Origin: Eledone cirrhosa
Lineage: Eukaryota
DNA: 64,000 bases
NCBI GenBank assembly: GCA_964016885.1
Contig: OZ024756.1
Coordinates: 32,798,001-32,862,000 of the forward strand
Direction of reading: 5' to 3'
The notes under the pieces are model-generated. The model was not told the DNA's origin and searched no databases. It saw only the letters and a program-made list of their open reading frames with translations. Numbering within the stretch: the first letter of the stretch is position 1; each line of letters begins with the position of its first letter. Positions 1 through 64,000 of this stretch are shown piece by piece. The position numbers and the translations under genes were made by a program.

Positions 1-60
1 GTAATATTACTATTATTATTACTATTATGCTTGTGTGTGTGTGTACATGTCTGCATAAAT

Positions 61-126
<66 letters not shown>

Positions 127-159
127 ACACACACACACATACACACACACACACACACT

Positions 160-202
<43 letters not shown>

Positions 203-240
203 GTTTATATATATTCCTGTGTGTACATATGTCTGCAAAG

Positions 241-425
241 GGCAGTGAATTGGCAGTATCGGTAGAGGGTTGAACGCCATGCTTTCTAGCCTAGTTACGT
301 CCCAAATACATTCTGAGTTCCAATCCCGCCGAGGTTAACTTTGCCTTTCATCCTTACGGGGTCGATAAAATAAAGTACCAGTAATGTACTGGGCAAATGC
401 TGGCCTTTTGCCTAAAGTAGAAACA
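241..425 (+). mobile_element. tRNA-derived SINE, family A
   Basis: A-box-like tggcagtatcgg, B-box-like gagttccaatccc, core gttaactttgcctttcatccttacggggtcgataaaataaagtaccag, (tta)n tail; more than 10 copies in the window. Confidence 0.8.
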
Positions 426-724
426 CTTATTACTATTATTATTATTAAGTGTAATATGTTGTTTTATTTTTGTGTTGTTTATAGAATTCCCGAAGGAATG
501 TTCCAATTTATATCGTCTTTCAACGACTCTCTCTTAAACCCGTCCAAACATTCTTGGCTCCAAGATGTTTTGGAACCGGTATACCATTCTTTTCCACTCC
601 CTGTGTATCTATGAGGGTGGGTGACACATCTGAGTCTGGGTATATGTGTGTGGATATGTATGTGTGTTGCTCATTTCGCATATATGTATTATAGGCCCAA
701 ATATATGACTGTTAGTGTAAGTCT

Positions 725-733
725 ATATGTATG

Positions 734-824
<91 letters not shown>

Positions 825-831
825 GTATATA

Positions 832-893
<62 letters not shown>

Positions 894-916
894 CACTCAT
901 ACACACACACACACAG

Positions 917-977
<61 letters not shown>

Positions 978-987
978 TATACACACG

Positions 988-1033
<46 letters not shown>

Positions 1034-1150
1034 TGTACATATACACACGCACACAAACACATATGTATATATACTCACACAGACACACAGACACAGACAC
1101 ACACACACACACACACACACTCACACACACACATATATATATATATGTAT
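725..1150. repeat. Compound (TA)n/(CA)n microsatellite, representative of dozens in the window
   Basis: Directly visible dinucleotide arrays. Confidence 0.95.
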
Positions 1151-1320
1151 ATTTACACGTATATATCAGCAGTATTTATTCACAGTTGACAAGTTTTAGA
1201 TGAAAAGACCTAACCTTATCTTGGGAAATGCCTTTCTGCGAAAGTCTTTTATTTCCATTATCAAAATATCACATCACCCATGTAAACATACATCTGCTAA
1301 AACAAGCTGCCTGTCTGCTT

Positions 1321-1387
<67 letters not shown>

Positions 1388-1744
1388 GTATATATATATG
1401 CTTCTGTCTGTCTGTTCAGCCATGTCTATGTGTTTGTTGACATCAGTTTGTCGATCTATGTATCTAGTTGTATATCTATATGTCTATTACGATTATCCGG
1501 CTAGTGGTCGTGGGTTCGATTCCGGTTAGTGTATTGTCTCCTTGATCAAAGCACTTTATTTCACGTTACTCTAGCCTACACATTTCGAAAACAAAGACAT
1601 GTATTCTATATGTAATGGAACAGATGTTGAGAATACGCATCTCTGTGGAATATTTCACCGGTAGCAAATCTAGGCATGAGGGTGAGGATTATGAACTCAG
1701 GGTGCACAGAGCCGAATCAAACATCACCTATGCACCGCCGGTGG

Positions 1745-1875
1745 ACTCAGTACATTGCTTTTTGTCGAGTTTGAAAGGATTAAAGGCAAAGTTAACCTTG
1801 GTTAGATTTGAAATCAGAGCCCACCAATGCATTTAAACCAACGCTCTAACTACTCCGCCAATTTCTCGCCTTACT
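1745..1875 (-). mobile_element. SINE family A, degenerate
   Basis: aaaggcaaagttaacctt...gatttgaaatcaga is the reverse complement of the family A core. Confidence 0.6.
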
Positions 1876-2550
1876 TAAAGTGCAGATTAATATCTAAGAG
1901 GTTGATTTTATGGAACAACAAAAATATAAAGACATGAATGTATAGTAAATTAAAATCCACATTTAATCAAGGTTGAAATGTATTTGTCAGAAGGTATATG
2001 AAGATTAGAGGAAAATGCAATGAGAATAAGAAGTGTCAGCTGTTACAATCTGCTAAACACTGGAAAAATAATTATGGTAAATGAAACATCTGCGCTCAAA
2101 TATACTTCAATTTGAAACTAAAAAACAAAACAGACATTGTAATTGACAGGTGTTAACTCTCAACCGTCAGCAAACCAGTGCATACTTTTTTTGCAAAACT
2201 AAGAATATTTTGTTTTTGTCCTGACATATGGCGATTTTTTTTCTTTTTATTCAGGCCTCTCATGTCGTTACATCTTATCGTTTTTTTTTTTTATTGTTAC
2301 TGATAATCCAATGTCTGTCTGAAAGTGAAGTTGAAAGGGAAAAAATTCATTAAAAAAAAATCTATTATTCTGACAAACAGCTTAAATTATCAGATTTCTC
2401 ACACACATCCTCCACCCGTCTCATTCTACAAACATGAAATAAAATAGGCCGTCAATAGTTATATCACATATTGTCATCCAATGGAAATAAGGAGAAACTA
2501 ATTTTTTTTTTTAGAATCACCTTTAAGATATCAACAAGGTGTTTGTGTGT

Positions 2551-2998
<448 letters not shown>

Positions 2999-5654
2999 CA
3001 AGGTTTAGCAAATAAGAAAAAGTTTCAAAATAAATTTTAAAAAATTCGCTGTACTCACTATGGTTACCTTTACCGAATCGGTTTCGAGTCTCAAAAATAA
3101 ATGGACAGTCCTTGCGGCCTTCCATTGCAAAGATAAACTCTAATATATATTGGTTTTTTTATATCTTTTAGAGGATCGCCACAGCAAGCTGTGCCATATT
3201 TTACATGCGTACATAAAATGCCTCAGCTATTGTTTAGTTTGTCTCAGCAAAGATTCTCATTGACAAAAGAGTTTCACTATATATTGGAATTTATTAGTAT
3301 ATCATAGCTTAGTTGGTGTCGTTACTGGGTGGTGTGACTTCAGTACAGTATAACTACGTGTTTGTTCACCTCGAGCTCAAACTCAAGTCTGTTATATATT
3401 TATTTTGTAGCTTCAGTTCCATTCAAGTAAAATAATCGCTCCGTTGTGTAAGAAAGACTGACTTTTTATTGGTACATAGAGTATACAAAACAAACTCAGT
3501 TAGAATGCACCAAATGTCATTCATAAAGGAGTAGTTCAATCGGAGTGTTTATTAGAAATATCTTAATTGAGATGCATGGTAAGAGTATCGAATACCCGGA
3601 CTCCCATGAAACGATCTTATTAATCTGGCAAGCATTTTTTCTCCTCCAATTAGTAAAAAAATATCAATAATAGTTTATTTTCTTACACCTCATAAACGTT
3701 ATTATCATGCTGGATACCAATGTGGGTAGCTGGACATCCTGTGTATTTTTACTCACATATATCGGGTATTAATGTTTATGTATTATAAAGGGCGGGGACT
3801 TTACCTAGTTAAATGAAAGAAATTAATACTAAAACTCTGCTGGAGGCTAGTTTTCGCAGTATTGCTAACTGTACGGCGCATTCGCTTAAGTCTAGAATCA
3901 TGACTCACTTAGTAAGATATGAACCAACGAATACACTCTTGCGTGGTCGCTGCTTTTTCTGGAAATAGCAGAAATGTGTATCTAAAATAATATCCCAGTT
4001 ATTTGAAGCAGATGGGAATGTTTCCAGGTACATTCTCTCTGAAAGTAAAAACATAATAGAACAAAAGGAGAATGGTCTAGCTTTATCTAGAATGCCTTTT
4101 ATATAATATCTAGTCCAGACCTATCAACTCTCCCCGTCCGAAGGGGAGATCTCCCACCCACTTTGGGGTGGATGAGAGATGTCTTGTCTTGTGAAAATGG
4201 GTATAGCTTTCATTATGTAAAATCTCCTCATTTCTCCACGTTTTGAGGAATTTCTTATTATGGTATCCCCGTTTTGGTTTGTAGAGGTTGGCAGATCTGC
4301 TAGTTGGTCAACACAAACATTAACAACGTCTTAAAGAGGACAATAATTTAATTTTTAAAAATACTCCTATTACGGTTCAGATGTCTCTGTGTCTTTGCCG
4401 TGGTTTATATTTCGCCACAGGTTAACAGAACCAGACTTTCCAGTAGTGTGATCATCTCTACGATCGGAACAATCGTTAGAACGCGGGACAAATTAAATGT
4501 TTTGCAATATTTTCTCCCATGGCTCTTTATATTCTGAGTTGAAATCTGATCGACATCAACATTGATTTGCATCGTTCCCTGAAGTTGATAAAATGGAGTA
4601 CTTGTTAAGCACGTAACTCGATTACATTGACCGTACCCTGATCAAAAAAAGAAAAAGAAAAGAAAAAGATGATCTTCAGCCTAAATTAAAAGTCATTATA
4701 TTTTTCCTCAGCGTATCATAGACTAGACGCGTATTGGCTGTCGTTAACATATTGTATAGAATGCTATGTGACCTTCCTGAGGGCTCTCTGCGCCCTGATT
4801 TCAAATCCTTCCGATGTTAACTTTGTCTTTCATCTCCCACGGTCGATAAAAGAATTGCTACTCTTGTACTGGGTCGATTCTTCCTGTTTATCTGTTCCAC
4901 ACTTCCTCTCTACAATGCTCCCGTTCCTCTGGAAGAGATGGTCTGTGTTCAGACATGTACAGCAGATGGGCTCCATCAGGTTTCAAAAGATTCCGAAGAT
5001 ATTACTATATCACTAATGCGCCCCTACATCCATATCTTCTGTTACGTGCCCATACATACTTGTATACAATAGCATACATTCTGCACCTTGCCATTTATTT
5101 ATCAAGACGCCGATTGATGCTTCAGTGTGGTTATTTTGGCGTCGGTATCACAGCAAACATTCTTCCTCTGATGTAAAAATAGAGATGGGAAAGGAGATAT
5201 TTTACGTCTCAGAAATATTGTTTTTTCATCTAGGAATTATTTAAATATATCAATTATATTTTCAACAAGGAAATGTACTAAGTTCACCAAGTCACCTGGA
5301 AATAATCTGGGAACTGGAGTGAAAGGCATTATAATTGGGATGGGTATTCTGTTGACTCATACGTTTTGAAGAATTAGATAAACAAAAAATAAAATAAATA
5401 TTTACACAAGAGGTCATCGACAATTCCTTCGTAGAATCTGTATTTTGGAATAGAAATTATCCCCCGAATGTCACTTTTTTTCAGACCTCCCACCGACACA
5501 AACAGTATTCAGTGATGTGAAATATTAATAACAGAATCCACAATTTACTGTTGATATTGTAAGTACGCATAGTCTAACTTCCCATACCTATATATGCATA
5601 ATGAAAAATGGAGTATCAGGGAAGTACAGGTACAGCAAACACACACATAAACGC

Positions 5655-5945
5655 ATATGGGTCTGAGTTCGATTCTTGGACCGGGTGATGCATTGTGTCC
5701 TTGAGACAGACAATTTATTATTTCACGATGCTCCAGTTTACTCAGCTGTATAAATAATCTGTGACATCACTAGTGCCAAGTTGTATCAGCCGTTGGCCTT
5801 CACTTAGGCAACATGGGTGGCGTGGAGAAAGGAAGCTGGTATACATGGGCAACTGCTCGTCTTTTCAAAAAAAACTTGCCCGGAATTGTGCCTCGGAGGG
5901 CAACTTTCTAGGTGCAAATCCCATGGTCATTTGTGACCGAAGGAT
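5655..5945 (+). mobile_element. SINE family B-related copy with longer 3' body
   Basis: gagttcgattcttgg...gtgtccttgagacagaca...tatttcacgatgctcc matches the family B head. Confidence 0.6.
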
Positions 5946-6199
5946 GTCAATACACTTGAAGTGGCATAGAACCCGTTCTGAACCACGGGGTTCATTGCAA
6001 ACCTCGTTTAATGACTTCTGGTGCTTTCGCTTAAAATAGAGCTCCATTTGCAATTTCAGTTAAATTTTGAAGCAGTAGCTTTAAGGATATTTAGAATTAT
6101 AAGGATTTTATCCTCATCTCATTTCTACGATATATTCAACAGAACTTAATATGTGACAGATTTAGGGTCATATTACGGGTTCCGAAGCGTTCGCTTTTA

Positions 6200-6530
6200 A
6201 CTACATTCATTCGTAAGGCATGGGTCTTTCCATATTTGTATCTTATCGATTCGCTACACCACTCCCATCCATTGCGCAAAGAGTCTTGTCTGGGGTTTTA
6301 AGGTTTCAATGTCCTTATATGTGCAAGAATCTTCGAGATTGGGGCAAAGTAGGTGCTTTATAGTTTGCAATTGCCCGCATTCGCAGTTGGAATCATCATC
6401 GGTTGCATAACCACATTTCTAAAGGTTGACTCTACATCAACCAACAGATGTTCGGAGACGATTCCGATGACTATGATACCTAGCACTTTATCAAGAAGCC
6501 AGACTATGGGATCGAACCCAACTTTGTATT
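6200..6530 (-). pseudogene. Highly decayed CR1/L2-like LINE ORF2 fragment
   Basis: Minus-strand peptides KVLGIIV..EH and YKDIETLK..R resemble the KDLGV and DIELLERVQR motifs of CR1-group RT C-termini; frameshifted. Confidence 0.4.
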
Positions 6531-6555
6531 TGTTTTCAGACTGTCATCTTAATTA

Positions 6556-6675
6556 ATGGTTTCTACAATAGGCACAAGACCAGCAATTATCCTAGTGTAT
6601 TACAGGTACTTTATTTTATCGACCCGTGTTAGGATGAACGGCAAAGTTAACCTCGACGGGATTTGAACTCAGAAT
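6556..6675 (-). mobile_element. SINE family A, partial
   Basis: ggtactttattttatcgaccc...ggcaaagttaacctcgacgggatttgaactcaga. Confidence 0.75.
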
Positions 6676-7681
6676 GACTATCATCTTAATTAATTTTAGG
6701 TAATTTTTGTTTTTGACTCCCGCTCTCCTATTAAAAGAAGAAAATTGTATATTTTAATTCTTTTGTCAAACCATATGATAATTTTGTCACACTAATGATT
6801 ATATAGCCAATCTCTTAACTATTCTACTATACTGCGCCCATGTAAATAATTACGCTCGCTTGGAAATTCGCTTGAAACACTTTCACTACTTTCGGAACAG
6901 TAAATATGGAAAAAGTGAAGGACATCAAAGCAGCTCACACAAGCATGTACAATGTAGCTGATAAAGATGTGTTCCGGTCTTTAGAAATTATTTCAATTAG
7001 AAATTGTGTACCAAGCGCTGCCTACGCTTTTACCCGCGAAAATGTTCACGTACGTTTAGTTCCAGAGATATTATGAGACACACATATATATATAATGTCA
7101 GTAGACCTGTACAATGTTATAACAACTAATATTCTAGATAAGGATTATTTTATGCATTTTTATTATTTAAACAAAAATGAATATCATAAATCAACAAGCT
7201 TTGTTACTTTGATTAAGCAGCATATTTTAATTAATTTTGCAAATTTTTGTTCGTGCTGGTTTTATATAATTCTTTGATGTTTGATGAAGGAGGAATTCTA
7301 TAGTGCAATTTTAAGAGCACCAACCCCTCCTCACATACCCCCTCAAAAAAGAGAAGAAAATAAAAAATAAAACTAGCAAAAGAAAGAAGCAAGCGAGACT
7401 CTGAAAAAATGAATGAGAGAAATCGTGAGTTATGTTGGACAGATAAGAGAGAGAAAGAGAAATACAAGAGGGTGAAGAGATAGGGAGGGATAGGGTTAGT
7501 GAACGTTCAAAATTAAGCTCATAAGTTCAATTTCTGTTGATCAGCAGTATACTATAATAGATTGTATTATTACAGTTATTATTTCTATACATACATATAT
7601 ATATATATATAATAATATATATATATATAGGTGTATGCATATATACTTGTATGTATACGTATACATATATAGATGTGTGTG

Positions 7682-7736
<55 letters not shown>

Positions 7737-8035
7737 GGGTGAGAGACGAAGATATGTAAGAACGGAAAATGGAAGACAGATTGGCTTATAAGATAAAACG
7801 GAAGTGAAAGGTGCAACAGGAAGTGATGTTAATGAACATTAACATTAAAATCGAATGAACACCAGAATAATCTTACATCATTAGATTCATCTATACATGG
7901 ATACACACACACCGAAGACCCACACACTTGGACTTACATTCATGTATATATTATATGCATATATTGATCGCTCTCTGTCTTCTGCCTGTCTGTTTGTCTC
8001 TCTCCCCTCTCTTTCTCTCTCTCTCCATCCCTCCA

Positions 8036-8101
<66 letters not shown>

Positions 8102-8323
8102 ATATATATATGAATGTGTGTGTGTATTTATGAAGAGTATTTTTAATGGCCGGAACAATTTTCATTTCGTCAAAAATATATGAATAAATTAGTTTTACAT
8201 GTGAATTGAGGAGAGTTCTTTTGTCTTCCTGATTTCGTATTCTAAGGATTTCCTTTACTTCTTTATATTCTTGCAGCCATAAATCCATACATATATATAC
8301 ATACATGCACGATCAAACACTCA

Positions 8324-8362
<39 letters not shown>

Positions 8363-8597
8363 TTATATTCACTCTCAGTAGCGATTGCATGTAATGTTGT
8401 GTAATATGTAATGTTGAGTAAAATCCCAGAAGAGACACATAATTGTTTGGTTCAATACAACACACGTAAATGGTCCCCCAATCTATATCCGTACTCGAGA
8501 TTCGGCCACACTTAATGAAGCAATAGATTGCACAACATCCACTCTTTGCATTTATTAAGCAACAATTCACAATCGGCTTCTTTAACTATATATATAT

Positions 8598-8760
8598 AAC
8601 GAAGGAAATGTGGTAAGGAACCAGATGGACCATAACGCACCAAAGTACTCAATACTTAGGGTAGTAGATTGGGTAATAGGAACGAGTAGGACCCCGACGG
8701 CTGGCTGAGCTCTAGTCGCAACGGCTTGAGCTCAGCCGTCGGGGTCCTACTCGTTCCTAT
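8598..8760. mobile_element. (TA)n-inserted short element, family F, fold-back copy
   Basis: ataggaacgagtaggaccccgacggctg / cagccgtcggggtcctactcgttcctat inverted arms; relatives at 8975, 12644, 19332, 50668, 54728. Confidence 0.75.
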
Positions 8761-8788
8761 ATATATATATATATATATATATATTCAT

Positions 8789-8908
8789 TCTCACAAGCTC
8801 CGATGAATTGACTGGTTATAACTTTGTATTGGTGATCGAGTAACGTGAAAATAAGCGGATAGCGATCTCTAGACTACCAGTTCAGAGAAACAATTGTTAG
8901 CAATGAGA
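8789..8908 (+). ncRNA. Type I hammerhead ribozyme motif (U4C core, long stem II)
   Basis: gct-CCGATGA-at tgactggt...accagttca ga-GAAAC-aatt-GTT-agc; palindromic stem III, stem I extendable by ctca/tgag. Confidence 0.6.
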
Positions 8909-8974
8909 TTAAAAACCTTTTTTGTATAGCAAACCGTGTCACTCTTCTTTCCTGATTTATATATATATATATAT

Positions 8975-9186
8975 AGGAAAAGAGTCAGGACCCCGATGGT
9001 TGTGCTCCGGCCGTCTCGACAGCTTGATCCGTACGTGATAAAAATCAGTTTGGATCTAGCTGCCGAAACGGTCGAATCTCAGCCGTCGGGGTCCTGACTC
9101 TTCTCCAGTTACCGACTCTACTATCCTAAGTATCGAGTACCCTGGTACGTTATGGTCAGTCTGGTTCCTTACACCTTCTTTGTTTT
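8975..9186. mobile_element. Family F fold-back copy
   Basis: agagtcaggaccccgatgg / ccgtcggggtcctgactct inverted arms between TA runs. Confidence 0.7.
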
Positions 9187-9388
9187 ATTATATATATATA
9201 AGCGCGAGACAGAGATAGTGATATATGCATACCAAGTTATATTGTCAATCTTTACTATTAGTTGATATAAGTTCCATATACACACACATACAAATGCATC
9301 CACATACAGATCGGTAGATAGATAGATAGATACATTTTTATTATATTATATAAATCTTTATTTTATTATATAAATGTGCATATGTGTA

Positions 9389-9429
<41 letters not shown>

Positions 9430-9431
<2 letters not shown>

Positions 9432-9738
9432 TAACCTTGGTCTTCCTCTTCTAGTGTGTCCATGTAGGGGCTCCCAAAGGAGCACTGAGTGCAATGTCAA
9501 CTCTGGATGTCGGTGAGCATGTCCAGCCAACCTCAGTCTCCTCTGTGTCACTTTTGAGCTGACTTTTGGGATGCTCCCATACAGCTCTGAGTTTTTCATC
9601 CTCAGTGTATACTGATTAATGTTCAGAGCCTAAGGACAGACACTGGTCTGTTGGAGATGCAGGATATGGCAGCGATAATGAGGGACAGAGACCGCTGGAG
9701 AGAACTCGTCCATGGATCTCGGGAATTTTACCCGCCTT

Positions 9739-9740
<2 letters not shown>
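9430..9740 (+). mobile_element. RTE-clade LINE 3' end with 5' inversion
   Basis: 9430-9630 encodes NSELYGSIPKVSSKVTQRRLRLAGHAHRH..GRP on minus; 9628-9740 is the 3' end on plus; matches 51460-52187. Confidence 0.85.
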
Positions 9741-9807
<67 letters not shown>

Positions 9808-10331
9808 ACTGGTAATATATCTTACTGGTAATAAGGTAGTAATGAATTACTGTCTTTCACTATTTAGGGTTTTAAATATTTATAACTATAAAAGGTTTTA
9901 GTATATACATAACCATAAATAGTATCCTTAATACTATATATATATAGTTGGTGAATGTTGTGAAAATTCATAATTTACGTGGATCTTAATGGAAAGGGAT
10001 AGAGTCTAAAAGAATGAATGACATACGAGAAAGGAAATTATACTAAGAATGTTTAAGCCAGTAGAAAACTAACCAGACCTAGACTGTGATAAATAAATCA
10101 AAAGCGTGGGTAGCACTGCTTTAGTACATGGTGGTAGGATGGTAAAGAACTGTGAGAGAGAAATGGAAAGAGAGAAAGAAAAGCTGGAGAAGAGATTGTA
10201 GATAGGGGAATGGAAAGGGTCAAGGAGAGGGGGTGAGAAAAGAAAGAATTAGTAAAAGGAAAAAAAGAGGGAAAGGACAAGAGGCGCGGTGAGGGATTGA
10301 AAAAAAAATAGGAGAGACAAGGCGAATAAAC

Positions 10332-10375
<44 letters not shown>

Positions 10376-10613
10376 AAGATAGAGAGAAGGTCAATAGAAA
10401 AGAAAAGAGAGAAGAAGTGAGAGAGAGAGAGAGAGAGAGAAGCGCAGAAAAGGATAGAAGAGGAATACAGAGAAAGGTGATATAGGGGAGGAAAAGAGAA
10501 TATAGAATTATTAAAAGGAAGAGTAAGAAAGGAAACGCAGGGTGGATGAGAATATGAGGAAAATAAAGGCGAGTTTATAGAAGAGAAATTGGGAGCGATT
10601 GAGTAAAATGTGA

Positions 10614-10657
<44 letters not shown>

Positions 10658-10959
10658 TCACATTTATATATATATATATACTGAGTAAAAAAATATTGAA
10701 ATGTTCAGAGAGAAATTGAGAAAAATGGAGACGATAAAAGAAATAGTGACGAAAGAAAAGCAAGCGAAGGATTTGGAGAGAGAAAGGGTAGAAGAGAATA
10801 AGAAATATAGGAAAAGTAGGAGGGAAAGAGAAAGAGATGAGAGAGGTGAAGGTATCAGTTATATGGAAAGTGTTTCTTTGTGTTTTATCTCGGTGTAGAA
10901 TTAAAGAAACTGCCGCTAGCGATTCATCACTTTATCTCTTTAAAAAAACCAAATACATG

Positions 10960-11510
10960 GACTAAATGATAATGAGAGAATTTTCTATAGATTCAATGAA
11001 AGAAGGAATGAAAGAATTAATGAATAATGGAATAAGCGAAGGAATATTTTTCGGAATAACGAACAAAACGATCGTCTCAAATGAAAAGAAATAAAAGCGT
11101 TCTAAAAATATGTAATAATCCAGTGAATGAAGGCAACAATTAAAAGAATGAAAGAATAAACACGAAAGATTATAGGGGAGGATAAATAAAAGTGAAAGAA
11201 AAAGGCTAAGAATGAATATAGGTATATATATTTCCGAGGAATAATAAACAAAACGTTCCTTCCCAGTGAAAACAAATATATTTTAAATGCTGTTGGCGAA
11301 CGAATGAAAAGATAAAAGTGAAAGAATTAGCGAATGAATATTTCTGGGAATTATAAACAAAACGGTGGTTTGTAATGAAAAAGAAGAAAGATATCGCAAG
11401 CAGCGTGAATGAAATAATAAGGAATAAATGAAAAATCGAAGGAATGTGAAGGAATCCATTTATATTACGAATAAAGGATCAACAGATCCTTTCTAGTGGA
11501 GATAATACAT
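10960..11510. repeat. Degenerate purine-rich tandem repeat
   Basis: Recurring ggaata..aacaaaacg..tgaaaa motif near 11050, 11240, 11345 and 11470. Confidence 0.5.
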
Positions 11511-11588
11511 AGGAATGATATAGAACAAATATATATATATATATATATATAATATAAGATCAAAAGATGGTTAAAGGAGTTCAATATA

Positions 11589-11655
11589 TTTTATTATGCG
11601 CATTTCAAAAACAAACATCATCAAGCAATAATATTTGTGTTTTCATCAGATAAAA
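11589..11655 (-). ncRNA. Type I hammerhead ribozyme motif (H1, inverted arm)
   Basis: Reverse complement of 11785-11851. Confidence 0.8.
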
Positions 11656-11784
11656 CAGGAGAACATGATATGAAGGCTAAAAAACACTTGTTGATAGTGC
11701 AGTTTTAAATCAACATATCTAACTGCAACATATCTAACTGCACTATCAACAAGTGCTTTTTAGCCTTCATATCATGTTCTCCTG

Positions 11785-11851
11785 TTTTATCTGATGAAAA
11801 CACAAATATTATTGCTTGATGATGTTTGTTTTTGAAATGCGCATAATAAAA
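11785..11851 (+). ncRNA. Type I hammerhead ribozyme motif (H1)
   Basis: ttttat-CTGATGA-aaac acaaatattatt gctt gatgatgtttgt tttt-GAAA-tgcgca-TA-ataaaa. Confidence 0.8.
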
Positions 11852-11982
11852 TATATTGAACTCCTTTAACCATCTTTTGATCTTATATTGTATTATGCAT
11901 ACTCCAGTCCCACAAACTGTAGAGTGCTTCTTATCCGATATCTGCATTGCTTTATTGTACTACAATAAAACTCACCTCCTAC

Positions 11983-12017
<35 letters not shown>

Positions 12018-12113
12018 GTAATAATAATACATTTGAAGACTAAAATCCCGTTAAGGGTGAAAGCAGCGATTCTTTGCTTAAACTGTATCTGTTATTTTAA
12101 TATATATATATAT

Positions 12114-12556
12114 AAGTATGTACACGTGCATACTTATATGTATACAGACGTACAGTAGTATGTATATATATATACATACATGCACACATATATATATGTA
12201 CGTATGGTTTCACCGAACATTTATTATAATGCTCGGTGTGCTTGTAAACAAACATCTCGTATTAAGCCGTAGTGTCCGGCAACCATCGTTGAACAAACGA
12301 GCAACGATGGTTGCTGGACACTACGGCTTAATACGGGATGTTTGTTTACAAGCACACCAAGCATTTTAATAAATGTTCGGTGAATCCATACGTACATATA
12401 TATATATATATATATGTGTGCATGTATGTATATATATATATATACATACTACTGTACGTCTGTATACATATATGTATGTACGTGTACATACTTATATTTA
12501 AGTATCAGCCGTACTAAGAGTGGGAAATGAAATTTCGTTTCATTTTTTTCGTTCAA
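12114..12556. mobile_element. (TA)n-inserted fold-back element; no clear hammerhead core
   Basis: ~180 bp inverted arms around a short loop at 12291-12301; single-arm relatives at ~26895-27022 and ~32015-32222. Confidence 0.75.
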
Positions 12557-12681
12557 TATATATATATATATATATTTATTAAAATAACAGATTAAAGTTT
12601 AATTTAAAGTATTATTATTACTATATATATATATATATATAAAAACAAGGTAAGTGTGGTAAGAAACCTGGTGGACCATAA

Positions 12682-12749
<68 letters not shown>

Positions 12750-13082
12750 TATTGAAAAGCACTGGTTGAATTGTGGTTGTTATGAATGCTGTTGATGCTG
12801 TTGAAATTGCTGATGTTGCTATTGTCGTTATTCCTTTGGTATTTGTAATTCTTCTTGTTGTTGGTGTTACGGTTGATGCTGCTGTAGTTGTTATTCTAGT
12901 GACTGTTGTGGTTGTTGTTGCTCTTTTATTACCGAAGAAAATGGTTTGCCACGAAAGCAATTGGATCTAAAATATGGAAAAGGGGAAGAACAAAATAAAA
13001 ACCACATGCAGTCGCCTATAAAAGGTTTCGCAATGGAGAGATTTTGAAAACTGTGTGCTTGAAACAATAACACTGATTTGAA

Positions 13083-13380
13083 CAACAATAATAATATAAT
13101 AAACTGCAAGAAAGAAACAACAATAACAAGAAGTATAACAGCAATAACAAAAGAAAGAACTCAACATCATCAGCAACAAGTACATAAGAAAAATAATTAC
13201 AATACATTTAATATTTATAACAACAACAACAATAATAATATAATCAACTTCAAGAAAGAAACAACAATAACAAGAAGTATAACAGCAATAACAAAAGAAA
13301 GAACTCAACATCATCAGCAACAAGTACATAAGAAAAATAATTACAACACGCTTAATATTTATAACAACAACAATAATAAC
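13083..13380. repeat. Two-copy tandem duplication, ~147 bp unit
   Basis: caagaaagaaacaacaataacaagaagtataacagc...catcatcagcaacaagtacataag occurs twice. Confidence 0.9.
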
Positions 13381-13789
13381 AGTTTTAATTAAAAAAAAAA
13401 CAGCATCAATAACAGCAACGTAAGTAGCAGTAACAACAGCAAAAACAGAAATAATGGTAACTACAACAGCAACAAGAATAGCAATAGCTCAGTAAAAAAA
13501 AAAAAAAGTAAAAAAAAAGACAGCAATGACAACTACCGAGAAACGTAACAATAACGACGACATCAACATCAATAATAGCTACAGCAACAGCAGCAGCAAC
13601 AGCAGCAACAACAACAGCAACATCATAAAATCAATTAAAATTTTATGAAAATCAAAACAAAAGTTAATTCACAAAAGGTAAAAAAATTAATGTAAGGGTT
13701 TCTATGGGAATTGATAAGTGTGTTGGCGGTGATGGAGGTAGTGTTGTTGTTGGTGGTGGGGTAACTAATATTGTTGGTGTTGGTGTTGG

Positions 13790-14875
13790 TGGTAGTGGTG
13801 ATGTTGTTGGCGGTGATGGTGATGTTGTTGGTGGTGGTGTTAGTGTTGATGGTGATGTTGGTGGTGGTGGTAGTAGTGTTGCTGGTGATGTTGGTGGTGG
13901 TGGTAGTGTTAGTGTTGATGGTGATGTTGTTGGTGGTGTTAGTGTTAGTGTTGATGGTGATGTTGTTGGTGGTGGTAGTGTTAGTGTTGATGGTGATGTT
14001 GTTGGTGGTGGTAGTGTTAGTGTTGATGGTGATGTTGGTGGTGGTGGTAGTGTTAGTGTTGATGGTGATGTTGGTGATGTTGGTGGTAGTGTGAGTGTTG
14101 ATGGTGATGTTGGTGGTGGTGGTAGTGTTAGTGTTGATGGTGATGTTGTTGGTGGTGGTAGTGTTAGTGTTGATGGTGATGTTGGTGGTGGTGGTAGTGT
14201 TAGTGTTGATGGTGATGTTGTTGGTGGTGGTAGTGTTAGTGTTGATGGTGATGTTGGTGGTGGTGGTAGTGTTAGTGTTGATGGTGATGTTGTTGGTGGT
14301 GGTAGTAGTGTTAGTGTTGATGGTGATGTTGTTGGTGGTGGTAGTAGTGTTAGTGTTGATGGTGATGTTGTTGGTGGTGGTGTTAGTGTTAGTGTTAATG
14401 GTGATGTTGTTGGTGGTGGTAGTGTTACTGTTGATGGTGATGTTGTTGGTGGTGGTAGTGTTAGTGTTGATGGTGATGTTGGTGGTGGTGGTAGTGTTAG
14501 TGTTGATGGTGATGTTGTTGGTGGTGGTAGTGTTACTGTTGATGGTGATGTTGTTGGTGGTGATAGTGTTACTGTGGATGGTGATGTTGTTGGTGGTGGT
14601 AGTGTTAGTGTTGATGGTGATGTTGGTGGTGGTGGTAGTGTTAGTGTTGATGGTGGTGTTAGTGTTAGTGTTGATGGTGATGTTGGTGGTAGTAGTGTTA
14701 GTGTTGATGGTGATGTTGGTGGTGGTGGTAGTGTTAGTGTTGATGGTGATGTTGGTGGTGGTGGTAGTGTTAGTGTTGATGGTGATGTTGTTGGTGGTGG
14801 TAGTGTTAGTGTTGATGGTGATGTTGTTGGTGGTGGTAGTGTTAGTGTTGATGGTGATGTTGGTGGTGGTGGTAT
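13790..14875. repeat. ~36 bp GT-rich minisatellite built from trinucleotides
   Basis: Unit agtgttagtgttgatggtgatgtt(g/t)gtggtggtggt, roughly 30 copies. Confidence 0.95.
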
Positions 14876-15764
14876 TAATGGCAGCGAAACTTGAGATGGT
14901 CTTTCAGTGATAATCGTAGTGGTGGTGGTGCTGGTGACAAGAGTGTGATGGAAGGCTCGTTGTTATTGATATTGCTGGTGGTGATAACTTTGGGTATACT
15001 GTTAATGTTGAAGTTGGCGATGGTATGTTTGTGCGGAGTTATGCTGGTGATGGTAGTATACTTTAGTGGTAATATTGTTGAAATTATAGGGGTAGAATTG
15101 ACATTAACGATGGAGGTGAGGCTGGTGATGATATTTGTGGCTCGATGGTTGTAGTGATGATGGCATAGGTGTTGATATCGGTGGTAATGTTGATTTGGGT
15201 GTTGATGCTATTCTTGATATTGGTCTGCTTGTGGTGGTTATGGTATGAATGGTGTTATTAGTGATGATATTGGTGGAGCTATGATGATGAGTGCTTTGGT
15301 GGCCGCGCTAGTGATGCTACGCCTGTCGGTGGTAATGCCGATGATGATGATGGGGTTGCTTATAGTGGGTGTTATGAAGTGTAGGGGAGAGAATCTTTCT
15401 ATAAATCTTGAAATGTGTGATTAGATTTCTTTATCTTTGGGAAACAATAATTTTAGGAAAACCTTTAGAAATCAAAACATTTATTATTGAAATAGCGGAC
15501 ATAGGAAAAGCTATTGAAAATGGTGGTAATGTTGATTGTGATACAAATAATTATGATGATGATGATGATAAAAGTAATAATAATGGTTTCTGATTAAGGA
15601 ACAAGACCAATAATATTATAGGTGAGAAGGATCGATTGTAACAACATTTCACTCATTTTAATATGAATGAAAGCAACGCCAGTCTGAGCAGCAGTTCGAT
15701 AAGGCTATCGGGTCCATACTTTCTATGTGTGACCCTCAACAAATCCTGTGGTAAGCGCGTTTAA

Positions 15765-15857
<93 letters not shown>

Positions 15858-15858
15858 C

Positions 15859-16105
15859 GAAGTATTTCCGTAGAAAGGTTAAAAGAAAGGAGAGTGCTCT
15901 ATGTATGCTACAGACCTATTTAAATTATAAATAAACAGCACAATACAATTATTCCATTTACCAAAGGTTTCAAGATGAAAAGGCAAGCTCAACATCTATA
16001 TTAATGTTTTCCTTCTGATGAACCATTTCAGACGTCTCTCTTGAGCTCGCCTGTCTTTGTGAAACCTTTGGTAAATGGAATAATTGTATTGTGTTGTTTA
16101 TTACA

Positions 16106-16110
<5 letters not shown>
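15859..16110. mobile_element. (TA)n-inserted fold-back element, family H2
   Basis: Inverted arms caattattccatttaccaaaggtttca / tgaaacctttggtaaatggaataattg; same head as 51103-51390. Confidence 0.75.
16009..16080 (+). ncRNA. Type I hammerhead motif (H2), stem II degraded
   Basis: ttcctt-CTGATGA-...-GAAAC-ctttg-GTA-aatggaa. Confidence 0.55.
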
Positions 16111-16176
<66 letters not shown>

Positions 16177-16183
<7 letters not shown>

Positions 16184-17341
16184 TTAGAAACACACAGATA
16201 CATGCGGACACACACATATACATGAATGCATCCACACCCAACCGTGAGTTAAGGGTGCCAACCTCACTGATGTTGCTCAATGAATGACTGGGACAGACCA
16301 ATCCGGTTGAACTAGACTGAACCAGTATCAGAGTTAAAAATACATTATGAAACATTTAGATATAATTAGTAATAAAATGAAACATTTAGATATAATTAGT
16401 AATAAAATGTATCATACCTAAACTGCTCCTAGATTCCTCGACTACGTAGTTTCGTGGCATAAACAAAAACAATACATCATAAATATATAGAGTCCTTGCG
16501 AGGTCTGCCGACTTATCAAGAGGATACCTCATTTTACTAGCCTCAAGAACGCGTCTACACGACGTGAGAAAGAATCCCAAAATGCGGAGGGGGAGATAGG
16601 CACGCGATATAACGGTCGAGAAACAGAGCTATGCCTCTTATAACCCCGAAGAAAATACCACGGAGGCGGAGGGGGTATTTATATCGAAGCCGTAGAAGAG
16701 GTGGTGAAGGAGGGGAGAAGTATGAGTAATGGCAGCTTTCCAGCAGTCACCACACTTCAGAGATTACTCAACCAGAGGGAGTTATTAACAATATATTTAG
16801 AAACACACAGATACATGCGGACACACACATATACATGAATGCATCCACACCCAAACGTGAGTTAAGGGTGCCAACCTCACCGATGTTGCTCAATGAATGA
16901 CTGGGACAGACCAATCCGGTTGAACTAGACTGAACCAGTATCAGAGTTAAAAATACATTATGAAGAGAGAAGAAACATTTAGATATAATTAGTAATAAAA
17001 TGTATCATACCTAAACTGCTCCTAGATTCCTCGACTACGTAGTTTCGTGGCATAAACAAAAACAATACATCATAAAGATATAGAGTCCTTGCGAGGTCTG
17101 CCGACTTATCAAGAGGATACCTCATTTTACTAGCCTCAAGAACGCGTCTACACGACGTGAGAAAGAATCCCAAAATGCGGTATCCTCTTGATAAGTCGAC
17201 AGACCTCGCAAGGACTCTCTATCTTTATAATGTATTGTTTTTGTTTATGCCACGAAACTACGTAGTCGAGGAATCTAGGAGCAGTTTAGGTATGATACAT
17301 TTTATTACTAATTATATCTAAATGTTTCTTCTCTCTTCATA

Positions 17342-17347
<6 letters not shown>
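16177..17347 (-). mobile_element. Penelope-like pLTR array: direct tandem plus terminal inverted copy
   Basis: Direct repeats 16177-16587 and 16790-17180 (period ~613 bp), inverted copy 17179-17347, TA flanks; each copy has GAAAC-tacgta-GTC. Confidence 0.8.
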
Positions 17348-17418
<71 letters not shown>

Positions 17419-17716
17419 TGTGTATGTGTCAGGTTTATAATAGAAATAGTTTGTTCAACACTAGAACTGTTTCAATCTATATAAATCACCAGGAAAGATT
17501 CATTCAGACTTTCAGAAGTTATTTCTATATTAAACCTGGTATTTACACTCCACAAATGTATTGAGTACTTTACTAATTTTTACCCCCGATTGAACACGAG
17601 ACTCAAACATTCCTCCACACACACACATGCATATAACAGACATAAAAGTATACTGTGAAAATTCGAAATGAGCACTGGTTTAATGACATGCAAGCTTCTT
17701 TAATATACATAGATAA

Positions 17717-17804
<88 letters not shown>

Positions 17805-18411
17805 TGCTTGCGCTGTCCTTGTTTCATATGAAAACAGATCAGCCATAGTCACATACATTATACCAAACCAACAACAATGAAATGAATGCTAAAATGAAAA
17901 AATATAACAAGGTTGTTAAAGTTCAAAGTTCAGCCCTCGGTTAAACGTGATTCACATGTGATTTATATGTTATCACGATACCCAAATGAAATCCATTTAC
18001 AGTTATGATCAAATATAAGGAGACACAAATAAATCTTAAAACGAAAAATGCATTATTTCAATCTTTAACAATATCTACTGATCTACATTTCAATAATATT
18101 ATGTTCAGCACTATATACATGCATTTATACTATCCGCCGTATACACATGGACCATCGAACCATCATATCATGATATGTTTCATTAACAGATCTGAGGGTA
18201 TGACTTCCTGCTGCCAGTAAAGTAGTTTATATTAAATGTGCGGGTCTGTTGTGTGTAAACAAAGCAATAAACACACACCGTATATAATATATACACACCG
18301 ACGCATATATATATATATATATATATTTATTTATTAACATAACAGAGTGTATGTGTATGGATGTGTGTGCGTGTGAGAGAGAGCGCGTGCGTGTGTAAAA
18401 ATATACAAATA

Positions 18412-18443
<32 letters not shown>

Positions 18444-18521
18444 CATGCATATATATGTATATCTATATAAATATATATAGATGTATATATAAATGCATAC
18501 ATATATATGCATATATATATG

Positions 18522-18575
<54 letters not shown>

Positions 18576-18578
<3 letters not shown>

Positions 18579-18663
18579 TGCAGTATTCCATCATATATAT
18601 ATATACACACACATACACACACACATACACATATATCTATTTATGTATATATACATATATATT

Positions 18664-18696
<33 letters not shown>

Positions 18697-18915
18697 TTAT
18701 ATATACATATATATATTTATTTATATATATCTATATATATGTATATAGATATATATAAATAAATATATATAAATAAATATATATATATATAAATACATAC
18801 ATATATATATATATAAATATATATGTATATATACATAAATATATATATATATGTGTATATGTGTGTGTGTGTGTACGTATATACATGTATATATATGATG
18901 GAATACTGAACCATG
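18576..18915. repeat. Fold-back inverted repeat within microsatellite
   Basis: tggtgcagtattccatcat / atgatggaatactgaacca with mirrored internal low-complexity sequence. Confidence 0.65.
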
Positions 18916-19039
18916 AGAAAGATGTAAGTATACAGCAGTAATGTTTCAACTATCAACTTTTAGCTAAAGTGCATTTCCCTGTCAACATCTCAGCTCTGAT
19001 TTCGTATTTTATTTGAAGGAATTGAGTGATATTCAATGG

Positions 19040-19132
<93 letters not shown>

Positions 19133-19224
19133 GTATATATATATGCATGTAGACATTGATATATATATATTTATTGCACTTCCGAGATAGTATAGAAATG
19201 TATGTGTGTGTGTGTGCGTATATA

Positions 19225-19618
<394 letters not shown>

Positions 19619-19674
19619 TATGTATATACATATATACATATATATTGAAAATTAGAATTGCTGCTCTGAAATAG

Positions 19675-19850
19675 CTATATATATATATGAATGTATATAT
19701 ATAGTGTATTTTGCAATACACTGTATGCTTAATTAAAAGCATTTCGAAGACCTTATGCTATTGTGAGTCTGTCACTACTCTAAAACAATAGCATAAGGTC
19801 TTCCAATTGCTTTTAATTAGGCATACAGTGCAAAATACACTATATATACA

Positions 19851-19860
<10 letters not shown>
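19675..19860. repeat. Fold-back inverted repeat in (TA)n
   Basis: gtgtattttgca..gaagaccttatgctattg / caatagcataaggtcttc..tgcaaaatacac. Confidence 0.75.
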
Positions 19861-19903
<43 letters not shown>

Positions 19904-20190
19904 GTTTATGCTTGACGATTGAGAGAAAAGCGTACTCAATACCGAAGTTGAATTTAATATTCATTTAAGTCTAAATAATGAGTTTTGTTCGCCGTTTCGC
20001 TAGGCTAAACTCCAGAGTAGCATAACTCAATATTTTGCCTTAACCATGAATATATATATATATATATATAAATATTTACACATACACCAACTAAACAAAG
20101 TCAGAGGTATATATGTGTTATGGCAACTTTTCACGTTGTGGCTCTATGAAGAATTAATAAATTAAATATTAAATATTCAGAGCAAACTAC

Positions 20191-20337
20191 TAAAGAGTAA
20201 AGCATGTCCAGAGAATTATTTAATAATATATATACATCATTTATTTATTTTTTATTTTCGTAGTTAATTATGCTGATTGGGAGTAGAGATGATGTATATA
20301 TATTATCAAATAATTCTCTGGACATGCTTTACTCTTT

Positions 20338-20340
<3 letters not shown>
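20191..20340. repeat. Fold-back inverted repeat in (TA)n
   Basis: taaagagtaaagcatgtccagagaattattt / aaataattctctggacatgctttactcttta. Confidence 0.75.
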
Positions 20341-20376
<36 letters not shown>

Positions 20377-20427
20377 TTAATATATAATGGAACAAAGAAT
20401 CAGTGTTCATCATTTACATGTTTAATT

Positions 20428-20519
20428 ACATATTACACATGTTTCACTGTCGATCAGCTCGAGGAACGTTCTATTAATGATTGAAACTGAATCTGGAATC
20501 GAAAGCTCCTCAGATATGT
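20428..20519 (-). ncRNA. Type I hammerhead ribozyme motif (long stem II)
   Basis: Minus strand: acatat-CTGAGGA-gct ttcgatt...gatcga cagt-GAAAC-atgt-GTA-atatgt. Confidence 0.75.
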
Positions 20520-20718
20520 TTTAACATATGTTTGTATGTGGGGTTGTATGGTGTATGTATATATTTTTAATATTAATATGGAGATTCGACTACGAGTTTC
20601 CTGTTGTACCATCACCTCATTAATATAAAACTCTGCATCCCATCATGCAATGAATATTAATTTTCCTTGTATCCTTCTCGTTCTTCACACCATATCTCCC
20701 ATCACTCCCTTTCTCCCT

Positions 20719-20750
<32 letters not shown>

Positions 20751-20752
<2 letters not shown>

Positions 20753-20923
20753 TTTCTGAATTTGTTTAGCAAGATTCTTTATCTGAAATTGTGTGTTGAA
20801 ACCAATATTGTTATACAACCAGAAATTTGTAAATTCCTAAATTTATAAATTTATTATAATAAATTGAAGTGAAAGCAACTGGTGCGTGTGTTTCTTATTG
20901 GCAACATGACCCTCCCAAAGTAT

Positions 20924-20930
<7 letters not shown>
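20751..20930. mobile_element. (TA)n-inserted element, family G, rearranged copy
   Basis: Shares ttgggagggtcatgttgccaataagaaacacacgcacc and aagaatcttgctaaacaaattcagaaac with 23945, 26677, 27258 and 43865. Confidence 0.75.
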
Positions 20931-21000
<70 letters not shown>

Positions 21001-21001
<1 letters not shown>

Positions 21002-21330
21002 AGGAGGTGAGTTTTATTGTAGTACAATAAAGCAATGCAGATATCGGATAAGAAGCACTCTACAGTTTGTAGGACTGGAGTATACATTATATATAAGATC
21101 AAAAGATGGTGAAAAGAGTTCCATGTATTTTATTATGCGCATTTCCATGTATTTTATTATGTTGATTTAAAACTGCACTATCAACAAGTCTTTTTAACCT
21201 TCATATCATGTCTTCCTATTTTATCTGATGAAAACACAAATGTTATTGCCTGATGATATTTGTTTTTGAAATGCGCATAATAAAATACATGGAACTCTTT
21301 TAACCATCTTTTGATCTTATATATTATATA
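21001..21330. mobile_element. Family H1, second copy with a different inversion point
   Basis: Near-identical to 11700-11985 in opposite arrangement. Confidence 0.8.
21217..21287 (+). ncRNA. Type I hammerhead ribozyme motif (H1)
   Basis: tattttat-CTGATGA-aaac acaaatgttatt gcct gatgatatttgt tttt-GAAA-tgcgca-TA-ataaaata. Confidence 0.8.
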
Positions 21331-21769
21331 TATATATATATATATACAATCATGCGTATGTATTATAAGACATAGTGCAATTTCTCCCTAATTCTGTCTT
21401 TAGTTAACGGTGAATTACATTAGTTAAATAACTGTGATAGTTCACTTCTACAGTGCCAAAGTGAGAGTCACTGAAGTAATGTAAAATAAAATAATATTTA
21501 GAACTGAATCAAGATGTCGTATAATTGAATTTCCTCCTGTTGTGTAATTCGGTAATGCATTTTAAATCTTTTTTCTACACGTGTTTATCATAGAAATCTT
21601 TTACGTTCAACAAGAAGTGATTGTGTGGAGCGAAAAAAATTAATTGAACAAAATTAACATTACTCAAGCGCAAATTTCCTCCTCTCTTTGTATATTGTTC
21701 ATCTCTATCTCTCTCTATCTCTCTCTCTTTCTCTCTTGCTCTTTCTCCCTCTTGCTCTCTCCCCCTCTT

Positions 21770-21836
<67 letters not shown>

Positions 21837-22654
21837 TTGTGTATGTGTATGTGTATGTATGTATGTTGTATAATTGTGTGTCCTATTTGTGTGAAGGTCT
21901 AGATATTGTCTAGAAGTCACTGTCAAATAAAAGTGAAGTTAAACAACCAGAATAATGATTGATTCGTGACACACACTTAGCTTACGAGAGCTCATCAAAT
22001 GAATGACAAATATTAGAAACCAGTAAAATACATAATAGTTTTAAAGGAATCATTAAAAAAAAATGGATTTCAGCACCTCATTTAGGCGCAGTAATTGATT
22101 TAAAGTATTTGGAATTTTGCAATATAAAATGAATAGTTTAAATAATGTGTGCTGAGCGGCAGCATGCGTTGGTTTGAAATGCTAGTTTTGGTAATTTTAG
22201 TCATAGTGTTGACTGCAATGTTTGTGATGGTATGTGTGTAACAGGCATCTTGGCAGGGTAGGATGTCAGAAGAATAAAATTATGGTGCTGATTGGAGGAA
22301 GGATTACATAAAGGAAAATGATTTTGCGAAAAATATAGAGACGGATGTCATGTCATTGTACTTAAAGAATAATCTTTCGTTAGTTAATAATCCTTGCCAC
22401 GTCACGCATATAACCCCCATTTAAAGGCTTATGCGATGTTAATTTCCTTTTCGTTCTTTGATTTATATATAATATTTTATATTCATTATTTATATTACAT
22501 AAATTATATTTCCTTTTTGAATTTGTTTTGCAAGATTTCTTATCTGAAAACGTGTGTTGAAACAGATATTGTTATGCTTTGGGAGTTACTGAGAGTGCAT
22601 GAACTCGGCTGGAGGGAATTGTAGCGCACAATTAAATAACCGTGTTGCTGTCAT

Positions 22655-22819
22655 ATTTGTTGTTTTTGTTGTTATTGTTACTGTTGTTGTTTTTGTTTTT
22701 ATTTTTGTTGTTGTTGTTGTTGTTGTTCTTCTTCTTCTTCTTCTTCTTCTTCTTCTTCTTCTTCTTCTTCTTCTTCTTCTTCTTCTTCTTCTTCTTCTTC
22801 TTCTTCTTCTTCTTCTTCT

Positions 22820-22866
<47 letters not shown>

Positions 22867-22872
22867 TTCTTT
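22655..22872. repeat. (GTT)n-(CTT)n compound trinucleotide microsatellite
   Basis: Directly visible. Confidence 0.95.
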
Positions 22873-23709
22873 GTATGTTTTACTTTAACCTTATTTTACA
22901 TCGTTCTTCAAGAATATTGGATAATGAAATATAGTTGGTATTTATTTTCGCTATATCTTATTAGTCTTGTGTTTTACCTGCTCTTGTCCACTCACTCAGA
23001 TTCAGATTTCTTTTTGCTCCTGCAGAGCACTCGAGTATTTTCTGTATGCTTTTTTAAATTTGTGTCATCCATTTTAAATTTTGCCTTTCATACGTTATTT
23101 GATTGTTTTCTAAACTTATTCTTTCATTTATATATTTTATTTCGCTTTTAGCTAGTTGCAATAACACAGTCAACAGACATATAAAAATGACATATTTTAA
23201 AAACAAACATACATGTAAACAAAACAAAGAAATATATATTTTTTTTCAAAATGGCAGCTACAATAAAAATAACAGCAGCAATTAAAAAAAATGGAAACAA
23301 TAAAAACAAAATGAAGCAGACGAACTCATCATTAACAACAACAACAAAAGCATAAGAATGCTGAAATCAAAGCTAGTCATGATAATAAATATAACAAGTT
23401 AGTATGGCAAAATATATATATATATATTTTATAAATTTAAGAATTTTGTCAAAATGTCAACATTAATAATGATTTATGATTTAGGCACAGGGCCAGCATT
23501 GTTTGAAGGAGGGATATGTCGATTAAATCTACCCCAGTACGTTACTGGTACTAAAACCCTCCATCTCAATTTTGCTTTCGAAAAGCATAAGAACTGTGAA
23601 ACCGGTAAATGAAATAAATAAATATTCTTAAAAAGACTCCAATTGCATTTTCGATTTCTTTTCTTTATATATATATGGCCTCAGCCGGATGGCTGAAACA
23701 GGTAAAAGA

Positions 23710-23741
<32 letters not shown>

Positions 23742-23944
23742 ATGTATGTGTGTGCTGGGGGTAATATTGGTGAGTGAGTGAAAGATCACTTAATAACATG
23801 ATACAGATTAATATATATTTTTAGTTTTAAATGCCAAGTCATATACATGTTGCACTGTAGCTTCGAATGTATATTCACAGAGGCCGCAGAAATTAACAAC
23901 TAATGGGACTCTACCTTGATATTAATTCATAATATATATATATT

Positions 23945-24124
23945 GCTATACTTTGGGAGGGTCATGTTGCCAATAAGAAACACACGCACCAGTTGCTTTC
24001 ACTTCAATTTATTATAATAAATTTATAAATTTAGGAATTTATAAATTTCCGGTTGGTTGGTTGGTTCCACAACCAGATGGATGGTTGTTTATATAAAGAA
24101 TCTTGCTAAACAAATTCAGAAATG

Positions 24125-24128
<4 letters not shown>
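23945..24128. mobile_element. Family G copy with internal inversion
   Basis: Same two modules as 20751-20930 in a different orientation. Confidence 0.7.
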
Positions 24129-24164
<36 letters not shown>

Positions 24165-25009
24165 GCTCTGAGCCGGATCACGAATGAAGCACGTGAATGT
24201 GATAGTGAAAGAAAAATATATTAAACTTATATATGCTTTTCCCTGCTTTTAAAATGATTGCTTTGTGTATTGAAACAAATATGAAGAACATTCTCTTATT
24301 CCTTTTGTAGAAGGAATGCCGCCAGACATTGCGTATAAAGGTTTCACGGCTATTTCGCCCTTTATTAGTAGAGACGTACGGGTATTTTTCTGTCTATAAT
24401 GAATGGTATATACAAACGTTATTATTATATATGGATATATATATACACCTAAACTAATATAAGCAGCACATTAACACACATATGTTGACCTAGACCTTCA
24501 GACATAGTGATACTCTCTATTTTACGCACAGAGGCATTGGCATATAGCTATACCTATAAGCAGCTATCCAAACACACAGCCACCACCACAAACACACACA
24601 GAGACACGTATATATCTATACATACATACACACATACAAATACATACATTGTTACACAGAAATATATAGAGAAACATACACTCACGCAGCTATCCAAACA
24701 CACAGAGAATAGTTTATCAATGGATAGACCATCACATAGACACATACAAACACATATATACACACACGCCCACTCAAACACACACATAGAAGCAATGCCA
24801 TGGAAGCTCATTCATCCACACAGCTATCCAAACACACATGGAGCGACCATCAATGTAGATATATGTCATTTAGGAAAACAGTCGTGTCAGAAGTCAAAAC
24901 ATTGCTGAGAGAACGAAACAAAGATATTTTCTCTAAACTGAGTTTGTTTATTCAAGTTTTCTTAACTTCAAGTAGGCCACCAGACCGTATGGCTAGAGGA
25001 ACATACTAA

Positions 25010-25330
25010 CGTCTAGTGTTCTGAATACTAAATAGAAAATAAACTATGAAGTCTGTCATATACGTATAAGGAAGTTAATTGTAAAACTTTGCTCAACTGA
25101 TTCGTGCGCAGAAACTTCCTATATAAATGTATGACTTAAGGAAATTAGTAAAGGGTAAAGTTCTGAATACTAAATACAATATATGTTTGAGATTATCATT
25201 ATGTAGTGAGTATTAACATAGATTAACATAGATGTCCAAACGATTGCTGCACAAAAACTTCCTCGAACCGTATAGCTGGAGGGGCATACCACACAGCAGT
25301 GTTCTGAATACCAAATACAAATTATGAAGG
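25010..25330. repeat. Degenerate tandem repeat, ~143 bp period
   Basis: gttctgaatac(t/c)aaata near 25018, 25160 and 25301; aaacttcct recurs at the same spacing. Confidence 0.55.
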
Positions 25331-25477
25331 AATATTTAGGCGCGTCAGTCAACATTCTTCCTTCTTTAGGGCGAATCTATACAATTTCCTCAAATATGTA
25401 CAGTCAACGGCTGTTGTCACAGTTACTTTCAGCATTTGTGACTGACATTTTCAAATTTCAATATTTCAAACATTCGT

Positions 25478-25692
25478 AGGGAGCTGGATAGGCAGTATCG
25501 GTAGAGTGACAGACAACATGCTCTGTGATTCATAGGCACGACTTATTACGTTCTCAGTTCAGATCCCGCCGAGTTTAACATTACCTTTCATCGTTATGGG
25601 CTCGCTAAAATAACATACCTGTATAACACTGAGGTCGATTTAATCGAATTTTCCCTCCCCTAAAATTATTGAACTTGTGCCTGAATCAGAAA

Positions 25693-25695
<3 letters not shown>
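25478..25695 (+). mobile_element. SINE family A
   Basis: ggcagtatcggtagag...gttcagatcccgccgag...cctttcatcgttatgggctcgctaaaataa. Confidence 0.7.
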
Positions 25696-25751
<56 letters not shown>

Positions 25752-26029
25752 GTCATTACTATAGTAGAGGTCAGACAATTTTTTATTACAGGGTCGGGCC
25801 AGATTGATACATATCGAACCTTGAGCTTGTCAATAGCGAAACGCACGTCACTGCTCAATAAACATAATGAAGACATAACAAATCCATGGTAGTATGGACG
25901 AAACAAGAGAAGAAAAGAAATCCTTCCTCAGCTGTAAACCGGGATCAAGATGTTTCGGCGTGTAATACAGGACATCTATGTACACGATATATTTTTTTTT
26001 TTTTTTAATATATTTTTGTTTTTTGTTTC

Positions 26030-26346
26030 TACATAGTCCTTCAGTACATCTTATGCTATGTAGAAACAACAATATAGTGTACATAGGTGAGACAGCTCGT
26101 AGTATAGGGGAACGAATAAATGAACACTGGCGAGACCTCCAAGATAATAAAGAATCATCTGTGCACTATCAACATGCTAAGATAGAACACAGGGGTAGAT
26201 TAGAGAGCATAGAAATAAAAATAGAATCCACACACAGAAAAGACGCAATGTTTAGGCAAATTACAGAGGCAGTAAGCATAAAAGAATTAAAACCAAAATT
26301 AAATAGAAAATATGAGTGGAACAGCAACATCACAACTTACAATTAA
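26030..26346 (+). pseudogene. 5'-truncated Penelope-like element ORF, GIY-YIG endonuclease domain
   Basis: VHLMLC...VYIGETARSIGERINEH...H..H...RQITEAVSIKELKPKLNRK; YIGET, R..EH, E and P.LN motifs of PLE GIY-YIG. Confidence 0.9.
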
Positions 26347-26470
26347 GGACAAAATGAAAACACACACACACATAGAACAAACAACTTACAATTAAGGACA
26401 AAATGAAAACACACACAAAATGAAAACACACACAGGACAAAATGAAAACACACACACACATAGAACAAAC
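26332..26470 (+). repeat. Short tandem repeats in the PLE 3' region
   Basis: (aggac)aaaatgaaaacacacaca repeated four times. Confidence 0.8.
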
Positions 26471-26627
26471 AATAAATAAATAAATAAATAAACAAATAGA
26501 TAAATGAACACAAACACACACAGACACCCGGATGTGGCGCATGCGCAAACTGAGCACACAACACACAGAAACAAAATGGCGTAGGATAGAAGAAAGGAAA
26601 GGCACAGAAACGAAGAAAGGAATCCCC

Positions 26628-26672
26628 AGTCACTGAAGAGGTCACAGAGTGTGTGACGAAAGGACTATGACT
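26628..26672 (+). ncRNA. Minimal type I hammerhead ribozyme in PLE pLTR
   Basis: agtca-CTGAAGA-g gtcaca gagtg tgtgac-GAAA-ggac-TA-tgact, ~280 bp downstream of the GIY-YIG ORF on the same strand. Confidence 0.75.
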
Positions 26673-26676
26673 ATAT

Positions 26677-26834
26677 ATAAACAACTATCTGGTTGTAGAA
26701 CCAACCAACCAACCAGAAATTTATAAGTTTGTAAATTTGTAAATTTATAAATTTATAAATATATAATAAATTGAAGTGAAAGCAACTGGTGCGTGTGTTT
26801 CTTATTGGCAACATGACCCTCCCAAAGTATAACA

Positions 26835-26836
<2 letters not shown>
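26677..26836 (-). mobile_element. Family G copy abutting the PLE
   Basis: Reverse complement of 23945-24092. Confidence 0.7.
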
Positions 26837-26870
<34 letters not shown>

Positions 26871-27159
26871 ATATATATATGTATATACATATATATCTAT
26901 GTATACATACATACATATATGTATACAGACGTACAGTAGCATGTATATATATACATACATACTTACATTTAAGTAAGTGCCGTACTAAGAGTGAGAAATG
27001 AAATTTCGTTTCATTCTATTTCATATATATATCTATATATATATATAAATGTATATATATATATATATATAATGAAAAATTTGAACAGGGACAGAACAGA
27101 GAGGCAGTACAATAAATGTTTATTAAATTCACGCTCAGGAGAGTGGGGGGTAGGTGGGG

Positions 27160-27257
<98 letters not shown>

Positions 27258-27460
27258 GGTTATACTTTGGGAGGGTCATGTTGCCAATAAGAAATAAAAA
27301 ATAAAATAAAAAATTAAATTAAATTAAATTAAATTGAAGTGAAAGCAACTGGTGCGTGTGTTTCTTATTGGCAACATGACCCTCCCAAAGTATAACAATA
27401 TCGGTTTCAACACACGATTTCAGATAAAGAATCTTGCTAAACAAATTCAGAAACGAAATA
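27258..27460. mobile_element. Family G fold-back copy
   Basis: gttatactttgggagggtcatgttgccaataagaaa / tttcttattggcaacatgaccctcccaaagtataac. Confidence 0.8.
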
Positions 27461-27780
27461 TATATATATGTATATATACATATGTATATATATGTATATA
27501 TATATATATAAATGTATATATATATCAGTATAAATCCCGACTGCTATATATGTGTAAGAGAGACGTTTCTATCACTATTTCAATATGTGTGTATGTTTAA
27601 TCTTATTTATATGTGTGAGCGTGTACGTGTTATGTCTGTGCAGCTGATAGTGTATATCACTGTGTGAAAGTACGTATAGCTGTGAGTCGGTAAGTGCCTG
27701 GGTGCGACAGTGTTGATGAAGCTGAATTGAAGTGATGAATGTCTACGAACGACAAACTGTTAAAAGAGGGATCATTAGCT

Positions 27781-28103
27781 TAACACATTAACTGTTTCTA
27801 CTTTAGGCATAAGGCCAGCAAATACCTAGTGCATTACTGGTACTTTATTTTATCGACCCCGTAAGGATGAAAGGCAAAGTCAACCTCGACGGGATTTGAA
27901 CTCAGATCGTAAAGGGACGTAACTATGCTGGAAAGAATACACATTAATTGTTTCTACTTTTTGGCACAAGGCCAGTAATTATCCAGTGCATTACTGGTCC
28001 TTAATTTATCGACCCCGTAAGGACAAAAGGCAAAGTCAACCTCGGCGTGATTTGAACTCAGATCGTAAAAGGACGTAACTATGGTGGAAAGAATACACAT
28101 TAA
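27781..28103 (-). mobile_element. Tandem pair of SINE family A 3' parts
   Basis: Two adjacent ~157 bp near-identical units. Confidence 0.8.
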
Positions 28104-28451
28104 TAAAATCCTGTTGTTGTTGTTGTTGTTGCTGTTGTTGTTGCCATAGTTCTAGCTGTTGAGATTTTTGTTGTAATTTTGCTAGAGGCATAATGAACAG
28201 ATGTATTACCAGGTGGAGGCATGCATATACAAACAACGAGATTCGTGCGTTTAGGGTTACACTTTCTTAACATTTCTGACAAAACTTCCTTTTCTAAATT
28301 CCGTTGAACGTTTCCTTACATTTCAACGATATTTCAGCACGTCTAAGTAAACGTACAATACATATCACTATGTATACTCATACATATCACTACATCTACA
28401 CATATACACAGTTCCATGTTGCTTCACACATACACACATACCCCCCCCCCC

Positions 28452-28511
<60 letters not shown>

Positions 28512-28516
<5 letters not shown>

Positions 28517-28785
28517 TAAACGGAATAGAAAATGGTGACAAATTGTTCACAGTTGAAAAATGGTTTAATTAGGAATAAAAGAGTATTAGTGATTGTATGG
28601 GTTAGTATTCAGTTGTGGTTTTAAGTTGTGGTTTTAAAACCACAACTGAATACTAACCCATACAATCACTAATACTCTTTTATTCCTAATTAAACCATTT
28701 TTCAACTGTGAACAATTTGTCAGCATTTTCTATTCCGTTTACCAATATATAATAACTTGTGTGTTACACCTCTATTCTTTTAACT
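28512..28785. mobile_element. (TA)n-inserted near-perfect palindromic element
   Basis: ~110 bp arms within 28512-28746 centred on ggttttaaaacc; single arm at 46445-46556. Confidence 0.8.
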
Positions 28786-28854
28786 ATATATATATATATA
28801 TATATATACTTCTGTGTGTGTGCATGTATGTATGTATACACACACACACATGCA

Positions 28855-28909
<55 letters not shown>

Positions 28910-28988
28910 GGTGTCCCCAAAAGTTCTGTTCACACTTCGATTACCTGTACAGGCAATAATTATTAGAATGCTGTTGAAGTGTCTTTAA

Positions 28989-29027
<39 letters not shown>

Positions 29028-29649
29028 GTCACGATTTCGAGGTAGTGGCATGTTGTAACGTCATGGGAATACTTCTCACTAGGATCGACGGAGCTGCGGC
29101 ATATTTCTAAGAACTACGTCCATGTTTGTCACTACTTAGAAACGCGTTGAAACAGATCTAGTGGTTTTGAACTTGCCATGCATGATCAATTTGCACAATA
29201 TCTTCGCAGCTCAACGCTTTCCCTTCTATATTCCTTGGTGTATTTCCAATTTATTCATGCTTCAAGTTATAGTTAATTTATGCTTCAAGGCTGCAGATTT
29301 CTATATTCTCAGCATGTATTTAGAAATCGTTATGCTTTAATGCTTTCGTAGGAATTGCATCCTTCCGTTTGGTAGGAATATTGCCAGACTTCAGCTTTTG
29401 CTGCTGTTCTGGTTGTAAACAGTTTTATAAAAAGGCGCGTGGCAATGTGGAGAAGGTGTTAAACTAAGGATCGTAATGTCGTAAGTTCAAATACCTCATA
29501 TTCTATTCTCTTTATCTTACAAACACCATTATCATTCATGTGAGCTATTGGTTTGGGGTGTGGCAGCAACATTTGAATGCTTCAAACACCAGTTACTATT
29601 GCAATAACTTAAACTTTAACTCTACAGAATACTTCAGCAATGCTGGTAT

Positions 29650-29800
29650 AGTTATCGCCTCCGTCTTTCTCGCTCTCTCCATTTCACACTATTATAAGCA
29701 CAGATGAGTCCACCTCTCGCCTGCCCCGTCGTCCCAGAGGACAAAATAGAGAAGATGATTCTCCGGAGGATAATGGGGTAGGCGCGTTAGAAGAGACATT
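29650..29800 (+). repeat. Old dispersed repeat, related to 58940-59090
   Basis: atcgcctccgtctttctcgctctc...ctattataagca...ccacct...ggacaaaatagagaag aligns by eye to the 58.9 kb copy. Confidence 0.55.
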
Positions 29801-30937
29801 CCAGCTCGTGAGGCTCACACCTGCAAGTAGCTAACTACGTGCTGATGGTGGTGATTGTGCTGAGGGGGGCACCAAGGGCCAACGACACCAGAAGTCTCCA
29901 AACCAGGTAATCTAGGATTAGAGGCTATTTCATTTTGAATAGTACCGATACCTTCTACATATTAATACTTTTTGGCAATGTAGCTTTTGCAGTGTACATT
30001 CCTTGTTGCTATTTAGCAATCAGCGAGCAAGGGCTACTAATACTACTACTATTACTACTACTACTACTACTACTACTACTGAAGCTTTTTGATTTTCTTG
30101 AACTATTATCTGTTTTATTGGAAATATCTGTTTCGTACGTATCGATTTATCTCGGTTTTGTATAATGTGGAATATATTGTGGATGTTCACCAGCGGGTAC
30201 CTGTATTAACTCTGCATCGAAACAATTCGATGCAACTCCCAGACCCTTTCCAATCAGCACAAATATCAACACTGTCACACAGTGTGGCACTGAATCTCCC
30301 TGGGAAATATATTAAGGTTACATATGTCTATGTAAAATACAGTTTCTTTTTTCAGACTGGCTGTTCCGTTGATCAAACAATTGGAACATTCCTCGTCGGA
30401 ACAAACGAAGGTCCAATACACTTTCACAAATCTAAGACACTCGGTAGATTTGGCTGCTTCTAAATTCTAACATTTTTTCTTTATTGGTAGGTTGTATTTT
30501 TTTCCTTTCGAATATTCATTTCACTTCACCGTTTTTTTAACAAATACTCAGTGGAGTGGAGACATAGAAGAACAAAAAAGTTGGTAATGGAATGGTGGTG
30601 ATATATACATATAAAAAAAAAAGAAACACGGCAGCTGACGGTGGAAACGAAAGATTAAAAAAAAACTTTCATTCAAATGTTATGTATATATTCTGGTCAA
30701 TATGGTTGTATGTTATAGTATGTGCAATCTGACAATATGGTGCAGACTCATAAAAGAAACTACGGCAGACTAACGATGAATGCCCGTTCAAGGATATTGT
30801 GCAGTAAAGACGGTAGAACCCGTCAGCCAATTGAATCCGTGCAAAATATAAATATTTAACACATTTAACTTTACTCTGCTATGTATTGAGTATCTTACTT
30901 AGTGTGGCTTACCCCGGTTGAACCCGGGATTAACTTT

Positions 30938-30970
<33 letters not shown>

Positions 30971-30994
30971 ATAAGTGATATTTAATGTGTTGGA

Positions 30995-31290
30995 ATACGT
31001 ATATATATAAATATACTTGTATATATAAATATACGTGTATATATAAATATACCGTCTAAACCATACTAGCGTGGAAAACGGACGTTAAACGAAGATGCTG
31101 ATGATGATACGTATATATATAAATATACGTATATATATAAATATACGTATATATATAAATATACGTATATATATAAATATACGTTTCTGAATTTGTTTAA
31201 GTATAACAATATAAATATACGTTTCTATATAAATATACGTATATATATAAATATACGTATATATATAAATATACGTATATATATAAATAT
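30995..31290. repeat. 18 bp AT-rich minisatellite
   Basis: atatacgtatatatataa repeated. Confidence 0.85.
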
Positions 31291-31659
31291 ATACACATAG
31301 ACACACACACACACACGCACACACACACACACACACTCACGAACACACACACAGACATATATAAAATGAAACGCGCTAATTAGACTCTCAGAAACTGGAA
31401 CTGTTTGGTGAGGAATATAATGATATCGATTTCAACATTCAATCATTATCTCAGTCAAGATTGTTAAAACAATGTCAAACACCAATTATTGACATGTTGA
31501 GTGATGAAGTTAAACAAATTAAATCAGTCAAGTACAGTCACGAAGTGTACGTACATACTGGAGATCATCCGCTTACACACACACACAAACACACGCACAC
31601 ACATAAACACACACACACATACACATACGCACACACACACACGCACACACACACATATA

Positions 31660-31696
<37 letters not shown>

Positions 31697-31715
31697 GTGT
31701 TTGTGTGTGTGTGCG

Positions 31716-31930
31716 TAGGCGTGTGGCTGAGTGGTTAGAGGACTGGATTCGCAATCGTAAGGTTCTGAGTTCGATTCCTGGCCTAGACGATGTGTTATGT
31801 CCTTGAGCAAGACACTTTATTTCACGTTGCTCCTTCTAGCTAGGTTGGGACCGATAGATAGTATTAGCAATTGGAAAGAACAACGGAAACATTGTTTCCT
31901 CGGTCCGATTTGACGAAAGTTGATCGTTCC
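31716..31930 (+). mobile_element. tRNA-derived SINE, family B
   Basis: A box tggctgagtgg, B box gagttcgattcc, then gtgttatgtccttgagcaagacactttatttcac. Confidence 0.8.
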
Positions 31931-32217
31931 TTTTTAAATATATATATATATATATATATGCATATATTCACCCAAACATACCTTTTCTTAAACGAACTCA
32001 TACATTCACGCAAACAAACAAACAAACCGAGCATTATAATAAATGTTCGGTAAACCGATACGTGCATATATAGATATATATGTGTGCATGTATGTATATA
32101 TATATACATACAACAGTACGTCTGTATACATATATATATGTACGTATACATGCATACTTACATTTAAGTAACTGCCGTACGAAGAGTGAGAAATGAAATT
32201 TCGTTTCATTCTATTCC

Positions 32218-32281
<64 letters not shown>

Positions 32282-32615
32282 TTATACACACAAAGTGCTT
32301 TGGTTTTCAACTTAACACCCATTTGTTGAGAAGAAAACTTGTATGCTTGATAACACCATTGATAAGTACTAGATTGAATATGTCTGGAAGGCGAAGATAA
32401 ATATTTTGACTCGAAATATTCCAAATCATTGATACCATTATTAAAGTAATCAAGATAATATATATAGCCTAAATAATTAGTCTGCAAACTAGGAAGGACA
32501 TAATATAAGGACCGCAGACCTGTCAAGCATTGAGATTTTTACAGATCCAGACCTCACTGTCCAACGAATAATATATATATATATATAATGGATATATATA
32601 TATATATATATATAT

Positions 32616-32782
32616 AGTAATAATAATAAAATTGAAGACTAAAATCCAAAGAGGGCTCGATAAGGAAAATATATATCAAATATATAAGAACCGTAGAGCA
32701 AATATTTATTAAAATAACAGATTAAAGTTTAAGCAAAGAATCGCTGCTTTCACCCTTAATGGGATCTTCTGAAACTAACAAT
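32616..32782 (-). mobile_element. (TA)n-inserted element, family H3
   Basis: Relatives at 12016-12100, 34075-34235, 35283-35403 and 42976-43077. Confidence 0.75.
32726..32776 (-). ncRNA. Type I hammerhead motif with CAGAAGA (U4A) core (H3)
   Basis: Minus: agttt-CAGAAGA-t ccc attaa ggg t-GAAA-gca gcgattctt tgc-TT-aaact. Confidence 0.6.
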
Positions 32783-32812
32783 ATATATATATATGTGTGT
32801 GTGTGTAAATAT

Positions 32813-32890
<78 letters not shown>

Positions 32891-32919
32891 AAATATTATA
32901 TATATATATATAATAACAA

Positions 32920-33100
32920 GAAATTGATTAACATATATATAAACATGAATAATCACAGGAGATAATGTTTACAAGTGTGTAACCATACATAGCTAGGTAG
33001 GTTACAAAATAAAGTTGACTAGAACTTCAAAAATAGATACCTTATATCCTTTGATTATTCATGTTTATATATATGTTAATCAATTCCTAGTTATTATAAA
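32920..33100. repeat. Fold-back inverted repeat in (TA)n
   Basis: aattgattaacatatatataaacatgaataatca / tgattattcatgtttatatatatgttaatcaatt. Confidence 0.7.
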
Positions 33101-33268
33101 ATGCTCGGACCTGCTTGTTTAAATCTTAGAGCTTATTTTCTGGGTGATATGGCGCATGTATTTCTGGCATGACACCCATAATTTTGATTTAGATTAAATT
33201 CATTTAATTTATCTTAATTTTGTATATATATATATATATATTTTTTTTTATTTTTATTTTATAGAAGG

Positions 33269-33319
33269 AGCTTCTACAGGACTAGTACTGTTTCATTCAG
33301 ATGAAATCTTCAGGAAGCT
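33269..33319 (-). ncRNA. Type I hammerhead ribozyme motif (H4, inverted arm)
   Basis: Reverse complement of 33340-33390. Confidence 0.85.
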
Positions 33320-33339
33320 CTCAGATGAAATCTTCAGGA

Positions 33340-33390
33340 AGCTTCCTGAAGATTTCATCTGAATGAAACAGTACTAGTCCTGTAGAAGCT
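33340..33390 (+). ncRNA. Type I hammerhead ribozyme motif (H4)
   Basis: agcttc-CTGAAGA-t ttca tc tgaa t-GAAA-cagtactagtcctg-TA-gaagct. Confidence 0.85.
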
Positions 33391-33476
33391 CCTTCTATAA
33401 AATAAAAAAATTTTACTCTGCCATGTATTGAGTACCTTACTTACTGTGGTTATCCCCGACTCAACCTGGGACCTAC

Positions 33477-33558
<82 letters not shown>

Positions 33559-33955
33559 AGGGAGTATAACGCGGAGTTACTGTAGGATCACCTGGGTGAG
33601 CACTCGATGTTTAGTTTCGCGTCGGTATCGGGGTGTAGAGCTAGACGAGTGTAATACAATAATACAAGGACAAATAGTTACTCCTTCATTACGTTTATCG
33701 TTTGGTGTTGGGCGGTTCGCAACCGATCAGCTGGATTTTCGATCTGTATCGATCTTGCTCGACTCTGGAATCAAATCATTACTACTACAGAGGTCTTTCC
33801 GTTTCATATGAAAATTGACATTTGTTAAACATATTAACGAATAATAGTAATTATTCCAGATTGTGCCAAAAGCATGGCTAGAACTTTGACTCTGTTATAG
33901 GATTAATGTTAGATATGAAAAGAAAAAAATGTATACATATATATATATAAAAGTT

Positions 33956-34078
<123 letters not shown>

Positions 34079-34149
34079 CTCGATAAGGATAAATATATAT
34101 CAAATATATAAGAACCGTAGAGCAAATATTTATTAAAATAACAGATTAA

Positions 34150-34200
34150 AGTTTAAGTAAAGAATCGCTGCTTTCACCCTTAACGGGATCTTCTGAAACT
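34150..34200 (-). ncRNA. Type I hammerhead motif with CAGAAGA core (H3)
   Basis: Second copy of 32726-32776 with the same U4A core. Confidence 0.55.
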
Positions 34201-34434
34201 AACAAAGTCAATCTGTAAACGCAGAAGTGGATATTTCAAAAAACGTATATATCTATATATATATACGTATATATATATATGTATATGCTTATATATATAT
34301 ATACGTATATATATACGTATATATATACGTATATATATACGTATATATATACGTATATATACGTATATATATACGTATATATATATACGTATATATATAC
34401 GTATATATATGTGTATATGCGTGTATGTGTATAC

Positions 34435-34492
<58 letters not shown>

Positions 34493-34506
34493 CTGTATGT
34501 GTATAC

Positions 34507-34564
<58 letters not shown>

Positions 34565-35145
34565 TATATATATACGTGTATGTGTAAACATGTATATATA
34601 TATAATTATATACATATATATATGCGTGTATGTGTAAACATATATATGTGAGTGTGTTTCTGTCTATGTGCGTTTGTTATGTATGCGCGTGTGCCTGAGT
34701 GCCACTAAGTTTCGAATGAGCTAAAAGAAAAAAGAAAAAATATTATGTATAAAATAGTCGTACAAAATTACAAAGACCAGATGGAAAAGGAACATTAACA
34801 TGAAAATAACGATAGCTCCTCAAATTAATAATGGCGTCCATAAATAACTAGCAATGTTTGCTGAGTTTTTGTTAATATTTTTTTTCTATATTATAGGTAC
34901 GCCATTCATAATTTTTAATTATTCTTCAAGTGCTTTTGAATTTGATATTACAAGTAAACGCTCCGGTGACAATTGAAAATAATATAGTTGTTACTTGTAA
35001 AGCGCCAGTTCTTGCAGATTTATCCTCTGTGTTGGCAAATTCATCTGCTAATTGTTTCATGCATGCAGAAAATTACATATTCACTCCACTTCTCTCTTTA
35101 CCTCTATTTCTCCCACACGTACATACCCGCACCCACACACGCATA

Positions 35146-35228
<83 letters not shown>

Positions 35229-35251
35229 ATAAGTACTGTTTAGTTTACTAC

Positions 35252-35289
<38 letters not shown>

Positions 35290-35398
35290 TAAAGTAACAG
35301 ACTTAAGTTTAAGTTTTAATAAATATTTGCTCTACGGTTCTTATATATTTGATATATATTTATCCTTATGGATTTTAGTGTTCAAATTTATTATTATT

Positions 35399-35488
<90 letters not shown>

Positions 35489-35619
35489 AGGAGTTTTCCT
35501 GTTGTATTTACAACTTGAAACATTTAGAACTCACTCAGGATATTTGTGGCGCTATTAAATGAAATTGAATTTGTCTAAAACCCCTTGCATCAATATATAC
35601 CCTCACAAGATCTTGTGAG

Positions 35620-35669
<50 letters not shown>

Positions 35670-35919
35670 GTTTATCCCGGGTTCAATCGGAGGGTCAATT
35701 CATAGCAGTGTATAAATATTTAATATCGAAATGGTTTGTACAGGACTAGAACTGTTTCAATCGGGAGAACTCATGAGGGAGTCGACTGTCCTAGCAATAT
35801 GGTGATATTTATACCTTTTGTGGTGGTAGAAGAGGGTGGTGATTGGGATGGGTGGATGTCATTGGTTGGTGGATTTACAGAAAAGGGAATTCTTTAAAAA
35901 TTATATTTAGTGTAACAAA

Positions 35920-35970
35920 GGCTTCCTGATGATTTCTCTCGAATGAAACAGTTCTAGTCCTGTAGAAGCC
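35920..35970 (+). ncRNA. Type I hammerhead ribozyme motif (H4 relative)
   Basis: ggcttc-CTGATGA-t ttc tctc gaa t-GAAA-cagttctagtcctg-TA-gaagcc; decayed inverted partner at 35733-35783. Confidence 0.85.
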
Positions 35971-35994
35971 ATTTCTCTATAATATATATATATA

Positions 35995-36133
<139 letters not shown>

Positions 36134-36647
36134 CCCGCTATACTCATTGGGAGAGCATACTGCAATAGTAATTTTATTGCATCTACGTTTTCAAGATCAT
36201 GAGAAGTGTAGGATTGTTTTCCCATTCGTGCAGTCTCTATCCCTTTTCAGTTGAAATCCCTCCGAAGTTAACTTTGCCTTTTCGTATTTGTAAATCAATG
36301 AAATAATGAACAGTCCACTCTATCATACTAGCTCTCCTTTGCAACAAATTAGCTGAAGAGCGTATGGCCTCTGACAGGTGTAACGTATCCAAGACCTACC
36401 AGAGAGTGATGACAAATACGGTGATGTATGCTTCAAGCAGAAATTACACCAGCGAATGGGGTTTATATCTAGTAAATGAAAAGCGATTATAACAAAGAGA
36501 AAACAGTAGATATAACAAGAGCAATGGTTTAAAGAAATATCCATGTTAACAATAACCTGTAAAAATAAATATCAACTATGAACAGTTCCACAACTTAAGG
36601 GGACAGTGCTTACAGTTAATTCCAAAACAAACCTACAGAAAACTACA

Positions 36648-36677
<30 letters not shown>

Positions 36678-36678
<1 letters not shown>

Positions 36679-36900
36679 ATGGTTTCTCATTTAGACACAA
36701 GCCCAGCAATTTTGGGGCAAGGGAAATTCGATTAAATCGATCCCAGTGCCGAACTGGTTCTTTATTTTATCGACCCCGTAATGATGAAATGCAAAGCTAA
36801 CCTCGCTGGGATTTGAACTCATAATGTAAAGGGCCATATCTCATTGCCACGAATCATGGTGTCTGATGCTCTACCAATACTGTCAATACTCCCCCCTCAG
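36678..36900 (-). mobile_element. SINE family A
   Basis: ctttattttatcgaccccgtaatgatgaaatgcaaagctaacctcgctgggatttgaactc...gctctaccaatactgtcaa. Confidence 0.75.
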
Positions 36901-36943
36901 TAATGTTAATAATAATAATTGTAGTAGTAGTAGTAGTAGTAGC

Positions 36944-37010
<67 letters not shown>

Positions 37011-39124
37011 CTGTGTTCCTAACTAATTTATTCGCCTGATTCGTTATTGCATTGCAATTACATATTATTTTATTTCTAACTTTAATTGCTCATTTTATAA
37101 ATTATATTCGATTAACTCTTATCTCACATGTAAATCACATTAAAATTCGATCATATATTATTGTGCTTGCTACGCGAAATAATGAAGTTTTTTTGTTTAT
37201 TTTTTTATGTATATATATGTATAATATATGTAAATTATAACTTTGTAAACAGTTTCGAATTTTATTTTTTAAATAATGATATTTGTTGATTTGAAAAGAG
37301 ATAAAATTGTGGTTAAATTGTGTTTTAATTAACTTCACATTTTTTTGTTAATATATTTAATCGTTATTCCCACACACGTCCACTTTCAATAGAGTAAGAA
37401 GCGTCATATTTCCACAATTTGAGTGTTTGATGTAGTCAAACAGTTTGAAGGCTGCGTTTAATTATCTTATAACTTAAAGAATGCATAAATGAAATAGCGC
37501 AATATATTTAACTCTGTGTGATGGCTGGAAGATTGCATAAATATGATTACCAAGATGATTAAAAAATAATGTAATTGTTGATAACGATTATGATGCAGAT
37601 AATGATAGCGAGTTCAGTTACAAAGCCATGGATTTTGTGTTGTGGAAACGTCGATCAAGTCCAATCTATTTCCTGACTGCTTTTTAAACTTACGGTTTTC
37701 ACTGAAATAAAGTAAAAAGTTGACCTGGGCAGGATTTGAACAAAGAATGAAAAGATGATGTATAAACACTTCAGATCCTTTTGCCCTATAATTTAAATTA
37801 TCACCCAATCCAACGCCCTTAATATAATGTTAAGGATAATAGTAATGATGGTATATTTGTTTACTCCTTTGTCGGGTCTGATTGCAGGCACCTATGAAAC
37901 CCTGTCTTTGCAATTACGATTAACGCCAAGATGTGTGCTTCTTATTGGTGATTAAACACACAAAGTAATGTGTATATCGTTAATTAAGATTGATCTGTGC
38001 AACTAGAGGAGGATGTGGCTGCAGCCGTTAGATTTTATATTATGATATCAGCCATAAACAGACTCCAGACTATGGCTGGTTAAATGAGTGAAAACCCCAT
38101 CCTGTACATAAATGTTTTCTGCCCTTGAAGCCTCTCTGGTTCCAAATCACACCCATTCAGGAATTCATGACTGTCTATTCGTCTCGCATCATTTATTCTG
38201 TATCTATCTTCACAACGGCTCACACTGACAATTAATTCTGTCCTTTCTGATTATAACGCCCCTGCCCTTGAACTCCATCTCGCCACTCTCCATTTCAAAA
38301 CGGATCAACGTACATCATTTTAAACTAAATCAACGGCGTCAACGTCTAACGTTTCAGGGTAGCATGTAGAAGCCATAGAAAGTGACACACACACACACGG
38401 CTGACTTACCAAAAAATCAAACTGCTGATTTACCAACACATCATAACGTCCAGCAATCGTAGAGCATCGATAATTCTGGACCTGGAGTGTCTTTGGTGGC
38501 CATGGACCTTGCCACTACATCCAGACTCAATATTTGAAGCAAAACGACTAGGAATGACTTAGAACAGTAGGTCGTCCCATTTTCAGCACCATATGCCATC
38601 ATGACACCTAAAAAAATGTAATGCTTTTCCTCGCTATCAAAACATGTTAGGCGTAGATGCTTCTTGGCTCGTGCTGCTGATGACAATTGCTAAAAACAAT
38701 ATTATTAATATACTTTACAAGTAGGTCATCCTTAACAAATTATCATGACCCCGTTCTATATATTTAATAAAGAAAACAAATATAGAACCTCTGACGTTGC
38801 CTAGTTTATGAAATATGTCATCTTCAACTAATAATAACCGTTATCTATAAAAAGACCAGAAACCACATGATCGAGGCTTATTTCTTCTAATTTTATCAGT
38901 ATTATTATTACTATTTTATCTTAAATAAATGTTTTTGAAATGCACTCACACTGAATGAATGGTGGTAAGTGTTTACATTTATCTATCTTTTAAAATAAGT
39001 GTCTTTTTGAAGGTAGAGTGTATATTTGACCACACATACATACACATCTATCTATATATATACAAGTATATATATATATATATATATACATACATACATA
39101 CAAGATTATATATATATATATGAT

Positions 39125-39177
<53 letters not shown>

Positions 39178-39344
39178 TGTGTCTATGTGTGTGTGTGTGA
39201 AAATGTAAATATATATCAGGGTTTATGAATGATAATCATTTATTCATATAGGTTAAGATAATAATAATTAGTCATTGGATCTAGATAATATTATTATAAC
39301 GACAATGTTTATACAGAATGCTGATTATTATTAGTTCGTGATAG

Positions 39345-39760
39345 GGCGTTGCATTGGCAGTATCGGTAGAGCGTCGGACGCCATGCTTTGACGCATAGAG
39401 TTACGGCCCTTGCCATTCTGAGTTCAAATCCCGCCGAGGTTAACTCTGCCGTTCATCCTTACGGGGTCGATAAAATAAAGTACCAGTAATACACTGGGTA
39501 ATTGCTGGCCTTGTGCCTAAAGTAGAAACAATTATTAGTTCGTGATAGGGCGTTGCATTGGCAGTATCGATAGAGCGTCGGGCAACATGCTTTGGGACAT
39601 AATTACGACCCGATACATTCCGAGTTCATATCTCGCCCAGGTTAGATTTGCTTTTCATCTTTACCGGGCTGATAAGATAAAGGACCAGTAATGCATTGCG
39701 GGTCGATTTAATCGACTACATCCAAAAAATGTTGGCCTTCTGTTTAAACCAGACACCATT
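39345..39760 (+). mobile_element. Tandem pair of SINE family A
   Basis: Two heads gggcgttgcattggcagtatcg at ~39343 and ~39548, each followed by B box and core. Confidence 0.8.
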
Positions 39761-40104
39761 ATTAGTTAATGATGGTCTATTTCCTACACTAGGTAACATT
39801 GTACACTGGTAATTATTTATTTACTTTTTGTATAGTCTGTATTTGAAAGGGAGATGATAAATTGATCAGGATGACATTTCAGAAAGCTATGGAAGACAAT
39901 TTGAATTATCTCCCCTCCCTTAACTTATTAATTATGAAATAGATATGTTGAATCTGGACGTACTGTCAAATGAATTGTTAATGTTTCGTTGACAGACACG
40001 TAGGACTGTTTCCTACGAAACAAATACATCCTTGTAGGGACAGTGAATTTGAATATTATATATTTATATATCAAACACACCCACGTACATATATATACCC
40101 ACAC

Positions 40105-40159
<55 letters not shown>

Positions 40160-40356
40160 AGCACATACTGTGAAGATTAACAGTGGATCCTTCGGATATG
40201 GCACGAACGATTAGAATAGCCTGAAAATAATTTAGAAAAGTACTTTGAGATTTCTATTGTTAAGAAAAATTAAGCAGGGAACTAAGCATCTTACCATTCC
40301 TAAAATGTAAAAATATGTAATTCCTTCTGCGGATATATATATATATATATATATAT

Positions 40357-40512
40357 AATTTTAAACCCAAACAATGCATTAGAAAGAAAATTAAATCGCT
40401 AAGATAACAAAAAATTCTAAACCTTACGAAATTTAATTTGCTACGGTAAGATTTTTTGTTAACCTGGCGATTTAATTTTCGATCTAATGCATTGTTTGGT
40501 TTTCATAATTAT
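40357..40512. repeat. Fold-back inverted repeat adjacent to (TA)n
   Basis: ccaaacaatgcattaga..aaaattaaatcgc / gcgatttaatttt..tctaatgcattgtttgg. Confidence 0.7.
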
Positions 40513-40659
40513 TTAAATTGTGTTTCATATTCAACAATCCTTCAAGAAAGCTACAAAACTCTGTCATATATATATTTGATATTATCATTCTTAGACAATT
40601 CCTTAATTATGACGTGAGTCTTCGAACGTGGCGTTAGTATTCTATGCAAAACAAAATAA

Positions 40660-40775
40660 TTGTTTCTACTTTTGCCACAAGGCCAGCAATTACCCAATGC
40701 ATTACTGGTACTTTATTCTATCGACCCCGGAGGATGAAAGGCAAAGTTAACCTCGGCGGGATTTGAACTCAGATC
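40660..40775 (-). mobile_element. SINE family A, partial
   Basis: Core reverse complement present. Confidence 0.75.
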
Positions 40776-40888
40776 AAAACAAAATAATAAGCAAACGCAG
40801 GGAAACAGTTCTATCGAATATGCCAGTACATGGTACTTTCATATAGATGGGTACGCGCGCAAACATAAATGCACAAAAACAATGGTCT

Positions 40889-40947
<59 letters not shown>

Positions 40948-42395
40948 TTCTCTCTCTCTATATATATATATATGTATGTATATATATATGCGTACATAAG
41001 CTGCCCCCTCAAACGTATTGACGAGGGCCTACAGGCAATCCATAATACTGCAAATGACGCCTCAGTCTGGCTCACCAATCTCGATTTGTCTCTCTAACCA
41101 TTTTCCATTTCATACGACAAGGAAAAAAAGAAGACTGCTAGAACATGTGTCTTCTCTTCGGAGATAGACACAGATATATACTGTTAGAATCTTGCACATT
41201 TTAAACTAATAACTACAACATAGCCATAGAGTGAAATGGGAAATGGTTAAATCCCAAGCATTGATATGGCATGCGCAATTAAGGATTGCTTTTAAAAGAT
41301 GGGCCATTAAGAAGGGAGAATTAGGGCTTTGAAATCAATTTAGTACAATTAATAACATGCAATTATGAGTGACAAGACGATAAGGCTGGACGAAGACGGA
41401 AACGTAAGAATAAAGAATTAAGGATAGTCAAATTTGTATAGTTACTTAAGAGGAAATAATTAAGTCAGGATAATACACTCGGGATGATAGTAATCAGATG
41501 ATGAATTGAAATCGTGACTCGTTAAAGATGTGCGACTGTAGGGACATACACACACATTCACATACACATGTGTATGCCTGTACACGTTTACTGTATATTC
41601 ATGTTTCGTAAATTAGCCGTTCGACACAATGAGGATCAATCAATTTAGAAGTTAAAAGTTGTATTGTCAATATGAACGCCTACATCGTAAAGGCGATGCT
41701 GTAGCATGGCCGAAGTCTAAAGATGGAAACCATTAAAAGACTAATGGATTACATGCACTCATTCACACACACACAAGCACACACACATATAAAGACACAC
41801 ACATATCTATCTATCTATCTATCTATATAAAGAAATCTATCTATATATACATATATATATATACATATATATATAGAGAGAGGCAGCAGAGTCTAAGGAA
41901 TATATATATATATATACATACACTATGGAGACAGCAAAGACTAAAGAAAATTCAATATATTTTTGGAAGTCAAGTGGAAGTGTTTTTGGTGCAAATCTTT
42001 TTAATTTCGCCTCGATAAACATTTGTTTCCTTATTCGTACATGGCTGTTACACTTATTTAGTTCCAAATTACATGGGAACATGATTTCAGGATAGGCACC
42101 GGGGTTGACTAGTACAGACTCATCTAGGGGCCATAAGGGTTGGGTGAAGTTGTGGTTGCTGATATATAAGAAATACAAGTTTAACTACATTTCACTTCAC
42201 TAACTGGGATGAACAAACATCCTCATCTGAGCACTTAAACTCCTATATAGGTATAAATATGTGAGTGTGTGGGTGCATGTGGTGAAGGGTACACACCCCG
42301 ATGCAAACACATACACAGATATATATATATATACATAGTGTGCATATAATATATATAAAGAGTATAGTATGTATATATATACATACTATACTCTT

Positions 42396-42439
<44 letters not shown>

Positions 42440-42452
42440 TATACTTACTGCA

Positions 42453-42561
<109 letters not shown>

Positions 42562-42562
42562 A

Positions 42563-42626
<64 letters not shown>

Positions 42627-43075
42627 TATACCATTAAACATGGCGAGGGAAATAATATTCACGGATCACTATCACTGATAAATATGTAATATACAAATGT
42701 ATGGCCATAATACGATGATGCATGTATATAGTTGAATGATTGCAGGAAAATTAGAAAAATGAAAACATATAACGAGTAGGATTACTGAGTACATGACCGG
42801 ATGTAAAAGTCGCTGTATTGATAGATACATTATTATATTATATAAACACGCAAATACATACGTACACAGACACACACATACACACACACACATATATATA
42901 TAGATTATATAGATATATATATATACATATATGTATATATATATGTATATATATATATATATAAATATATATATATATTTATTAAAATAACAGATTAAAG
43001 TTTAAGCAAAGAATCGCTGCTTTCACCCTTAACGGATCTTCTTTGGATTTTAGTCTTCAAATTTATTATTATTAC

Positions 43076-43138
<63 letters not shown>

Positions 43139-43295
43139 CAATGATATTAAATAAATGGAAACTATATTTATAAAACCATATGTATTCTATTATATATATT
43201 TCAAGGGTAGCAAAAATTTTGGTACCCTTGAAATATATATAATAGAATATAAATATGGTTTTATAAATATAGTTTACATTTATTTAATATCATTG
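43139..43295. repeat. Fold-back inverted repeat in (TA)n with a possible 3' half hammerhead
   Basis: ~70 bp arms; ccctt-GAAA-tatata-TA-ataga next to the fold point. Confidence 0.7.
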
Positions 43296-43705
43296 AATAT
43301 TATACTTCAGAAAACTTGTCGAGTGCTCTGAATCAATTATAAACATTTATATTTGTTAAATTACCAACAAATTGAATATTCCTTCTGCTTATATATATTA
43401 TATATATATGTGTGTGTGAGTGTATATATAAATATTTATATGCAAATGTTATAGACATTTAAATTACCACACGGGGACATTGCGTGAATTTTTAACTGTG
43501 CCAATACTATTCATATATTTAGATTCCATTGCCCATATAAATAAATATTATGGAGAGATGAAGCGTTTCACTCTAGATGTTATCTTTTTTCTCCACTCAA
43601 AACGGCTGAGATATTCTAATGGACTGATATCACTGCTCTCGGCTGAATAATTAAATTGTGTGGTATTTTTATATTGTGTATATCACGCTCATTAATTCAC
43701 TTACT

Positions 43706-43771
<66 letters not shown>

Positions 43772-43791
43772 GTCTGTCTGTCTCTCTCTCT

Positions 43792-43844
<53 letters not shown>

Positions 43845-43993
43845 AATATATATATATATATATATTAGTTTAGCGAGGTTGTTTATATGAAATCGTGTGT
43901 CGAAACAAAAATTGTTATACTTGGGGATGACCCTCCCCAAGTATAACAATATATATATATATATATATATATATTTATGCATATTTACACACT

Positions 43994-44109
<116 letters not shown>

Positions 44110-44178
44110 CAGAAGGAATATTCAATATATGTTATGGAATACTGTTAGCTTCTCGCTACAACAATTTCTATACTTTTC

Positions 44179-44299
<121 letters not shown>

Positions 44300-44336
44300 G
44301 AAAGATTTGAATGGATACAGTTTAGTTGAAAGGAAT

Positions 44337-44453
44337 TTATTGACACGTGTTTCTATAACAGTTACATAACCTAAAACAGCTATCTACAAACTTTTAGTTA
44401 TGCAGACATTCAATATTTCAATGTTATTATTTACTGTCATTTCATCAGAATAA
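44337..44453 (-). ncRNA. Type I hammerhead ribozyme motif (H5, left arm)
   Basis: Reverse complement of 45611-45727. Confidence 0.85.
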
Positions 44454-44973
44454 TATTACTGAGGACCTATTTAGTTTTTATAGAGAATATTAGGAGGGAG
44501 TGGTGAAGTTGTTAGAAGAATAGTTGAAGGAGTGGTTTTTCGATAGCAGTGAGAATTCTTGGTGGCAGTGAGTAATTAGATTCCCATCTGTTGTTTTGAC
44601 ATTTTTTATAGAATATATTATTGGTTATTTCCCACTACAAGCCGAATATTACATAAAAGAGGGACATCCCCCAACTATATAAACCTTAATCTAGTTAGAA
44701 AAATATAAAAACAATCTCTTCTCAACATATATTAATAACCTTAAATTACCATACTAATAATGAAAAGATATGCTGATGAGAATAGGTACAAATATGCGAT
44801 AATGAATGTGTCTAAAAACGTCCATAAGTATGTATATATATGTGAAAATGTATATAAATAAGTAAATATATATATATGTTTGATGTGTATAGTTAGATGT
44901 AAGTGTATTCATGTATTAAAGTGCTTATATATATATATATATGTGTGTGTATATGTATATGTGTGTATATGTG

Positions 44974-45025
<52 letters not shown>

Positions 45026-45610
45026 AGTATATATATATATATATATGTGTATGTATGTATGTGTATATGGATGTGTATGTATGTGTATGTGTGTACACAT
45101 GGACTAGAGTATGTATGTATATATGTGTGTGTCTATACGTGTGTATATATAAAGATAAGTTGAGTATGAAAATGTATACACATGAGCGCGTATGTATGTA
45201 CATGAATACATGTGTGTATATATATGTGTATGCATGTGTATATATATGTAAGTATGAATATGTGAATTGTGAATATATGTATTTTGTAGAGGTGTGCAAA
45301 TATATTTGTGTGTGAATGCGTGGGTGAAAGAATACGTACACTTGAAAGAAAAATTTAAGTCTGAATGTTAAGTGCAAACACAAAACCAACCACGCATATC
45401 TTTACTATCTCTAATCCTTCTATAGATTTAGAAAAATAACCAATAATATATTCTATAAAAAATGTCAAAACAACAGATGGGAATCTAATTACTCACTGCC
45501 ACCAAGAATTCTCACTGCTATCGAAAAACCACTCCTTCAACTATTCTTCTAACAACTTCACCCCTCCCTCCTAATATTCTCTATAAAAACTAAATAGGTC
45601 CTCAGTAATA

Positions 45611-45727
45611 TTATTCTGATGAAATGACAGTAAATAATAACATTGAAATATTGAATGTCTGCATAACTAAAAGTTTGTAGATAGCTGTTTTAGGTTATGT
45701 AACTGTTATAGAAACACGTGTCAATAA
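45611..45727 (+). ncRNA. Type I hammerhead ribozyme motif with ~88 nt stem II (H5)
   Basis: ttatt-CTGATGA-a atgacagt...actgttat a-GAAAC-acgt-GTC-aataa. Confidence 0.85.
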
Positions 45728-46551
45728 ATTCCTTTCAACTAAACTGTATCCATTCAAATCTTTCTATTTTTCTCCGGATTACTTTTGGAACTACAACTGG
45801 AACCGTCGAGCAAACTCTACGTGAGCTGATAATCTACTGTGTGTAATATTTATATTACAACACAACGGAAAATACTGTATATATATGTATATATATATAT
45901 ATCCCTTCGGACAAAACCATGTGTCTGTGGCGACCTTTAAAGTCACAGCATACCCGCTTTGGCTAAGAACGAAAGACTTGCTGAAGAAGTAAATCCTATG
46001 TTCTGTCGTCAAAAACCATTATATTGCAGACTCCTGCAATAGGAATTTGTCGATCATGGATTTGCAGAAACTTAGCGCTGTCGCTGCGTGCGATTTTGCG
46101 ATCAATATTGTGGAAACACCATGTGGATTGTATATTTTACACCCAGCCTCAGCGTTATGTCCAGGTCAGTAAAAAATCTTTACCTGGGTCCTGTATTTTC
46201 GTTGCTCTAGTGGTGCGGTCGGACTGCCGACTGCTATATCTAATTTGCTAAGCTGTCTGAACAGAATGTTATACTCTGGGGTCTTAACTCATATGAGTGC
46301 TAAAGCTACAAACCGAATAAGCATACACGCTTGCTTGGCCGTATACTAGAGCTTCGTCTATGCTGTACTAAAATGTATATATATATCTCAAAATTATTTT
46401 TGAAAAGCATTTAGAAATGCGCAACCGGTAAAAACTTAAAAACTTAAAACCACATCCGAATACTAACCCATACAATCACTAATACTCTTTTAATCCTAAT
46501 TAAACCATTTTTCAACTGTGAACAATTTGTCAGCATTTTCTATTCCGTTTA

Positions 46552-46586
<35 letters not shown>

Positions 46587-46875
46587 CATGCGTTATATCG
46601 AAAATATCAGAATACAACACTACTACAACTATCTGTTTTATTTTCAATTTTATGTATAATTCAAATGAAATTCATTAATTATAGAGCCTGAGGTAACGTG
46701 TGTGTTTTATATGAATGTTTTTTTAAATCTCAGAAATAGTGTAGCGCCACATTGGCTGTTAAACTTACAAATTGTAAGTTAATAGTTTAAAATACTCACT
46801 CATCCACATAAAAATGTCCTTCAACTTAATCGTGTTGAGCTCTGGATTTTTGTGTTTGTTTATCAGTCAGCCATG

Positions 46876-46940
<65 letters not shown>

Positions 46941-47019
46941 ATTTGTGTGTGTGTGTATATATATGTGTGTGTATATATTTATGTGTGTGTGTGTGTATAT
47001 ATACATGTGTGTGTGTGTA

Positions 47020-47122
<103 letters not shown>

Positions 47123-47153
47123 GTCGGTATGTGTATGTATATATATATATATA

Positions 47154-47193
<40 letters not shown>

Positions 47194-47552
47194 CACCCAC
47201 CCACATACGATTAAATCGACAGAGTAAAACGCACGGAAACATACACACACATACACCGCACTCGTCAAACATACACAGACCAAAAAGTCACATATAAATA
47301 TATTGCGTGAACATATATATAAAGAGATAGATAGATATATTCATGTGTGCGTCTGTGTGTATGTTTGTGTTTGTGTATGCTTCTCAAAGTACATGTACAT
47401 TCATCAGTATTTTATATTTTTGGCCATTCTTAAAATAGACATATTGGTATATTTTCGAGTTGCCTTGAACTCCAGTCTCGCTCTTCCCCTTCCTCCTTTC
47501 TGCCTCTCATTCACCCTCTCTTTATTTCTCTTTCCTTCCGTTGCTCTCTCAG

Positions 47553-47641
<89 letters not shown>

Positions 47642-47834
47642 CGATATCGGAGAAAGCTTTTTAGCGATACTCCGGCCAAATTCCAACTCACTCAACAAAC
47701 ATTAGGAAATAAGTGATTATATTCCCAATTATGTGTTCGGGATGATAACTAAAAGTATTGCGTGGAAAATTGGCTGTATTATTTCAAATGAGACATATAT
47801 ATATACATATATATGTATATATATATATACACAC

Positions 47835-48218
47835 TCAACTCTGGATGTCGGTGAGCATATCCAGCTAACCTCAGTCTCCTCCTTGTCACTTTTGAGCTGA
47901 CTTTTGGGAGGCTCCCATACAGCTCTGAGTTTTTCATCCTCAGTGTATACTGATTAATGTTCAGAGCCATCCTCAGGATTCTCGTGTAGCACCCATCCAC
48001 CATCTGAGTGAGTTTCTTGGTCAGTGTCCAAGTTTCAGACCCGTACAGCAGCACAGACTCCACTACATGGACACACTGGAAGAGGAAGACCAACGTATGT
48101 TGATGCCCTAAGGACAGACACTGGCCTGTTGGAGACGCAGGACATGGCAGCGATAATGAGGGACAGACACCGCTGGAGAGAACTCATCCATGGATCTCGG
48201 GAATTTTACCCGCCCTAG
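47835..48218 (+). mobile_element. RTE-clade LINE 3' end with 5' inversion
   Basis: 47835-48067 on minus encodes VESVLLYGSETWTLTK...RLRLAG; 48063-48218 on plus encodes HGHTGRGRP...SREFYPP*. Confidence 0.85.
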
Positions 48219-48301
48219 ATAGATAGATATACACACTCATACATAAGTATCTCTGTCTTCATATCTTTCATACTTTCTTTCTCTGTCCTTCTCTCTCGCT
48301 C

Positions 48302-48331
<30 letters not shown>

Positions 48332-48332
<1 letters not shown>

Positions 48333-48785
48333 AATTAATAAAAACAATGAAATAAAAACAAGAACAAGTGCTTTTATTAAAAAAAATTCATCATTTTACG
48401 ATCGTTTTGGGGATGTATATGTTTGTTGGCATGTATCTTCCTCAGAAAAAATCATTTTTTCTGAGGAAGGCATGTATATGTGAAGGTATGTATATTTCCT
48501 CTCATAATTTGTAATATTTTTACATAGATCTTAAACATGATATACATTCCAACACACATATACATCCCAGAAACGATCGTAAAATGATGAATTTTTTTAA
48601 TATAAGGAACTTGTTCTTTGTTTTTATTTCATTGTTTTTATTAATTTATCTTGACTCTGTTTTCCTATGATTTTTATCGTAAATTTTTGAATACATCTTC
48701 TCTCTTCATGATATCTTCTATATTTGGATTACATTGAGTTCTTTATACGGATTGGACACTACCGTATCTTTTGGTAGATTTATCT
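48332..48785 (+). mobile_element. (TA)n-inserted fold-back element, family H6
   Basis: Inverted arms 48332-48436 / 48540-48648 plus tail. Confidence 0.75.
48451..48588 (+). ncRNA. Type I hammerhead motif with ~100 nt stem II (H6)
   Basis: atcatttttt-CTGAGGA-a ggcatgtatatgtg...cacatatacatcc ca-GAAAC-gatc-GTA-aaatgat. Confidence 0.7.
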
Positions 48786-49112
48786 ACACACACACACATA
48801 TATATATATATATAACCCAATTTGATATACTATTAAAAAAGATTTGAAAGAAAAAGTATTCATTTCAAGACTACGTCATAATATAGAAAATTCAGTTAAT
48901 CTGTGTGAACATTTCTCCGCGCATATATTTCAATATTTACGACAGAAATATAATTCATGATTCAAGCTTCTCCTGTATTTATTAAATATATTTTTTACAT
49001 CTATATTAATTCATATTAATTTTTTTTCCAGAACTGCTGAACGATGCTTCTTTATTCCAATTTGTCTCTGTCTGCATATATGAATATATATATATATACA
49101 TATATATGTGTG

Positions 49113-49186
<74 letters not shown>

Positions 49187-49671
49187 CACACACATATACA
49201 TACTCATAGACACATTCGCACATATATATATATATAGACATGGTTATGTAAATATGTTTTTCATTCTATAAGATTATAGCAAGATGGTTTCAAACATCAC
49301 AGTTCTGTTAGCTTCATCAGTGAGTAATTTTCGTCTCTCGTGAAACTTATCAAATACATATCTTACTGCGAGCAAGAGCATATCTCACAAGCACGCATAT
49401 ATATATATATATATATATACTCCTCAAAACAGCAAAATTAATATGACATTTGGAAAGAACTACAGCAATAACATTTCTAACATTCGATGGGAAATAATAG
49501 TTTTGATAACGTAGATTTAACTTTCGCTGCTGAGACCTGTTGAATTATTAAACATGGCCTCAACCAAAGCGACAGCCATGCTATTATTATGACCGTCTCA
49601 ATTGAAAGAAGCCAAGAAAAGTGTTGAATATGTAAGAGAAATCTGCATGTGAAGAACCAGTTTATAAAAAG

Positions 49672-49719
<48 letters not shown>

Positions 49720-49744
49720 TATGTATATATATACACACACACAA

Positions 49745-49802
<58 letters not shown>

Positions 49803-50107
49803 ACGTGAATTTATGTGTGTGCGTATGGTATAGGAATAGATTTAAATAAATTTCTAGAATGGCAAAAGAATTCTTTTTCTTCAAGTACTCACGATACTTT
49901 TGGAAAAAAAGTGTGTTTAATGTTATTGTCTATTTTATATTCTTTACCGCGTATTGTATTTTGGTCTCGTCCAGTCTTGTCCTTCGGCCGTGTGTCACCT
50001 TGTACAGACATTCAACTTTGGTTGTTAATCAAAATCGGTGGTTTTGCTTTGATTTGTATTTGTAACATCCTGAAGACTGGGATCATACCCATCGTATTCG
50101 AAGAGAT

Positions 50108-50359
50108 CTAGGGTGGGTAATATTCCAGAGATCTATGGACGAGTTCTCACCAGCGGTCTTTGTCCCGCATCATCGACGTTATGGCTTGTGTCTCCAAGGG
50201 ATCTGTGTCTGTTCTTATGGCATCAATATATATCAACATCGGTGGTCGTCTTCTAGTGTGTCCGAGCAGGGGCTCTCACAGGAGCAATGAGTGCAGCGAC
50301 AACTCTGAATGTCGGTGAGCATGTCCAGCTAAACTCAGTCTCCTCTGTGTTACTTTCGA
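50108..50359 (-). mobile_element. RTE-clade LINE 3' end, diverged
   Basis: Reverse complement of the 51940-52187 region. Confidence 0.75.
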
Positions 50360-50808
50360 AGAGATATATGCTGTTAATATTCAGCATATACTGTAGCAAA
50401 TTTTGAACTATATTAAATATATGTCCAGTGAATGAATACCTCTAAATCAAATTGCTGTGTAGGAAGGATTAGGTGGAGTTCATATGTGGACGCAAATGAG
50501 AGATGAGATGTGTGAATCACAAATGATTCATTGCTAGAGTGATGCTATTAGAGAATTCCAACTAGCAGATTCCACTCTAGTAGCAATTAAATATGGTGAA
50601 ATATGACATGACAATCCCCTGTGTTAGTGTCGTAGGTGTCATGGTGGCTGACTCATTGGCAATCATGACGAAGGAGGTGTGGTAAAGTACCAGATGGACC
50701 ATAACGCACCAAAGTACTCAATACTTAGAGTAGAAGAGTGGGTAATAGGAAAATATTTCAACCCGACGGCAGAACTCAAGCTGTTTCGACGGCTATTTCT
50801 GGACATTT

Positions 50809-50860
<52 letters not shown>

Positions 50861-51017
50861 CTATATATATAGTGTTTGGTAAGACAATACAGGAGTAAGC
50901 AGGAGAAAGCTTTCTACATTCGTAGCGTGTAGTTATGATGGAGATTCAGTATAAATATAACAGAGAAAAGTCGTGTGATTACATAAAACGTTATACGTAA
51001 TCGCAGCTTCTATTATT

Positions 51018-51102
<85 letters not shown>

Positions 51103-51196
51103 GAAGTATTCCCGTAAGAAAGGTACAGGAAAAGAGAGTGCTCTATGTAGGCTACATAGCTTATTAGTTATGTAATAAACAACATAAGATAATTAT

Positions 51197-51258
51197 TTCA
51201 TTTACCAGTGGTTTCTTGAATGCAGATATTTATATCTGTCTTCAGTCGTTAGAATGAA
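51197..51258 (-). ncRNA. Hammerhead motif (H2) with G5A core change
   Basis: Minus: ttcatt-CTAACGA-hairpin-GAAAC-cactg-GTA-aatgaa. Confidence 0.65.
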
Positions 51259-51293
51259 TAAACAATTTGATTTTTCTTTTTTCTTTTCTTTTA

Positions 51294-51355
51294 TTCATTC
51301 TGACGACTGAAGGCAGATATAAATATCTGCCTTCAAAAAACCACTGGTAAATGAA
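51294..51355 (+). ncRNA. Hammerhead motif (H2) with G12A core change
   Basis: ttcatt-CTGACGA-c tgaaggcagatat aa atatctgccttca a-AAAAC-cactg-GTA-aatgaa. Confidence 0.65.
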
Positions 51356-51388
51356 ATAATTATCTTCTGCTGTTTATTACATAACTAA

Positions 51389-51453
<65 letters not shown>

Positions 51454-51459
51454 TGTAAT

Positions 51460-52187
51460 TGTTCGTAAATACATCATCATCGACTGTAGACTATTGTATG
51501 CACCTTGTACTGGAGAAACACCAGGACTCTGGCTTTACTGTAGCACCGGCTCAGAGTAGGAGAGTTAAGGCGCTGAATTTGCCGACGACATAGTTTTGGA
51601 AGCCGCTAGAATTGGTTGAGGACTTCCTGTAATTGGGAGCAAAGATTGGGAATATGGAAGATGATGTGGGTGAGAAGAAGACAAAGCCTGGGCGGCGTGC
51701 CACAGCTTGAGATCGGTGTGGAAGTCGGACTTTCGGAAAGCCCTGAAAATCCGCCTCTTCATTGCTGTAGTGGAGTCTGTTCTGCTGTACGGGTCTGAGA
51801 CGTGGACACTGACCAAGAAACTCACTCAGATGGTGGATGGCTGCTACACGAGAATGCTGAGGATGGCTCTGAACATTAATCAGTATACACTGAGGATGAA
51901 AATCTCAGAGCTGTACGGGAACCTCCCAAAAGTCAGCTCAAAAGTGACACAGAGGAGACTGAGGTTAGCTGGACATGCTCACCGACATCCAGATTGACTT
52001 TGCACTCAGTGCTCCTGTGGAACCCCTACATGGACACACTGGAAGAGGAAGACCAAGGTTAACGTATGTTGATGCCCTAAGGACAGACACTGGTCTGTTG
52101 GAGACGCGGGACTTGGCAGCGATAATGAGGGACAGAGACCGCTGGAGAGAACTTGTCCATGGATCTCGGACATTTTACCCGCCCTAG
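51460..52187 (+). pseudogene. RTE-clade LINE reverse transcriptase C-terminal fragment
   Basis: FADD at 51578-51589; KIRLFIAVVESVLLYGSETWTLT, RRLRLAGH, RGRP, DRDRWR; frameshifts and an internal deletion; followed by (atag)n. Confidence 0.9.
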
Positions 52188-52379
52188 ATAGATAGATGTA
52201 TAAAGACACACATACATCCTAGCAATGCAACACCATTTTTAATTTTACGTGATGTTTAAATTTCTTTAGTACATATGAGTGCCCGGTGTATTTTCTGACA
52301 ACTAGTAATATGTGTTCATCAGAGGCGATCGACAGCAATCGGTGGGGGCTAGTAATTAAAGTGTTCTCAACGCATGGAT

Positions 52380-52760
52380 TTGCATGCTGGCATGGTTAGG
52401 AGGCGTAGAAGAGCTATATCTTCTCGATGAACGCAGTGTTTGTTTATTTGTTTTGACATTGAAGGAGAGATACTTCACACAACCTTAAGGAAAAAAGGGT
52501 TTCAAATAATGTGCTTGATTTCAGTGCAGGTTTTTGTGTGAGATGTCTGTCAAGTTTGCAATTGGTTCACGCTTAAGTGCAGCATAACCGCGGGAATGAA
52601 AATGTGTTCAACGAGCATATATAATATTGGTTGTTTCCTGAGGCGAGCATATCGTAGGTCATTGATGCTTGAGAGGAAGAGAGTGTAAGTTCAAATGCTT
52701 GTGTGGTAAGGTAAGTCAGGATTGAAAGGGGACCTCAGCAAAAGCTGTACCAGTAGAGAC
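52380..52760 (-). pseudogene. Highly decayed CR1/jockey-group RT fragment
   Basis: Minus strand AEVPFQS...LFLSSINDL...SFNVKT resembles GVPQGS..LFLLYINDL..FN..K. Confidence 0.4.
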
Positions 52761-53421
52761 AGCGTTGCCACCAGAGACGATAGTGCCCCTTCATGATATA
52801 GAAAATGGACGGCCTCCGTAGGTAGGCAGTATTGGCAGTAGACTAGTGTGACAGGGCAACGAAATCAGTAATGGTGATTAATACAAAAAAAAAAAAAAAG
52901 AAGAGAGAGTGAATGTGAAATTGTCAACTTCTCTCTTCCGCTCTTTCTCATACACATACAGACACACATACACACATACACACACACTTACTCGCACACA
53001 TACACACTCACTCTATATCTCTATTCACAAGATTATTTGTCATGCTGAATCGCTAGAACACGCAACCGGATAATTAAAAGTTTGGAGTTCGTTCCTTCGT
53101 AAAAGCTACTAGGCACTTCATTTCTGTATCAGTAACCTACCCGATTTACTAATGCATCATTTACAGGCAATAGGCTGTGGCTGCAGTTAATGTCTTCATT
53201 TGAGATTCCTAGCCAAAGAATTTCAATTCAAAACAAACACTTCATTATTTCAAATTTAGAACATATACATATTATGTGCTTATTATGTGTAGGCACGTGA
53301 ACATATATATGTCTATACAAGCATATACATGTAAATATATATGTGTATATGGATATATATGTTCATACGTAAATACTAACATACCAACATGCATACCTAA
53401 CTATTAATCTACCAACATAAA

Positions 53422-53523
<102 letters not shown>

Positions 53524-53899
53524 AACATACATATACATATACAAACATAAAATATGCTAGTGTCTATATATGTTAGCATAACATAACTGGTTCTTTGTTA
53601 CGACTATACAACTTTCTTCCTTTAAAATGACATCTGGAATGACTTAGCCGCACTACGCTCCTTTAAACACATATAGAAATGGTTCGCTTAAATAAAGACC
53701 ATCCTTTGGCATCAATTTCACATTTGATTTATATCCTCCTACATAACAGTACTTCCTCCTATACACACCACCAGGGCCACCGTATATAGCTTATATATAT
53801 ATATATATTTATATATGTTCAACCATAAAAAAGTCATTTTTTTTTCAAGGAACTAAAAGCTGTAAAATGAAAGCAAAAATAAAGAAAAAGCGAAAAGAG

Positions 53900-53975
<76 letters not shown>

Positions 53976-54089
53976 GAATGTATACTTGTGTACATGGATA
54001 CATGTATTTCCATGTATATATGTGGATATCTCTCTATATATATTTGTGTATGTATACATGTAGATATATATGTGTATGTGTGTATATAA

Positions 54090-54179
<90 letters not shown>

Positions 54180-54675
54180 GTATATGTATGTGTATATACA
54201 TGTATACACATGTATATACACATACACGCACACGCGTATATCAATGCTTCCTAAATTTATATTTCAGCTATTCCAGTGGTATGTCTATAAAGAGCGGTAT
54301 GTCTAATAGTGTTAGGCGTAGTAATGTTCTTAAAGTGGCCATGTTATCTTTGTATATAACTAACGTCACACTAAATCTAGAAGAAATATATAATATACTA
54401 CCAGAAATACACCACTTTGTCTGGCTTTTCTGCTTGTGTATTATTATATGTATGCTACATATACATACATATCTAAACATGCGTATATATATATGTTTTG
54501 AAATCTCTGGTAACTCCTGTTTTTCTTGTTCTTATCCACAGCATAACCCAGAATTACTTGTCTCCTCTCGAATTTGTTAGCATGATATTTTCACCGCAAC
54601 CGCATTGTAGTGGGTTTCACCTCCCACAATTTTCATATTCCACCATGCTTCAAACAAATTTCAATACTCACTCTC

Positions 54676-54728
<53 letters not shown>

Positions 54729-54956
54729 TAACTAGTCAGGACCCCAACGGCTGAGCTCCGGCCGTTTCGACAGCTAGACCTGTTTCCTTACCAGACTTTC
54801 TTTTTTCATATATATATATTAGCAAGTGTAGCATCAAGAAAAATATAGTCTTCGTCGAGAGGAGAACGTATAATTTATTGGCTGTAACACAAGTTTCTGT
54901 GTTTTTAATAATAGTCTACATATGCTGGCTACAATTATATTGTTCAGACATATGCA

Positions 54957-55090
<134 letters not shown>

Positions 55091-55099
55091 ATATATATT

Positions 55100-55565
<466 letters not shown>

Positions 55566-55653
55566 TCATATATATATATATATTCATATATATATATATT
55601 CATATATATACATATATATATATATATATTTATATATAAATTTATATAATATA

Positions 55654-55684
<31 letters not shown>

Positions 55685-55709
55685 ATATATATATTTATAT
55701 AATATATAC

Positions 55710-55765
<56 letters not shown>

Positions 55766-55962
55766 TACTTCAATAATTACTAAGTGTTTATCGCATTTAA
55801 AAAAATAAATGAACATTACCTGGTCAAGACAGTTATTTGAACTCATAGCTCTGCTGTTGGTTTCCTAACGTGAATCTAATTACATCATACCTGCAAATAC
55901 CTTTGTTTTATATATCTGTGTAATCTGTGAACAAACACACAGAGAGTGTGTTAATACCATCA

Positions 55963-56290
55963 TCACCAGGTCGAGCTTGCTCGGCTTTCTACGACATGTT
56001 TCCTCCATCTATCTCTGTCTCTCATAGCGTTTGCCAGTTCTTCCGCAGTGCATCCAGTATCGTCCTCAAGTTGCTTGACGTATGTCTTCTTGGGACGACC
56101 AACGTTTCTTGCTTCATGAGATGGACTCCATAGCAACCTGCTATTTCTTCCTTGCTGCGCCAACAGTGGCCAGCAAATCTGAGTCTCTGTCCACTATTGA
56201 CCTGCTTCATAGGTGGTATATTGCCATAGAGATCCTTATTTGTTGAGTGTTCCCTCCAAGACACGTTTAAAGCAGCGCGGAGCATACGTG
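55963..56290 (-). pseudogene. RTE-clade LINE 3' fragment, second subfamily
   Basis: MLRAALNVSWREH..NKDLYG..RLRFAGHCWR and GRPKKTY..MRDRDRWR. Confidence 0.85.
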
Positions 56291-59200
56291 TTAATATAAC
56301 AACATTAAAATGAGTGAGACTGATGCATAGTCACGATAATATATATTTCTCTTTCTCATCCGATTGTTCTGGTATCAATCTTTCCTATGTAGCATCTTAA
56401 GTCGTAGATTTCTCAATCTTTCATAATGTCGAGATCAACCTACCACTTGTTATTCACGGTAGAATGAAACGTTTCGGAATGCCACATCATCGGACTGCAT
56501 CGTTCATGCAAGACTTAATCCATCATTTAAAATAAACATCAACGTTTCCCCTTTTGATAGTTACACAGTGCTTCAGGCATATGTATCTGATTATAAGAAC
56601 ATGCAATCACGTTCCCATTCCTTCACCTATTAGTTGAGCCGAAGTTGAATACACTTTCGTAAATTACAAACATTTAAAGCATTTAACACTCCTAATTCCA
56701 TTCTACGTTAAGTATTTCTGTCTTGTGTCAGATAAAGCTTTATTACATATATTTGTGCCTATTTTGTTGATGAAACCTCTAACCCTGTTTTCTTTCGATG
56801 TAAAATGACTTTTTTCTAGTGAATCAAAGAACAACATGGATGTTTAGATTGTGTTCTTGTCGGTACGACCCGGGGTAGCTCTGTTCAAACATTCAAACAC
56901 AGACACTCATATCAAATATGCATATAGCTACATAGTCTAGAACTCATAGTCTATAATCTTACGAAATGAAACAGCATAATGGAAGACAGGGATCGCCAGT
57001 GACTATAGGTAGCCCCTGCTGTGGGAAGGCTGAGTTTAAGCAACATAATAGCACGATCAATATAAGGGCCGATCATGGAAAACACTTTCACCAGATGTTT
57101 GCTAATCAGGTCTCACCATGACATAAATAACAACATATAACTCTAGTCAATAGTATCCTTTAGGGTATGTTTTGATTCAACAAACCACTAATTATATTCA
57201 ACACAAATATTGTTTAACCGATCAATTGATTTCCTTGCCTTTCAGATCGGTTACAATGATTATCATTATTTCTCATTAATATCATGTCGTCTATGTAATT
57301 TGTTCTATTTTCACATCTTCATTTACCACTCGTGACAACAACTTATTTACCATCCACATATCACAGAAATTCACAAACAATTGATTACATGGCTAACATT
57401 CCTATAATTCTCTTAATGGTTCTCTGGAAATCTTATATGTTATATTAATTCATGCATTAGTATATATATCTACTATACTTGCAGACACACATTTACACGT
57501 TTGGGGTTTCGAAGTGGCTTTGCCTTGTACTTATTGGCGGAAGTATGTGACATTATATATTACATAATCGTTGTGCATATGTCACTCACTTTTAGGTAGC
57601 ACCTGTTAAAACGTTTTCTATATCCATTATTGTGTACGAAATGTTTGCCCTTGCTAACTTAGAATTTAGATTGAGTGAAAATAGGGAGCGGGTGAATCAT
57701 AATGCCACATGGTTCACACATCATTACATTCAGGTTGACAATATAGATGCATTCTTCCTCTCGAATTCCCTCCATCTGTAGCTTTGTCTCTCTCTACATC
57801 TCTTTCTCCCATTTCTTTCTCTCTCTCTCTCTCCCTCTCTCTCGCTCTCCCTCGCTCTCTCTCTCCCTCTCTCTTTCTCTCTCTCTCTATATATATATAT
57901 TATATATATTAGATTTTCTATTCTTAATCGGGTCTCCAAATCTGAACACACGTAATTATGTTCTTTACGTTGTTCATCATCTATGTAATGATACTTCATA
58001 CACTCGTTCACCTATTGACTCCATCTGACAAAGGAAATAATATAGTTTGAGGCTGATCATCGTTAACTGACAAGTCCAAGTTAAATAAAGACACAGTGCA
58101 CATTAATATATCACTGTGACAGCTGGGTTCTTTGATACGCTATTGCTTGCAATAACAATTTTTACTTAATTACAAAAACCTTCTCATCGGTTATATTGCA
58201 AATATGTAATGTAAAATATATAAAAACGGAGCAACGATGAATATCTCAACACAAAATACTATGAACCAAGGTTGTGGGGGCATCTATGTCAAGAGTGAAT
58301 ATCATCTAATCTTTAACGGAATTCCATACCATATTCACGCAAATTTCTCTATCCACCTCGTATAAAAAAAATCTTTAGACCTTCAGTTCTACTAAAGCTG
58401 CTAAAACTGTACTTCAAACATACATTTTATTATCACTAACTATGTTAGAAAATTCTGTCGACCATCCATAAAAATGCTACCGCTAGATTGATTTGCTCAT
58501 TAAAATCACGGTCGAAAATCCTTCGATTATTTCTTTTATTAGGATATCCCTGGTGAATCAAATATGACTATATGAAATTCTAACGAGAAAGCTGTTAAAT
58601 GTTGCTATTGTTGAACTCTGTGTAGACCAGATTGGCAGATATATTAAGGTTTATGTTGCAATTGAATGTTTTCTGTAGTTCAAGTTCATGCCATATTGAG
58701 CAGAAATATGATTACATCTCTCCACCGAGGGCTATGCATGCTGCAGTTATAGCGAATTCATCGGTGCTTTAGATGAAGTATAGGGAAGTCAATTGGGAAG
58801 CCCTGACATAAAAGTGTCTTTTTCAGAGGAACATAGGATATTTCAAGTGAAAATAATCAAAAATATTGGTAATCACTACCTGCTTACGGACAACTAACGC
58901 TGCACACCAGGTCCGATCACAATAGAGCCGACTCCCACTGTCATCGACTCCATCTCTCTCGCCCTCCCTATCTCTCTCTATTATGAGCAAATGGGGTGCC
59001 ACCTGCTTGCCGCCCTACGGCCCCGGTGGACAGAATGGAGAAGGCGTTTCCCCAAAGGATGCTAAGGGAGACGCGCTGGAAAAGGAGATGCTGTAGTTAT
59101 TATTGTACATATCACCTATGTAGAACGTTTTCCACTTGGGATACTCTATAGAGCTATTATATTTCTTGTTCTTAAACACTTATGTTAAGCTACATTAAGC

Positions 59201-60027
59201 AGACAAATGGCCATAGAAATTCCACACATAACCACCTATGTTATTGTGTTATTGTTGTTCAGCTCCACGTCACGCAACATTGAGCAGGTCAATGATCAAA
59301 CAAATTCCACGCTTAAACACATGTATGTGTCATTGTCTTTAGGCACAGATGTTACACCACATTGAAAAGATCGGTGATAAAAAACAAACCCGCTTATACC
59401 CACGTATGTTCATGTTATTGATGTTCTCTCCCAGGTTCAAATTCAGAAGCAGCTACATCAGAGTCTCTCCAGCGAGTGGGCCATGGCAATCTGTACTGTA
59501 AGTATTTGCCATAGCGATATTTGTTGTGCTTTGGGAGTTGAGATTACGATGTATGCACTTCGTTATAGAATAGACTTTATGCAAACTTTGTCTCAGCGTG
59601 GATGTAGGCATTCGTTATATTTTTCTGGTGGGAGAAGGAAGCAAGATGGTTGGTGGTACAAATAGAAATTTGAGAAAACCTGAAATAGCATTTTCTTTTC
59701 TCGGACTGTGTGTACTTCTGCAACATTTAAAGACACATTATCCAATATGTCAGTCCTCATTTAACACACTAAAGTATGAAACTACGAGAGATTTGCCTTC
59801 TACGTTTATCAGATTAAGGGAAAGCATATAGCCACACTCTCGTGACTTTTCCATGACATCATGATGTGCGGCAATATTTTAAGTAGAAAATAAAGGTCAA
59901 CTATAGTAAACTCACCAACACGGGAATATTAGAAATGTCAAAAAACGCTGCACTTTCATTTCTGAATAATTAATTAAAGTAATCTCGATCAGAAATGATT
60001 TTCGTTGCCTTTCAACATCACTGCCGG

Positions 60028-60107
<80 letters not shown>

Positions 60108-60267
60108 GTGTAAGTGTGTGCGTGTGTTTAGGAACTAAAACCCCCCAAATAAGATGAAATCAGCCATGCACCATAAAATTGCACATTATCCAAAATGTTG
60201 CTTATACCGTATGAATGAAGCAGTCATAGAAGGTTTAAAATAATCCACATATACTCATACACATGTG

Positions 60268-60317
<50 letters not shown>

Positions 60318-60663
60318 CAGATATATACACACAGATTATATATATATATATATATATATAAATATATGTATATATATATATACAGTAAACACAAATAAGA
60401 AAGAAAACGATTCAGTACAGTGAAGAAATATATTATTTCAACGCTTGGAATATATATATATATACAGACACACATATATTTTCATAACATTTCAAACTTT
60501 TCAAAGGGAATCATATCCCACTTAAGCAGCCGTACCATTCTTCAGCTACATGTTGTGGGTGAGCTCAGTTTTTCCACCGTTGTTCACTATGATTATTTGT
60601 GTAGCTGATGAGCGGGAAAAAATGTTTTACCACGTCTTTTATTTGCATTATATAGATAGCGAA

Positions 60664-60830
60664 GAGCGCTGAATTGTCAGTATCGGTGGAGGGTCGGACG
60701 CCATGTTTTACAGCATAGTTACGACCCTTTACGGTCTGAGTTCAAATGGTGTCGAGGTTAACTTTGCCTTTCATCCTTACGGGGTCCTTAAAATAAAGTA
60801 CCAGTAATGTAGTGCCAAAATGGAAACAAT
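60664..60830 (+). mobile_element. SINE family A
   Basis: Head and core match 241-425. Confidence 0.75.
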
Positions 60831-60899
60831 TATAATGTAGTGCCAAATAGAAATATATATATAAAGAGAGAATTCTACATATAGATAGAGAGAGAGAGA

Positions 60900-61342
60900 G
60901 ATGTATAGATAGAGATATAGATATAGATGTATAGATTGGTAGTTAGAGATATAGATGTACAGATAGATAGGTAGCTATATGTATAGATTGGTAGTTAGAG
61001 AGATAGATGTACAGATAGGTAGGTAGATATATGTATAGATTGGTAGTTAGAGAGATAGATGTACAGATAGGTAGGTAGATATATGTATAGTTTGGTAGTA
61101 AGAGAGATAAATGTACAGATATATAGGTAGATATATGTATAGATTGGTAGTTAGAGAGATACATGTGCAGATAGATAGGTAGATATATGTATAGATTGGT
61201 AGTTAGAGAGATAAATGTACAGATAGATAGGTAGATATATGTATAGATTGGTAGTTAGAGACATAGATGTACAGATAGGTAGGTAGATATATGTATAGAT
61301 TGGTAGTAAGAGAGATAAATGTACAGATAGATAGGTAGATAT
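60900..61342. repeat. ~52 bp minisatellite derived from (GATA)n-like sequence
   Basis: tatatgtatagattggtagttagagagatagatgtacagataggtaggtaga, about 8 copies. Confidence 0.9.
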
Positions 61343-61682
61343 AATTGTTTGTGTGAGTGTTTAATACGCTTGCTAATGTGTGTAACAAAAAGCCACTGGG
61401 TTAAAACACAACGGCCTACTGTCAAATTGGAAACATTGCCGTCTACAAGAACTATGTATCGATCAAAATAAGTACGTAACAGAACTGATATATGTAATGG
61501 GGTCGATTTGAAAGACACCATATTAATTTATATAAAAACAGAATAGCCTCAGTCCTATGATAGATTCTAGAAAAAGAAAAATGTAGCTTAAATGCATATC
61601 TGTCTCGTTCATTCATTTGTCATCCCTTAGTTTATATTTACTTACATATACATACATATATATATATATGTGTATATATATT

Positions 61683-61806
<124 letters not shown>

Positions 61807-61859
61807 TACATATATACGTATGTATATATATATCTCTATATATAAATGTATATATATAT

Positions 61860-61954
<95 letters not shown>

Positions 61955-62323
61955 GTGGGTGTGTGTGCATATATGTATATATGTATACATATATATATAT
62001 GTGTCTGTGTGTGTGTACATATATGTATGTATATATATATGTATGTGTGTGTGTGCATATGAATGTATATATATATATGCATATATGCGTGTGTGTGTGT
62101 GAGAATATAGTATGTCAAATACTAAAGCATAAATTGTACGATATTTTTCATCTATTCGGCAATTTTTAAATATGTAAAGAAAATGTAGAAAAAATTTATT
62201 TTAAGCCACTCAACTCGTCCAGTATTTGATTTGTGTAAATACTTGATTCCATACCACTTAATCATCCACACAAAAGCACACATGCCCGCGTTCGTTCAAA
62301 CACCTTCACACCAAAACGGACAC

Positions 62324-62420
<97 letters not shown>

Positions 62421-62496
62421 CATACAAAGCAACCTGAGATAGACACATATCCAAATACGTACACACATAAGCACATACAGACACACAAAACCACAC

Positions 62497-62632
<136 letters not shown>

Positions 62633-62892
62633 TTACGTTTGTTGCTTCTTGTATTTTTTTCGGCAAACAATCTCCTTGGCAGTATTATTGACATACATTA
62701 GGTTAGCCAACCTACTAAATTATTGTGATACGTCTGTAAAATCATTAACTCTCTCACTGAATTAAAGAAATATAGAATGATTAATTACATATTTTCGAAA
62801 AAAATTTTAAAAAATCACATACATATACACGTAAACGTATATGTATGTATATGTATATACACGTATACGTATATATATAAACGTTGATATGC

Positions 62893-62931
<39 letters not shown>

Positions 62932-62997
62932 TATATATATATATATTTGTATTTATATATATATTTGTTTTTATATATATATAAACGTTGACATGCG

Positions 62998-63036
<39 letters not shown>

Positions 63037-63043
63037 GTATATA

Positions 63044-63120
<77 letters not shown>

Positions 63121-64000
63121 ACGCATGTCAATGTGCACATGCATGTACCTACGTAGACATATTTTATGTACCATGTTTATAGATTTTACTCGTTTTATTA
63201 AATTCATTAACTTATTGAGAAATGAACTTTGAAAAAAAAATTGAAGCACCGAATCATATTTCATATATAACCCGTTTTTATACGATCGGAGTTCCAATCT
63301 CACTAATGTCCATTCCTCTTTTTTCCTTTTTTATGTGAATGAATTGTAATCTAATCTATAATAACGAAAGGAGTGCGGGACTGCATCGAGAATATATTTG
63401 CTGACCCCGTTTCTAAAATAAGTTGGATTACATTGAATAAATAATGAATGATTATTACATTAGTTATCTACTAAATTTCGTGGCCGTTGATTAAATATAT
63501 TTTATAGCTTATTTAAAGATTCACTCCGTTAAAATTGTCAAATGTCAACACTTCCGGTTAGCGGCCATTATATTCTAACACTTATAATCGCATATATTTC
63601 CGTCGATAATTTTCTCCTAATACAGTTTATATATAATATCGTCTTTTTTCAAATGTATCATGGATTACTTTACTGATTACGTTACTGATTACAGAAGACA
63701 ATGTAACACAGTCTTCGTTCAATTTCTGTGTATATTGCCAATTACGATTTTATTTACATGCATATATATGTGTGTATAATATATATATACACACTTCACA
63801 TGCTACCAGAAAACCTCCCGAAGGGTGGTTTTTCTGCTAGTAACGTTTAATTCTTGAAGTCTATATTATCATCTAAATAAACCTTCCAAATTGTTGGTGT
63901 TGCGCCTAAATTAGAAACCAGAATCGTTGATGGTCTTTGCAGCGCTACTAAGCGTTATATGATAATACACTATTATCTTATTGCTTTACATACATGTATC

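What the first reader, a model, noticed from the sequence alone, without database searches (positions are those of the whole stretch)
26030..26672. GIY-YIG endonuclease ORF followed by a hammerhead: the link to Penelope machinery
Seen: an uninterrupted GIY-YIG domain, a repeat-rich UTR, then a minimal hammerhead on the same strand ending in TA. Established PLE organisation is RT-GIY-YIG-pLTR with a hammerhead. Inference: PLE enzymes mobilise the short elements and may nick at (TA)n.
Basis: partly seen in the sequence, partly recalled or inferred. Interest (0 to 1): 0.7.

Follow-up and report, generated by a model that had tools for sequence, protein, structure and literature searches.

The report
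Penelope stub from telomerase-finger lineage
This is the broken tail end of a very young, abundant Penelope-type jumping gene whose copies sit almost always in TA repeats and end at two fixed points, and whose copying enzyme carries an extra, telomerase-sized piece that may mark a lineage not yet named.

Summary
The catch is real but mis-drawn. Window 26058-26838 is a 5'-truncated copy of a young Penelope-like element (PLE); a full-length copy with a 1268-aa RT + GIY-YIG frame exists. The window's endonuclease lacks its GIY strand (a 40-bp inversion stands there), and the TA behind the hammerhead is internal; the copy ends 166 bases later. Of 181 copies, 166 end at one of two ATAT sites 60 bases apart, and 154 of those run into (AT)n. 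69 of 73 head-to-head pairs have one end of each kind. The short TA-flanked pieces tested are truncated ends of their own PLE parents (three families linked). This layout is published in outline, and the scan noted it on other DNA of this genome. New here: the RT has a 131-residue motif A-B interval (57-72 in 78 control PLE RTs), shared by 78 homologues; the 23 put in a tree form one clade. It fits none of the named C-terminal-endonuclease clades as described. Nicking, priming and self-cleavage are untested.

The parts
26058..26838 (+). 5'-truncated copy of PLE family A (positions 3656-4455 of the full-length copy L031), ending at the ATG+26 site
   Evidence: blastn to L031, 91.7% over 806 columns, gaps in microsatellites
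26020..26059 (-). inverted 40-bp piece of the endonuclease coding region (parent 3631-3670) at the 5' junction; a slipped extension runs on about 12 bases to an AT-rich end
26059..26346 (+). C-terminal 95 codons and stop of the GIY-YIG endonuclease (YIG, R, H, E, N present; GIY strand absent)
26347..26627 (+). repeat-rich 3' untranslated region
26628..26672 (+). minimal type I hammerhead motif; predicted cut after A26667; activity untested
26673..26838 (+). rest of the pseudo-LTR, repeating the start of the ORF (ATG at 26813) up to the first of two fixed ends
26839..26925 (.). (AT)n tract at the 3' junction, in register with the element's terminal ATAT
27254..27461 (.). short head-to-head pair of family A pseudo-LTR ends (+26 left, +86 right), both in (AT)n
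23940..24130 (.). short head-to-head pair of family A ends (+26 left, +86 right), older copy
20745..20931 (.). short head-to-head pair of family A ends (+86 left, +26 right)
22506..22585 (-). single diverged family A end (+86 type)
11547..11990 (.). short hammerhead pair of family B: terminal repeat of a Hydra-type PLE, short end left, long end right
20994..21324 (.). second family B pair (long end left, short end right)
28514..28790 (.). short pair of family H: terminal repeat of a Neptune-type PLE, two ends about 40 bases apart

Best explanation
The stretch is a 5'-truncated, non-coding copy of a young Penelope-like retrotransposon whose copies end at two fixed ATAT sites and lie in (AT)n, likely because the element's endonuclease nicks both strands of a TA repeat and each freed DNA end then likely pairs with one AUAU site of the RNA to start reverse transcription. 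Shown: parent ORF, two fixed ends (ATG+26 and ATG+86), TA flanks, one end of each kind in head-to-head pairs, independent arm lengths. Inferred: a two-enzyme (dimer) complex starts once at each site and the two cDNAs are joined at their far ends. In the window copy one DNA end started at +26 and gave the 780-base arm; the other gave only a 40-base inverted piece from inside the coding region. The hammerhead rides along in the pseudo-LTR and likely needs a second copy or the protein to cut; insertion likely uses uncut RNA. The short TA-flanked pieces nearby are products of the same process, each from its own PLE family. The RT belongs to a deep lineage with a 70-residue insertion in the fingers that may help hold the short primer-template duplex, as the telomerase IFD does (speculative).
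For: Parent: 150 scored matches at 98-100% amino-acid identity, 30,419 first-look candidates; one of 7 copies reaching the ATG has the whole 1268-aa frame; model matches telomerases best (Z 14.0, rmsd 3.8, 365 aligned to human TERT 7trd) and I-TevI (Z 10.2, rmsd 2.1, 88 aligned). Ends: of 181 endonuclease-anchored copies 91 end at +26, 75 at +86, 7 read through into a tandem copy, 8 unscored or other; 154 of the 166 go on with ATATAT (1 mismatch allowed) against 16.9% of 15,638 background positions in either phase. Pairs: 69 of 73 contiguous pairs are +26/+86, p 2e-16; 2 of the 4 exceptions have identical 50-64-base flanks on both sides. Arms: in 56 simple pairs the +26 arm reaches further 5' in 18 and the +86 arm in 27, so neither is a fold-back copy of the other; 11 of 56 stop within 35 bases of each other against 1.8 expected (0 of 20,000 permutations). 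Pairing at the start: 7 of 103 terminal +86 junctions carry the target-phase T six bases inside the element, 0 of 11 read-through copies do. Two adjacent RT starts, cutting of both strands, a predicted dimer and use of uncut RNA were shown in vitro for Poseidon_Ac (PMC11167929). No arm starts at the predicted ribozyme cut: 178 of 215 arms run through it and the 10 real truncations in it fall elsewhere.
Against: ATAT at a junction can come from either element or target, so the start base is ambiguous; in vitro Poseidon_Ac starts without homology. 7 of 166 ends are not in a TA tract (12 failed the test, 5 of them have TA after a short break). 45 of 56 pairs do not share a 5' breakpoint. Arms of a pair were not shown to share private variants: 5 shared rare letters in 31 pairs, the family being too uniform. 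About 50 of 173 copies have no second arm (rough classes). One empty-site comparison shows far more TA after insertion than before (L038: about 78 bases against about 10-20 in the other copies printed). Nothing here tests nicking, priming or the role of the insertion.
Confidence: 0.72

Rival explanations
1. The TA tracts are partly written by the element: its telomerase-like RT copies the AUAU site repeatedly before it moves on, so it lengthens or creates microsatellites.
For: L038 lies in a repeat whose other copies have about 10-20 TA bases there, yet is flanked by 68 + 10. Pure TA at ends is long (medians 26 and 17) against a background median of 19 for tracts of 8 or more. RT fold and A-B insertion are telomerase-like.
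Against: Both ends of L142 and L185 have no TA tract, and the L142 junction is present in reads. An inverted duplicate of the L015 site without the element has about 60 TA bases, as many as the filled site's 57. Slippage after insertion explains L038 as well. The +26/+86 length difference is not significant (p 0.06).
Confidence: 0.12
2. One cDNA is made and then folds back or self-primes to give the inverted arm (self-priming model of PMC3846280); the two ends are fixed by endonuclease resolution, not by two starts.
For: Near-perfect palindromes occur (4 of 56 pairs share the breakpoint within 2 bases); the model is published.
Against: A fold-back arm cannot be longer than its template at either end, yet the +26 arm reaches further 5' in 18 of 56 pairs while the +86 arm carries 60 more 3' bases.
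Confidence: 0.1
3. One reading: this enzyme moves the window's unrelated short elements in trans.
For: All short families share TA ends and the two-end layout. Trans action of PLEs is reported (PMC3846280 passages; retrozyme preprint). Several short families remain without a parent.
Against: Three of three families traced have their own ORF-bearing parent, from three different PLE lineages. PMC3846280 reports no cross-mobilisation between PLE types.
Confidence: 0.06

Closest known systems
Nematis-clade PLEs (Craig et al. 2021, PMC8557442; Fig. S1, S2 rows seen)
   Same: C-terminal GIY-YIG with CCHH; short CX4CX2C-X7-C linker; similar endonuclease C-terminus; long HK...RP segment in the RT.
   Different: Motif A-B interval 131 residues against about 63 in the C. 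remanei row (my count); motif B reads GAAIG; a short-interval, short-linker protein (P0347) falls outside the clade in my tree.
Neptune-clade PLEs (PMC8557442)
   Same: C-terminal endonuclease, zinc-finger-like linker, hammerhead in pseudo-LTR, proposed (TA)n bias.
   Different: Linker spacing 7 against 23-29 residues; A-B interval 131 against 57-64; separate clade.
Poseidon_Ac of Anolis carolinensis (Frangieh et al. 2024, PMC11167929)
   Same: Two RT starts inside the first part of the ORF that define a tail; hammerhead dispensable for insertion; AT-rich target.
   Different: Tail 60 bases (30-40 typical); both starts here are ATAT in register with a (TA)n target, whereas Poseidon_Ac starts without homology; no zinc linker in that clade.
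Naiad / Chlamys PLEs (PMC8557442)
   Same: Insertion in the fingers; (TA)n bias in Naiads.
   Different: Their endonuclease is N-terminal and they mostly lack hammerheads; their insertion is about 20-40 residues as described, here about 70.
Minimal hammerheads of metazoan PLEs (Cervera and De la Pena 2014, PMC4209133)
   Same: Type I, extra base between positions 9 and 10.1, G10.1-C11.1, long stem II, short stem I, 2-bp stem III.
   Different: Loop 3 is GA, not palindromic, in 169 of 215 copies identical to the window's; a dimer would hold tandem G-A pairs; the sister family has a palindromic AU loop.

Membership tests
Endonuclease-bearing PLE | single ORF with RT and GIY-YIG endonuclease | tested here: met
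   L031, 1268 aa; YLDD in L031, YVDD in L032 and L033; model matches TERT and I-TevI. The window copy itself holds only the last 95 codons.
Endonuclease-bearing PLE | telomerase-related RT | tested here: met
   Top three Foldseek rows and top 14 VIA-align rows are telomerases.
Endonuclease-bearing PLE | pseudo-LTR that repeats the ORF start, with direct or inverted copies and a one-sided tail | tested here: met
Endonuclease-bearing PLE | CCHH motif with two cysteines between GIY and YIG | tested here: met
   C-TEGQ-C, then H and H in L031; cysteines conserved in most of 14 aligned rows.
Endonuclease-bearing PLE | nicking and target-primed reverse transcription activity | not testable with these tools
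   needs purified protein
Endonuclease-bearing PLE | retained spliceosomal intron (some families) | not tested
   no RNA run was listed
Nematis | short CX2-5CxxC linker before a C-terminal endonuclease | tested here: met
   CX4CX2C-X7-C against Fig. S2 rows
Nematis | no insertion in the fingers (canonical C-terminal PLEs) | tested here: not met
   A-B interval 131; paper statement
Nematis | RT groups with named Nematis sequences | tested here: inconclusive
   no named reference could be put in the tree; the Nematis-like P0347 lies outside the clade
Neptune | zinc linker of Neptune length and short A-B interval | tested here: not met
   linker 7 against 23-29; interval 131 against 57-64
Naiad / Chlamys | N-terminal endonuclease | tested here: not met
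   endonuclease is C-terminal
Naiad / Chlamys | insertion in the fingers | tested here: met
   met by position and length only; homology to their insertion or to the TERT IFD was not tested residue by residue
Hydra | DKT motif, CxCX5C linker, no CCHH | tested here: not met
   family A has DKS and CCHH; family B (L123) has DKT and CxCX5C
Minimal PLE hammerhead | conserved core, extra base after A9, stems I and II | tested here: met
   stem II keeps 6 pairs in the sister family with two double changes
Minimal PLE hammerhead | palindromic loop 3 for dimer cleavage | tested here: not met
   GA loop; predicted self-duplex -3.7 kcal/mol against -9.5 for a palindromic control
Minimal PLE hammerhead | self-cleavage | not testable with these tools
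   no RNA reads; no pile-up of 5' ends at the predicted site
Non-LTR retrozyme / non-autonomous short element | tandem ribozyme units without an ORF-bearing parent | tested here: not met
   colinear with the ORF-bearing L031

The most novel reading that the evidence does not exclude
[quoted passage not shown] Its intact, currently expanding copies would be the best handle on how telomerase-type priming arose.
Probability: 0.3. Interest if true: 0.75.

Novelty: new variant of a known kind. Interest (0 to 1): 0.48.

Why it matters
How PLEs make head-to-head insertions and find microsatellites is named as an open problem (PMC8557442), and only one PLE works in vitro (PMC11167929). This family offers an intact 1268-aa protein, two base-exact predicted starts, a defined target and a 69-of-73 pairing rule, so the two-start model can be tested directly. 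The fingers insertion bears on the link between PLEs and telomerase, since canonical C-terminal PLEs are described as lacking it. The window copy alone is an ordinary dead stub.

Tried and rejected
Rfam finds no hammerhead here: not evidence against, minimal motifs are not modelled. Pfam finds no RT in the full-length protein; structure search does. The run of T and 'tacatag' before the ORF looks like a splice acceptor but is the inverted piece and its junction: rejected. Own-genome searches for short families C (44297-45767) and D (32618-32779) found nothing, not even themselves: uninformative. Family J (25749-25885): no parent shown in 12 loci. No RNA holder listed: no evidence on expression. 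Empty-site search among flanks gave 2 usable cases of 77 pairs. Arm-versus-arm variants: inconclusive; the two arms with 21 and 28 differences are indel artefacts of an ungapped comparison, not A-to-G editing. Folding of the two start regions gave no significant structure (z -1.46), so I do not claim a hairpin signal. The IQ-TREE run did not finish; the tree is FastTree on 103 rows, 22 chosen long-interval proteins plus P0043, 78 of 87 control proteins (9 dropped because motifs were not found), P0041 dropped likewise, rooted on one Hydra-type RT with a very long branch. The 5'-junction classes are rough.

Full report
What is there. The window is G000:C17:32798001-32862000 of a 3.0-Gb animal genome; the nearest named homologue of the element's protein is from Octopus vulgaris (66% identity). 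Two parts of the description fail. The reading frame is open from 25966, but only 26059-26343 is endonuclease, residues 1174-1268 of the parent; 26020-26059 is an inverted 40-bp piece of the same coding region, so the GIY strand is gone. And the element does not end at the TA behind the ribozyme: it runs to 26838, through a pseudo-LTR that repeats the first 26 bases of the ORF, and then enters (AT)n.

The parent. A search with the endonuclease gave 30,419 first-look candidates, of which 150 were scored, all 98-100% identical. L031 is full length: inverted pseudo-LTR piece, pseudo-LTR, 1268-aa ORF, UTR, hammerhead, pseudo-LTR, with (TA)n on both sides. Of 173 copies whose 5' end was in view, 7 reach the ATG and 1 of these has the whole frame. 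An AlphaFold model of residues 489-1268 (mean pLDDT 82.5) matches telomerases best and I-TevI in the last domain.

Ends and target. Copies were chosen by likeness to the endonuclease or pseudo-LTR, not by flank (loci). Of 181 endonuclease-anchored copies, 91 end at ATG+26 and 75 at ATG+86, both at an internal ATAT; 7 read through into a tandem copy; 8 were unscored or other. 154 of the 166 continue with ATATAT, against 16.9% of 15,638 background positions; 7 ends have no TA tract. Of 77 head-to-head neighbours, 73 are contiguous element sequence, and 69 of these have one +26 and one +86 end. Either arm can be the longer (18 and 27 of 56), and 11 of 56 share the inner breakpoint within 35 bases against 1.8 expected. 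At +86, 7 of 103 terminal junctions carry a target-phase T six bases inside the element, 0 of 11 read-through copies. This fits two starts on RNA, each primed by a TA end, and in a fifth of pairs probably one RNA; shared private variants could not confirm that. Whether TA is there beforehand is only partly answered: one paralogous empty site has as much TA as the filled one (L015), one has far less (L038), and two pairs have none at either end.

The ribozyme. The motif has the traits listed for minimal PLE hammerheads (PMC4209133, parts 1-2 of 4 read) except a palindromic loop 3. It is identical in 169 of 215 copies and arose in 0 of 5000 shuffles. A sister family keeps the core and a 6-bp stem II through two double changes, with an AU loop and a 2-bp stem I. 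178 of 215 arms run through it and none starts at the predicted cut, in line with the report that uncut RNA is the substrate (PMC11167929, parts 1-2 of 4 read). That tandem G-A pairs could close a dimer helix is recalled knowledge, not a call result.

The short families. Four more pieces in the window are family A ends, three of them +26/+86 pairs. The hammerhead pieces at 11547-11990 and 20994-21324 are the terminal repeat of a Hydra-type PLE, contiguous with its endonuclease in 3 of 30 loci and with a 718-aa frame in L123. The piece at 28514-28790 is contiguous with a Neptune-type endonuclease and RT. Both show their own two ends. So PLE enzymes do make these pieces, but as truncated copies of their own elements. 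Families C, D and J stayed unlinked and others were not searched.

The RT lineage. From the motif A aspartate to motif B there are 131 residues in L031, 127-144 in all 78 long-type proteins where both motifs were found among 195 examined, and 57-72 in 78 of 87 relatives of the Neptune-type RT. By my count from Fig. S1 of PMC8557442 the interval is about 60 in a Neptune, 63 in a Nematis, 84 in a Naiad, up to about 122 in one Chlamys and about 118 in human TERT. The paper states that canonical C-terminal PLEs lack this insertion. In the model the insertion is folded (pLDDT blocks 71-95). With the insertion cut out, the 23 long-interval proteins in the tree form one clade (support 1.0, stem 1.47) apart from Neptune-type, Puccinia and rotifer RTs and from a Nematis-like protein. 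Limits: the long set was gathered by likeness to the query, no named reference is in the tree, and the root is one long branch. I found no description of this lineage in paper searches for Penelope-like + IFD + telomerase, the clade names or four of its motifs in the supplement of PMC8557442; Repbase, Dfam and Arkhipova 2006 were not available, so it may already be filed there.

What is known. Inverted copies, a tail on one side and (TA)n bias are described (PMC8557442, passages and sections 3, 11, 12 and supplement passages; PMC3846280, passages). Recently active PLEs are listed for O. vulgaris (PMC13282606, part 1 of 3). Retrozymes are proposed as PLE derivatives (bioRxiv 10.64898/2026.07.22.740005, part 1 of 5 and passages; supplements not seen). 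PMC12602865 (passages) added nothing. Earlier notes of this scan report two-armed insertions with two fixed starts elsewhere in this genome; I reached that reading before looking, and those notes are not independent support. None of them mentions the fingers insertion and none covers this sequence.

Verdict. What lifts it is the family: young, intact, base-exact ends with a strict pairing rule, and an RT that fits no named C-terminal clade. New variant of a known kind, interest 0.48.

Noticed in passing
window 25749-25885: Short repeat directly upstream of the finding with the second half of a hammerhead core (GAAAC-GCAC-GTC) but no canonical first half; 3,126 candidates; perhaps a rearranged ribozyme; no parent found.
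   Followed up: partly
window 44297-44630 and 45434-45767: Perfect 334-bp inverted arms with a hammerhead-like core, 803 bases apart with other repeats nested between; genome search uninformative.
   Followed up: partly
window 43864-43952; L032:1-1450, L120, L126: Ends likely of a sister family (55% identical endonuclease) that shares the ATG+26 end and has a covarying hammerhead with a 2-bp stem I.
   Followed up: partly
L031, ORF residues about 250-480: Long asparagine/threonine-rich in-frame stretch of variable length before the RT, like the N-rich inserts described in rotifer PLEs.
   Followed up: no
L033:2381-8946: A family A pair is nested in the microsatellite of a Neptune-type PLE's UTR; PLE ends make TA tracts that take up further PLEs.
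   Followed up: partly
L142:1846-1905: Word depth over the element's last bases is about 1.9 million against 13 on the unique flank; the tool warns this is no copy number, but it points to a very large number of end fragments.
   Followed up: no
proteins P0040, P0044, P0319: Octopus gene models annotated as host proteins contain pieces of these PLE frames: likely annotation artefacts or exonised fragments.
   Followed up: no
window 27783-28104: Two tandem 156-bp copies of a SINE-like repeat; family name not checked.
   Followed up: no
window 12107-12545, 26925-27022, 32018-32220: Abundant short family F with internal TA tracts, often in inverted pairs; no parent sought.
   Followed up: no
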